A DNA stretch of 64,000 bases from Protoeuglena noctilucae (lineage: Eukaryota): contig OY253673.1 of NCBI GenBank assembly GCA_958009085.1, positions 434,001 through 498,000 of the forward strand. The letters are read 5' to 3'. The translations under genes and the position numbers were made by a program. The notes beneath the pieces are model-generated. The model was not told the origin of the DNA, did no database searches, and saw nothing but the letters and a program-made list of their open reading frames with translations. The first letter of the stretch is position 1. Each line of letters starts with the position of its first letter. Of this stretch, positions 1-64,000 are shown in pieces.

Positions 1-701
1 CCCGCTCCCGCACCCTCGAGACCGCGCTGTCCGAAAGCGGGAGGCCCGCCGCGGCCCCGATCGCGGTGCCCATGGCGCGGTGGCCGTCGCAGCCCCCGGG
101 GTCCGACCGAGGGTACGACTCCCCCGAGTCGGTCATGACGGCGCCGCTGCCCGCGCGGCCCGTGGCGCGCCCGGCCCCGGAGACCTCCTGGTCGGCGCAG
201 CAGCTGGGGCCGTCCGAGGGCGAGGCGCCGGTGCTGCCGGAGGCGTCCGGCAGGGGCCCCACGGCCCGCGGGGCGCAGCGGTCGTCGCTGCCCCTGGGAG
301 ACGCGTCGCCGAAGGACGGCGCCTTCCGCGGGGTGTCGGTGTCCCTGGGCGAGCCTGCGACGAGCAGCGCCGGGGAGGACCGCCTCGAGTCGGGCTCGCC
401 GGGCATCACGACGCCCAGGAGTACTGGACCTGCGGTCCCGCCTCTGCCCCTGCCTCTGCACCCGGGCGCGCCGGGGCAGCAGGAGGAGGAGGAGCGGCGG
501 GCGAGACGGGAGCAGCGCGCTGCCGAGACGCAGGCGGCCATCATGCAGAAGCTCGAGCAGGGCTGGAGCATGGGGCAGGGCCGGCGCGTGCCGGAGCGCG
601 GGCCCTCCTTAAAGGCGACGAGCTCGCGGGGCAACCTGTCGGGGTCCCTGCCGAGCGCGGACGGCAGCCACTCGAGCCTCGGTTTCGCGCCCGGCGCCTG
701 A
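1..701 (+). CDS. 3' end of an unknown low-complexity Ser/Pro-rich protein (truncated by window start)
   Basis: Frame open from the window edge to TGA at 699-701 with GC-rich codon third positions, and a short coiled stretch (EEEERRARREQRAAETQAAIMQKLEQ). No family motif recognised. Confidence 0.55.
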   Translation, partial: RSRTLETALSESGRPAAAPIAVPMARWPSQPPGSDRGYDSPESVMTAPLPARPVARPAPETSWSAQQLGPSEGEAPVLPEASGRGPTARGAQRSSLPLGDASPKDGAFRGVSVSLGEPATSSAGEDRLESGSPGITTPRSTGPAVPPLPLPLHPGAPGQQEEEERRARREQRAAETQAAIMQKLEQGWSMGQGRRVPERGPSLKATSSRGNLSGSLPSADGSHSSLGFAPGA

Positions 702-1561
702 GCCGGCTCCGTTCCGACCCCTCCCGCGCCGTTTCCGCGGGCCTGGGGTTGTCCACTCGCGCCCTGGCGTTCCCGGCGCTCCACCTGGCCTAGCATGCCA
801 CGCTCCAGCGCCGCCTTTCACCCTCCTCTAACACAGGCGTGTCCTGGCCACGGACTGTCCATGCGTTGCACCCTCGCTCACCAGCGCACCTTCCTTTAGA
901 CCTTTGGGTCGCTCGTGGTCGGAGCGAACCGCGGGGGAGGCCCCGTGTCGCCGATGGCGAGCAAACACCATGCGGCTCTAGCCCGTCGCGTTTCGCGGCG
1001 CGCTTCACACACCTAGCTCACGTTAACGGATAGAAGAGACTCGCATTGTTGAAAGAGAGACGGACGGACAGGTCGCTTGAGAGCCCGAAGTGACAGACAA
1101 CTGAGAGTGGGGGCAACGACCTGGCCCGCTGCCGTATATTCTGGCGTCGAGGCTGGCGAGCTCACTTTCTGAAACCGGGCACAGTGTACTTGCCCACCAA
1201 ACCTTTCACCAGTACCGCAATGTCCAACGCGGGACTTCAGGCTCGCTTAGCATTAAACGTGCATAGCTGCGAGCCTCGCGCACCTCGCTAGGACCGCGCT
1301 GTTTCGCAGACGTGGTGGTGTACTTCTGTCGCTTGTGAGTCTGACTACTGGTCGTACACTGCCATTTCTTGCCTGTCCGCGCGCACACGCGCACAAGAGA
1401 TGCGACTTGTGCACGCTGGGACAGAGCACCCGCAGGACAAGTGATGGGACGGGAAGGAGCATTAAGCAAGATTTATTGACCTTTTTAACACTGCAGGGGT
1501 GCCCTGGATCCGGAAGCGAACGGATGGCGGCGACACGGGGGGGTCCCCCGGCGAGCTGGCC

Positions 1562-4500
1562 ATGGCGTCCCCTGTTCCTGCGGCGTGGCGCCTCGCTGTC
1601 GCTAGCTGCGTGTGGGTGACGGAACAAGACGATGCTCTGCTCCGTTCGGGCCAAGCGGACGTGCGCGGGATCGTCCTGGACCGCCTGCGGGACCTCTGCT
1701 GCAGCACCGGGTGCTGGCTTTCGAGCGCCGAGTACAGCGCCGTCGTCGCGGGCCACACGGACAACGCGCGGCGGCTTTCTCAGCCCAAAACGTACGAGCC
1801 GGGTGGTGCCATCGACCACCTGCTGCGGCGGAGGCGCCAGCAACTCGCACAGCTCGAAGCGGATGGTACATCTGTCGATGCTGCGGGCGAGTCTCGCTTA
1901 CAACCCGACAAGGAAGTCCACCCAGTCGATCCATCCACCAAGGCCGAGGTTCTCGCCAAGGAGCTGCGGCAGAGCATCCAGGTATGGGCACGCCATGCTC
2001 TCCACAGTGTGAGAGGGTGACCGCACACCTGGGCCCCAAGTCTGCCCTGCGCCCCCGCCACCCGCAGGAGCTGGAGGTCCTCCTGCGTCACCGCGACTTC
2101 AACATCCAGAAGCACGCCCGGCAGCTGAGCCACTTGCCATCGCTCCCGACCTATGCGGAGTTCGAGGCCCATGCTCAGCAGGACTTCGATGCCGTGCGAT
2201 GGGTCGTGGAGGCGGCCGTGCAGGCGCAGGACCTGATCGATAAGATGGGTCTCGTGGACGTTGCTGGTCGGGATGACATCCACGAGAGGGCCTTGCAGGA
2301 CATCATGTCGGTGCTCAACGGAGGGCGGCCATTGCCCAAGTGAGGGGCGGCACGCTGGTCACGGTTCCCAGCTACGGCTTACGCTCGTTTCCGATAAGTT
2401 CCTGTCACTGTTCCCCTCCCAGGCACGCCGAGGGAGACCCGTCCTGCACCCAGGGTGCGTCCCATGTCAGGACGGCGCTGGCCATCAAGTCCCAATATGC
2501 CCAGGGTCTCCAGTGTGTCCTGGAGCAAGTGGGTGAGTCCATCGCGACACGCCAGGCATGTTGGCAGGCCTTCCAGCCCACCTCATCCCCCTGCTTCCTC
2601 GCCAACCCTCTGCGATGCACCACCCTGCCCTCACCGCATTCCCCGCCCTACCCTCCACGCAGCTCCCTGCGCGCATCTGGAAGGCCCGGACGACTGCGGG
2701 CTCGCCTGGCTGTACCTACCGCAGCTCCCGCTGACGGCATCGGTGCTGTCCAGCAGCGCGGAGGCAACGCAGGGACCGACCCCTGCCGACACCACCACCG
2801 TCGACCACAGCAGAGGCGCGGCAGGGGCCGCCGCACCCAAGCCCCCCGCCCCGGGCGGTCGCGGGGCGCACCACGGGCCCCCTCCGCTGACGCTCACCGG
2901 CGCGGACGAGGCCCCGCCCGACGCGGCCCACGCCTCACGCCGCAACGTGCTGCGCGCCGGAGGCCTCGACAAGGGGCCCGTGGGTCCCCCGCCTTCCAAG
3001 GCCCTACCCGGCCCGCTGCCGATCGGCCCGGCGGCCCTGAGGCTCGAGTCGGGGCCTGGGACAAAGGGAGTCACACTGGGAGGGCCAGGCCCGCGCGGTG
3101 GCGGGGGTCCGATGAGGGCAGCGGGGGCGCCTGCACCCGCACCTGTCCCCGTTAGTGCGGTGCTAGCGTCCAGAGCGCCTGCTGCCTCGTCGGCGGAGCC
3201 CGGCAGAGCTGGGCCGCGGCCTCAGGAGCTCCCACTGCTGGGCGCTGCCGGTGGTTTGGCCCCCGCGCCTGCGCTTGGCCCAGCCACGACCCCCACGACC
3301 ACCACGGAGCGCGGTCCGTCCCCTGCAGTGCCCCAGCCGGCGCCCCCTGCGCCTTCGGGTCGCCCGGCCAGCCCCACTTGCACCCCAGCACCTTCCACCC
3401 CACGGCTGCGCGCTCCGCCCACCGTGCGCGCCCTCTCTCCCATCGGCTTCCTCTACTCCCCCACGGACCTCACAACGCCCATTAAAGGGCCCCTGATCGT
3501 TCCCGTGGTGCACTCTGCGTCCCCATCGCCAGGACCGCCCTGGCGAGGCGCATCGCCCCCACGCACTGCAGCAGCAACAGCAGGGCCGCACCCCCTGCAG
3601 GCTCCGGCGGTGCTCAGCCCCGGCGCCCCGCCTGCGGCAGATCGGCGCGGGTCGCCGTGCCTGATCGCCGGTATCTACTCGCCAGCCGATGCGGAAGGGG
3701 CGGAGGTTGGGACCCAGGCCGCGCCTGTCGGGTTCGCCCTATCGCCCTGCGACGACTCCGGGGCTGAGGAGGGTCTCTGCGCTGCTGCGGGTGTCCCTGG
3801 GAACGTGCTGCCGGAGGCTCCCTTGCGCCCAGACGGCCGGGAAAGCTGCCCAGGTGTGGCGAGGGTAGCGGGGCGGACGATGCGTGTTACCTCTCCGGTT
3901 GTTTTTGCGGGGATGCGAGGGGACCTACGATATCATACGCCATGCGTGGACCGAACGAGCTTCGTGCTTCTTGCTTACAGTGGTAGCAGGGCCGGCCGGC
4001 AAGGGTGCAATGTGCGGCGCGCCAACAGGTCCCGGCGACCTGTGCGCTGCGGGTGTCCCGGGCCCCGCGGGGGCAGTCCCAGCGCTGTCCGGGGTTGGCG
4101 TCGACCCGGCGACTGAGGGTGTCCCCGTCCCGCTGTTCCAAACCGGCAATGCTAGGCCCATCTCGGTGTCTGCTGCCGCCTGGAAGGCCGGGGCTGCGAT
4201 CCTGGGCCTCTCAGATGCCGATGTGGCGCCCATGTGCGTGGCTCCGCCGTCCACAAGCGAACCCGCACGCAACGGAGGTCGGGACACCCGGCAGGGTGAT
4301 GAGAGCCACGGCCGGCGAGGGGCGGCGGCCGCCAGCGGTGGCGAGCGGTGTGGGGCGAGCGTGAGCGGCAGAGTGGGCGGGGCTGGGTCGGGCGGGGTGG
4401 GCTCCGTGGCAGATATGCAAAAGCTGTCATCGGGTGTCGACGGCCCCATGGTTGGGGCAGGGGCCCCAGAGGTGCGCCCTGAGGCGCTTGAGGGTTCAGT

Positions 4501-7500
4501 GAAGATGGGGACGGAGGACCGGGAGCTGTTTGAGGCAGCTGCTCTGGCCTCACAGGCGCTGGGGATGCCGCGATCGGGCGATGCGGGTGTCAGGAACGAG
4601 GAGCCTGCGGCACGAGACGGGGCTGCGTGGGGCCCAGGTCCCGTGGGGCAGCATGTGAGCATCGCGTGCCGCATATGTGACCCCTTGTCCACCTCCTGTT
4701 CTCTGTCCCTGGGTTGGACCCCGTGTGTGCTGCCTTGGCACCGCTTGACTATCTCTGTATCACTCCCTCATGCAGGGGGACACGGTGGCGTTGGAGGGTT
4801 TCCAAACAGCATGCGGGGCGCAGGTGCGGGTGTCGAGGTCAGCGCACCGCCGCGCTCAGCAGATGTTCGGGGACATGGATATCAGTGGCAGCGGCGCCCC
4901 CGATGCTGGCAAGGGTGGGGCGGGGGGCGAGGCTGCGGCTGGGACTGGGCCCGTGCTACCCTCACCAGCCGTGCGCCCTGGTCCGGAAGCGGTGGGGGCG
5001 TCAGACGGGGCGCAGCGGCCAGGGTCGGTGCGCCAGGGTCTCGGGAGTGGCACACCTGGGTGTGGGAACGTCGGGCCAGGTGTCGCGAGCAGGGTCGAGC
5101 TCGCAGGCTTCCAGACGGCTGCGGGGGCCGCCATTTCGGTGTCAGAGGAGTCGCTTCGCGTCGGCAGGGCGCTGCTGGAGGCGTTGGGTGATGGGGCGGT
5201 TAACGTGGGGGGGTCACGAGGCGGGAGGGACAGTGACGTGGGGCAGGGCTCAGGGGCAAACCGAGCCTCAGGGACGGGGGAGATGGGCAAAGGCAGGCGG
5301 GAGGGGGAGGCTGGGACATCGCATTCCGCCCGCGCATGCGGCAAGGGTGGCGCCTGCGAGTTGGCACGGGGGTCATCGGCTGAGGCGGTTGCTGGGACCG
5401 GCCCGACCGATGGTGCCCCTGAGGCAGCGCTCGGCTTCTCCACCGCGGGTGGGCGTCAGATATCGGTGTCTGCGGAGTCCATGGCGAAAGCGCGGGCCAT
5501 GCTCGGGATGGATATAGCACCAGACCCGGCGCCGGCGTCGGCGCGAGGCGAGGGCGGGGACGCAGAGGCGGGCGCGCCTGCTGCGGGGGGCGCCGGCGCG
5601 GGCGGCGGGGGCGGGGCGTTCGCCTTCCCTACGCTCGATGGCGCGCGAGGCTCCCCCGCGCCCCCTGCCACCCCCGCCCCGGGCTGCGTCGACCTGCCGC
5701 TCTTCACGATGGCAAACGGGCGCTCGGCGTCCGTCTCCGCCACCGCCCTGGCCGCCGCGCGCGCCATGTTCGCGGACATAACGCCGCATGCCACGGGCCC
5801 AGCGCGCGTCCCTGGCTCGGACCTGACGCCTGGGCGACCTTCCGCCCCAGAGGCGGGACGCAGCCCCGCACCGGGCGCGGCGACCGCAGGCGCTCGTGCG
5901 GACCCGCAGGATTCGATCCCTTTCCTGGGGCTCACGCCGCTGCGCCACGACGCTCCGGGGACCCCCGCCCCCGCCACGCCCACGCCCTTCGTCACCCCAT
6001 TCAAGGCAGGCGCTGGACCGACTCCCTCAGAGGCCCCGACCGTCGGCCGCAGGCCCGGCACCGGGCGCCGAGTCCTGCGCACCCCCGCGGCCGGCAAGCG
6101 CAATCGCTTCGTTTCTCCGCTGCCACGGGCACGCCCCGGCACGACCGACGCACCCACCCCCGCCACTGCACCCTTCGCCGCCGCCCCTCGCACCCCGCCC
6201 CGCCCTCCTGTCCACGACCTCTACCAAAGCCGCCCCACCGCTCGCCCGACCCTGGGAGCCTTTCTGCAGTCCTGCCCTGCTGGCCCAGGCACCCCGCCTG
6301 CTCCGAGCTGGCTGCCGGTGTCGATGCCCGCCGCCGAGGCCTTCCGATGCGGGGCGGACGCCTTCGGACCCCGAGAGGCCCACCAGGCCTTGCTCTCTGC
6401 GGGGGCCTCGTCGCGGCTCTTGGAGCTTCGCTGGACCGCCCACCATTTCGCCATGGTTGTGTGGCGCATGGCCCTCCGGGACCTGGCGGGGGCGTCGTGG
6501 GGCAACCGCCCCGGCCGCGGCGTGTGGCTCAACCGCGCTTGTATCCTCGACCGGCTGCTGTACCGGTGCGAGAGGGAGCTCGCCAGGGGCCACAGGCCCG
6601 CCCTGAGGGCCGTGGCTCAGGGCGACGCGGCAGCGGTACGGCCCACGGTGCTGCAAGTGACCGAGGTCGGGGTGCCGACGCCGGGGTCGCTGGGGGTGGA
6701 GGTGACGGACGGGTGGTACCGGATGAGGGCAACAGGGGACGGCCACCTCTCACGCCTCGCCGCATTGGGCCGGCTGGGCCCGGGATCCAAGATCCTCGTG
6801 TGTGGGGCCGTGCTGCTCTGCGACAGGCCCGGGCACCCTCTGGATGTCTTCGACTCCGCCCGGCTGCGCATCCACGGCAACGGGTGCCGGCCGGCGCCCC
6901 CGTCAGCCACGCTGGGGTTCGTGCGGGGGGGGCCGGGGGTCGCGCCCCTGCACGCGGTGGCGGCGGACGGCGGCCCCGTGCCCGCCCTCGCGGCCGCCGT
7001 CTGCGCCGTGGGCCCGCTGCTGTACGTAGAGGGGGGCGTCGCGCGCACGGCGCGCGCGGAGGCGGCGGCGGCGGCCGCGCACCAGAGGGCGGTCGAGACG
7101 GCCGCGGAGCACGTTTCGGAGATGGTGCGGCGCGAGGAGGTGGAGCGCAGCCGGCAGCTGCTCCGGAGCCTGGGACGCGCCCCCCGGCCAACAGACACGG
7201 CGGCGGTGCTGCACGCGGCGGCGGTGCTGGGGTGCGAGGACGGCGCGGGAGGGGCGTCCCAGAGCGCGGAGGCGAGCCGGGCTGACGTGCAAGCCTACGC
7301 AGCGGAGAGGTGAGGGGCCAAAAAGGCATGCACTGGTGGGGGTGCGTCTTGTCTAGTTGCTTGGACACAGCCTGCGTCGCCCCATCAGATAGACAGCGTC
7401 ATTGGTCACCTCAGCTCTGCCGCCGTCAATGATATCCCGCTTGCACCTGCCTGGCGTAGCTCGCGTTCGGACTTCATGCTGTTGCTGTATCGTTTTTCAC

Positions 7501-9887
7501 CTCTGCAGGGAGCGTGCGCTTGGGGAGGAGTTGCAGTCGCGGATGCGCAGTGCCCTCTCCGCACAGGGCCTGCGCAAGGAGCGCCACCCGATGCCCGTGG
7601 TGCTGGTGGAACTGGGGTCCCTGCGCCACACGCCCCGCGCCTGCACTGCGACGGTGGCGCAGGACAGCAGCGCGCCTGCGCCACCCACCACCCCTGCCCT
7701 CGACTCCGCCAGCGGGGCTGAGCCACGCGCTCTTCCCGATGCCGAGCCGGGGTGCGGGAACGGGGCGGATGCGGCAGCTTCGACTCACAGAGATGCTGGC
7801 GACGCGGACGGAGGCATGGACGTCGACGCTGACGCAGGGCCATCTTGCGCTCCCACGGCTGTGAAGATGGGAGCTCCGGACGCCCCTGCACCCACGAAAC
7901 GCCTCCATGACAGCTTTAGCGATGGCGCCAGAGCGGAGGGCGTCGGTGGGGCGGTGGGGCAGCCCGCAATCTCCGTCGCGCCTGCACCGAAGCGCCGTCG
8001 GGGTCTGTCGCGCCCCGGGGAGCCTCCCAGGGCCATCAACGTGGCGGCGGTGGCCGAGAGCATCCGGCGGATCATGTGCGAGGGCGGAGAGGACGCGCTG
8101 GACAGTGGGGACGTGGCTGTGGCCGGCGGGGCTGCCGCAGGGCTACCATCGGCGGGGCGGGTGGCGGGTGGGTCCGAAGTGCTTGGTGGCACTACTGCTT
8201 CCAAGCTCACCCCCGCGCGGTCGACAGCCCCCACGCCACTGACGCATCGCATGGGTGCGATCGCGAGCAGGGAGCCCCCCGCACCGGCCCAGCGGCCGCC
8301 GGCCCTCGGAAGCGCTGCGCCGCAAGGCCTCTCCAGGCAGAGCACCGCGGCGCCTGCGGCCCTCAACGGGGGTGCCCTGGGTGCGGGTGTGCGTGGCACG
8401 AGCAACGTGCCAGGGCGGCAGAGGAGTGGCGAGGAGGGGACCGTGGCTTACCTGGAGCTGGAGTGCGTGGACGGCACCGTGCCACCCACCCTGACACGCG
8501 GTGCCGTCCTCCTCCTCTCCGCCGTCACGCCCTCCCCGGCCCTCCCGTCGCTCTCCGGCCTCGCCCCGGTCTCTCGCCTCGGCCAGGGCGACGCGCGGCC
8601 GGTGCTGCTCCGTGCGGGCCGGGCGTCCCGGGTGCAAGTGCTGGGCGGGGGCGTGGCGTCGCTGCCAAAACACCTGCAGGCGACGTGCCCGGCCGTGCCC
8701 CTGGCGACCGTCGCGGAGCTCCCCAGGCTCCCCGCCAGCGCCCGCTTCGACTTGGTGGGCCTGGTGGTGTGCGTGGGGCCTCAGTTCGAGGTCCCGGCCA
8801 GGTCGAGGGGCCGAGGGGGCCAGGCGGGGATGGCGCAGTGGGTGTTTCTGGCGGATGGCAGCCGTGCGGACGGGGAGACCCGGCGAGGGGTGCAGGGCGC
8901 GTGCATCGATGGGGAGGACGAGGTACGCGGTCATATGGCGGAGGATGCACGCGGTGATGCGGGCGCGGGTCAAGGCCCCGAGGGTGGCCCGTCCGAGCTA
9001 GGCAGTAGCCAAGCGGACGAGGGCAGCGACGCCGCGTGCACTCCCCCGGCTGACCTCCTCCTTCCCTCGACGGAGGTGGTGCCGGACACGCCTCAGCCGC
9101 TGGCGCCCTGTGGGGCGCGCGAGGGTCTCGAGACGGGCGGCATTGCAGCTGCGGATCGGGCGCAGGGGGCTCTGGCGACGGGGCAGGGAGGGCATGGGGA
9201 CGCCAGCTCTCCTGCGCTCGCCGCTGGCGCAGGCGTGGGGCCGGGTGGTGGTGAGGTGCCTGGTGGGGAAGCAGTGGCCGCCACGCAGGTCGCGTCGCAG
9301 GGTCTCCCGGGTGCTGGCGAGCGAGGCGCCAGTGACAGAGGTGCTAGTGATAGTGGGGGAGCATGTGGCTTGGATTCCTCCAGCAGCCCCAAGGCAGGCG
9401 GGGTGCCTGGGGTGGACAGGCCTCCGGGAGGCTTCACGGCGCTCATGATCGTGGGTCCCCCCGAGGCTGCGCCGTTCGTGGACGCGAGCGCGGTGCAGAA
9501 CGTTCTGCACGTGACGGACGTGGTGCGGGGGCAGGAAGACGCAGAGCACGGGGTGTGGCGGTGCAGCGCGACGGCCCTGACGACGGTCGCCGTGGTGCGG
9601 CCCAGCCTGGCCGGAACAGCGGCTCGGGGGCAGCTGGCAAGGAATGGTGGCAGGTGCGCGTGCTGTGGCAGGTGCGCTGCGCCATGGCTGTCCCGTGGGA
9701 GTGTTCGTGGCAGGCATACCCACCACGGCCTGTCCCGGATGTGTGCAGGCAACCACCGGCGCGTGCGGGGCGGGAGGGGCTGGTGGCGGACCGTGCTGCC
9801 CGGGTGGGCGAGTGGGCGCGGAGTGAGGAAGGCGCACGGGAGCTGCAGGGCATGTGCCTGAAGATCAAATCCATGCTGGGTCTTTAA
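1562..9887 (+). CDS. BRCA2: BRCA2 homologue, about 2,490 aa, 8 exons
   Basis: Phase-compatible exons 1562-1981, 2068-2339, 2423-2532, 2663-3853, 3981-4654, 4776-7309, 7509-9653, 9749-9887. Five BRC repeats (FQTGNARPISVS, FQTACGAQVRVS, FQTAAGAAISVS, FSTAGGRQISVS, FTMANGRSASVS), helical domain (WTAHHFAMVVWRMA...LLYRCERE), OB1 (EVTDGWY), and OB3-like FDLVGLVVCVG...QWVFLAD. Confidence 0.92.
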
Positions 9888-10259
9888 TGAAACTAGGAGC
9901 ACTTGCAGGGTGTGCCTGGATTGTGTAGGAAGTCATTGCCGCACTGTAGGTTGAACCTGCGACAAGAGTAGGATAAAAAGACGTTCCGCTGTCGATCACG
10001 GGTGCTGCTTTCACGGTCACGGGGACAGGGGGCCCTGGCTTTGCTAGCTGTCTCCTGCAAAGCGAAGAAACTCTAGAAGGTTGGATTTCCACCGCCGGCG
10101 CATCGCGGTCAGTAGATGCGAGGTCCCGAAGACAGGGGCAGTTGCATTGCGGACAGGGAGGGGAAGGGGAGGCCATGCTCGGCGACGTGAGTTTGTGCCT
10201 CGATTCACAGGCCGGGAGCCCCTCTTGGATCGGAACGGTGTTGCGTTTGGCACATTTAT

Positions 10260-12380
10260 ATGAATTTTTATGTATGTAAGCACTCCGAGCGCTGTCCGCG
10301 CCGCTCAAGGGCCCATGTTGGAGGCCGCAAACGCCGCAAACATTGCTTGTCGCAGGGGGCCCTCCCGGGTCTGTCGGAAGACCCGGAGCTCGTCGCGGTC
10401 GATGACTTCTTCCTAGACTATCTCGCGACGCTTGAGGACCAAGCGGGTGCCCCGGAAACGATTCCTCCTGCCCCTGTCGCGGGCGCGCCCCTCGTCGCCG
10501 TGCCGGGCGTGGCCGGGGGCAACTTTCACGTGGCCGCGGGCGACGCAGACGAGGGCTCTCCTCACAGCAGCTTCTCGCCAAGTTCGGAGCCGTCCGGGAC
10601 CAAGCGCAAACGCTCCAGCGCCGGAGCGGCCCAGTCCAAGGCCAGTGCACGATACCGCACGGCGAAGCAGCAGTTGCTGAACAAGCAGGTGAGTGGAGAA
10701 GTGGCGCACGGGATGCTCGCCATGCCGGGCCACGTGAACGGCTTGCATGACTCGTCGCGCGGCTCCGCGTCGTCGCAGGCCCAGCAGCGGTACCGTGAGC
10801 GCAAGAAGCAGCGGCAGGCGGAGCTGGAGGTCGCGGTGGAGCAGCTGAGCCGCAAGGTGGAGGAGCTCAGGGAGGCGCATGCTCACGCGGAGGCGCTTCG
10901 GGCCAAGAACGACGAGCTGCAGAAGGCGCTGCTGGCGCGGGACGCTGAGATCCAGCGGCTCAAGGTCGAGCGCGGGGAGGTGTCAGGAAGCGTCAGCGAG
11001 CGGTGGTGCGACGCGCTGCCGGACCCTCCGGGGGTGAGCGGCCGCGGATGGCAGACACGGGCGCGTGCGAGCCTAGCGAGTCAAGCAGCTGGCCCAGGTG
11101 GACCCTGAACCGACGAGATGCTTTCGCTACTTGTGCAGGAGCCGTGCAGTGCGGGCGCCTCGGGTGCTGCGACTGCGGAGGACGCACCATCAAGCGCACC
11201 GGTCGGGGCGAACCCCGAGTGTGCTGCCAAGCTCAACCGGCTCTTCACCGAGCAAATCCGGGAACTGCGCGCTTTCTGGGAGACGCATGACATCGACGCT
11301 CACATGGACGGGTCGGATGGCCCCATGCCCAAGGCAAGCGATGCAATGCACCAGCTTGCGTGCCGCAGGGTGTCTGCCGCAGGGTGTCTGGCATAACTTG
11401 GTCTCTCTCGCGCGATTCCCGCGCCCTCCCTCTCCTTGGTGGATGTGGGCGTCGACAGCATAGCACCATGAGCTGTCTTGTTTGTAACCCAAACAGCACC
11501 CTTTAGTCAACTCGCTGCCCCCAGGATGTGGACGAGGCAGTGACCAAGCGATTGGAGAACATCTGCTTGACGTGCCTGTATACGCTCCGCGCCGAGGGCA
11601 TGCGCCTGCAAGACGTGGTGGAGCGGCCCGACTTCAAGCACGGGCGCCTGCCACGGGGCAGCCAGCGCGACCTGTGGGTGCGCGTCGTGGGCGGCCTCCG
11701 CTTGACGCCCGAGCAGACCTCGCACGTCCTCTTCCTGCGCGACCGCACCCTCAAGGCCCTCCGGGAGATCTACATCGAGCGGCAGGCGCTCAACATGGAC
11801 GCCATCACGCTGCTGGCACCCCAGGTCCGTGACCTGACCGAGTCCCTGAGGACCGGTGCCGACGCTCCCGGCGCGCCCGCTGAGGCGCCCCTCGTGGAGC
11901 GACAGGAGGCGAATCACAGGGTCGCGGGCGTGGTGGAGGCCATCCGCGAGAATTTGCGAAAGGAGCAGCGGGCGCTGGCGGAGCTGCAGGTCGTCGTCGT
12001 CAAGTGAGCGTGGTGTGAGGCTGGGGTGTGACAGGGGGGCAAGAGGGCTTGAAGTGAGGGCAGGGTGTAAAGGCAGGATGTGAGACTGCGGTGTGGAGTG
12101 GGTCGTGGCAGACGTGATGGGTTGGGCGAGAACGGGCCGTCCTCTCATGCTGCATCTGCGATGTGTCCGCAGGAAGGTCTTCACTCCCGTGCAGGCCTGC
12201 AAGGCCATGCTGGAGTCGTATCCGTTCCACTGCGACGTCTTGTCGCTGGCCAACGCGGTGGCGCTCACGACGAGGGGCAGCAACGCAGAGGGCGGGCAGG
12301 ACAGCTCCGCGGGGGCGTCGACGCCGGCTCCGGAGGAGGGAGTGCGGCCCTGCCTGACGCACACCGTCCCCGCCACTTGA
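10260..12380 (+). CDS. bZIP transcription factor (green-algal type)
   Basis: Basic region NKQ|AQQRYRERKK followed by a leucine zipper (LEVAVEQLSRKVEEL...). C-terminal exon KVFTPVQACKAMLESYPFHCDVLSLANAV. Start codon uncertain. Confidence 0.8.
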
Positions 12381-12807
12381 GTCAGGGCGCACGCTGCCTT
12401 GGTTGCGCGCATCCTCGCCATCTCTGCGTCATGCACCTCCACCACCAAAGTCTGCTGCCTTTTGTTCGATTTTGTGCTGCGGCAGAGCAAGTCACGATCG
12501 CTCCTTCCCCGCCCTTGGTCCGCACGCCCTCCTCGCACGACCGCCGTTGAGCGGAGGAGCCCTGGCGCGGCATGCACCCTTCTTCGCCCCGCCAGTCATA
12601 CGCCGTGTCGTTGTGGCAAGTTTGTTGCCATCTGTGCCATTCAGTCCAGCTTCACCACCGGCGCCACACCCGCGCATCTCGCAACCCTATCCACTCCTTT
12701 AGTCATTTGCTATGCGCCCAGTCGTGCCCGTCGTCGCCTCTCACACAACATAGTGACTAGTCACCGTGCGAACTCGCTTGAATCCTTCCAACGTCCAGCT
12801 AACCTCA

Positions 12808-13697
12808 TCATTGAAAGCACTCAATCAGCTCGCACCCGACGTACCGGAACTTGAGCCCCGTCCGAATCTGCTCGAGCCGCTTGCGCTGCAGGCCCCCGTC
12901 CGTGACGGGCTGCGTGATGGGCCACACGTACTTGACACCCCCAGCAATGCTGCGCTGCAGCACGAGCGCCCCTGGCCGGTCGCCTTCCCAGTCCCGGTCC
13001 TCCACTCCGGGTTTCATAAGGAATTCCACCCGATCGAATCCCCACACAGACGGCACGGCTAGCCTGCAGGAGCAGGTCCGGCACAGCCACGGGTGTCGGG
13101 CTTGCCTCTCCCGTCCATGGCCTCATGAGCGCCACATATAAAGCCCCGGCGATGGCCGGACTCTCACACCTTAGACATCCAGGCCCTGGCGCCCAGACCA
13201 GGACGGATGCTCACCTCAGGTACACAGTGCCTGGCCCCGCTGCATCCGGCTCCTGGGCCTCCACGGTGGCGCCAGCGAACTGTCCCAGCACGTACGCGGT
13301 GAGAGCGCGCGCCACATCGTCCACAGAGAAGTCTTCTGGGGCCCTGCATGCGACCATGTTCATGCCGATAAGCACGCACGCCATCGCCGGCAGCATCGTG
13401 GTCCCTTCCATGACATGCGACTGACCTCCACGGAGGGCTGTAGGTGTCGTTGGCGAGGGAGGAGGACGAGGAGCAGTTGGGGATTGCGTTGGGGCAGCGT
13501 CGAATGCGCCCGGCGTCCAGACCGTACTCGATGAAGTTGGCCTCCTGATACGGCGTCAGAGGGGCCGCCTGGCTTGGATCGGGACAGCTGGTCACCAGCG
13601 CCAGGCTGACGATCGCAGCCACAGCTTTGCTCGGGGATGGGGCAGGGCAGAGGCGAGGCGCAGAAGTGCTCGGCGCACACTGCAGTCCTGACCGCAT
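12808..13697 (-). CDS. DUF1499-family plastid/thylakoid protein
   Basis: Transit-like N-terminus, then GRIRRCPNAIPNCSSSSS...YSPPW, DRVEFL, and D..LQRKRLEQIRTGL. Three exons. Confidence 0.75.
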
Positions 13698-14018
13698 CGT
13701 CGCAAGCAAGATGCTACTGTTCGCAGCGATGGTCACAACGACTGTTTCTTCTTTTGCCACTGGTGACTGTCTGGCGCGGGATCGGCGCGGGATCGGTTGC
13801 TGTGGGGTCCACTGGCGCCGTGCGTGCTGACGACGTCCGACAGACTGGGCAGACCAAGGATCCGCGACGATGGCGAAAGTATGCATAGTCGTGAGACGCT
13901 GCCCATCCACCGCATTGGATTGCGATCTCCCCTGGGATCTAGGCATCGCCTTCGACATCTCCGCACAGAAACGCGTCGGTCTTGAGCCACACGGCCGGCG
14001 TTCCATCGCTGGCGTTGG

Positions 14019-15766
14019 ATGACTCAGGCTGCGGAAGCCGCCCGGGAGGGCGGGCAGTGGGCGGGGTACCCGCTGTTCCTGTCCCCGTTCTTTCATGCGG
14101 CCGTGGTCGCCGTCACCGTGGGCACCTACGTCCACGGAATCGACAGCCGAATCAACGTGGTCCTACAATGTGAGCGGCTCAACCGATGGCCCTGGAGGTG
14201 CTGGCCCGGGACCCCCGGCCCCCATGTCCCGTGCAGCTGTCACAGCGGAAAATCCGCGCGCGCGCCGCGCGTATGGCGAGAGCGGGTGGCGTTTCCCACA
14301 TGCTCACTACTTGCACATCATGACGCTGCGAGTTGCGGGGAGGGGAGACCGCCTGCTCGGACGCTGCGCCCGCAGCCACATTGCTCGTCATGACGGGCTG
14401 CTATCGTTCCCTGAAAGCCACCCCGCGGAAGGCGGAGGAGAGCATGACGACCGCGGACGCGATGCAGTTCCCCGTGGTGCGTGGCATTCCCCTCTAAGCT
14501 CGCCGCTGGCCACGATTCGCCCTCCGCAGTGACCTAGACCCCCACGACTCGTTTTCCCAGATCGGATCGGTCCTCCTGCTGTCCCTTTTCCTCATCAACA
14601 AGTATCTCGGGGCCGAGTACACCAACATGGTGCTCACGTTCTACTTCTGCGTCCTCGGGACCTTCTCGGTCGCCCATACGCTCGCTCCCTTCCTGGCCAA
14701 AGCCCTGCCGCGGTCCCTGGCCGGCAAGACCTTCAGCTTCGATCTTCCTAAGGTGATTTGGGGAATTACCAGCGGGCAGGCAAACGGCAGCTGCAACGAT
14801 GCATGCAGCTGCCACGGCTGAGGCGACTAACGTCCCTGCTGAGCTCTCCGCAGATCCCGTTGCTGGGCGAGGAGGGACCCGTCACGCTGCCCTTCCCGAC
14901 CGTGTGCCTGCTGCCCGTGGGCGCGGCCTGCAGCGTGTGGTACGCCACTTCCAACGCCCGATCCTGGCTGCCCAACAACATCCTCGCCACGGCCTTCTCC
15001 ATCACCGGCATCGAGGAAATTAGCGTCGGGTGCGCTCACCGCCACTGTCCATTGTCGTCAGGCACACGCCCACTGCACCCTCCGAACCTCGCCCCAACCC
15101 CGCCCCAACCCGTTGCCCACCAGCCCCATCCCACACCAGCTCCTCTCCCAACGCTCACCCACCCCACCCCACCCCACCCCACCCCACCCCACCCCACCCC
15201 ACCCCACCCCACCCCACCCCACCCCACCTCTGCCCAGGTCCGTCTTCACCGGCTCCGTGCTCCTCATCGGCCTTTTCTTCTACGACATCTTCTGGGTCTT
15301 CTTCACCCCGGTCATGGTCGACGTGGCCACCAAGATCAACGGGCCCATCAAGCTCCTTTTCCCGCGCACCGGGGCGCTCCCGGGGGACCCCAAACCCCAC
15401 GCCCTCCTCGGCCTGGGCGACATCGTGCTCCCGGGCATCTTCCTGGCGCTACTGCTGAGGTTCGACCTCCGCCGCGCGGGCGGGGACCCCGCGCGCCTCT
15501 GGCCCAAGTACTTCGCAGCCGGCATGGCCGGGTACACGGCGGGCATCGTGGCGACCGTCGCCATCATGACCTGGTTCCGTGCCGCACAGCCCGCCCTGCT
15601 CTACCTGGTGCCCGGGGTGCTGCTGCCCCCGCTCGCCACGGCGTTCTTCTCCGGGGAGCTCAAGGACCTCTGGGCTTTCGCGGATGGGGAGCCCACGGAG
15701 GCGGGGAAGGCGTCCGGGGCGGGGGCGGGGGCCGCTGGGAGTGCTGAGGTGAAGAAGGATAGGTAG
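14019..15766 (+). CDS. SPP: Signal peptide peptidase (aspartic protease family A22B)
   Basis: YDIFWVF, LGLGD and QPALLYLVP motifs, multiple hydrophobic helices, C-terminal KKDR ER-retrieval signal. Five exons. Confidence 0.95.
15161..15225. repeat. (ACCCC)13 microsatellite in the last SPP intron
   Basis: Perfect pentamer run ending about 10 nt before the acceptor AG at 15237. Confidence 0.95.
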
Positions 15767-15911
15767 GCTAGCGGGGTGCAAGGGAGTGGGTTGCGAGGAG
15801 GGGTGTAGATGGCTCTATGGGATGCAGATGGGATCTCTGCATAGGATAGGGGCTCTCCGGCACGAATGACCCGGTCGTTTGTTCAACGCAAGTCGTCGCG
15901 ACCGAGCGCGG

Positions 15912-18900
15912 TCAGAGAGGCAGGCCCGCGCGTGCGTAGTGATCGATCTGCGCAGACGTCAGGTTGTCGACGCGCGTCGCCCGCGCCGCGCCCGTGCGGG
16001 CCAGAACCTCGGCGGCGTAGCTGCCCGCGTGCCCAGCCGTGAGCCCGCGCTCGTGCAGCGCCGTCAGCAGCCGGAACCGAGGGTCCCGCATCAGCTGCTC
16101 GTTCGTGTATCCGTGCACGGGAGGGGCCTTGGCGCCGGCCGCCTCCGCCGCCGCCGCCTCCGCCGTCGCCCGGGACGACTCCGTGTGTCCGACCAACCTC
16201 GCGAAGTCCGCCTCCGCCTCCACCGCCACGAGGGCGCGGAGGGCGTCGAGCCGCCGCTGCCTCTCCGCCTCCTCCGCCTCCCTGCGACGAAGCAGTCACG
16301 GCGTTTCCGTGGCGTGGGTCAGGCCATGCGAGGATGGCGTGCGGCGGGGGTGCGTGCCGCGTCGCGACTCGCCTCGCAAGCTGGCGCCTGGCTGCCTCCT
16401 CGTCTCTCGCCGCCTGCACGGCCTGCCGGTACTGCACCCGCTCGCGGTGGTGCTTGCCCTCCTCTGCCAGCCGCTCCTCGTCTGCCCTCCTCTGTGCCTC
16501 CGCCCTGCGATGGCTCCCAGCGAGAGGTCACTTGTCATGCAGATGCTGCACAGGGAACATGTCCCACCCTGCACCCGCATCCGCTTCTCGCCCCTCACCT
16601 CGCCAGCTCCTCCATCGCCGCCCGCTCCCGCTCCTCTCGATAGTCGCTCAGCAGGGCTTTCTTCTGGGCCATCTCTGCTCGACGCGCCTCCTCCTGCCGC
16701 TGCCGCCGCGCCTCCTCTCTTGCCTCCCGGGCCAAGCGGCCCGCCTCCGCCTCCGCCTCCCGCTGAGCGCGCTTCTCCCTGTGAATAAGGGAACGGACGT
16801 AAAAGCTGACCATGACCCTCGCCGACCAAGCCACCTTCGCGAGCCCCCAAGGAGTGCTCTCCAAGCCCCTGCCACGCTAGGCCGTGTTGAGCGCACACGT
16901 GAGTCCCAAAGTGAGTCATCCTGAAAGAACCCAAGGCTCCCTCACCGCAGGGACTCCAGGTCGGCGTGCAGCTGCGCCCGCTGGGCTTCAAAGCGAGCGG
17001 CGTCCAGGGCCTCCCGCGCCCCACGACCCAAGCCACTCTCCGCCTCATCCAGCACGCCACGAGCCCATCGAAGCACGGCGGCCTTCTCGCGGTCCCACGC
17101 TGCGGGAAGCGGAAGACGACGCGACCTTCGCTCAGCAAAGGGCAGCTGGCAGGGCTATGCTAGCGGGCGCCCACGGCTGTTGCCGTGCCCTGTGCTCACC
17201 TGCCCCCAGGTCCACGTGTCTCTGTCGCACGAGGCGGAGTCGCTGGAACCATGCCTCGTGCTCGCTGAGCTCCGCTGCGCTGTAGTGGGGCAGGAGCAGG
17301 TGCAGACGGGAGATGAGGGCGTCTCGCAAAGCGCCACCCGTGCCTGCGCTGGGGCCCTGCACAAAGCAACGAGATGCCCTTAATAAGGTATTTCCAGCGC
17401 TTAGCACGCAAACGGCAAGCGCGTGGCGGGGTTGAGGTCATGTGAGGCTGGCGACCAATGCAAGGTCGGCATGCGCGTGTGATGCAACCCACTCGCCTTG
17501 CCGAGCCCCGCAAGGATCGTCCGCCGCATCTGCACGAAACGCTGATGCTCCTCCGCGGGCCATCCACCCGTGCACTGCGCCGTGAGCGTCCGCCTCGACG
17601 CTCCGCTCTGCAGCGTGCCTGCCCGCGAAGGAGCCCCTGCCCTCCTGCCCTCCTTCGCCGTTGCGTCCCGCGCATGATCGAGCAGAGGCGGCTCCCGTTC
17701 CGACCGTGACGTCGATGCGTGTGACCCCTCGCCGTCCTCGTCTGCCCCTGACAACGGCTCCCAGTCTCCGTCGCCCCCGCCACCCTCATCGTCGGGAAAC
17801 CACTCCCCGGCCTGGCCCACCGCCGCTGCGTCCTGCTGCCACCGGCGCACGGCGTGGCGAAAGCGGGACTCGACGCTCGTGGCGGCCTCGCGGATGCTGC
17901 AAAGACGGGCGGGCAGATCGTGACATGCATCGTGCGACGTGCTTCTGGGGCAGTGCACCGCTGGAGGTGCTGCAGCGGATCGCGGCCTCACCCGTCGAGA
18001 GTCGAAGGAGGCGCCCATCCGACAGCGCGGGACAGCAAGTCCTCCACCTCGGCCCTCAGGCCCGTCCACCGGGTTGCGTCCTCCTCCTCGCACCCGAGCA
18101 CAGCCAGGTCCTCTGCAGCGCCCCCGCGGTGCTCGTCGACCTCGACAGATGCCTCTGACGCAACCGCTGCGTCCCACTCTGCCGCCAGGCTCCGCCCAGC
18201 GTGGTCCAGGCATGCGCGTGCCTCCCCGATGGCGAGCCGGACCCGAATGAGAGCCTGGCCGCCCTGCAGAGCAAAAAGTAAGGTAGATACTGTATTCTCT
18301 GTGACAATGGCGGCTCGCGCGATGCATTGGTGCAGGCGCCGCGGCGCACGGGGACGCACCGTGCCGGACGCCCTCAGCATGGCCCGCGCGCCGTGCACGA
18401 CCCCCGCCAGTTCCTCCTGCAGCGCATCCCTGGCCGCTCCGGACCCCAGGAACTCCTCGGCATCGGCCCGCAGCGGGCCCGCCTCCCCCGAGAACGACTC
18501 TATTGCCGCGAGGAGGTCGCGTTCTGCGGTATCCTCCTCCGCGTTGAGGCGTTGAAGAGCCGTGGTCCATTCATGCTTGGCGCTCCGACCCTGCGTTGAT
18601 CGACGCAGGGCGTCGCCCATGCGTTTGACACACGGCGGCGAGAGGGGGAACGAGTGCTCGATGGACTGTTTTGGCTCACAATGGCGGGGGCGCGCAAGCT
18701 CCTCACCTCCGTCCTGCTTCGCTGGGACTTGACGAAGGACTTGATCTTTTGAATCTTGCCAAGGATAGCGTCGCCCGCATCGTGCAGGTCCTGCGGATGT
18801 GCAGTAACGACGGGGATGTAGTTCGAGCCCACGAAGTCGACAGCAGGTCGAAATGCGCAGGCGACAGGGTCGCAATGCATGCAAAGCAGCTTTGGCGAGC

Positions 18901-19018
18901 GACCATGCTGGCATTACGCGGCGCTGACCCGCAGGGCGCCTGCGCTGGGGTTCCCCTTAGCTGCTTGGCTGGCCTGGCGAAGCAGGCGCAGGTCACTGCG
19001 CGGGCCCCGGCTCGTCAT
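15912..19018 (-). CDS. CCDC148: CCDC148-like coiled-coil protein
   Basis: Multi-exon. Contains GGWPAEEHQRF, LISRLHLLLPHYSAAELSEHEAW, and C-terminal GYTNEQLMRDPRFRLLTALHERGL...YAAEVL, which resembles CCDC148. Start inferred from splice phase. Confidence 0.7.
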
Positions 19019-19210
19019 GGGGAGCCCCGTGTCGAATAGCCGGCTGGAGGCCCCGGACAGACGCTAAACTGAACCCAGCCACAAAACCCTCCCTGCAGGA
19101 GCGCCACTTGCGGCAGGCTGGACAGTGAAATGCCACCCACGATTTCAACAAAGACGGGTAGAACACCCGGCGACGAGGATTGCGCGTTGCGGCACACGCG
19201 GCGGGGGACA

Positions 19211-20985
19211 TCAGTGGCAGCAGTCGAGGTAGGGCACGTCCACGATGCCCATGCCCGAGAGGATGACGAGGACGCCGACGGTGATTGCGACGAGGGAGGA
19301 GGCGGTCGAGAGGTGCTTGACAGAGCTCTCGCTGTGCTTCCGGAGCGCCTCGGAGGTGGCGCCGATCGCGAACGTAAAGCCCCACATGGCGCCGACGGTG
19401 CCCAGGACGTACATGAACACGTAAAGAACGGCGGCCGCCTTGGTCGGAAGCGCCAGCGCCGGGATGATTACGAAAAGCGCGTCCGGCTGCAGGCCGTACA
19501 CGAGGCCCGTGGCGAACGTGACGAGGCGGAACGACTTCTTCTCCGGGACCACCGATGCGGTGCCGTCGGGGTTCGGGACGATGCTCAGAGGCTCTCCTGG
19601 GTGGCTGTGCGCCTCCGCTCCATGCTGGTGCCCGTGGTGGTGGTGGTGACCCTGCAGGGTGCGTGTGGGGAGATGGGCTCGCGGGCAGGCTGCGGGCAGC
19701 GCGGGCCTCGCCATCCGGACCCGCGGAGCTCGCAGCACGCGCCTTGTCAAAGAAGGTCTCGTACAGGCCGGACAAGCCGATGGCGAGGAGCGTCACGCCG
19801 ACCAGGGGCCCACCGAAGTTGCGGAGGAACGGGACCAGTCCATCGAACCGGTCCTTCATCAGCACGAAAACGAGACCGAGGAGGAACTGCGGGGGCGCAG
19901 GCGAGGGACGGCCTGAGCGTGCGTGGGATAGCAGCAACCCTGGGCGGAGCCCACGTCAGGTGGGACTACCTCCTGAGACATGTCGGCAGAACTCTTCCGC
20001 GGCCGCGGGTAACGCGAGCGACAGCGGAATAGGCTTGCGTCCGCCGGATTGCTCTCCCGCACTTGTCAGGATCCCGCGCCCACCAGCCGAGGTACGGCCT
20101 GGGCCACGGGAGCTGGAAGCGCGGCGCAGCGCCTACCTCGCGGCGCCCGGGCGACCCACCTGCCCCGCACAGTGCCCGCCACCCCAGAGTGCCCCGAGGA
20201 AGGCCGCCTTGAACCGGCTGCGGCCCACCGTCAGCGGCGTCAGCGCCGCCAAGTGGTCTGGGCCGGCCAGGGTGTGCAGGCATCCTGCCAGCAGACCTGC
20301 CCAGATGGACTTGGCCCCGGCGGAGAGGTGGACGTGCGCGTGGGAGTGGGCGTGGGCGTGGGCGTGTGCTTGGATGTGGGCAAAGGCTCCTGCAGGGCAG
20401 CGGGGACCCGGCACGTCGTCACGGTCCGGGATAGGACAGGCATCGACGAGAGGATAGCTGTGCCGACCCACGAACGCGCGCATCGGTCCCTGGACGCGGG
20501 GCCCCGTCCTTGTACAAGTGGACGAGGAGGCGCGCCGGCCAAGCCCGCTGGCTGCCCACATGGAGGGCCGCGCGCGGGGCCTTGGGCCCAGACAGTAGCG
20601 CGTCGACATCGTTGTGCGATGCCGAACGCCGGACGGCGAGCTGGCCCTCACCGTGCGACGCAATAGCGGCAGCTGTTGTACTCAAGAAAGGGCCGGAGTG
20701 CCGGACGCACGCCGCCGCCAGGTACCACAAGGCGCAGCCGGTCGCAACCGCGGCGATTGTCTTCCATGGCAACCTGCCGAGCGGGCCCTCCCGTCGGTCC
20801 TCCAGTGCGCCAGCGTGTCCCGTCGACCGGCAGGGCACATATCGTCCACCCCCGCACCGCCGCTCCGAGCTCGCGAGCCCTACAGGGACTCGAGCGCGCA
20901 CCGGAATTGGAATCCGGAGCGGGACTGCCGTCCCGGGGCGCCAGCCAGTCGCGAGACCCCCGAGCGACCGGCAGGCCTGCGCCAT
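19211..20985 (-). CDS. Plastid NicO/UreH-like (CGF-like) putative Ni/Co transporter
   Basis: Transit peptide, AGCLHTLAGPDHLAAL, LWGGGH, GLVYGLQPDAL, several transmembrane helices and two His-rich loops. Confidence 0.85.
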
Positions 20986-21428
20986 CCTGACGCAGAGGAA
21001 CGGGTCGCCCGTCCTCCTCGCTAAGCTATACCCACACGCCTGCGCCGGGTCCCAGAGTGCCCCCAGGGATGGTTTTGCCTTGACCGGCGGGTCCCGGGAC
21101 CACGAAACGCGATGGCGAGCGATGGGTGGCGTGCTACTACACGAAGATGACCAGTGCTGGAGGCGGAGGCCGTTTCCACCTCCCTCGCTGTGCACGGGCG
21201 GTTTCGGTGCCAGCGACAAGGCTGCTGGGCCGGTCACGATACGGCCCTTCCGCGATCTCAGGGCCTGTGTGTTTGCCGGGAATGCGGGACCGGGTGGGCA
21301 TCGCCAGGGCGGCTGCACTCTGCGCACACCCTGACAAGCGCCGCGCAGGCCGCGGGTTGCACGCTCCTGCCCTGACCACGCGCGGCCTCCGCGGCTCCTC
21401 TTGCACCTAACCTTCCTCGCAGCGAGGC

Positions 21429-23638
21429 ATGGTGCAGAACGGGGCGGGCCCCGGCCCGGGCTCTCGGGCTGCGGGGAAGGGGGGCGTAGCGAACAAGTGC
21501 GTGCGCGCGCCCTGGAGCGCGCTCTGACGCGATCTCAGCGCACCTGAGTGCGTGCGGGCTGTTACCGTGCGCAAATCCCCGCGACCTCCCGCGCGAGCCT
21601 CGCCGCTTCGCAGGGACGCGAAGGCTTCGGTGCCCAAGTCCACGCGCATGAAGCGCCTCACCAGAGACACTCCGTTCATCTGCAACTTCACGTTCAAGAA
21701 TGACCTGCCCCCAGGCGAGCGCCACCGCGCCGGGAGCTCGCTTGTGGGCACCGCCAGGGCGACTTCTGTCGACCCACCGCGCGTTCCGGCCCGCAGTGCC
21801 CGCCGAGCCGCGCCTTCTGGTCGATCCGCCGGAGCCTCAGAAGCTCAGCAAGTTCTTCGTCACGCAAATGGAGCGGGACAAGCACCACGACCTCTACGTC
21901 GACCCGGACCGCATCATCCCGTTGCCGCTCATGGCCCCCGAGATGTACGCCGTGCGCCCCGGCGCCGCCTTGGACCCCGCGGACAAGGCCCTCGTCGCTG
22001 CGGCCATCGAGGGCTCTCAGAAGGCAAGCCCAGCTCCCAGCGCCATCCCCTGCACGTGCGGGCAACCTGGGGCATGACCTGCGAGGCGCTTGTCTTCACG
22101 CAGGCTGAGATTGGGGAGACGGCGTGGCTAGTGCGCACGCGGTACTTGACGGCCGTCTCGGGCCCCGTGGCCAAGCCTGCGCCCAAGCACCACGAGGCGG
22201 CCGAGGTGACGCTGACGGAGGAGGACGTCTTGCAGCACGTCGAGGGCACGTTCGCCGAGAGCGAGCTCCGTCATCCGCGCGACCCGACTCTGCGACCGGT
22301 GTCGGTGCTCCCGCTGTTGCCGGACCTGTCGGGCCGGGACCTGCTGGCGGTGCAGTTCGACGGCCACCCGACCCGCGACGTGCGGGGCGTCCGGGGCCTC
22401 ACCGCGGCACAGAAGGAGTACCTGGCGCGCACGGCCATCCTGAAGAACCTGCGCGTCATCGTCGAGGGAGTCAAGGCGAGCGAACGCGATGGGACGCAGC
22501 GCAGCGGGACTGCGGTTGCTGCCTGCCAGGCCCAGTGGCGTGGGCTGATCTGCGCAGACCCTCTCGCTGGGCAGCGAACGTGAACGCACAGCATTCACGA
22601 CGTACACGCCTCGTGCCATGGGGCATTACCAGCGTCACCTGCGATCAAGGTCTCCCCTCAACTCGACCGCAGGCGCCCCTGTCGGTGATGCTGGTGAAGG
22701 AGGAGGTCCCCCCGCCCAACCAAGTCCCCGCCCAGGAGAAGGGCGACGCGGTGTCTGGCAAGCGGCGCTGCCAGCAGGAGTACCGGAAGGACCCGGTCGA
22801 TTTGATGGATCCCTGGATTACGTTTGAAATGCGGGGCGACCACGTGGCGTTCGCCAAGGTGCCGAGGAGCGCCAAGATGAGGCGGCTGGACCCCGGCATG
22901 CGGCAGGAGATGGCAGGGAGCCTGCCGACCGGGGCGACGGTCAGGTGCGTGCGAGATGGGCCGGCGCGCTGCCATGCGCTGGGTCGGTGCACTGGGTGCT
23001 CTGATGGCCGACCCATGGGGAACAGGGCTGGCTCTGTCGCACGCAGGCGCGGCCCCGCGAACGAGGATGCGGTGCTGAAGGCCGAGGCGGCGCGGGAGGA
23101 GACGTTTGGGCCAATTCCGGAGGGCGTGTTCCCGACCGTCATGCACGCGCTGACGGGGGTCGAGGACGTGCCTTTCTCCGAAGACGAGGGCGACGGGGAC
23201 GGGGAGGGTGGCAGGGGCGGCGAGGAGGGCGCAGGGGTGGGGTCTGCGACGCAGAGGGAGTCGCAACTCAACGAGGTGGACCCGGACGTGCTGCGGGAGG
23301 TGTTTGGGAGCTCCGACGACGATGAGGGCCCGGGGGATGGTGGGAAGGAGGTTGGGGAGGGGGAGAAGAACGAGGAGGGCCCAGGGGGTGGGGTGGATGA
23401 GGCTGGGGAGGGAGAGAGGGAGGATGGGGGTGGCGAACGGGGTGCGGAGGGCGCGGGTGGCGGGGAGGGCCGAGATGAGGAGGGTGGGGCGGGTGAGGGC
23501 GAAGCGCATGCGGGGGCTGAGGTGGGCGAGGGAGGCGAAGGCGGGGGCGGCGAAGGGAAGGACATGGGTGGGGGGCCAAGGGAAGGTGGCGACATGGAGG
23601 GTGCGGGTGCAGAGGAGGGTGACGTGGAGATGGGGTAG
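21429..23638 (+). CDS. PAF1: RNA polymerase II-associated factor 1
   Basis: TPFICNFTFKNDLPP|VPAEPRLL, WLVRTRYLT, HPRDPTLRPVSVLPLLPD...VQFDGHP, and an acidic Gly/Glu tail. Six exons. Confidence 0.85.
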
Positions 23639-23792
23639 GGCTTTTACCATTTCGCCTGCTATGAATTTGGTTGAAAAGCGCGTTGCACCGTCAGTACTGC
23701 GGCCGCGACGATTCAAATGCACACGCAAGGCGATCGCCACCACGCGGCCACGCGCGCCGTGCAGCACGGCGCCCCAGCGTCTCCCGCGCGCC

Positions 23793-26032
23793 TTAGTCGT
23801 CGTCCTGCCCGGGCCCGCGGGGTTTGGGCCCGCCCGCCTGCTTGGCCATGATGATCTGGTCCACCTTGAGCACGGTGTTGACGGCGTCCGACGCCAGCTT
23901 GATGGCCCACCACTTGGTCATGTAGAGGTCGACGATGCCGTCCGGCGACAGGTCGCGCACCTCCCCGGTGACCAGGTCCAGCCCCGCCCCCTGCTGCCCC
24001 TCGGCGTGCGCCGCGTGGAGACGCGTCACGGCGTCGGTCGCGTTGTGCCCCGAGTTCTCCGCCAGGACCCGCGGGACCACCTCGAGCGACTCGGCGAACT
24101 TCTGGATCGCGTACTGGTCCAGGCCGGACGCCTGCCGGGCCTCCTTGAGCAGGGCGGAGGCCGCCGTCATCTCGGTCGCGCCCCCCGCCGGCAGCGTGCG
24201 CGCGTCGCGCGTGAGCACGCGGTAGGCGTTCACGCCGTCGTCCACGGCGCGCTCGGCGTCGTCGAGGATCTGCTGCGTCGCGCCGCGCAGGATCACCGTG
24301 GCCACCTGGCCCATCGCCTCGTCCTGCCGCAGCACCGTGCACGTCGTGCCGCCGATCTCCTGCACCGACACCTCCCGCGCGAAGCCCAGCTCGTCCTGGG
24401 TCGGCGGCGCGAACTTGAGCAGCGACACGGCGCCTGCGAGGGGAAGGGGAGGCGGCAGCGTCGGAAGTGGCTGGGGTTGAAATTCCACCCGTGCTCTGCT
24501 TGCTGCCTGCGGCTTGCGGCTAGGCCCCGGCTGCTCACCGGTGGCGCGGCAGATGCGCCGGATGTCGAACTTGGAGTTGCTGCGGATGACCATGATGCGG
24601 AACTTCTCCAAGAAGTGCATCGCCAGCTCGGAGATGGCGCCGCCCGACACGACCAGCCCGACGCCCGCGTCCGCGATCCCTCGCACAACCTTCTCCATGG
24701 CCTCCTCCTCCGACTTGCTATAGTTGAGCAGCTCCTCGGCGGACTTGATCAGCACGGTGCCCTTGGTTTCGGTCGTCCCCGCCTCCACACCCTGGGCGTA
24801 CACCACCACCTTGACCTTCTCCGCCGCGCGGATCGTGCCCTCCGCCGGGCGCGGCAGCACCAGGCCCCGCACGACCTCGGAGTCGTACATCCCGGCCCCG
24901 ACCATCTTGCAGACGCGGACGTTGTCGACGTTGAAGTTGCGGGCGTTCTTGGGGACCACGGCCACGCAGGCCGACGCGATCAGGGGGCACAGGACGTCCT
25001 CGAAGCCCGCCTGCTTGGTGCTCACGCACGCGCGGATGCGCCGCGCCACGTCCTCGGCGTCGCGAGGGTCGAACTGGTCCGACCCAGCGTGCACCAGCTG
25101 CGCGCAGGGGAGGGCCAGGGGTCAGGCGCGGCCGCGCCCGCGCCTGCGTCGCGTGGGCGGCACGCAGCCTCGGGCGTGGGTCACCGTGGGGAGCAGCTCG
25201 AGGACCTTGTCTGCGGCCTTCTTGTACCCATCCGCCACCTCGAGCGGCTGCAGGCCCTCGGTGATGAGGCCCGCGGCGTTGGACAGGAGCTCGCCGGCGA
25301 GGGAGACGACGAGGTTGGTGCCGTCGCCGACCTCCTGCTGCTGGGACTGGGCCGCCAGGACCACCATGCGCGCGGCGGGGTGCTGCACCTCGAGCTCCGC
25401 CACGATCGTCGCCGTGTCCGAGGTCACGAAGAGCTTGTCCAGGTGGTTAATCACCATCTTCTTCATCCCTGCAGGCGCCGGGGGACGCAGTCGCTGCGGT
25501 GCGCCTCCCAGCGGGCGGACACGACGGGAGCGCTTGCCATGGCCGCGGGAGGAGCGCAAGGTGAAATCCACGGCTAGGAACGGCCTCAACCGCACGTCCG
25601 CGCTGCGTTGAGGTCGCGGCGGGCGGGGCCTGAGGCCCTTCGCGCCGCGGGGACGGCAGCTGAGAATAGAACGAACTTTGGCGGGCGACAAGCGAGCGCG
25701 CCCTTGCGTAGGAGGAGAGATCCCCCCGTCCCCCGCCACATTGTCAAGAAACCGAGCGGACGGCGATGATGCGCACCGGCCAGGCCCCTGCCCGGCCCGC
25801 AAATGCCCGCTTCGTTGTGCAGGCTTCCAGCTCCGCCCCCGCGCATGTCCTAGGCGATGGCTATCCGCGCGGGAGGTTGTCGCTCACCGTTGGGCCCCAT
25901 GGACGTGCGGGTGATCGTAGCGAGCTGCTTGCACGCCTCAATGTTGCGCATCACCGCCTCCTGCAGGCCCTGGTAGTGCTGGTGCCCCTCCTTCAGCATG
26001 GCCTGGAGGCCGTACGGCATCCCCGACGCCAT
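23793..26032 (-). CDS. CCT8: T-complex protein 1 subunit theta
   Basis: TRTSMGPNG|MKKMVINHLDKLFVTSD, QEVGDGTN, FNVDNVRVCK, VDQIIMAKQAGGP. Confidence 0.97.
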
Positions 26033-26716
26033 CCTGTCCCCTCCACGATGGGACACCCGGGGGACCGGACGCAGGCGCGATCAGGCCGCCTCGAGACAAA
26101 AGTGGACAGGTGCGTGCGATCCGTGCAAACGTCAATGCCGCTGCGATAGCATAAGAAGCGTGGAGATCTGTGGGCGCGAGTGGCTGGGCAGAGCCCAATT
26201 GTGGGGGACGAACAGCCCGCGTCAGGCCTGCCAGAGAGCCCGTTCGTTGCTACGGGTCCGGCATTCCCATCGAGATGACGCAGTGTTGCTTCACCCTCAT
26301 CCCCACGAACTGTCTAGCGCTGCCCCACCGCTCGTACGTGTGGACAAAGCGTCAGGCACTGCGTCGCATCCGGAGTGACCGCCGCGCCGCGCCTGTGGCC
26401 TCTTTCACCAGGCAGGACTTGCCGCTGGTCAGAAACCTTTGCACTGCGATAAGACAGATATTGTTGACATTTAGGTGAAGCCGGGCGACGCGAGGAGCGC
26501 ATCGTGCACGAGGTGCATGCTCCGCATGCTCCGGCGTGGCCTCGCGCACCTTTCCCGCCCAGGCCCGCGCACGTGACGTCAATATGCGCATGTCTACGCT
26601 CTGGTGGTGCGAGCGAGCGCGGCACGTGACGAGCAAGTGCAGTCCGTATTCGGAGCCATGTCCTCCCCCTCCGCAGAGACGTGGCCCTCCCGGCACCGCC
26701 CTTGTGACGCCGCGCC

Positions 26717-29700
26717 ATGACCGAGGAACTCGAGAAGCAAATGCAGGGCCTTTTAGATCGGGGCCCGGGCCTGAGGTGGGCGCAAGCGCGAGCGTGCCGC
26801 TCGCCAGCCCCGCTTGTTGGCGGTTTTTCATCCGCCTCTGTCCCACCCGCAGCATCGGCACTGACCCGGAAGAGGCGGAGAGCTTCTTCAGTCGGGTGGA
26901 GGAGGTCTCGCGGCTCATCAGCGGCCTGAAGGAGGGCACGGTCCCGGTTGAGGAGGTGGACAAGTCGGTTGCGTGGGAGCAGCGCAAGAAGGCGGTGAAA
27001 GAGGTCGAGGATGCCGCGGCACGGGAGAAGGAAGAGGTAGAGAGGGAAGCGAAGCAGAAGGTGAGATCTTCTGCATGGGGCAACATTGACGTAAGGCACA
27101 GAGGCCTTGGGGCGATGGGGCAGTGGCATGTGGAATCTGATGCATTCGCCATGGGCGCGCTCGCAGCGCTTGGAGGAGGCCAAGGAGAAGGTCCAAGAGA
27201 TCCAAGAAAACTTGAAGAGGAAGGAGAAGGCCCGGGCGAAGTACGCGGCATGGGTGGCGGAGCAAGAGCGCGCCCGCGGCCAGGGCAAGGCAGCCACAGA
27301 CTACACGGCCTGGGACCTCTGGGTCCCGAGCGATGACGAGGACGAGATGATCCGGAACCTGACGCCCTCGGGCCCCGAGTTCGCCGCCATGGAGGTGCGA
27401 CGGCAGCACAGCGTGCGAGTCGCCATAATGGTGGCTATGAGACGGTGGCCAGGGTGGCTGCCAGCCAGTCCCAAGCACGATGGGTAGCTGGGTATCCCAT
27501 TTCTAAGATTGTCCCATCGTGCCTCGACAGCCCTTCCGCCTCTTCCCGCCACAGAAGGACATCAACGAGCGCCACCGCCGGATGAAGGACCAGCGCCGCA
27601 TCGCCGAGCGCCTGCGTGTTGAGGGCAACGAGGCGTTCAAGCGCGGCCAGTACAGCGTCGCCTACCAGCTCTACGCGTCGGGCGTCGAGCACCACAAGTC
27701 GAGCGCGGCCCTCCACGCCAATGCGGCGATGGCCAGCATCAAGCTGGGGTGCTTCGTGCAGGCCATCGACCACTGCGACCGCGTCCTGAGCATCCAGGAG
27801 TTCTTGACGGAGAACATGAAGGACCCGATCGTGTCCAAGGCCCTGCACCGGTGAGGGGCACCCACACCCACACGCTGGGCATGCGGGGGTGTGGCTTGGG
27901 TGCTGCAGTGGGATGCGACGGCTACCCGCCCTCGCAGTCGTGCCATGGCTCGCCGGGCGCTGGGCCACTTCGCGGAGGCGGTCGCGGACTTGGAGCGGGC
28001 ATTGTCGCTGGACCCCACGAACGTCGAAGTGAAGGAGCAGCTGGCACGTGCCCGGAGCGAGCTGGAGGACCAGCGCCAGCTGCGCCGCGTCACCAAGCAG
28101 GCCCAGGGCACCGACGGGGCCCCTGGCATGCCGGAGCTGCGGGCGGTGGAGGCTGCTGTGCAGCGCGTGCGCCTCGCACGGGAGCGAGCATCTGGGGCGG
28201 GGGCGACGGACTGCAGCGACGGCGCAGGCACTGCCGCCGGTGCGGATACCGCCTCCCCCAGTGACGGCGGCGCAGGGAGGAATAGGTTCGATCCCCTGGG
28301 TGGCCACCAGAAGGTCGCCAAGGGCGCCAAGGCCGAGCCCGGTCCCAGTGTCGAAAAGTCACTGGCGGAGGACCTCGCGGCGCTGGCGGAGTCCGTAGGG
28401 AAACACGAGGAGTGCCGACTGTACCTCCGGGAGGTGGGGGGACTCCAAGAGCTGTCAGGGGCACTGGCGGACTGCACGGCGGGGGTACCCTTGGTGGAGA
28501 CACTGGTGAGGGGTTGCATTTGCACTGGGGCGCTCTGTGACTGCGCACGCTGTGGCTAGGAGATTCAGAGTCGCTAGTAACGGGGCTCCCCTTGCATAGG
28601 GGCCTACCTTGGTGTGGAGGCCGGCGAGCGTGCCACATGCCTCAACGCGCACCCGTGGTTCGCACCGCAGAGAGTCCTGCACAATGCGAGCCTGAGCGAC
28701 TTCAACACGGAGGCGATCCAGAAGCATGGGGGCCTGGACGCAGCCGTGGCGCTGCTGGCGGAGGAAGGGGCCCAGGCCCCAGCACGCGGTGCCGCTGCCG
28801 ACCTGCTCTACACGGCGTCGACGCAGGCGTCCGTCCGCGCGCACATCGCACGCGTCCTGGCGGACCGCGGCGCGCTCCCAGCCCTGCTGTCGCTGGCAAA
28901 GCTGCTGGGGGACCAGCGCCCATCGCCGTCAATGCTGCGCAGCCTCTGTGCCATGTCGCTGGCACTCCTGGCGCAGTGCTGCGTGGAGAAGCCCGTTCAG
29001 GCAGCGCTGCGGGCGGGTGCCGGCGAGCTCGCGGGGGAGCTGTGGGGCACACTGCGGGCGTGCATGGGGTCGGGGGTGGCAGACGCGGTGCAGGAACAGG
29101 CGTGCAGCGCGGTGGGGAACGCCTGCACGGACGCAGCGCTGCTGGCGTCCGCGGCAGGCGACGAGGGGCTCGTGTCCGCGCTCGTCCACGGCTTGAAGGG
29201 TGCAACGTTGTCAGGCTCGGGATCGGTCCGGGCGGCGCTGGCGGCGCTCAGCAACCTCCTCCTCGACAGCAGCGCCCTGGCGCCCGCGTTCAAGAGGTGA
29301 GGGATGCGATGGGTTACTTGGTTGCCATCCTGGCTGGCTGTGTGCGACTGACACGTCAGAGCGCCGTCAGCCAGAGCATGCTCCACGGCCCTATAAGTGC
29401 CTTCTCGGTGAGTCGATTTCTGCCCTGCCACATGAATGCAATCCTCATCGATCCTGTCCCCGCAGCGGCGCCGTGGAGTGCCTCTCTGCCCTGGCAGTCC
29501 AGGGGGACAGCGTCGTCGCCTCTCGTGCCCTGGTGGCCCTGTCGCGCCTCTGCAAGCTCCCCGAGGCCGCCGCGGCCATGTCCGAGGCACGCACGCATCG
29601 TCTGTTCTTAGATGTCTTCGGTGCCGCGCTGGGGCTCGATGCCGCGCGCGCAGCGGAGGCGGGCGAGCGGTGGCAGAGCAACGACGGAGCCGAGGCGCGG

Positions 29701-30075
29701 CAGGCTGCCGAAGCATGCATCCGAGGCCTGGCTCTGCTGGAGTCGATTGCGGACGGAGTCGGGGACGACCTGGTGGAGGCGGGCGCCGTGCGCGCCCTCA
29801 GCGCCGCACTGGCAGGCCCCAAGCTGAGTGACGCGGCAGCAGGGAACGCCTCCCTGCTCCTCGGCGCCCTGAGCGCCCGGCGGGGCGGCGTCGATGCGCT
29901 GCGCGCGGCGGACGCAGTGGCGGCCCTGGTGCAGGCCATGGTGCAGCGTGAGGGGGCCGTGCGGAAGAACGCGGCGGTGGCGTGCGCAAGGGCGGTGCAG
30001 AGGGACGAGAGATTGCGGGAGCGGCTGCGGGAGCTCAACGGCGTGGAGATCATGTTCCGATACGTCAAGCCTTGA
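26717..30075 (+). CDS. TTC12: TTC12-like TPR plus armadillo protein (dynein assembly factor)
   Basis: Three TPR motifs (GNEAFKRGQY; ANAAMASIKLG; RRALGHFAEAVADLERALSLDPTN), ARM repeats, and C-terminal KNAAVACARA...LRELNGVEIM. Confidence 0.75.
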
Positions 30076-31052
30076 GTTATAGGGCAATTGGTTGCAGCTG
30101 ATCTCTTTGTTGCTGGCCATGAGGGTGCGATTTGCAACCAGGCACTTGCACTTTCAAGCAGCGGCGGAGCTAGAGGGGAGGGCAAAGGCAACATACCGAT
30201 GGTAGACCATCGGTGGCACCCAACAGAGATGCCTGGCCTTCGCTGAACACCCAGCACCGTTCAGCCACGTTAGCCGGCATCAGGCGGCCCACGCTGCAAA
30301 CCATGCTCGCAGCAGCGGGGTGCGACGATGCGCGGCGCCCGTAGAGTCCCACGTGACATGCGCTAAAGAGCAGCCCTTGGCATGCCAGGCCTCTACCCCG
30401 GCACTCACGCCCCACCGCCAGCCGCCTTTGCCTCACCCACTGGCTCACCCAATGAACGCAGCACTCCCGCTCTATGCAACGCCCGCAGCGCCGCACTGGC
30501 TCTGCCGATCTGCAGCTCCCGTGGGGTTTCTGCCGGTGGCAAGTGCACGCCAACAACTGCTTGCACACCCAGTAGCACCATACCACCCCCTCAAGCATGG
30601 CTGCCAATGGTGGTGCCTGTGCGAGTCAGCTTCATCCGCCGGCACTTACGCCCGCAAATGCATCTCTCCACCATGCACCCCCATCCGGTTCGACACCCAG
30701 CCGGACACAGACCCAATCGAACCCGCAGGTCCTTAGCAAGCACCTCAGCCGCTCCGATGCCACGACCCTCTGCTTCGCCCCACGCCGCCACCCTCACGCG
30801 GCGCTCGCATCGGTCTGCTTCTTCTTCCCCACAGACCCGAGCGACACCATCGCCGACCCCACTTGCGACTTGGCACCCCCGGCCAGCTTGGACGCCACCG
30901 CGTACGACCCCCACTGGGGCTGCGAGGGAGGCGGAAGCAGCCAGGCCCTCCGCAGTGCCAGAGAAGACACCGAGCGTTCCCACACCAACACGCCCGCACT
31001 GCTCAACCGATCATCCCCCACTACTGCGCTCAGCAGACCCCTAGCACCCCCG

Positions 31053-34000
31053 CTATGCCCGTCGCCCCACACTCGCCCTGTCCCCTGCCCCTTCCACCCT
31101 CATTCCACGCACCTTGCTCTCCCTGCGGCCCTCGTCCCGCGCCGGCACTTCCTTGTCGGACGGTCGGCTGCTGTCGCTGGCCCCGCCCTCCTTCTGCCCC
31201 GCCAACTGAGGGAACGCCTCCTCGTACCTTGGCTCCTGTGGGGCGAGGGGAGAGAAGAGGGACGGTGTGAGTGTGGGAGTGAGGGATGGGGTAAGCTTCA
31301 GTGCGATCGCACACAGCGAGCGCAGGGTGGGGCGAGGATATGACAGGCCATGACCAAAGCATCTCATTGGCAGCAATCAATCAGTCAGGTACGAGACATG
31401 CCCACTCACCGTCTCCTTGGCTCCCCACGTGGGCCTCTCCCCCGTGCGCCCCACTCCTCCCAGGGCAGGGAAGCCGTCATCCATGTTGGGGCCCCTGCGA
31501 CCCAACAAAGGGACGAAAGCGTACTCTAACTCTGTGTCTGGCTCTGCTTAGCTCTGTCGCCCAGCCCAGGGCGACAGCTTTGATGCACCGGCACCAGCTG
31601 TGACATTGCAACAGAATTGCAATCAAAACACACAGCAGTCAGCACAGGGACCGAGGGCGGTGCCACTCCACCCCAGCCGTGCAGCGGCCGCACCTGCCGG
31701 CGTCGCCCCATCCTCCAGCAGGGTCGCGGTACGCCCCATACATCTTGCCGCCGTAGAGCGCGCTGGGGGGTGGGGGCGCGCCAGCCCCACGCCCTGCCCC
31801 AGCGCCACCCCACCGCGCCATGCTGGCCTGCATGGCCTCCTCCGCCTCCACCATGTCAGACCAACGCGTGCTCTCGACCGGAGGAGCCCCAGGGGCACCG
31901 CGGCCTGTCCCCGTCCCCGCGCCTCGGCCCGCCGCGAACGGATTGCGAGGGGGCGGCGGGGGAGGCGGCGGCGGCGGCACCCGGGGGGGCGGCGCCGGGA
32001 CCTCGGGGCCCCGGGGCGCCTCCCCGGAAGGGGCAGAGGCCTCTGTGCCTGGCGCAGGCTGCGATCCCCCCGTGACTGCGGGCGGTGGGCCCCCGGACGG
32101 TCCCCGCACCTCACCCCGAGGCGGCTCGGGGCGGGCCGGGGCCGCCGCGCCACCGCCGGGGCTCTCTGCCGCTGCGTCGGCGCCGTCCGCCCCGTCCGCA
32201 TCGCCCTGGGCCGGCCGCCCCGTTGCCCTCCTTGCGTGCGGGGGCACGAACCGCCCCGGCGCTCGCACCACCCCCAGTCCCGCCATGTGGGGCCGGGAGT
32301 CTCCGCGACCGCGGTCGTCGCCCGCGGGACCGCCCGGTGGCCCCGCCAGCGCGGGGTAGTCCTCCTCCTGTGCAGCCGGGGGCTCGGCTGGCGCGGGGGG
32401 CGGGTCCTCCCCGCGCCGCAGCAGCCGGATGCCGCCCCGGCGGCCCTGCCCCGGCGGCCCCGCAGCCACGCCGCCGCCCGGGGCGTGGCTCGCCGCCCCC
32501 TCCGCGCGGCTCTCCCTCGCCGGCAACCCCGGGGGTGCCTCAACTGCGGATGACCCCCGTACGCCGTCCCGCACCTCGGACGGACCCCGCTTCTGCCCCA
32601 GCGCGAACCCCGGCGTGAGGGCCAGCTGCCGCGAGATCGCCTCCAGCTCCTCCGCCAGCCCCTGCGGCGCCTGGCCCCCCAGGTCATCGCGCCCAATCGC
32701 GTCGCCCCCCGCCGCCAGTTGCTGCAACACGTCGTTGATGCTCCCGGGCACCGTCTGCTGCGGCGGGGCGCCCGGCAGCGTAGCGGAAGCCGTGGCGGGC
32801 GCCGGGGCGCTGGCCCCGGGCAACAGAGGCCCGGTGACTGCCCTGGGCGCCACCCCCGCTGCGACCTGGCCCGTCGACGCAGCGGTGGTCATGCCCAGGG
32901 GCCCCATCTGCAGCATGGCCTGCTGAACGAGGTCCCATGGGACCAGCTCCCCCCGCACGCGGCCGACGCGCACCACGCGCTGCCCCGGGTAGACCACCAT
33001 GCCTGGCCCCTCCACCTGCTGCGTGCGTATGGCGTCAAGGACCGAGTCGAGGGTCGGGTTGCTCAGCTGCATGTCAGGGATGCTCGTCACACTGGCGGAG
33101 ACCGCGAGGGAGCCCGTGTACATGCCCGCGAAGGGGTTGGGCATGGTGAGGGGCGACATGCCCAGCGAGCCCGCTGGGAGGGTCGGGACCGACGCCAGCG
33201 GGAGCGAGAGGGGCGAGGTGCCGTGGGAGGGCGGCTGGCTGAGGACGGGGGCCTGGCTGATGGTCAGGAAGGCCTGGCTCGTCGGCATGCCCAGCACGGC
33301 GCCCGCGGAGGCTGCTGCCGCCGCCGCCGCCGCTGCCGCCGCTTGCAGGTGGCCTTGCATGGAGTGCGTGGACGAGATGCCCACGGCCCCGGGCCTCGGG
33401 GGCGCGAACGACACGGGCGTGGGCGCGGGCGCGGGCGGGACGAAGGACACAGGTGCGGATGGCGCGGAGGCGGGGGCGGCGGGCGGGAGGGGCGCAGCGT
33501 GGGATGACTCCGGAGTGCCCTCGGCCAGTCTCTCTGCCGTGTGGGCCAGCTGCCCTTGGAGCAGCGTCCGCGCCGTCTCCTCCGTGTACGGGCCCTTCTC
33601 GCACGCCAGGTAATTAACCGACCGCCTGCAGGGGGGCGGGCAGCGCCAGGGTTGCAAGGCTTTCTACACAGATCGAAAGTGGACGCAGGCAGAAGCAGGC
33701 AGCCAGTTTGCAACTGTTGGTGCACAATGGAGACGGTACGCAGCAGGCAGCACGCAGGACGCAGCAGCTGCGTCTGTCTGCCCGCGCCCTCCTCACCGGA
33801 AGGCCGTCAGCACCGCGCGCATCGACTCGAAACTGTTGACGGTGCGCGAGGGGTTCTCATTCGGCTCGAAGGGGTCGAGAATGCCGATCGCGTTCTTCCA
33901 CACGGTGCCGTTCGATTCGTTGACCCACCGGCCCGTCCACACGTCCATGGCGGGCGGCACCTTGGGCCCCGCATACGCCGCCCTCTCCGCCGCCGCCACC

Positions 34001-36582
34001 ACCACCGCCAACGTCTCGACCAGGAACGACTCAAAGAGCTCCCCGACCGTCTCGCGGTTGGCCTGCGGCGCGCCCGAGTCGCGCGGCGCCAGGATGCGCG
34101 ACAGGCACTGCGCCACCAGCTCCCGCTCCTGCGACCGCGTTTGGGCGGCCTCGAGGGGCCTGGGGAGGGCCAGGGCCTGCCCGTGGCCGCCGGGGGCGTC
34201 GTAGAAGAGCTCGCAGAGGGGCGGGACGATCGGGATGCGGCGCGTTTGCAGGTGGAAGAGGGCGAGGAGCCCCAGGGAGAACGTGCTGAGGGTGCCCCGG
34301 GTCGAGTCGTTGATACCCATGCCGCCCGCCCACTTCTTGACGGCCATGACGAAGGGCTTGATGCGCGGGTCCAGGTGGCAGATGTCCCGCATGACCTGGC
34401 ACTTGAGGAGCGCCCGGTTGCCCACTGACAGGTCGCACTCGACGTTGGTGGGCGCGTGGACGAACTTGAGCACCGGGACGCGCGCCCCTAAGATGGACTG
34501 GACGTTGCGGAACTCGGGATACTTGCGCATCAGGTTGCGCATCTTCCTCAGCACGCGACACTTGTCCTCCTTCTGAAGCTGGTGCAGCTGCGGGGCGACC
34601 ACAATGCAAGGGGCGTCACTCTCACTCATGCACGGCAGGGTCGCTGATTGATGTAGAGTCGCATGTTCTGCATCGCCGATGCAGAGCCATGCACAACGAG
34701 GACGCCAGTCGACGAGAAAGCACCCCTGCCCTACGCGCTCCCCTCTCCCGCCCGCTCACCTCCACCACCTCGTCGTTGGCAGCGTCGCCGCCGTCGATGA
34801 CCATCGTGCCGATGAGCGTGAGGTCCAGGTCGCTCGACGCGCTCGCCGTCTCCTGGATATGGCTCCCAAACGCCTCCACCCGGGCAGTCAGCTCCGGTAA
34901 GGACGATGAGGCCTGCAGGGCGATCTCGCCGACCCTGTCCACGATCACGTCGCGGGACTTGGCGATCGTGGGGCTTAACAGGTCGCGCGTGGCACCCTGG
35001 ATGAGGGCCTCCGTGAAGGCCGGGGTCTGTCGCGAGGGGGCGCGCATCCACTCCGCCCACGCGAGCTGCCGCAGGGCGTCGGGCTTGACGTTCACCAGCC
35101 CCGGGGGCGCGTGGGGGAGCTTGAGCAACGAGGCGTCCAGCCAGCGCAACAGGCCCTCGGCCGGGCCCCGGGGCGACGACAGCGGCCGACCTCCCGGCAC
35201 CAGCGCGCGCTCCTCGCGCCACCCCAGGATGAGCAGACCGTGTGGGTCCGCGCCCGCCACCGCGTGCCGCAGCGTCCACTCCTCCCGCGTGCACACCCGG
35301 ATCGACTCCCGCGGCCCCTCCCGGCCAGCGGGGCCACCTGCCTTGGCAACGCGGGCGGGGGCAACCGAAGCCACCTCCGCCCCCGCACCCTTGCCCTTCC
35401 CCGGGCGCGGAGGACGCGGGCGCTGCGGACCCGGCTGCTGTGGGCCCAGCTGCTGCGTCCCGCCGGCAGCGGGGCCGTTCGCGGGCGCTTTGCCCCCCGC
35501 GCCATTGTCGGCAGCTGAGGTGGGCCGGGGGGCCCCCGGCGCTCGCCCTTGCTTGGGCGCTTGGGCCACGTCCGCAGCCCGGCCCTGGCCGCCCCGCCCT
35601 CCCTGAGCCTCTCGCTGGCGCGACCCTCGTCCACGGCCCTGCCCCTGCCCCTGACCTGGTTGACCGTCATCTGCTTTGCCCACACCCACACCCTGCTCGC
35701 CAGCCCCAGCCGCCCCAGCTTCCCCTGGTCGGTTTGCCGCCTTGCCCTTGGCCGGCCGCGTCGCCACGCCGTCCGCAGCGTTGGCCGCTGGGGCCTTCCC
35801 ACCTCCGCCCGCCGCCTCCCCCGCCCCCGCCGGCCCCTCGGGTGCTTGCCCCGCCGGAGCCCCCTTGCCCCGCCGCCCCTCCTTCCCCCGGCTGCTCTCC
35901 GGCCGACGCTCCGCTGCCCCGGGCCCCGAAGCGACCACCACCACGCGCCGCGGTCGGCCGGGCGCCACCTCATCCCCAGCCCCAGCCGTCGCAGGCGCAG
36001 TGGGCCCGGCGGGCCCCCCCTCGCCCGTCACAGCCGCACCGTCCCCTCCAGCCCCGCCTGCCGCGCCCTCGTCGCGTCGCCGGTTGCCACGCGCTCCGCG
36101 GGCCCGGCGGCGGGCGCTGGCCGACTCCCGCTTGGCCCCATCCGGTGCCTCAGACGCCGCTCCGTCGCCTTCGCCGGCCTCACCCCCAGGAACGCGCGCT
36201 TGCGCCTTCGATTTCGCAGGAGCTGGCCCAACCTCAACCACCCCATCGCCTCCTCCGCCGTCCTCCCCCCCGCCCGTCTTCGGACCCCTGCGCCGTCGCC
36301 GGGAGCGGCCCCCCGAGACCGACTCGGCGGCTCCGTCGCCCCCGGACTGCCCATTTGCCAGGCTCTGCGCGCGGCGGCGGGGGCGTACCGTTGCCGGAGA
36401 TCCATCCACTGTGCTCTGGGCTGGACAGCAATCCATCTGCATCCGCTCACCTCTCCCTTTCCCGCCCGCTGACCATCACTACGACTTCCCTTTCCCGCGC
36501 GCTCGTTTCTGGCCTTGGGCAAGCCCTCAGCCGCGGAGGGCACGGCTTCTGGTCCAGGCGCACGCGCTTCCGACTTCTCCAT
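31053..36582 (-). CDS. HESO1/MUT68-like terminal nucleotidyltransferase (Cid1/Trf4 family) with long disordered N- and C-termini
   Basis: AFGS...SSDLDL, ARVPVLKF...ECDLS, VKKWA...INDSTRGTLSTF, and PAP-associated DPFEPNENPSRTV. Both termini are approximate. Confidence 0.85.
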
Positions 36583-37779
36583 AGCTGCGGATCGGCCCGG
36601 GGTCACACGTCAGCGCAGCCGATGCGAAACAAAGATCTGGCGGTGTCACGCGCGCAAAAACGGAGCCCGGCGGCCGGGCGTGGGCGGGGCGGCGCGAAGT
36701 CCGTTGCCGAGCCACGCCGTTGGTTCCCCCGCCCCGCGAGCGTGGCAGAGAGGGCCCGGCCCCAACAACCGGGGCGATATGCGACAGCATGTCATGATGG
36801 CGAGAGTGCAAAGCGAGATAAGGTCGCGAGACGCCAGCGAGGAGGCTGTGCGCTGGGGCGACCACCGGCGGGATCTGTTCGCGTTCCAGCCAGTTGCACC
36901 ACCGCGCCCGACAGCCAGATCAGCATACCCAGCCCACGTCGCCACCCAAGCATGGAAGGAGCGCGGGGCGGGGCCAGCAAGGGGCGGGAAATGCGTTGTT
37001 GTCGAGTGAGGCGACCGGGAGGGGCGATGCAGCGCTTGCGGGATCGCATCAATGCAACCTTTGCGCATCTGGGGATCCGCGAGCGCAAAAGGGGGGCCGG
37101 GGACATCAAGATCGCTCACCGTGAGTACTTGCGGCCCTGGGCAGCGAGTGCGGGTAACCTACGGCAGGAAAACAGGTTGGACACGCGCATGGAAGCCTGC
37201 ACTTCGGCCGTGGACGGTGCACCGGCCCACGCTCGGCACCCCTGCCCCGCGAGATCGCTGATGGGGCCTAATTCGCTCGCCGGCGCCCTACTGCGCGTGT
37301 CTGGCGAGGATGGGATAGGCAAGCGCTCAAAGCACGGAGTGGAAGATCTGGCTGACCCTGACTCATGCTGAGTGCGAGCGAAACCAGGCCGCAATGCCGC
37401 TCATAGCGGCAGCTTGACGACGTCAGACGGCCGGGCGCACCGTCAGCACGCCTCACTCGGCCCACAGCGCCTGGCCGGCGACAGCGCATTTCCGCGGCTC
37501 CCTTGCCCAGCCCGCCCGGGCAGCGGGTCCGCAGCCGGCACCCGCCATTGGAGGAGGCTCAAGCTCTTGCATCGTGGCAGTTGCCGGTGACCGGATCGCG
37601 CTTGTGAGCGAGTCCCTGCTGGCCCTCGCATTCACAACTTTTCGAGGTCTGTTACGCGGGGCACGCACATCCGCGGCTTCGTTTATTGTGTCGCCGCAGA
37701 ACCAGGACACGGGCGGACACGAGCGCGCGGAGAGTCCCTCAGGGAGCGACGAGCATGCGGGGGAGGGGCGTCGCAGCCC

Positions 37780-40700
37780 ATGTCGTCGCAGGATAAGAGG
37801 CGGGACCTCGGCCATGCGCGCTCCCTGCAGGTGACACGACTGCTGCGTGCAAAGGCTTGAGCCGGCGACGCTGCTGTCACCTCCCCACACCTGCCCAGTC
37901 CCATGCCCGCAGCTCCTGGGCCTGCCCAGCGGCCCCCGGCTTTCCGTCCAGCCCCAGGCCGCGCGGGAGACGGATCTCAGCCACTCGGGCATGGCAGCGC
38001 ACCTGGGTCTCCTGCAAAGGGCCAAAGCCTTCGGAGGAGGTGCCCCGTCGCTGCGGACGCGACATGCAAGCCAACGAGAGATCCCGCGGGAGGCCACGGG
38101 ATCGGCGGACCCTCTCGCGCTCGTGAACGCCCTCCTCCAGCGACGCCTCAGCGCCGCGAGCCTGGAGGCCGACGCCGGTCGCCCGGGCACGAGCCCCGCC
38201 CTCCCAGCCGAGCCGCGGGAGCAGCCGCAACCCCAGGCCGTTGCACAGGCCATGGCGCAGCTGGGACCGTACGGGAAGTACTTCCCGGGCGCAGGGAGGG
38301 TCGCCGGCCCCGGCGCCCCTCCCGCCTCCACCGCTCTCTTCAGGGCCGGGTGCGTCGCGGTCATCTGTGCCTGTGTCCTTGGCCCATGTACCCCCGGCTG
38401 CGTACACCGGGTCCCCGCCCTGCCCACCGCTTGCTCACCCGCTGCTTTTCTTTGCAGACAGAGCCTGCTCACCACAGGCCGCCATGGCTCCTTCACCAAG
38501 GACTCCCCCTCGTTGAGGGCCCTGCTCGGGACGCAAGGGAACGGGGCCGGGCCAACGCAGTCCGCAGATGGGCTGGTCGGCACCGAGGCCGGGGCAGCGA
38601 ACGGACATGGCAAGGAGAGGGGTGCGGGTGCCGCCAGTGGGAACGGAGACGCGAGCGGGGGTGCCGGGACACGGAACGGGGCGCCGGGGGCCTCGTCACC
38701 GTCCCCAGGGCCGCCCAAGGGCGCCACAAAGGCAGCCGGCGCAGGGCCTGGGCCCAGCCTGTCAGGCCCGACCAAGGCGGCCCTGGCGGGGCATGTGTAC
38801 CAGATGCCGGCCATGGCGGGGCCGGACGCAGGCCCCCGGCCTGCGGGGAGTGTCCTGCCGCGCAGTGCGTCCCAAGGCCCGCTGACGCGGGGCAACAGCC
38901 GTGTCCGGCCCTCAAGTGCTACTCTGCGTAAGGCGCCCTCGGGGCCATCGGGGGTGGCAGGTGCTGACAGCCTGCCCCTGCAAGCGTCGACCGGAGACGG
39001 CCGCGCTTCTGCGCGCGCGGGGCCCGCCGGTGGCCCCGTGGTGCCGGCGGCTGGCGCCGTGGTGCCCACCAGCCGCGACACGTCCGGCCGTAGCTCGGCG
39101 GAGCCATCGGGGGCAGCAGAGGCCCCGGCGGTGGCGGCGAGGCAGGGCGCGCGGGCCGCGGAGCGTTCCAGGGCCGCGGGCGCGGAGTCCCCCTGGCCGG
39201 GCGCGTCGTCGACGCAGGCGCTCATCCATGTGGTGGACCAGGCGTCCAAGCGTGAGAAGGAATTCGAATGCGAGCTCGCGACGCTGACGCGGCACATGCG
39301 GTACTTCGAGACGTACCTGGAAGGCGTGGACTTGGCGGATCAGGTCGAGATCTCCGTCTTCTGCGACGTCGGTGAGCAAAGCACGTTATCATGGTACTGG
39401 CGTGGCTGTGAAACGTGCTGTGAGGTTTGTTGGCTGCTTGAGGAAGGTCCCATTCGCAGCTGAGCTATGATGGACGTAGGATCTCCGATGAGCCTCGCCC
39501 TATCCGCGCTTGCTCGCAGATGTGTTTGAGTGGCTGCTGCGATGGGCGCATGAGCACTCCGGCGAGGGCCTGCCGCAGGGGACGCCTCCCTCCCTGCTCA
39601 CCGTCTCCCAGTCCGTGAGCGTCCTGATTGCCGGGCACTTCCTGCGAATGACGGAGCTCGTCAACCGTGCCCTCGCCTTCGTGTGCGAGCACTTCCTGCG
39701 AGTCGTCTTCCTGCCCCTCGACCTCACCGGCCTCGCGGACGACCTCACGCACTACCTGCAGTCGCACCTGGCCGTCGACACCCTCGAGACGGCATGGGTG
39801 CTGTCGCACGCGGCCGACGAGGTCGCACGGCGCATGCAGGCCGCCTCGGGCGCCGCCGAGCCGCCCGGGTCCCAGGAGGTCGCGGAGCAGGGGCGCCGCG
39901 TGCGCCTCGCCGTCAACAAGCTCTACCGCGCCAAGCTGCAGGCGATGGTGGCCGAGGAGGACGGCCTGCTGGCGTGCTGCGGGGTGTGTGGGTCCGTGTA
40001 TGCCACCCGCCACGGCCCGCTTCTGCCCTGCCCCCGCGCGCGCATGTTCGTCGACTTCCGCGGCCGCGTCGTCACGAGGCACGTGGCGGACGCGGCGTGG
40101 ACCTTCGCGCGGCACATGGCCGACCTTCGCCAGCAGCGCCTTTCCTGGCGCACCGTGTACTGGCGCACCTGGGGCGCCATGCAGGCCTACTGGTGCCGCC
40201 GATGCCAGCAGTGGTTCTCTCTCACGCACGTCGGGCACTGCGTCCACCACCCGGGGCAGGGGCTCTTTGGGCCCGGCAAGAACAGCGGGGTGTACCCCTG
40301 CTGCGGGGGCCAGGCGGCGCGGTTCGGGGGCGGCGGCGCACCTGGGTGCTGCTCCCAGGACCACCAGTGGCCGGACGACCTCGCGGGCCCGCCGGGTGCC
40401 GAGGGCGAGCCGGCACGCGCCCCGGATGCTGCGACGCTCGACATGTTCCGTCGGCACCGCCGGCTGATCGAGCTGCCGTTCTCCAGCAATGGGACTGGGC
40501 CGGGGACGGCGGGCGCGGGTTCCGGGCAGAGCGGGGAGGACGGGAAGGTGGCCATGTCCAGGTGCGGGGCAGAGCATGCGTGGGATCGATGAGCGCTCGT
40601 GGGAGGGATGCAAGCTCGGTTTGTGAAGCACCCAAGCAAGCTCAGCCCGTGCTGTCCCGCCGTTACCGCAGTTTCTCCGTCAAGGCGCACGTCGGGGCCT

Positions 40701-41798
40701 CGAAGCCCTCTGCTGCAACGCCGCGCGCCCGCCCGGGCGACGGTGCGGCCGCGCCCGAGGTGGGCCGGCGCTTCCCGCAGGGCTACCAGCGGTCGCCTCT
40801 GTCGCCGACGGCGCCCGTCTGGCACACGCTGACGTCCGCGGTCCTGGGGAACGCGGCCCAGCGCGCGCTGCTGTCTCTGATGAACCGGGCGAGGCGGCCC
40901 GCGGACTGCACTGACGACCCCGGCAGCTCCGCGGACACCTCGGACTCCGACGCGGAGCCGCCGCGGCGCAGCGGGTCGTCGAGTCCGGTGCGGGGCGCGA
41001 GGGACGGCGCGAAGGGGCCAACGTCGCACGCGCCAGAGACGGCCAGGGCGGCGATGGACGCGCGGCCCTTCCGGGGGCTGTGGCCCGAGGCGGTGCCGCG
41101 CTCTGAGATGACCGTGAGCCGGGAGGTCCTTCGGGAGGACGAGGCGTCGCGGATCGACGCCATCACGCATGCGCTGGTGCGCGCGCGTCCTAGCGCAGCT
41201 GCGAAGGACGCGCCTGGGGCGCCCCGCCGCGACCGCGACCGCACGCGCGCGCCCGGTGCCGGCATCGAGGTCCCCGCCACTCCGCTCGAGAGCACCCTGG
41301 GCCGCTCTGCCTCCGAGTGGGGCGCGGCACTCGCGCAGATGGCCCACGACCCCCTCCTGCAGCGGCCCGACAAGCGGGCGCAATACCAGGTCGTCCTCAC
41401 GGGCGGCCAGTTCGTGGGCCACCTCGCCAGCTCGGACGTCAGCGTGCGCGCCGCTAAGTACGCCATCCCGCTCGCAGCGGCCCCGGCAGGTGCGCAAAGC
41501 CTCGACCCTGTGCTACCCTGCCCGACAGACCGGCAGTCAAGAGGACCGCAATCGGTGATAATAATCATTCCATCTCCTTCGCTCCGCAGACTCGGACGCC
41601 TCCCGGCCGCCCTCCCGGCCTCTCACGGCACGGTCGGCATCGCAGCGGCGGCCGCCCCCGCGCCCCGCCTCTTCCGCCTTTGGTGGCGCCGGGAACGGCA
41701 CCCCACGCGGCCCGGTGCACCGGGCCTCGTCCGAGCGGGCTCCGTCAAGCGTGGAGCGCCGGGCCTCGTCCCGCGGCAACGGGGGAGGGGCGCTCTAA
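37780..41798 (+). CDS. SANBR/KIAA1841-like BTB (DUF3342) protein
   Basis: IHVVDQASKREKEFEC...HMRYFETYL...EISVFCDV|DVFEWLL, VSVLIAGHFLRM, and Cys-rich CRRCQQWF...HCVHHP...YPCCG. The 5' end may extend to about 37027. Confidence 0.8.
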
Positions 41799-42097
41799 GC
41801 GCCATCGGACACTGCCATGGAAGTGCTCATTGGGTTTCAGACCCCAGTCCCTACGACGAACTGACCTTTCAACTAGCGCGGGCCCAAGCGGGCTCCTATC
41901 GAGGCAATGCGCCTCCATTTCTGTGTGCGCGCGCTCGGGACCGAGCTCACTGGTTTGAGCGAAGCAAGGCCTATTGCGTCGGATACTACATCGGTGACCC
42001 GAGCTGCGCGCTATCTCTGATCTGTGAAAGACACCATCCGCTCAAAGCTGTGCCGGTCCCACATGGCACCCAGCAACTGCCGCTGTGTATTGGGCAG

Positions 42098-43691
42098 TCA
42101 GCTCGCAGCAGCGGAGCCCGCCCCGCCACGCGTTCCCACCTCAGGCCCCGCGCACCGGCCCCGATGCAAATCCTCGATATCAGCCACCGGAGCTCGGTCC
42201 GCGTCACGGGGCCTCTGGCTCGTGATCGCCAGCTGCCCGCACGCTGCCGCCATCGACTGGCCCTTCTCCCGACGAACTGCGCGGCAACAGAGGTCGAGAC
42301 AGGGTCATCGACAGTGTGGTCAAGCCAATCCTCAACATGCCCAGGCTGGGTGCACGCGCCGTGCAGTCGGGCTGCACTGCCGTGCCACTCACTGGTGCAG
42401 CGGATGCCAGCCTCGCTGAGCACAGCGCGGAAGGCGAGGCTGTGCTCCTCCCCCGGCGCCTCGAAGACAATGCCCTCGTCCGCCAGAACGGGGTTCCAGG
42501 GAATGAGGTTGACCGTTGCCCGGATGCCGTTGCTGGTGAGGAGGTCCGCGAGCTCCCGGGCCTGACTCAGGGCGTCGTTCACGCCGTGCAGGAGCACGTA
42601 CTCGACGAAGACGCCCTGGCCCGTGGCGTCCTGCCACTCCCGCACGGCCGCGAGGAGACGGTCGAGGTCCCAGGCCTTTGCCGTTGGGACGATCTGCTGC
42701 CGTAGGGGCTGCGAGGGCGCGTGCAGCGAGAGCGCCAGCCGCACGGCGGGGAGGTCGTGCGCCAGTTGCCGGATCCTCGGGATGACCCCGACGGTGGAGA
42801 CGGTGAGGTGCTTGTGCGAGACGCCAAAGAGGGTCTGCTTGGTGAGCATGCGGATGGCCTCGCACACCTCGTCATATGCGTCCAAGGGCTCCCCCATGCC
42901 CATGAACACGATGTTGCGGACGGGCGTCGTGGAGTAGAGACACGCGTGGGCCATCTGCTCGACCATCTCTGCGGACGAAAGACGAACGTTGGGCAGGTGG
43001 GCGTCGTGGTGACTGTGTAGAGGGGCGGCGCGGCCGTGGCTGGTCTCAGGCCAGCTGCGCTCACCTGCTGGGAGCAAGCTGCTCTTCAGCCCCATCGTTC
43101 CGGTAGCGCAGAACGTGCAACCCATGCTGCAGCCCACTTGGGATGACAGGCATAGCGTGGCACGAGCCTTGCCGAGGCGCTTGCCGTCCGGCTGGGACGG
43201 GTCGGAGCCCAACGAGGGGTCGTACCGCATGATAACCGCCTCGACTGTGCGTAGGGAGCCACAGCGGATGGAGCGCGGGAGGAAGCAGGGGGAAAAAGGA
43301 GCCGGCGGCGGAGACACTGACCCTGCTCTCCCGTCTGCAGCTGGATGAGCAGCTTGACGACCTCGCCGTCATCCGAATAGCGAGCTTGGACGACACGAGT
43401 GGTGAACTTGACTATTTGGGCGGCGGCGAACAGCTGCCGCACCGATGCCGGCACGTCGGGCACCTGCAGCCGCGGGGAGCCGAAGATGGCCGGAAGTGTC
43501 GCGGCAGGCTCAGCCACAGCATCCACCATGATCCTCACCTCCGACAGAGGCACATCCCGTTCGCGGTGCTTGCCCAGATACGACCATACAGTCTCCGCGT
43601 GACGCTCCTTAATCCCTTTCTGCCTAAACAGCGACAGGACGCCCTGCCGGTCGAATATGGACACCGGATCGAGCGTGCGTCTCCGCACCAT
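42098..43691 (-). CDS. RlmN-like radical-SAM RNA C2-methyltransferase
   Basis: TLCLSSQVGCSMGCTFC (CxxxCxxC), VFMGMGEP, SLHAP, EYVLL, NLIPWN, and AACGQL with the catalytic Cys. Confidence 0.95.
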
Positions 43692-44247
43692 TGGCTTGAC
43701 GGCGCGAACAGCGCCAGGCACCCGGGACTGCGGCCCCGCACGTCGTGCAACGTGAATGTCGGGGGCAGCGGACGCTGGCGCTGTCCGTCCGGGTATCCTT
43801 TGCCACTCCTGGTTCTCTGCTGGCGAGTGAATGGCAAGTGAGTAGCTCAGGGGAGGCACGAGAGGCAAGTTAGGGTAGGGTTGAGAGTTCTGACACCAAA
43901 ATTTTGTGCGAGTGCGCTTTTCTCCCATTCCCCTGTCCTCTTTACTACAGTCCCTTGCTGCCCATGTGCTTCTTGCGTGCTGTGGTTGAACACAAGTGCT
44001 AGGGCTGTGACACCTTGGCAGCTTTCTGAGGCGCAGCAGCGGTTTCAATGGCACACAGTGTTTGCTTTTGCCCAGTGAAACGGATCAGTGCCGCGGGAAG
44101 GGGAACGCAAACCTTGTGGGCGCTCTCGGGTGGCGGGTGCGTCCGAGCAAGGTGACCGGCCCCGTCAAAGCAGCTCTCGTCGCCCAGGCATCGCCGTCGT
44201 CTCCATGGCTATGACGGCATGTCTGCGGTGGCGCGCATCGCTGATCA

Positions 44248-45767
44248 ATGCGGCTGGGTCGCCGCGATCCGCGTCTCTGGGTTGCGCAAAGTTGCTCGAC
44301 CCCCAGGATGCGCGCGAAGCCTCTTTGTCGACGCGTGACCGCTCCCAACATCTGCAGGACGATCACGATGGCCGGGTTCGGGGCGGACGCGCCGGGATTA
44401 CCCCCCCGGGACCCATTCCTGGACGCGGCCAGGCGCCTGGTGCCCGCGCTGGACGGCAGCATGCACAAGGGGCAGGCTGGCCGCATCGCGATCGTGGGTG
44501 GCTGCGCGGACTACACCGGCGCACCGTACTTTGCGGCCATGGCATCCATGCGCGCCGGGGCCGACCTGGCTCATGTTTTCTGCACCCCCGGCGCCGCGCC
44601 AGTCATCAAGGGGTACAGCCCCGAGCTCATCGTGCATCCGTACATGCCGGAGGCGAGGGACGACCCCGAGGAAGCTGCCGCGCGCGTCAAGTGAGGCTCT
44701 TGCTGCGCAAAGGCGGGGTGCTGGCAGGGCAGTGGCTTCCCTGTTTGCAAGAAGCAGTGGCGATGGAGGTGTTGCGAGACGTTTTGCTTCTCTGCCTTTC
44801 TCACTCGTCCGCTTCGCGAAGCATTGGGAGGCTCGCCCGACCGTGCCCCCGCAGGGCATGGCTGCCTCGGTTCTCCTGCCTGGTCCTGGGCCCTGGCATG
44901 GGTCGCGACCCTGAGATGATGGAGGCCGCGTCGCTCATCGTCGGTGAGGCTCGCGCGCCTGCAGCATGCCGGCCACTGTGCACCATAGCACGCCCGGTGT
45001 GCTATGGTCTGGGCGCGTGCTGCACCATGGCAGGGTGGTGGCCCACCCAGCGTCGCCGCGTCCGCTGCGTCCCGCAGAGCAGGCCAAGAGCCAGGGCATC
45101 CCCTTGGTCTTGGACGCCGACGCGCTGTGGCTCGTGAACCAACGCCCGGGGCTCGTCAAGAACTGCCGCAACGCGATCCTGACCCCTAACGGCGCCGAGC
45201 TCCCCCGTCTCTGCAAGGCCCTTGGCGTCAGCGAGACCTCGTCAGCCGCGCAGTTATCGGCGGCGCTGGGGGGCCCCACCGGTAAGCGGTTTGCCTCCGT
45301 GCCATCCGTGGCGCCGTGCAAGGGCATACTCAGGCCTGTCGTTACCGGGAGCTGCTGTCAACGTCGCAGTGGTCAAGAAGGGGGCGAAGGACGAGATCTC
45401 GGACGGCGCCGTGACGGCCATGTGCGACGCCCAGGGGTCCCATCGGCGCGTGGGCGGCCAGGGCGACGTCCTGACGGGCGTGACGGCCACGTTCCTGAGC
45501 TGGGCGGCTCTGTCCAGCGGGGCCAGCAAGGGCGGTACCAACGGGGCCCGCGCCCAGGTGCAGGAAACGGTCGCAGCTGCGTACGGTGCGGCACTGGTGG
45601 TGCGGACGGCGGCCAAGTGGGCGTTCGAAGCCAAGTACCGCTCCATGGTGGCGGGCGATGTCCTGGACATGGTGGGGCCGGCGGTGCACACCCTCTTCGA
45701 CAGCTCGGGCCAGATGTCGGGTCGCCTCGGGTTCATCGGGGTGGAGTCTGAGGGAGGGCAGCGGTAG
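44248..45767 (+). CDS. NAXD: ATP-dependent NAD(P)HX dehydratase
   Basis: [51 protein letters not shown]. In-frame ATGs at 44248, 44308 and 44368. Confidence 0.95.
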
Positions 45768-46321
45768 GGGCCGCCGCTTCAAGTTAAATGGCTCAGCAAT
45801 GCATCGCCTTGGTCGACAGGTGGATCACGGCAAGGTCGGCGCCGCGAGTTGCTCAGCACCAGGGCAGCGTGGGCAGCGTGGGGGGCCTGCCTCCTGCGGC
45901 CTGGGAATCGCCGGCCCGCATGCGCACTGTCCGCCAATTGCTCGACGCTTCTTCTCGAGATCGCGGGGGCATGGAAGGAAGAGGCGGTCGCGCCTGTCTG
46001 CCACGAGACGCTCTGACGGATTGCCGCCGCTAGAACGGCCTGAAGCGCTCGCTGACCATCGATTCCGTGTCCTCCTCCCGCAACGCCGCTGTCCTGATCG
46101 CCGCTCGTTCGTTCCCCTCGAGGACCCGACGAAAAGCCATCTTGCTGGCCGAAGCTGTTGTGTGCGCCGCTTTCCGTCCAACCCTCGGCTGTCGACTGCG
46201 TGCTGAAAGAGGCGCGCCTGAACTTCGCGGCCGTCCCAACCCTTGTCGCACGTTTGGCTCCCCTCCCCCCTCGGACGCCGTCTTCTCGCCTGCGCGGCGA
46301 GGTCCACGGCTGAAGAGACGG

Positions 46322-49241
46322 ATGCTGAAGCGCAGGGGCACGTCCGCCGTCACCGAGGCGGCGAAGCACTCGCCCAAGCGCCCCAGGTGCATGCGAACAT
46401 CGGCGCGCTGCCTCTCCGCGCCGGCGGCGGCACAACCGTCACCCCGCCTTGTCGCGCCTTCTTTTCTCATCTTTCAATCCATGCGTGCCCCCGACGAACG
46501 TATCCAAGCCTCAGCGGGGCCGTCGGGCCGGCGTCTGGGGGCACATCGCACGCAGCGCATCGGTCGACGGCCCGCCTCCTGCGCGCGTGCAGGCCGACGG
46601 GGCCGGCGGACGAGCCGACCAAAGAATCTCCTCCGTCGGAAGCCGCCGCCCATACCATGCTCCACCTCTCCCAGGTGCCGCTGCGCCCCGATGGAGCGCG
46701 CTGGGGGCAGCGGGACCCTGCACGCCGCCCCGGCCGACCTCCCTGCGCGCGCCTCTCTTATCCTTGTCTCTCTCATCACTTTCAATGGATCGTCCCGGCA
46801 GCCACAGCCGCGCGCAGGGTCCCCACGCTCTCCATCCGTGACCCTCGCTACCCACGCTGCCCCACCCGCAGAAGTCGCAAACGCTGATCGAGGACTTGCG
46901 CCCGAGCCAGCTGGACGGCATCCTCAATCCCGCTGACGTGGGGCACGCGGAGAAGATCCTTTCGTCGCAATTCGAGGACCAGGTGCAGGACCCTCCGCCC
47001 CTGCACCCCACCAGCCAGGGCCCGCTGAGTCTCGGGGCGAGCGGGCAGCACCCGCCGCCCAAGTTCGCCGCCCCCGCCGCGGCAGGGCGCGTCTCGGGCC
47101 GCGTGAAGGCCGAGCCCGGCCGCCCGGCCATGCTGCAGCTGGTGAGGCCGCCGCACGCGCGTGCGGGTGAGCAGACGGGGGTGGCGCCCGCGTCGCGCCT
47201 GCAGTGCCATGCGCCCTGGCTGGCTCACAGGAGGCGTTGGGACCGCGTGGCCCCGCGGCGACTCAGGACACGGCCACGACTGGGTCTATGGACAGCGGGT
47301 CTCTGGACAGGTCGGGGCGGCGGCGGGGCGGCGAAGGGTCGGGCAAGGGGCAGCGCAGGGGGCCTATGGACGAGATGAGGCAGCTCGTGCGCATCCTGCA
47401 GAAGCTCTTCCCGGCCTCGCACGTGAGAGCGACGAGGGGGGGGCGGGCGTTGTTGGGGAAGTGCGCGTGCACGCGAACACGTGGCAGGGCTTTCCATGTC
47501 CCCGCCGTCACCGGCGCCCTCGGCTGTCCCGCAGAAATGGATGGCCGACAGGGAGGGCGGGGGCGGCAACCGGGTGTCGGAAGCCCAGATCAACACGTAC
47601 CTCAAGCGGCTGCTGGGACCGGGAGCACCTCAGCCAGTGGTGCGGGGGGAGGAGGGCTCTGTTGCCGGGGCGCTCTTGGGGCGCCACATGCCGCGCGTTC
47701 GGAGCTGGACCTGGCCCGCGCCCCGGCCCCTCCCGCAGTGGGGCGTGAAGGACGGCGGCTGGCACACGTACGTGGCGAAGCTTTTGACCTGGTGCTCGGG
47801 GAAGGAAGTGACGCCGGAGCAGGCGAAGCAAGTGGCGTCGCGGCAGCAGGGGCGCAGCTGGGAGCTGAACCAGGAAATGCTCGACTCCCTGGGGTGCGTC
47901 GCGCAACCACATATGGCCCTTGCCCTCGCCCTGTGCGCCCTTCACGCCTGCCAGGTCTCGTCTGCCGTCGCTCGGCCAGACACCGCCGGCACGCCGCATT
48001 GGCCCCCGGTGCTCTTATTGTCGGAAGCTGCCTTGCCCCACAGGCTGCGGCCCACCACGTGGGAGCTGCCTCTCTCCAAGGCTGGGGCAGCTGCGGCGCC
48101 CGCGGAGCGCATGCAGATCGAACCGGCGGGCGCCGAGAGCGACGGGGAGGTGAACGAACGGCGTCGGCATGTCTTTTTTGCCCGTGTGTGTGAAGAGACG
48201 AGAGCCCACTGCACATGGGGACCGACCTCTTTGTGTCACCACCCACGTGCTGTTCCGATCGCTCCTGTGCAGGTGTGGGACCGGCTCATATCCCTGACGA
48301 ACGATATGATCCAGCGGACCAAGGGCGCCCCGGCGAAGCAGGTGCGCGAAGTTGTGGTTGCATGCACCGCCATACTGCCACACCGCTGGCAGCTCTCGAG
48401 GCCTGCCGTGGCTCCAGAGCGTCGGCAGTCCCGGCGCAGAGATGTCTGTCTGAAAAAGTCACGACTTCTTGGCGCCGTGTGCATGAGGATCCCGACATGT
48501 CTGCCGATGCATGTAATACCGCGACGATGTCCAACCCTGCCGCAGGCGCCCAACGCCCAGGAGGCGGCGTTTGTGGAGGCGGCGCAGAAGCTGGCGCGAC
48601 TGGTGGGGATGCCTCTGGTCGAGGCGTCGCGGGCGCAGAACTGGCCGGCGTTTGGCGGGGAGGTGCAGGGCGGGGCGAGCGCGAGGGGCGGGGCGCGGGA
48701 CGGCGTGGGCGGCCTGGGCAAAGGGCCCCTGGCCCTGTTCAAGGGCGGCGGCGCGGCCGTGGGCCCGAACGGCGACCCGCCCAAGCCGGCGGCCGCGCAG
48801 AGTGCGGTGATGATCGGGAACGGCATCCTGGGCCAGGCGCCGATCCCCATTAAGCACGCGTTACCTCCTGACCTTAGTCGGCTCCTCGCGGGGCCGAAGA
48901 AGGAAGAAGAGGTCTCGGTGTCGGGGGGTGTGAGGGCCGCGAGGGGCGACACGGGGGCGGAGGCGGCAGGGCCGGTAGCGAGCGCGGACGGGGGCCCAGG
49001 GGCGCGAGAGGCGGGGCCAGCGCCGTTGCAGCTGGGGGTGGGGAGCCAAGATCTGCTGGTGCCGGCGCGTGCCGTGCCTGGGAGCCAGGACTTTTGGATG
49101 GGATCTGGGCGCGCAGGAACGAGCCAGGGCTTGCATGACGTGCCCGGGTCGCCGGACCGGAACCGGGTGCACGGCCGAGGGGGCTACGGCAAAGCGGGGG
49201 CGGCCAAAACTCTGTCGCCACGGCGGGCCCCCATCCCGTGA
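46322..49241 (+). CDS. Uncharacterised putative nuclear protein
   Basis: Splice-phase-consistent exons starting MLKRRGTS...PKRPR (NLS-like). Globular core GPMDEMRQLVRILQKLFP...NRVSEAQINTYL...WHTYVAKLLTW. Confidence 0.6.
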
Positions 49242-49519
49242 CGCGTGAGCGGAGGGTCTCTAGTGCAGCTCTGGCGCAGCTCTCTGACGCAGCTCTGGCG
49301 GGGGTGCGGCTCGGCACGCAGCTGCTATGTGTGGTGATGACGACAGCTAGCCGACTGTGTTAGCTCGCCGACCCTGCTTTGCCTCAATACAGTCCGCCTC
49401 CTAGACTGCATGCTTGTGAATGCCTTGGCGAGGATCCTCACGCTGAATCGTCGTCGTGCTTGGGAAGCGCCGGGCGAGAGACGCGTCTGCGAGGCGCATC
49501 GCCTGTCAGCGTGGCTGCA

Positions 49520-51387
49520 ATGAGGCCGCTCGCCGGCTTTTCGCGTCAGGAGGTCCGCGGCAGTCCCTCAGGAGCGGACGCTGCAGGGCGCCGCGCCGTG
49601 CACCACCGCCGGACGCTGGGCACAGCCCGTGTGCAAGTGCGGGATTTTTTGCGCGAAACTGTGCTCGGCAGCCCGAACGGAGACGTGGCCTCGTGGAACT
49701 ACTCGCCCGAATGGTTTGGGACGCAAGGGAGGGGCTTCGGCCGTGACAACGGTGAGCCAGGGCGGAGGGGTTGGCCGTGACAGCGATGAGCCAGGAAGAC
49801 AGCGGTGAGCCAGGCCGGTGGGGTTTTTGATGTGACGGCGGTGAGCCAGGGCCTGATCTCCTAACGCGCCCAACAGCCGCGGTCGTTTGCCGGCCGCGAG
49901 GCACGGGGGCATTACAAGGCCGACCCGATTGGAACTTCCGTCACCAAATTACAGCATGCGCCAATCATCGGCCGCATCGCGTTGTCGTCGAGTCGCAGGG
50001 CGGGTAGTTTTCAGCAAGGACTCTCACAGTCCCGACGGGCGCGGAGGGAACACTCATGTCGAGGTCACCGCGCACGAATCGTCGAGTGAACTGAGCGTCG
50101 ACGCGGAGGCGCTCCTGACGTCGCGCCTGGGCCCCGGATGGGAGGGTTGGTTGGACGCGAGCGCTGCGACCCTGGAGTGGCGCGTCTTACGGTTCAACGG
50201 AACCACCCGACAGTCCGTGACGTCCTGCCTCTGCGTCCCCATGCGCGGGGCGGGCGCGCGCGCGCCGGAGGGCGTTCCCGGGGTCGTGCCCGGCGCCCCA
50301 GGCGTGGCAGGTGAAGCGTTCGCATTGGCCTGACAAAACAGGCTCAGGATCGGCATGGAGCCGCGTGCGGTCAGCCTCGCTCTTGTCGATCGCCGCAGTG
50401 GGCGACCCCAACGGTTTGCCTTTCGAGTACGTCAAGACGATGGCCGCGGCGCTGTTCGCTGCCCGGGGCGCATCGGGCAGTCTCGCCGGGCCGACCTGCC
50501 GACGGTGGCGTGCCTGGGCGTCGGTGGCGGCACGCTTCCGCTCTTCCTCGCCAACCGAGGCGAGTGCCGGACCCGCTCCATCTAGACAACCCACCCTTGG
50601 CACCCCGAGCTGACCCGGCCACCTCCATCCGCCGTTGCAACCAGCACCCAGCATCCGCCCGCAGGATACAGCGTGGTGGGCGTCGACATCGACCCGGTGG
50701 TGTTGGAGGCGGCCAGGTCCTCCATGGGCCTCGCGGGCCACATCCACGGCCTGACGCTCATCGAGGCCCCGGCCGAGGCATACCTCACTCAGGCGACGTC
50801 GGGCAGCCTGTCGGCGGCCGTGGTGGACTTGTTCGACGGGAACGACGCGGTCCTTGCGGCCCTTGCCGACCCAGACGGGGCCCTTCTGTGCGGCCTGGCC
50901 CACGCTCTGGACCCAGAGTGTGGCGTGACGCTCGTGAACCTGCACTGCCCGCCGAGCCGGTCGTGGTCGCTGCTGTCCCCGAGAGGCGGCGGCTTCGACG
51001 CCGAGTCGCCGCAGGGGCGGTTCGTCAAGGACGTCACGCGGGCGATGCGCGCGGCCGGACTGACGGGCGAGGACGGGTGCTGCTTCGCCCTCAAGGCGCA
51101 GAGTCAGCACAACGTGTGCCTGGTCGCCATGCGCGGCATCGGGCTCACCCCGGCGTCCGCCGACCTCGTCCTGCAAGTGGGCCTCGAGAGGTGCGGTCTT
51201 CTGCATGCATGCATGGCAGCCCTTAGCTCGCATGGCAGCCCTTTGCTTGCATGGTTGCCTTAAGAATTGCTTTGTTTTACATGCATAACACCCGCTTTCC
51301 TGGATGTACTGCAGGGAAATGGCTGAGCGGGGACAGTTGGGATTCGACGGCAAGATGCGGGTCACCAAGGGCCTGACCCTGCTGTGA
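49520..51387 (+). CDS. SAM-dependent methyltransferase/spermidine-synthase-like protein, probably plastid-targeted, with an apparent frameshift near 50470
   Basis: WRVLRFNGTTRQSV, FEYVKTM, CLGVGGGTLPLFL, VDIDPVVLEAA, VVDLFD, LVNL. Confidence 0.8.
49743..49852 (+). repeat. Four degenerate copies of GTGACRRCGGTGAGCCAGG spanning an exon/intron junction
   Basis: Copies start at about 49743, 49777, 49798 and 49832. Confidence 0.85.
51211..51261. repeat. 19-bp tandem repeat (about 2.7 copies) in an intron
   Basis: gcatggcagcccttagctc / gcatggcagccctttgctt / gcatggttgcctt. Confidence 0.8.
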
Positions 51388-51655
51388 AGGCCAAGCTGCC
51401 AGGCCAAGGGCCACGCACAGCTCACGCCGCTTAGACGTCTACCTGCCTGCGTGCCGCGCCTCATGTTACCGTGCTCCTAGGCCGCCTGACGCGAGCCCCC
51501 AATGCATGCGCGACGCGGCAGAGCATCTACCTACTATCCGTTCCTGTTCCTACGCCCATGGCACTCATGGCGCGAGCGTGACGCATGCTTGTGGTCTGAA
51601 CCTATGCGCCCTTTCAACGCACGCTTGTCGCGACACGCGCCCAGCCCTGCAAAAC

Positions 51656-54091
51656 TTAGCGCCCCACGCTGCTCTGCGACGGCACGCGGCCGCGCGGTGC
51701 CTCGCCACCCCCCGGCGTGGGCACGACGCTCAGTGGCGTCGCGTGGGGCGAAACGGTGGTCTGGCACTCGCCCAGCACGAACTGCGTGTGCCTCTGGTAA
51801 CGGACGGCGTCTGTGCCCGGCGTCTCCCTCCCCGAAGGCGTGTCCACTCCAGGTGTGATCGCGCCCAGGCCCCTCAGCGCGTCCTCTCCGCTCCCTGCTC
51901 CAGGCAGGCCCCGGGGCGTCTCGGGCACTGCCGTCCCGTCGTCCGCGTCCGCCCCGTGCGCACTGGGCCCACCCTCGCCACCCCCGCCCCTGCTACCCCA
52001 TGGCTGCGACGCGAACGCCGGCCACGGCCCATCGTGCCTCGAGTCCCCAGCCGCTCTCGGCTCCAGACCCAGAGCCCACTCGCCTCCGCCCCGTGCCCGC
52101 TTCCGCTCCCGCTCCGCGTCCTGCTGTGAGCCGGGGCCCCTCTGCAGTCACGCCACATGTAAGGTCGCTTCACTCATCACCCGCCCCTCACTGGTAAGAC
52201 ACAGTCACAGTCCCGGTCATCAGTCACCCACGCACGCAGAGACTCTGTCGCTCTCCCCGCGCCGCCAGTCCTCACCTTCCCGAGCCCACCGTCGCTCCCC
52301 GCGACCCCCGCCACTTGACCCAAGGGCGGCCCTGCCTCGTCTTGTGACAGACCCAGCCCCGCCTTGCTGCCGCGACTCCCCGGCCCCTCGGAACTCGTAG
52401 ACCCCACCAAGTTCGGACACACGTCCGCCAGCGCGTCCCCCCGCCCCGTCGCCGCCGCCACCTGGGTCGGCCCACGGTCTGCCACCGCTGCGCCCCCGGC
52501 CTGCTGCTGCCGCAGGCGGTTGGGGGAGTTGGAGTCCTTCTGGGACTTGAGCAGCGCTTGGAGGAGTAGCTCCTGCGGCGTGCCGTTGTCTTCCAGGCCC
52601 TGGGACCCCCCCGGTGGCGGCGGGGTGGGAACGGGGCAAGCACCGTCGTCCGCTCGGGCCAGGGACCCCGAGGACGCGCCACCGGCACGCGCCGCGTGCC
52701 TGTCCGGAAGAGCCGCGGGCGCCGTTGAAGGCCCCGGGGGCGTGGGGGGTGCGGGTGAGGGTGCGGGTGAGGGTGCGGGTGCGGCAACTGGTCGGGGTGC
52801 CGCTGCAGGTGCCGTGGAGTGCACTGGCGGGGGCGCGGGTGTAGAGGCGGGCGCGGGTGCCCTCGCGGGTCCCCTCTCGGGTGCCCTTGCGGGTGCCTTT
52901 GCAGGTGCCTTTGCAGGTGCCCTTGCAGGTGCCGTGGCACGGAACGCGCCGTGCACAGACGCGGGCGCCTCGATGCCCCGCGTGATCCCCGTCAGGCTCA
53001 GCTCGCTGGGATCGGACGTGGCGCGGGCCCCGGGGGTGTTCGGAGCGGGGCTGCCCCTCCTGTCTGTCGCACTCACGGGACTCCAGGGCCGGGAGGGTCC
53101 CTCCTGGCCCCGCCTCCCCGAGCCTCGGGCCTGGCGCGCTTGCCCTGCACCCGCCGCCGGAGCGGGCCCACCAAACCCGGCGACCGGAAGCGATGGGAAG
53201 GGCGCCAGGCGGTGTAGCCCTTGCGCGGCGGCCACCAGCCCCAGCCGCCGCGCCACCTCGACTTGGCACTGGGCGAGGACGCGGCGGGATTGAAGGAGAG
53301 ACTCCAGCCCAGGGACGCCCTCCATGTCGCGGAGCAACCCCATCGAGTGTTCCCTGGGAAGGGTTTGCATTGGGGGTCACACTGGTGGACAGTCAAAGGT
53401 TCTGCACCCCACGTGCAGCAGCATGTGTGACGCGCCATGCAGACCACCGAGTCCGCACCACATTGGGTGTCGTATACGCGGGCTCACCCGAGGAGCGCGG
53501 CCCGTCGGCGGACGTCATCCAGCAGCGCAAAGGCCGCATCGACGTCCCTTGATGCGTGCGCGAGGGCTTCCTGGCTGGCACGGGCCGCGACCGACAGCTT
53601 TCGGGCGAGGGAGGACCCTGGGGGCTGTGTGGCCTGCGTGGGTTGCATGGGAGCAATCAAGACTGGCGTTGCATGGCGCGCCCGCGAAACCCTCGCGACC
53701 CACCCTTGTCTATGGGTCTAGACCCGCTCACCTCTTGGGCCTGTTGGATGTGCTGCGCCTCGACTCCGAGACGAACGTGCTTTGCGACAGCGGCATCCAA
53801 CGCCCTCGCTGCGGCAGAGACCTCCGCAAACAGCGCACGGTCCCGGTCCGAGCGCGTCAGGGCTGCGACGTGCTCCGCAGGCACCGTGACTGCGGCGTAG
53901 CGATTTTCGATCGATGTTACTGCGGACGCGCTATGCCGTGCAATCTTTCCGGGCGCGCGCGCGGTCAGCGGGCGACAGTCACCGAGGGGTGCGACGACCG
54001 GCAGGAAGAGGGTCGCGGGGGCAGCAAATACGTCCTCTTCCCATCGCTCCGGTGGCCCGAGTCCAGCCACGCCTGGCTGCTGCATTGACAC
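51656..54091 (-). CDS. Uncharacterised protein with helical N-terminus and Pro/Ala-rich repeats
   Basis: Four phase-compatible exons. APAK/APAR and PAPS repeats at 52745-52935. No family motif recognised. Confidence 0.55.
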
Positions 54092-54617
54092 GAGCCCCAG
54101 GATCGGCCTGCGCGGCGCAACCTTCGTATCTCGAGATGTCGGCGGTCCGGCCGTGCTCGAAATAGGGGGGACGGGTGAACCTCAGCAGCTGTCGATGCGA
54201 CGAGAACCCAGAAATTGCAAATTTGGGCAGGGTCCCTGCCCCTACCACCGAGGCGTCGCGGCGGTGCGGAGAGGGAGCGTGCACAGCATGCGAGCCGAGG
54301 CTCAAACCACCCCCGTTGCGATTCCGCAGGAAGGGCCTTTCCGAGGCACTCAGCGACGACGCCATGGACTGTGCGATCAATGCCTGACCCATGAAAACGG
54401 TGCCAGCGGATGACACGGGGTCCAGGCTTGCATCCTTCGTTCAAGCTCATGATGGATGATTGGTGGCCACCACGCAACGTCTTGCGGAGAGGACTGCGTG
54501 CAAAATCTGCCTGCCGCGCATTCGCATCGCCGTCGCGCGCCCCACCCCATCGTTCGCAGTCTTGCGTCGTGCCCAATTCCCGCCACCCCGCCCGTCCATG
54601 AGCCTGCGCAGCGCTCT

Positions 54618-55019
54618 ATGCTGCATCGCCCGCCGACTACCATCGAGCTCAAGGCCGAGGACCGACTTGAGGCGAGCCGCGCGTGGGTTTGGACTTGGAA
54701 CGGGCGAGCGGCCCGCCGCAACGATTATCAGCTTCCCCTCGCTTTGCATTCGCTGAGAACCTGACACTCGCTTCACTCGTGCTACTCGCAGCTGGAGCGC
54801 ATTCAGCGGGAGAAGCAGGAGAGCCTGGGGAAGGCCAAGGGCCTCGGCGTCCCCCAGGATCCACGGAGCGCAGCCCAGCGCATCGGGCTCCCGCCGCACA
54901 ACGATGGTCGTCAAAGCCAAGTGAGCACTCGCGTCGGCATAGCGTCGATCTGTCGCAGAGCCACGAGAGGGTGGCGCAGGCTCACGGTCTGGGGGCGCCC
55001 GTGGTCGCAGCGACACTAA
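54618..55019 (+). CDS. CDC26: Anaphase-promoting complex subunit CDC26/APC12 (about 63 aa), upstream ORF of TTM3
   Basis: Exons 54618-54671, 54792-54920 and 55011-55019 give MLHRPPTTIELKAEDRLE|LERIQREKQE...RSAAQRIGLP. This matches the CDC26 N-terminal MLRRxPTxIxLKxED motif and the plant RIGL tail. Confidence 0.88.
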
Positions 55020-55026
55020 GCATGCA

Positions 55027-55799
55027 ATGGAGGTGGAGATCAAGTTTCGGCTTGCGAGCAAGGAGGACAGGGACAAGGTGCACGAGCTCTTCCGCAACGG
55101 AGCCGGGGACACGCACGAGCAGGTGCGCAGCCGTGCACCCTGCTCCAGGGGCCCCTGCATCTGTCGACCCCGGCAAGCATCGCGCATGTTTTCTCCGCGC
55201 TACGAATGTGCAGGAGAACTACTTCTTCGATGGTGCGCGCGGGGAGCTGAGTTCCACGCGGACGGTCCTGCGCGTGCGGATTTACGGAGGAACAGAGAAG
55301 GCCACGCTCACGCTTAAGGGCAAGGCGGCCGTCGTCGACGGCGTCAGCCGCGCGATGGAGGTGGGCGCTTTTGCTTCATAGCTCGTGCAGATGCCACGTC
55401 TGGTCGTGTGGCCTGGGACGGACTGCGGCCCTCGTTTTCGCTCCGCAGCTCGAGTCAAAAATCGATCCTGAGGTGGCGCACCGGTGCGTGGCGGAGCCGA
55501 ACACGATTCTCGAGATCCCGGGGCAGGTGCTGGACGCGGTGCGCGAGAAGGGCGTGGAGCAGCTGGTCGGATTGGGCGGGTTCGCCAACACGCGGCAGGA
55601 GCTGCGGTGGGAGTCGCTCCTGCTGGAGCTGGACGAGACGCGCTTCGAGTGGGGCACCGTCTACGAGCTCGAGTGCGAGACGGACCAGCTCGAGGTAGTC
55701 AAGCCGCGGCTCGAGGCAGCCCTCCGCGGGGCGGGCATCGCCTTCCGGGACGGCACCGTGACCAAGTTCGCCAACTTCGTCAACAAGACGCTCGATTAG
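55027..55799 (+). CDS. TTM3: Triphosphate tunnel metalloenzyme 3 (CYTH domain)
   Basis: MEVEIK (ExExK), ENYFFDG, VLRVR, TLKGK, GGFANTR, LDETRF...YELECET, KFANF. Introns 55123-55213 and 55361-55448. Confidence 0.95.
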
Positions 55800-55863
55800 C
55801 TCGAGTTGAAGCGCGATGGCCGATCAAAAGACTCGGTTAGCAGCTCGGCCCTGGGCCTGCGCG

Positions 55864-58586
55864 TCACACGCCCGCTTCAACTTGCGACGCTTTCGGCGCC
55901 ACCCACGACCGCGCCTCCCTCGCTTCGCCGAGGTCCAAGTCGTCCTCGTCCGGGTCGCCCAGATTCTCCACCTCTGCATCCTCGCCCCCATCTCCCAATT
56001 CCTCGGCCCCTTCGTCCCCAGACCACCCTGCCCCTGCCTCCTCATCCCCGCCACCGTATCCCTCACCCCCCTCGGCATGTCGACCCGCTTCTGCCCCATC
56101 CTCCCTAACGCCACCTTCGGCCCCGTCACTGTGTCCCGCCCCCGTCCCTGCCCCCAACTCCCTCTCAAACCCGGTCGCAGATTCCACCACGCAACCCTCC
56201 AGTCCTCCCAGGGGGCCCGCGGGCATTGCTGCAGCACCACCCGCGCCATCTCGTGCCTCTGCCCAACGCGGCCCTGCCCCGCTCGCCCCCGCACCAGGGC
56301 CCGCCTCAGCCCCGGGCCCAGCACCCTCCTCCACGTCCCCCGCCTCTTCCACAGTCCCTAGTGCCCCGCCTGGGGGCGCCAGGCCGTAGGGCTGGGCCCA
56401 CCCGCCCTGCGCGCCAGGCCGGGGACCCCCGGAAGCTGCCAGTTGCCGCTCGAGCTCCCGGATGCGTGCATTCATCCCAGCCATCAGCATGTCCATCTCG
56501 GCATCGAGCCGGTCCCTCTCCGCGAGTTCCCGCTCGTAGCCTTCGATCCTGCGCGGCTCAGACATGTGGGTAGGTGGTTTAGCACATGGTCATCGCTCAA
56601 AGGACGCTGTGGCTTGACAGTGCAACCACAGTGCCACAAGCGCTCTGGGATGCCACCCGCATTGAGCTTGAGCACGACACGCGCCCGTGCCGCTCACCGT
56701 GCCTCCATCGAAGTCTTCTGCACGTGCCAGCGGTGGACCTCTTGCTCCAAGTCGAAGATGACCGCGTTGTGGAGAGCGGACTCCGCCTCCCTCTCTCGCA
56801 TCTCGGCAACCAGGCGCTCAAACATGCTGCCCACGATCGCCTGCGGAAAGGGAGGATATGACATGGGAGGTTGCTAAGGGACGCACTGGCAAGCCCACGC
56901 AACACACCGCCTACTCTTGCAAGCGGCGGGCTGTCAGCATCGAGACCCCACCCGCCGTTTTCACCTTGCTGGAGTCTTCGGTCAGCACGGCCCCCTGCGC
57001 GACCTGCATCTTGGAGTTGAGCAGCCGCACGTACTGCCGGCGTAGGTTCTCGTACTGCTGCGACCCAAGCGAGCTGACGCGCGACGCCGTGACCTTCTGC
57101 CCCTGCAAACGGTGGATAAGAAACAACTTGCCCCATCTCTGGAGCCCAACGCAGGCCTGGGCTGAGACGAGGCGACTCCCGACCGTCGCGCACCTTCGCA
57201 GCCCGTAGCTGTCGGCGCAGATTGTCCGCCGCCATCTCCGCCAGGGCACCACGGTTGCGTGCAGCCTCGAGGGCCGCCGACAGCTGCGCGATGGTGCGGT
57301 TCTTGTCCGCCAAAGCCTCTGCGGCGGCAACTGATGTGGGATTAAACACAGTCCAGGCAGGTCGAAATGACCCTGCCTGTTCCCGCGCGCACTGCTGCTC
57401 CTCACCTGCCACGTCCCCGTCCCCCTCGACGCCGTCACCCTGCTCCCCGGCACCCCTGACGTGCGCCACGACGCGCTGGCCCTTCGCAGGTCCCTTCCCC
57501 TGGGCCGTCCGCATCGCACGCACCTCCTTCTCCAGCTCCACGTTGCGGCGGTACAGCTTCTTCATGATCGTCTTGGCCTGGTCCAGCTTCTGCGGTGGAA
57601 TCGACAAATGGAATGCTTCTGCTTGCGGCTCTCCGACTCAAGGCAGCGCTGGGACGGTCGCGAGGGTGCATGCGAGGTCGGCAGCACACTCGCACTTAGG
57701 AGCAGCCGGCACCCTCGCCTCCTGCAGCTGCTGCGACTTCTGTACGACCAGGACCAATGACTCCTTGGATTTGCCCTTCTTGGCCTTGGACGGTGCTTTG
57801 GAGGTGGCCTCGGCCGGGCCAGGCCCGGCACCCGCCCCGCCCTCCACCTCAAACCTCACGCCGTTCAGGTCGTTCAGCGCCTTCTCGAGCTGCTCGCGAA
57901 GCCCCGATGACAAATCCATCTTCCGGACATCCAGGTCGGCCAGGTGCGGCTGGGCTGCGGCCAGGGCCCCCGACTGGGCGGACAGGGTCCGCCCCCGCTC
58001 CTTGTCCAGGTCCAACACGGCCTCCCGGTGCTTCTCTTGCAACGCGTCCAGCTTCTTCTGCAGCTCAAGCGACTTGTCTCTGCGTGGCAGGGGACCCAGG
58101 GCTCGGTTCGCAGCAGACACGGGCGTGGCACTGTCGTGATGCACGTCCCCCGGCTCGCCTGTACTCTTCCATCATCCGCGCCGTGGTCTCCAGCTCCCCG
58201 AGTGCACGATCTCGATCGGTTAGTGCCTGCGGCAGCGCGCCGGTCAGCATTCGAGCCGCGAGGCAGCGAGGCATGCAACCATGCGGAAAGCAGGAAGGTC
58301 CTTTGCAAGCCAACCGATACTATGCCCCCCCCCTCAGTGCACCTCTGTAACGGCTCGACTCTCTCCGCTTACGGGGCTCTCCGCTCCGAGCCTAATGCCT
58401 CGCTGGCTGGTCACTGCAAATGCGATGCAAAAAGTAGGTGTGCCTCCCGCAGAGAGCCTTGCTGGCGTCTCTTCATGACAACCGCGATGCGACATGTAAG
58501 GAGGCTTTCAAGTACATTCGCGACGAGGGATGGGAGGGCCGCTGGACTCCCCGACGCGGACTCTCCCCCACGCACCCGTCATCATG
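55864..58586 (-). CDS. Uncharacterised coiled-coil protein with acidic tail
   Basis: Multi-exon with heptad-rich segments (KLDQAKTIMKKLYRRNVELEKEV; LERQL) and an E/D/G-rich last exon. Start approximate. Confidence 0.6.
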
Positions 58587-58964
58587 CGCCCCGGCAGCCC
58601 TGGTGGGCGCGAGCGGCGGGCGGAGTCCATCTTCGACATTTGGGCAACGGAGCTGGTCCACCAGGCACGTCAGATGCCCTCTATATTTGCCAAAAGAGGG
58701 CCATCCATTTCGCGACCTGTGACCTCGTGCAGGGGTCAGCACGAGGCCCATGCATCCCGCGCGCCAGACCTCGCGAACAGATACGTGTCGCAGGCAAGGA
58801 AGGAGCTCAACGATGAAGACGTGCAGCCAGAAACATTGCAAGAAGGAACGCATGCAAGTCCTTTGCCTTCCAGGCCGCTGCTATCCCCTGATATTCCTTG
58901 AGATTAGAAGCGACATCTTCATCACCAAGCAGCCCGCGACGTCGCGTGCCTCATCCCAGCACCG

Positions 58965-60221
58965 ATGACCGGCAGCGCCCTGGACCGTCTGCGCGAGCTC
59001 TGCATCGTCGTGGCCGACACGGGGGACATCGCGCAGATTCGCAGGTTCACTCCGCAAGATGCTACCACAAACCCTTCGCTCCTGCTGAAAGCGCTCCAGA
59101 CGCCCGAGTATGCGGCCGCTATCCGGTGCGTGCGCAGCCACCTTGAGCGTGCGCGGCTGCTTCTACGCGCGAGGATAGAGGCATCGATGCGTGAAATCGA
59201 CGCAGAGATACCATCGCGGAGGTGAAGAAGGCTCATCCGGGGATCGACGCGAAGGACGGGGCGCAGCTCGTCGCGGACCAGCTCGCCGTGGCCATCGCGG
59301 GCGAGATTCTCAGCATTGTGCCCGGGCGCGTGTCGGTCGAGGTGGATGCCCGTCTCTCGCACGACGCGGACGCGACGGTGTCGCGCGTCGAGCGCCTGCT
59401 GCACCTGATGGGCGAGCGGGGCGTCGAAAAGGCGAGGCGGCGGGCGCTGAACGGAGGCCAGCACTGCACGGTCGCCTCCAGTAGCTTAGGACTGCTCGCG
59501 CTTCTCGCCCGCAGAGTCGGGTGTACATAAAGATTGCGGCAACGTGGCAGGGGATTTGCGCCTGTGAGCGGCTGCAGAAGGCGGGCGTGGACTGCAACAT
59601 GACGCTCGTCTTCTCCCTCGCCCAGGCCGCCGCGTGCGCGGCTGCTGGGGCCACGCTCATCTCACCGTTCGTGGGCCGGATGCTGGACTGGCACAAGGCG
59701 CGCAGCGGGGACGTCTACACGTCTGAAACCGACCCTGGGGTCGTGTCCGTGCGGGCGATTTACAAGTACATGAAGGCGCACGGCTACTCAACGCAGGTGA
59801 CGCCGCACACGGCAACGGCCCACATAAGACATGCTTGAGTTTCACTCAAGCATGTGGGTGCACCCCACCACACCTCCTCAGCGCCGTGCACAACGCTCGC
59901 TCGTGGGGCCCCATATCGCAGGTGATGGCCGCGTCCTTCCGCAACACGGGGGAGATCTTGGCGCTGGCAGGGGTGGACAAGATCACCATTGCGCCGCAGC
60001 TGCTGGAGGAGCTGCAGGCGATGCCGGGGGAAGGCGTCGAGCGGGCCTTGAGCCCATCGAGCACAGATGGGGCGCCTGCCCAGGTCACGCTGTCAGAGAG
60101 CTCGTTCCTCGAGATGCTGGCCGCGGACGCTGCGGCCAGCGACCTGCTCCCCGCGGGGATTGCTGCCTTTGTGCGGGACACTGACACCCTCGAGCAGCTC
60201 ATTGCCCAGCAGTGGGCCTGA
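58965..60221 (+). CDS. TAL: Transaldolase
   Basis: [38 protein letters not shown] (catalytic Lys), [22 protein letters not shown]. Confidence 0.97.
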
Positions 60222-60422
60222 GGGTTGGGGTTACCCATGGCGCACCTCTAGAAGATGCGCCTCCAGCGACCGCGTTCGCTTGCGAAATATGGCAACCTTT
60301 CTTCACACCCCTAGAACCCCTAGGCTCGGTTCGAGTGACTACAACTCGCGCAAAGGAGCTAGTGAAGCAAGGAAGTGAAGAGAGAAACTTGCAGCTAGTC
60401 TCGCATTGGCCTCAGCCGGGCG

Positions 60423-63400
60423 TCACGCAGGCAGGGTGGCCAGCTCGCGGCCGCTGAGAGAGTGCTGCTCTTGGCTCGACACCACTAACGTGCCCTCGCC
60501 AAAGCCAATCACGACGGGGTGACCCTGCCGCTCGTCCGACGAGCTGCGCCCGAAGCTGACCATGGACCCATACGACGCCGTGTGCTTGGGCTTGGGCGCC
60601 GCGGCGTGCGAGGGCTCCTCCTCGAGCCCGTCGCGCCAGAAACTGGGCCCGTGCGAGGCCGGACGCGCAGCGGGGCTGCCCCCGCCCAGGGCGCCGAGCG
60701 CGTCGCTCGCGGCCGGCGTGCCCGCGAGCGCCCGGTCGGGTGCCGGGGCGCGGGGGCGGGTGATGCTGATGGACGAGTGGCCGCTCGCGCTGAGCGTGAT
60801 GCCGATCTCGATCTGCCCCGGCTGCGGCGCCCGGGACGCCTCCGCGCCCTCCGCTGCCTTGGCGCCCTCCGAGGCCTCCGCGCGCACCGCCGCGCGGCTC
60901 TGCGTGGCTGCGGCCCACGACACCTCCTGCACCACGTCGCCCGCAGACACGTCGATGCTGCCCAGGTCGACCACCGGCCTGCCGTTGACGGCGAAGGACC
61001 GCCGCGCGAGGTTCTCGGGGCCGTACTTGAGTAACAGCGTGTCGTGCAGCGTCATGCCGCGCTCCGACTGGATGACCGAGATGCGGCCCTCCAGGTCCAC
61101 CAGCACAAAGTGCGCCGCGCCGCAGTAGGTGCACGCCGTCTGGCGCAGGTCCTCGAGGCTCCCGCAATAGCGCTCGTCGTGCCTGCGCGCGGGGACTGGC
61201 AGCCGCGCTCCGCATGCGCCGGCGAGGGCGAGGGCCCACGGGGGGCAGAGGCATGACGGCACGCGGCCGGCGCACCTGTTGCACTCCGCGCGGTGCTCCG
61301 GGAAGGTGCACAGCGGGGCCTTGCGACGGACCGTGTCCTCGAGCCCGTCCAGCGACACGCCCCGGGGCTTGCACTTGACGTCGTGGACTTCCAGCACCCA
61401 CGACAGGAGGTACTTGGCGTACGCCACCAGCTTCTCCGAGCACTGCGAGACAAATTACAACGAGGGACGGGTCGGCGGCTGAGGAGCCGAGCAAGTCGCG
61501 GTCGCTCTTGACCGATGCACGCACGCTAGCACCCCTTGAATGCGCCACCCCGTGTCGCACCTGGCTTAAGCTGTCTTGATTGAGGGACTCCTTATATCTC
61601 CAGTGCGCCGCGGCTCCGTACTCCGACACGATGTGCATGTCCACGGTGCGGATCTGGACCTCAATGGGCGTCCCGTGCGCGCCCTCCACGACGATGTGCA
61701 GGGATCGGTACCCGTTGCCCTTGCTCTCGCGGATGTAGTCCTTGAAATGCCCGTCGTCCACCAGCTTGAAGGTCGTCTGCACCACCCGCAGCGCCTCGTA
61801 GCAGTCGGCCTTGGTCGGCACGATGACGCGGAGGGCCTGGGCGTCCAGGACCTGCGAGGGCTCGATGCCCTTGGCGCGCGCCTTCTTCTGGATGCCGAAG
61901 AGGCTCTTGACGCGGCCGGAGATGTCGGCGAGCGGGATGCCCGCGGCCGTCATGGCCGACTGCGTCGCATCCAGGGCCCCCTGGAGCGCGTCCTGGCGGG
62001 CCTGGGTGTGGAAGCGGCCGCGCAGGGCCGCGTGCGCCTCGGGCTCCAAGTGGTAGAAGCACAGGTCCTCCATCTCGGCCTGCGCTCGGAGAAGGCACGG
62101 AGTGTGGCGTCGAGCGGCCACTGCCCCTGAGCGCTAGCTGTTATGATGCAAACCCTGCGGGGCTGCGAGTCGCGCTGTGGCAGTCCCCCGGGCTCACCTT
62201 GACGCTCGAGAGGCCGATGCGCGAGGCGAGGGGCACCAGGATGTCCAGGCAGGCGCGCGCAAAGGCGCGTCGCCGCTCCGGGGTGCGGGCCTGCAAACGC
62301 CGCAGCTCCACTAAGCAGTCGGAGGGGCACAGGACGCATGCACGCACGTCCGCCATCGAAAGGAGGATGTTCCGAAGATCCTCCGAGGCCGCCGTGGCGC
62401 CCTCCAGGTTGACGATGCCGCCCATACGGTGCGCGTCCATCACCATGCTGCGCAAGTCTTCAGGGAACGCCCCCACGATGGCGTCGACGGTGGTGATCGG
62501 GAGGTGCTTGCGGAGGGGCAACAGCAGCGCCGCGCTGGCGACGGACGCGTCGAGGCCGAGCTCGGCCACAACCGCCGCCCCGTGCAGCGCGGCCATGATG
62601 ATCGCCTCCCCCAAGTGCTGCCGCTCCTGCGGGCGCGGCAGGCAGCGGGTCGTTCGTGGGTGCGCTGCGGAACCCCAGTCCGCAGACGAGCCGCAGCGGC
62701 CGCGCTCTCACCCCCAAGGCTTGCCGCGCCGCGTTGAAGGCGCTGGCGAAGACCGGGCGCTGCAGGGCCGGGTACCTGGCCTGGAGCGCCCGGAAGAGAC
62801 TGGAGGCGCGCTCGGCGATTAAACTGCTCGCGCGATTTGCGGGGGCGGACGCCGGGGAGAGCGGCGAGGGTGCGCCCCGGACGTCCAAGACCTGGTTGAG
62901 GAGGCCGCGGGGGTGGCCGTCCCGGGCGTCGGCCCAGGGCGCGGCGCCGGCGGCCGGCGAGGGGCCCTGGGGCTCCAGCGTAGGGAAATTGGCGGCGGGG
63001 TGGGCGTCAAGCTCGGCGGCGGGCACGGACACCCGTGGCTGGAAGCCGACAAAGGTCGGGGCGGAGTTGGACACGTCGCGCCGCCGGAGCTGGTCGCCGG
63101 AGCCGCGGACGAAGGACGAGGTCGACGGCGTGCGGTGGAAGGAGCGCGCCTCGTCGTCGGCGCCCATGGCCAGCGACGCATGCGACTGCCTGCGCTCTCG
63201 CTCGTGACTCGTGGGCGTCACGCCGTAGGGCACGTTCTGCGGCGGAGGCGGGGCACGGGAAGCGCATTCACGTCGAGAACTAGGTGCGTCGGCGGGGACA
63301 GCGCGGCGCGCGGGCGCCCGCATGCGGCCCCGAGGGTGCCCCAGGAGTTACGAGGCCACGCACCAGGCTCCCCGCGGGCGGCGTCGTGCCGATGTTGAGT

Positions 63401-63477
63401 TGCCGCGCCGACGGAACCTCCGCCGGCTTCGACTTCGCGGCCGTCGAGGGGATTCGGACGGGCTGCGACGTCTGCAT
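60423..63477 (-). CDS. RSH: RelA/SpoT homologue (ppGpp synthetase), probably plastid-targeted
   Basis: ISGRVKSLFGI, DAQALRVI, KDYI...NGYRSLH, EVQIRT...AAHWRYKE. Degenerate HD domain and a TGS-like C-terminal domain. Confidence 0.93.
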
Positions 63478-64000
63478 CCTGCTTCCCTCCGCCCTACGAA
63501 GGGTTGGCGAATAGCCGCTCGGTCGCGCCCCAATAGCGCCGTTCGCCCCGCGTGCGGGCCGAAGTTGCTTCTGTCCTTCCGACTGCAGGGCGGGCGGGGG
63601 CGACGGGGCTTCGCGGGACGGCACACCACTTTTGGAGGTGGCACCTCAGACCCGCCGTCGCCTCGGCGCGAGTCCCGGCGGGCCGAGCTCGCGGCGTGTA
63701 CCTCGGTCGCAAAGCATACTATCGCGCAAGGCGGGTCGCGCGCCGGGGCGACGCTCGACGAAACGCCTTTTCGGCCCGACGAGCGCGCGGGAGGCGCGAC
63801 GACGGCCACGTGCCACCCACTCACCCGACTGAGACGAGCTGAGAGCGGGCGAGACGCGCGTTCGCCGGGCTGCGAGCTGGGGGCGCCTGGAGGGCGGTAG
63901 CTGAGACGGGGCGCGGTTTCTAAGGGCCAGCAGGCACCCTCAAGTGCAATACGCTGGCTGCAGACGATGTGAGGTGGGGGGCGGCCTCGGGAAGGCCTTG

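Follow-up and report, generated by a model that had tools for sequence, protein, structure and literature searches.

The pairing of CDC26 and TTM3 on one mRNA was described in Arabidopsis thaliana (Lorenzo-Orts et al. 2019, Nat Plants 5:184, as related in PMC6973038, PMC7943633, PMC9768141 and PMC11291117). CDC26 is stated to be a monocistronic gene in most eukaryotes (PMC7943633). The CDC26/TTM3 locus is reported to be deeply conserved in plants and green algae, and for algal bicistrons leaky scanning has been shown experimentally, with mutations tested in Auxenochlorella (PMC11291117). A supplementary table lists the CDC26/TTM3 pair in Chlamydomonas, Volvox (with EST support), Dunaliella, Auxenochlorella, Prototheca, two Chlorella species and Nannochloris; the same row has no entry for Chromochloris, Coccomyxa, Ostreococcus and Micromonas (PMC11892635). 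The published tables mark CDC26 as "unannotated but present" (PMC11892635). An initial annotation of the locus studied here had drawn on this background of a green-plant CDC26/TTM3 bicistron and of green-algal polycistrons, and the relevant parts of the literature bear it out as correct and published (PMC11291117, PMC11892635).

Here, we describe a locus of this kind in a GC-rich stretch of DNA from the marine alga Protoeuglena noctilucae (64,000 nucleotides, hereafter the window; GC content 0.65 to 0.74 in 4-kb steps). With high probability, the locus is an orthologue of the green-lineage CDC26/TTM3 bicistronic gene, most likely translated by leaky scanning. As in the published descriptions of the Arabidopsis locus, CDC26 forms a small upstream ORF (65 amino acids there, 63 here), with TTM3 downstream on the same mRNA. 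The gene pair and its order are also those reported for Chlamydomonas reinhardtii (Cre16.g662200) and Auxenochlorella protothecoides (UTEX250_A12.38655/38650), CDC26 being often unannotated (Duenas et al. 2025 PNAS, PMC11892635). In the window, ORF1 is split by two introns, the first of them of the GC-AG class, and the stop and start codons lie 7 nt apart in one 112-nt exon.

CDC26 exon 1 opens at ATG 54618, and its 18 codons (54618-54671) are directly followed by GCGAGC, as confirmed by a sequence check. Because the unspliced frame reads on to the TGA at 54762-54764, exon 1 is listed only within the longer, unrelated ORF 54456..54764, just as the initial annotation had pointed out. The splitting of the ORF had been attributed to a single GC-AG intron containing a stop. 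This intron is confirmed, but it is insufficient on its own: removing intron 1 alone leaves an ORF of 93 amino acids that ends at the same TAA (55017-55019), and the proposed 63 amino acids require removal of the GT-AG intron 54921-55010 as well. The joins from 54671 to 54792 and from 54920 to 55011 together give the 63-amino-acid ORF, whose stop codon, along with the TTM3 start at 55027, was verified in the sequence. A 7-nt spacer (55020-55026) separates the CDC26 TAA from the TTM3 ATG. From there, the TTM3 ORF runs across two further introns to the TAG at 55797-55799, and the spliced protein comprises 197 amino acids. Fusion of the two ORFs into one protein by splicing had been named as an outcome that would speak against a bicistron; the observed splicing does not fuse them, and the CDC26 and TTM3 ORFs occupy different frames of one spliced RNA. 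Among the neighbouring long ORFs between 50.2 and 58.8 kb, none of the 15 matched any Pfam family at E 0.01. The features of the locus are collected in Table 1.

Table 1 Features of the CDC26/TTM3 locus in the window. X1 to X4 are four metatranscriptome runs; positions are those of the window.
Feature	Position	Strand	Evidence
RNA-supported 5' leader, at least 139 nt	54479..54617	+	X1 to X4 contigs begin at 54479, 54494, 54498 and 54500
Leader AUG with a weak context (T at -3, A at +4); shares the TTM3 frame after splicing; opens a stop-free ORF of 270 codons	54598..54600	+	
CDC26 exon 1, 18 codons; CDC26 N-terminal motif; weak start context (T at -3, C at +4)	54618..54671	+	Pfam, PDB, alignment
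Intron 1, 120 nt, GC-AG, phase 0 after codon 18; in-frame TGA at 54762-54764	54672..54791	+	RNA joint in 4/4 runs
CDC26 exon 2, 43 codons; conserved C-terminal motif AQRIGL	54792..54920	+	RNA joints, HMM of relatives
Next AUG downstream of the CDC26 start, with a strong context (A at -3, G at +4)	54904..54906	+	
Intron 2, 90 nt, GT-AG; its end lies 6 nt upstream of the CDC26 stop codon and 9 nt upstream of the ORF end	54921..55010	+	RNA joint in 4/4 runs
Shared exon 3, 112 nt: last 2 codons of CDC26 with TAA, spacer, AUG 55022, TTM3 start 55027 with ExExK	55011..55122	+	
Intron 3, 91 nt, GT-AG	55123..55213	+	RNA joint in 4/4 runs
TTM3 exon, middle part of the CYTH domain	55214..55360	+	Pfam CYTH, 23.7 bits against a cut-off of 23.2; RNA
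Intron 4, 88 nt, GT-AG	55361..55448	+	RNA joint in 4/4 runs
TTM3 last coding exon, with TAG 55797-55799	55449..55799	+	Pfam CYTH, 26.5 bits against 23.2; plant TTM3 structures
3' UTR, at least 145 nt	55800..55944	+	X1 contig extends to 55944

An index search found eight sequencing runs that contain the stretch wholly or partly. Four are metatranscriptome runs, all from one study, and contain roughly half of its words, in keeping with the presence of exons only; four others, of unstated library type, contain all of them. The contigs of the four metatranscriptome runs were aligned to positions 54000 to 56400. At an identity of at least 99% and without other letters, they have all four introns spliced out in each of the four runs. 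The bicistronic CDC26-TTM3 transcript that had been predicted from the DNA is thereby supported, with a single contig spanning both ORFs in three of the four runs (X1 54479-55944, X2 54494-55835, X3 54498-55832) and overlapping contigs covering the same span in X4. The position of the intron 1 joint is uncertain by 2 nt, with the same mRNA resulting from every placement, and GC..AG is the only placement that falls in a known splice-site class. The splice-site dinucleotides fix the orientation, placing the transcript on the plus strand. Since the joint between exons 2 and 3 lies only 16 nt before the TTM3 AUG, an RNA exists in which the CDC26 coding sequence is spliced straight onto the exon that carries the TTM3 start. 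This RNA evidence consists of short-read contigs from one study rather than of single molecules, and it carries neither caps nor poly(A) ends; contig ends are not transcription starts, and the leader length is a lower bound. Positions 54198-54478 and 55945-56189 are without RNA contig cover in the four runs.

These joints also bear on the idea that the bicistronic RNA is real, with most TTM3 nevertheless coming from a monocistronic mRNA begun in intron 2 or exon 3. Contigs can reveal neither transcript starts nor rare forms, which leaves room for such an mRNA, also as a minor form beside the bicistronic one. Among the contigs of X1 to X4, none retains an intron and none starts inside the locus, but as contigs drop rare forms, this has no bearing on whether such forms occur. 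Before the TTM3 AUG, exon 3 has only 16 nt, it is joined upstream to CDC26 exon 2 in all four runs, and the published algal cases are described as exclusively bicistronic (PMC11291117). We therefore regard a predominantly monocistronic TTM3 mRNA as quite improbable.

As judged from its sequence, ORF1 is CDC26. The 20-residue piece that starts at 54618 has ANAPC_CDC26 (PF10471) as its sole Pfam match, with residues 1-15 on profile positions 1-15 (E 2.3e-4). The profile check put forward in the initial annotation thus comes out in favour of this family and no other, but the score stays below the family's threshold, the exon-1 piece alone, as distinct from the spliced 63-residue peptide, reaching 22.4 bits against a gathering score of 24.5. 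The N-terminal motif M-L-x-R-x-P-T-x-[ILV]-E-L begins at Met1 of ORF1. Against the PDB, the same piece returned only two matches, both of them human CDC26 chains whose first residue pairs with that of the piece, at weak E values (0.74 and 1.3), and the alignment covers residues 1-16 of human CDC26. The N-terminal motif can be aligned, from Met1 onwards and for 16-18 residues, with human CDC26 as seen in complex with APC6 (PDB 3HYM) and in 4UI9, 5KHU and further APC/C structures; the human protein, with 85 amino acids, is longer than the 63 found here. Exon 2 alone matched no Pfam family, and a word-based search for homologues of exon 2 gave no candidate.

To place the locus among its relatives, metagenome contigs were scanned with a TTM3 alignment, which yielded 37 loci. 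A CDC26-type first exon lies upstream of TTM3 and on the same strand in 25 of them, amounting to 12 distinct peptides, and the exon-1 motif was found neither downstream nor on the opposite strand in 169 kb. The remaining 12 loci lack a CDC26-type exon; four of these have less than 400 nt of upstream sequence, and five (L019 and L025-L028) lack it despite 3000 nt upstream. All 11 N-terminal pieces tested from relatives match ANAPC_CDC26, at 14.8-29.5 bits, three of the 11 scoring above the cut-off and one showing an additional weak match. An alignment of 12 exon-1 peptides, the window's included, has six invariant columns. At position 8 the window carries Thr and is the only one of the 12 peptides without a nearly invariant Arg. 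A profile of these 12 peptides recovers four distinct human CDC26 sequences from the PDB (E 1.2e-5 to 8.7e-5), followed by Hcn1/Cdc26 of S. pombe (E 0.42).

The second exon was assessed with an HMM built from the full peptides, spliced or unspliced, of six relatives, the window being excluded. The spliced 63-residue peptide reaches 42.6 bits (E 1.3e-11 among 2876 sequences), compared with 14.1 bits for the best of 2000 shuffles and 24.3 bits for the best of 875 other ORFs of the window; this score in relation to the two controls indicates that the 63-residue ORF is more than a chance product. The 24.3-bit ORF is the unspliced one that contains exon 1, and the rise from 24.3 bits unspliced to 42.6 bits spliced shows that exon 2 contributes. 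Exon 2 shares a charged stretch and the C-terminal AQRIGL with four relatives (L001, L003, L004 and L035). The gene structure is likewise held in common: 11 of the 12 loci examined have GT immediately after codon 18, a model of exon 2 was possible for nine, and the intron after codon 18 is common to ten loci, namely the window and the nine modelled relatives; one locus (L002) is continuous at this point. The window is the only locus with a GC donor after codon 18, and this donor is otherwise identical to that of intron 2.

The same comparisons speak to the reading of ORF1 as a mere regulatory upstream ORF, whose peptide would have no function of its own. Beyond ORF1 being short and upstream, nothing specific favours it. 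Against it stand the conservation of the peptide among distant relatives, whose GC content ranges from 0.47 to 0.76, the match to animal CDC26 from residue 1 onwards, and the report that the CDC26 of this locus is essential in Arabidopsis (PMC7943633). We consider a purely regulatory role highly improbable.

ORF2 is TTM3, a CYTH-fold protein with predicted tripolyphosphatase activity, an assignment based on sequence comparison. Two of its exons each reach the CYTH (PF01928) cut-off, and the last exon finds the plant TTM3 structures 8H92, 3V85 and 5A5Y in the PDB (E 1.4e-19 to 3e-17). A 32-residue TTM3 piece from exon 3 gave chance matches only against the PDB. The spliced 197-residue protein starts with M-E-V-E-I-K and thereby carries the ExExK motif, which we take to be the defining feature of the TTM3/CYTH family; it aligns end to end with five homologues. 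The nearest database homologues share 46-55% identity. At the locus itself, the sole database protein of 100% identity is a 142-residue mis-call whose start falls within intron 4.

As far as the canonical TTM3 start, which is the last of them, the spliced RNA holds five AUGs (54598, 54618, 54904, 55022 and 55027). Start contexts were analysed in seven modelled loci, comprising the window and six relatives. In all seven, the CDC26 start lies in a weak context, with a pyrimidine at -3 and C at +4, and the TTM3 start in a strong one, with a purine at -3 and G at +4; in the window, AUG 55027 has G at both positions. Between the two starts, the seven loci together hold 5 AUGs against 13.7 expected, and a single out-of-frame AUG (the window's 55022) against 9.1 expected (Poisson P 0.001), with expectations taken from base composition only and P values that are rough, as the seven loci are related. 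AUG 55022 lies 5 nt before 55027, has A at -3 and C at +4, and opens 45 codons. The window by itself shows no AUG depletion between the starts, with 2 observed against 1.54 expected, which counts against this reading, as does the presence of AUG 54598 ahead of CDC26. The pattern of start contexts and the depletion of out-of-frame AUGs across the loci fit leaky scanning.

In published green-algal loci that use leaky scanning, as in the window, ORF1 is short and its AUG lies in a weak context, and that of ORF2 lies in a strong one; unlike them, the window taken singly shows no AUG depletion (PMC11291117). The ORF1 AUG of Chlamydomonas, with T at -3 and C at +4, has the same context as that of the window (PMC11892635). 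In contrast, the Chlamydomonas row of the published table lists no ATG in ORF1 or in the inter-ORF region, and the window has two AUGs between its starts (PMC11892635). Its 7-nt spacer falls far below the medians given for algal bicistrons, 183 and 40 nt, and its leader, at 139 nt or more, exceeds their median leader lengths of 83 and 54 nt, the latter a point against the reading (PMC11291117).

The short spacer is what lends appeal to another route on the same bicistronic mRNA, in which TTM3 would be reached by termination at the TAA (55017-55019) and reinitiation at AUG 55027. One relative (L003) even has an overlapping stop and start, TAATG. The spacers of the relatives vary widely, however, with values of -1 (L003), 7 (the window), 17, 119, 172 and 242 nt across the loci, and this range argues against a mechanism that needs tight coupling between stop and start. 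Reinitiation after an ORF of 63 codons is usually inefficient in eukaryotes. Furthermore, reinitiation requires neither the start-context pattern nor the depletion of out-of-frame AUGs, whereas leaky scanning predicts both, and the green-alga experiments reported for such loci favour leaky scanning (PMC11291117). Taken as the route to TTM3 at this locus, reinitiation is unlikely, and, given a real bicistron, leaky scanning is favoured over it as the probable mechanism.

Within leaky scanning, the position at which TTM3 begins is a separate matter. Beyond the CDC26 start, the first AUG to be reached is 54904, and no other has so good a context. It shares the TTM3 frame, and is free of stops in it, only once intron 2 has been spliced out, and it then lies 11 codons upstream of 55027. 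Initiation there would add an 11-residue, splice-created N-terminal extension to TTM3, would make the two ORFs overlap by 26 nt, and would render the out-of-frame AUG 55022 harmless. N-terminal extensions are tolerated in the relatives: one (L029) has no Met before ExExK and starts 11 codons upstream, and two (L001 and L004) have in-frame upstream AUGs. On the other hand, four of the five aligned full-length homologues begin directly at ExExK, the fifth (P0004) being cut at its N-terminus, and one in-frame AUG out of two could arise by chance. A start at 54904 is thus a serious possibility, to which we give somewhat less than even weight.

A further-reaching proposal, which we put forward tentatively and hold to be rather unlikely, is that splicing of intron 2 sets how TTM3 is read. 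TTM3 would then be made mainly in the extended form from 54904, from an ORF overlapping that of CDC26 by 26 nt, and intron 2 would act as a switch of the CDC26:TTM3 ratio. Retention of intron 2 keeps the CDC26 frame open and stop-free, giving 93 amino acids, and turns AUG 54904 into the start of a dead-end ORF of 6 codons. Less likely is a bolder form, in which a TTM3 isoform of 270 codons would begin at AUG 54598, its first 73 residues being encoded by the alternative frame of the whole CDC26 ORF. The 270-codon frame was rejected as evidence for an isoform, as its openness is not above chance: codon-order shuffling gives P 0.38 in the window and falls below 0.05 in only two of the seven loci. 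The corresponding frame of L004 contains 3 stops, and the region of the stop-free frame is T-poor.

The ORF structure, the splicing, the co-linear order on RNA contigs, the families to which both products belong and the start-context pattern are established by the data above. We infer that both ORFs would be translated, by leaky scanning, with a predicted link to NMD and a choice of TTM3 start. One plus-strand pre-mRNA is spliced at four introns into a mature mRNA with two ORFs in different frames. Some 40S subunits would initiate at the weak-context CDC26 AUG and others would scan past it. The product of ORF1 would be a 63-residue CDC26, a small APC/C subunit whose N-terminus would dock on APC6/CDC16. 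The bypassing subunits would start translation at the next AUG with a favourable context, either 54904, giving TTM3 with 11 additional residues, or 55027. Ribosomes that end at the CDC26 TAA would leave exon junctions 103 and 250 nt downstream, so the mRNA is predicted to be NMD-sensitive unless TTM3 is translated. Such sensitivity is reported for the Arabidopsis locus; here, it is deduced from the positions of the junctions.

In plants and green algae, the CDC26/TTM3 bicistron is known from earlier publications, to which the present locus adds one more alga. Its local traits comprise a GC-AG intron 1, an intron 2 that ends 6 nt before the stop codon, a stop and a start codon in one exon, a 7-nt spacer and a splice-dependent in-frame AUG. 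New among these is the strong-context AUG 54904, which depends on splicing, and the ORFs may overlap by 26 nt rather than lie 7 nt apart. CDC26 is routinely missed by gene callers, and the locus provides a fully RNA-supported gene model that includes a GC-AG intron. With its 7-nt spacer and splice-dependent AUG, it forms a compact natural test case for how start choice and splicing relate to the ratio of the two proteins. The window and its metagenomic relatives share the phase-0 intron after codon 18, the AQRIGL terminus and uniform weak and strong start contexts, which gives the locus its value for comparison. As a whole, weak contexts followed by strong ones and the scarcity of out-of-frame AUGs fit leaky scanning as the ancestral mode for CDC26/TTM3.

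The sole database protein with 100% identity to it, P0001, is a 142-amino-acid call that begins within intron 4, which precedes the last TTM3 coding exon. Two protein searches, one with CDC26 exon 2 and one with TTM3, found neither CDC26 nor full-length TTM3 of Protoeuglena noctilucae, the exon-2 query of the protein database returning zero candidates.

Features of the CDC26-TTM3 locus and its downstream neighbour (window coordinates)
Feature	Position	Strand	Remarks
Upstream ATG	54456-54458	+	CDC26 frame
270-codon reading	54598-55799	+	TTM3 frame, spliced RNA
P0001	55374-55799	+	142-amino-acid call
233-aa ORF	55864-56565	-	convergent with TTM3; RNA contigs over 56190-56400

Within the leader supported by RNA, the 5'-most AUG, at 54598, has a weak context and opens a reading in the TTM3 frame that runs without a stop. 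Residues 1-73 of this reading are Arg/Ser/Ala-rich and represent an alternative frame of the entire CDC26 ORF. In shuffle tests, its openness did not exceed chance.

Further observations concern TTM3-related loci on metagenome contigs. L003 comes from a relative with a low GC content of 0.48; there, a TAATG (L003:2752-2757) joins the overlapping CDC26 stop and TTM3 start, and no AUG lies between the CDC26 and TTM3 starts. At L029:2515-2560, TTM3 has no Met immediately ahead of its N-terminal ExExK motif, and its start must lie 11 codons upstream; N-terminally extended TTM3 thus exists in nature. Five further loci (L019, L025-L028) have no recognisable CDC26 first exon within the 3000 nt upstream of each; either CDC26 and TTM3 are unlinked there, or CDC26 lies farther off, or it has diverged. 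L011 carries a CDC26-like start (L011:821-870), followed after 15 residues by two stop codons; its intron may sit elsewhere, or the copy may have decayed.

Downstream, the convergent 233-aa ORF has no Pfam match. Because the TTM3 3' UTR, extending to at least 55944, covers approximately 80 nt of the 3' end of this ORF, a tail-to-tail overlap of the two transcripts is probable.

At the 5' side, Met1 of the window's CDC26 pairs with residue 1 when aligned to the human protein. The four RNA contigs all end between 54479 and 54500, positions that are not equivalent to transcription starts, and the upstream ATG lies 23 nt 5' of the end of the longest contig (54479). If transcription began farther upstream, this ATG would add 54 residues before CDC26 Met1.
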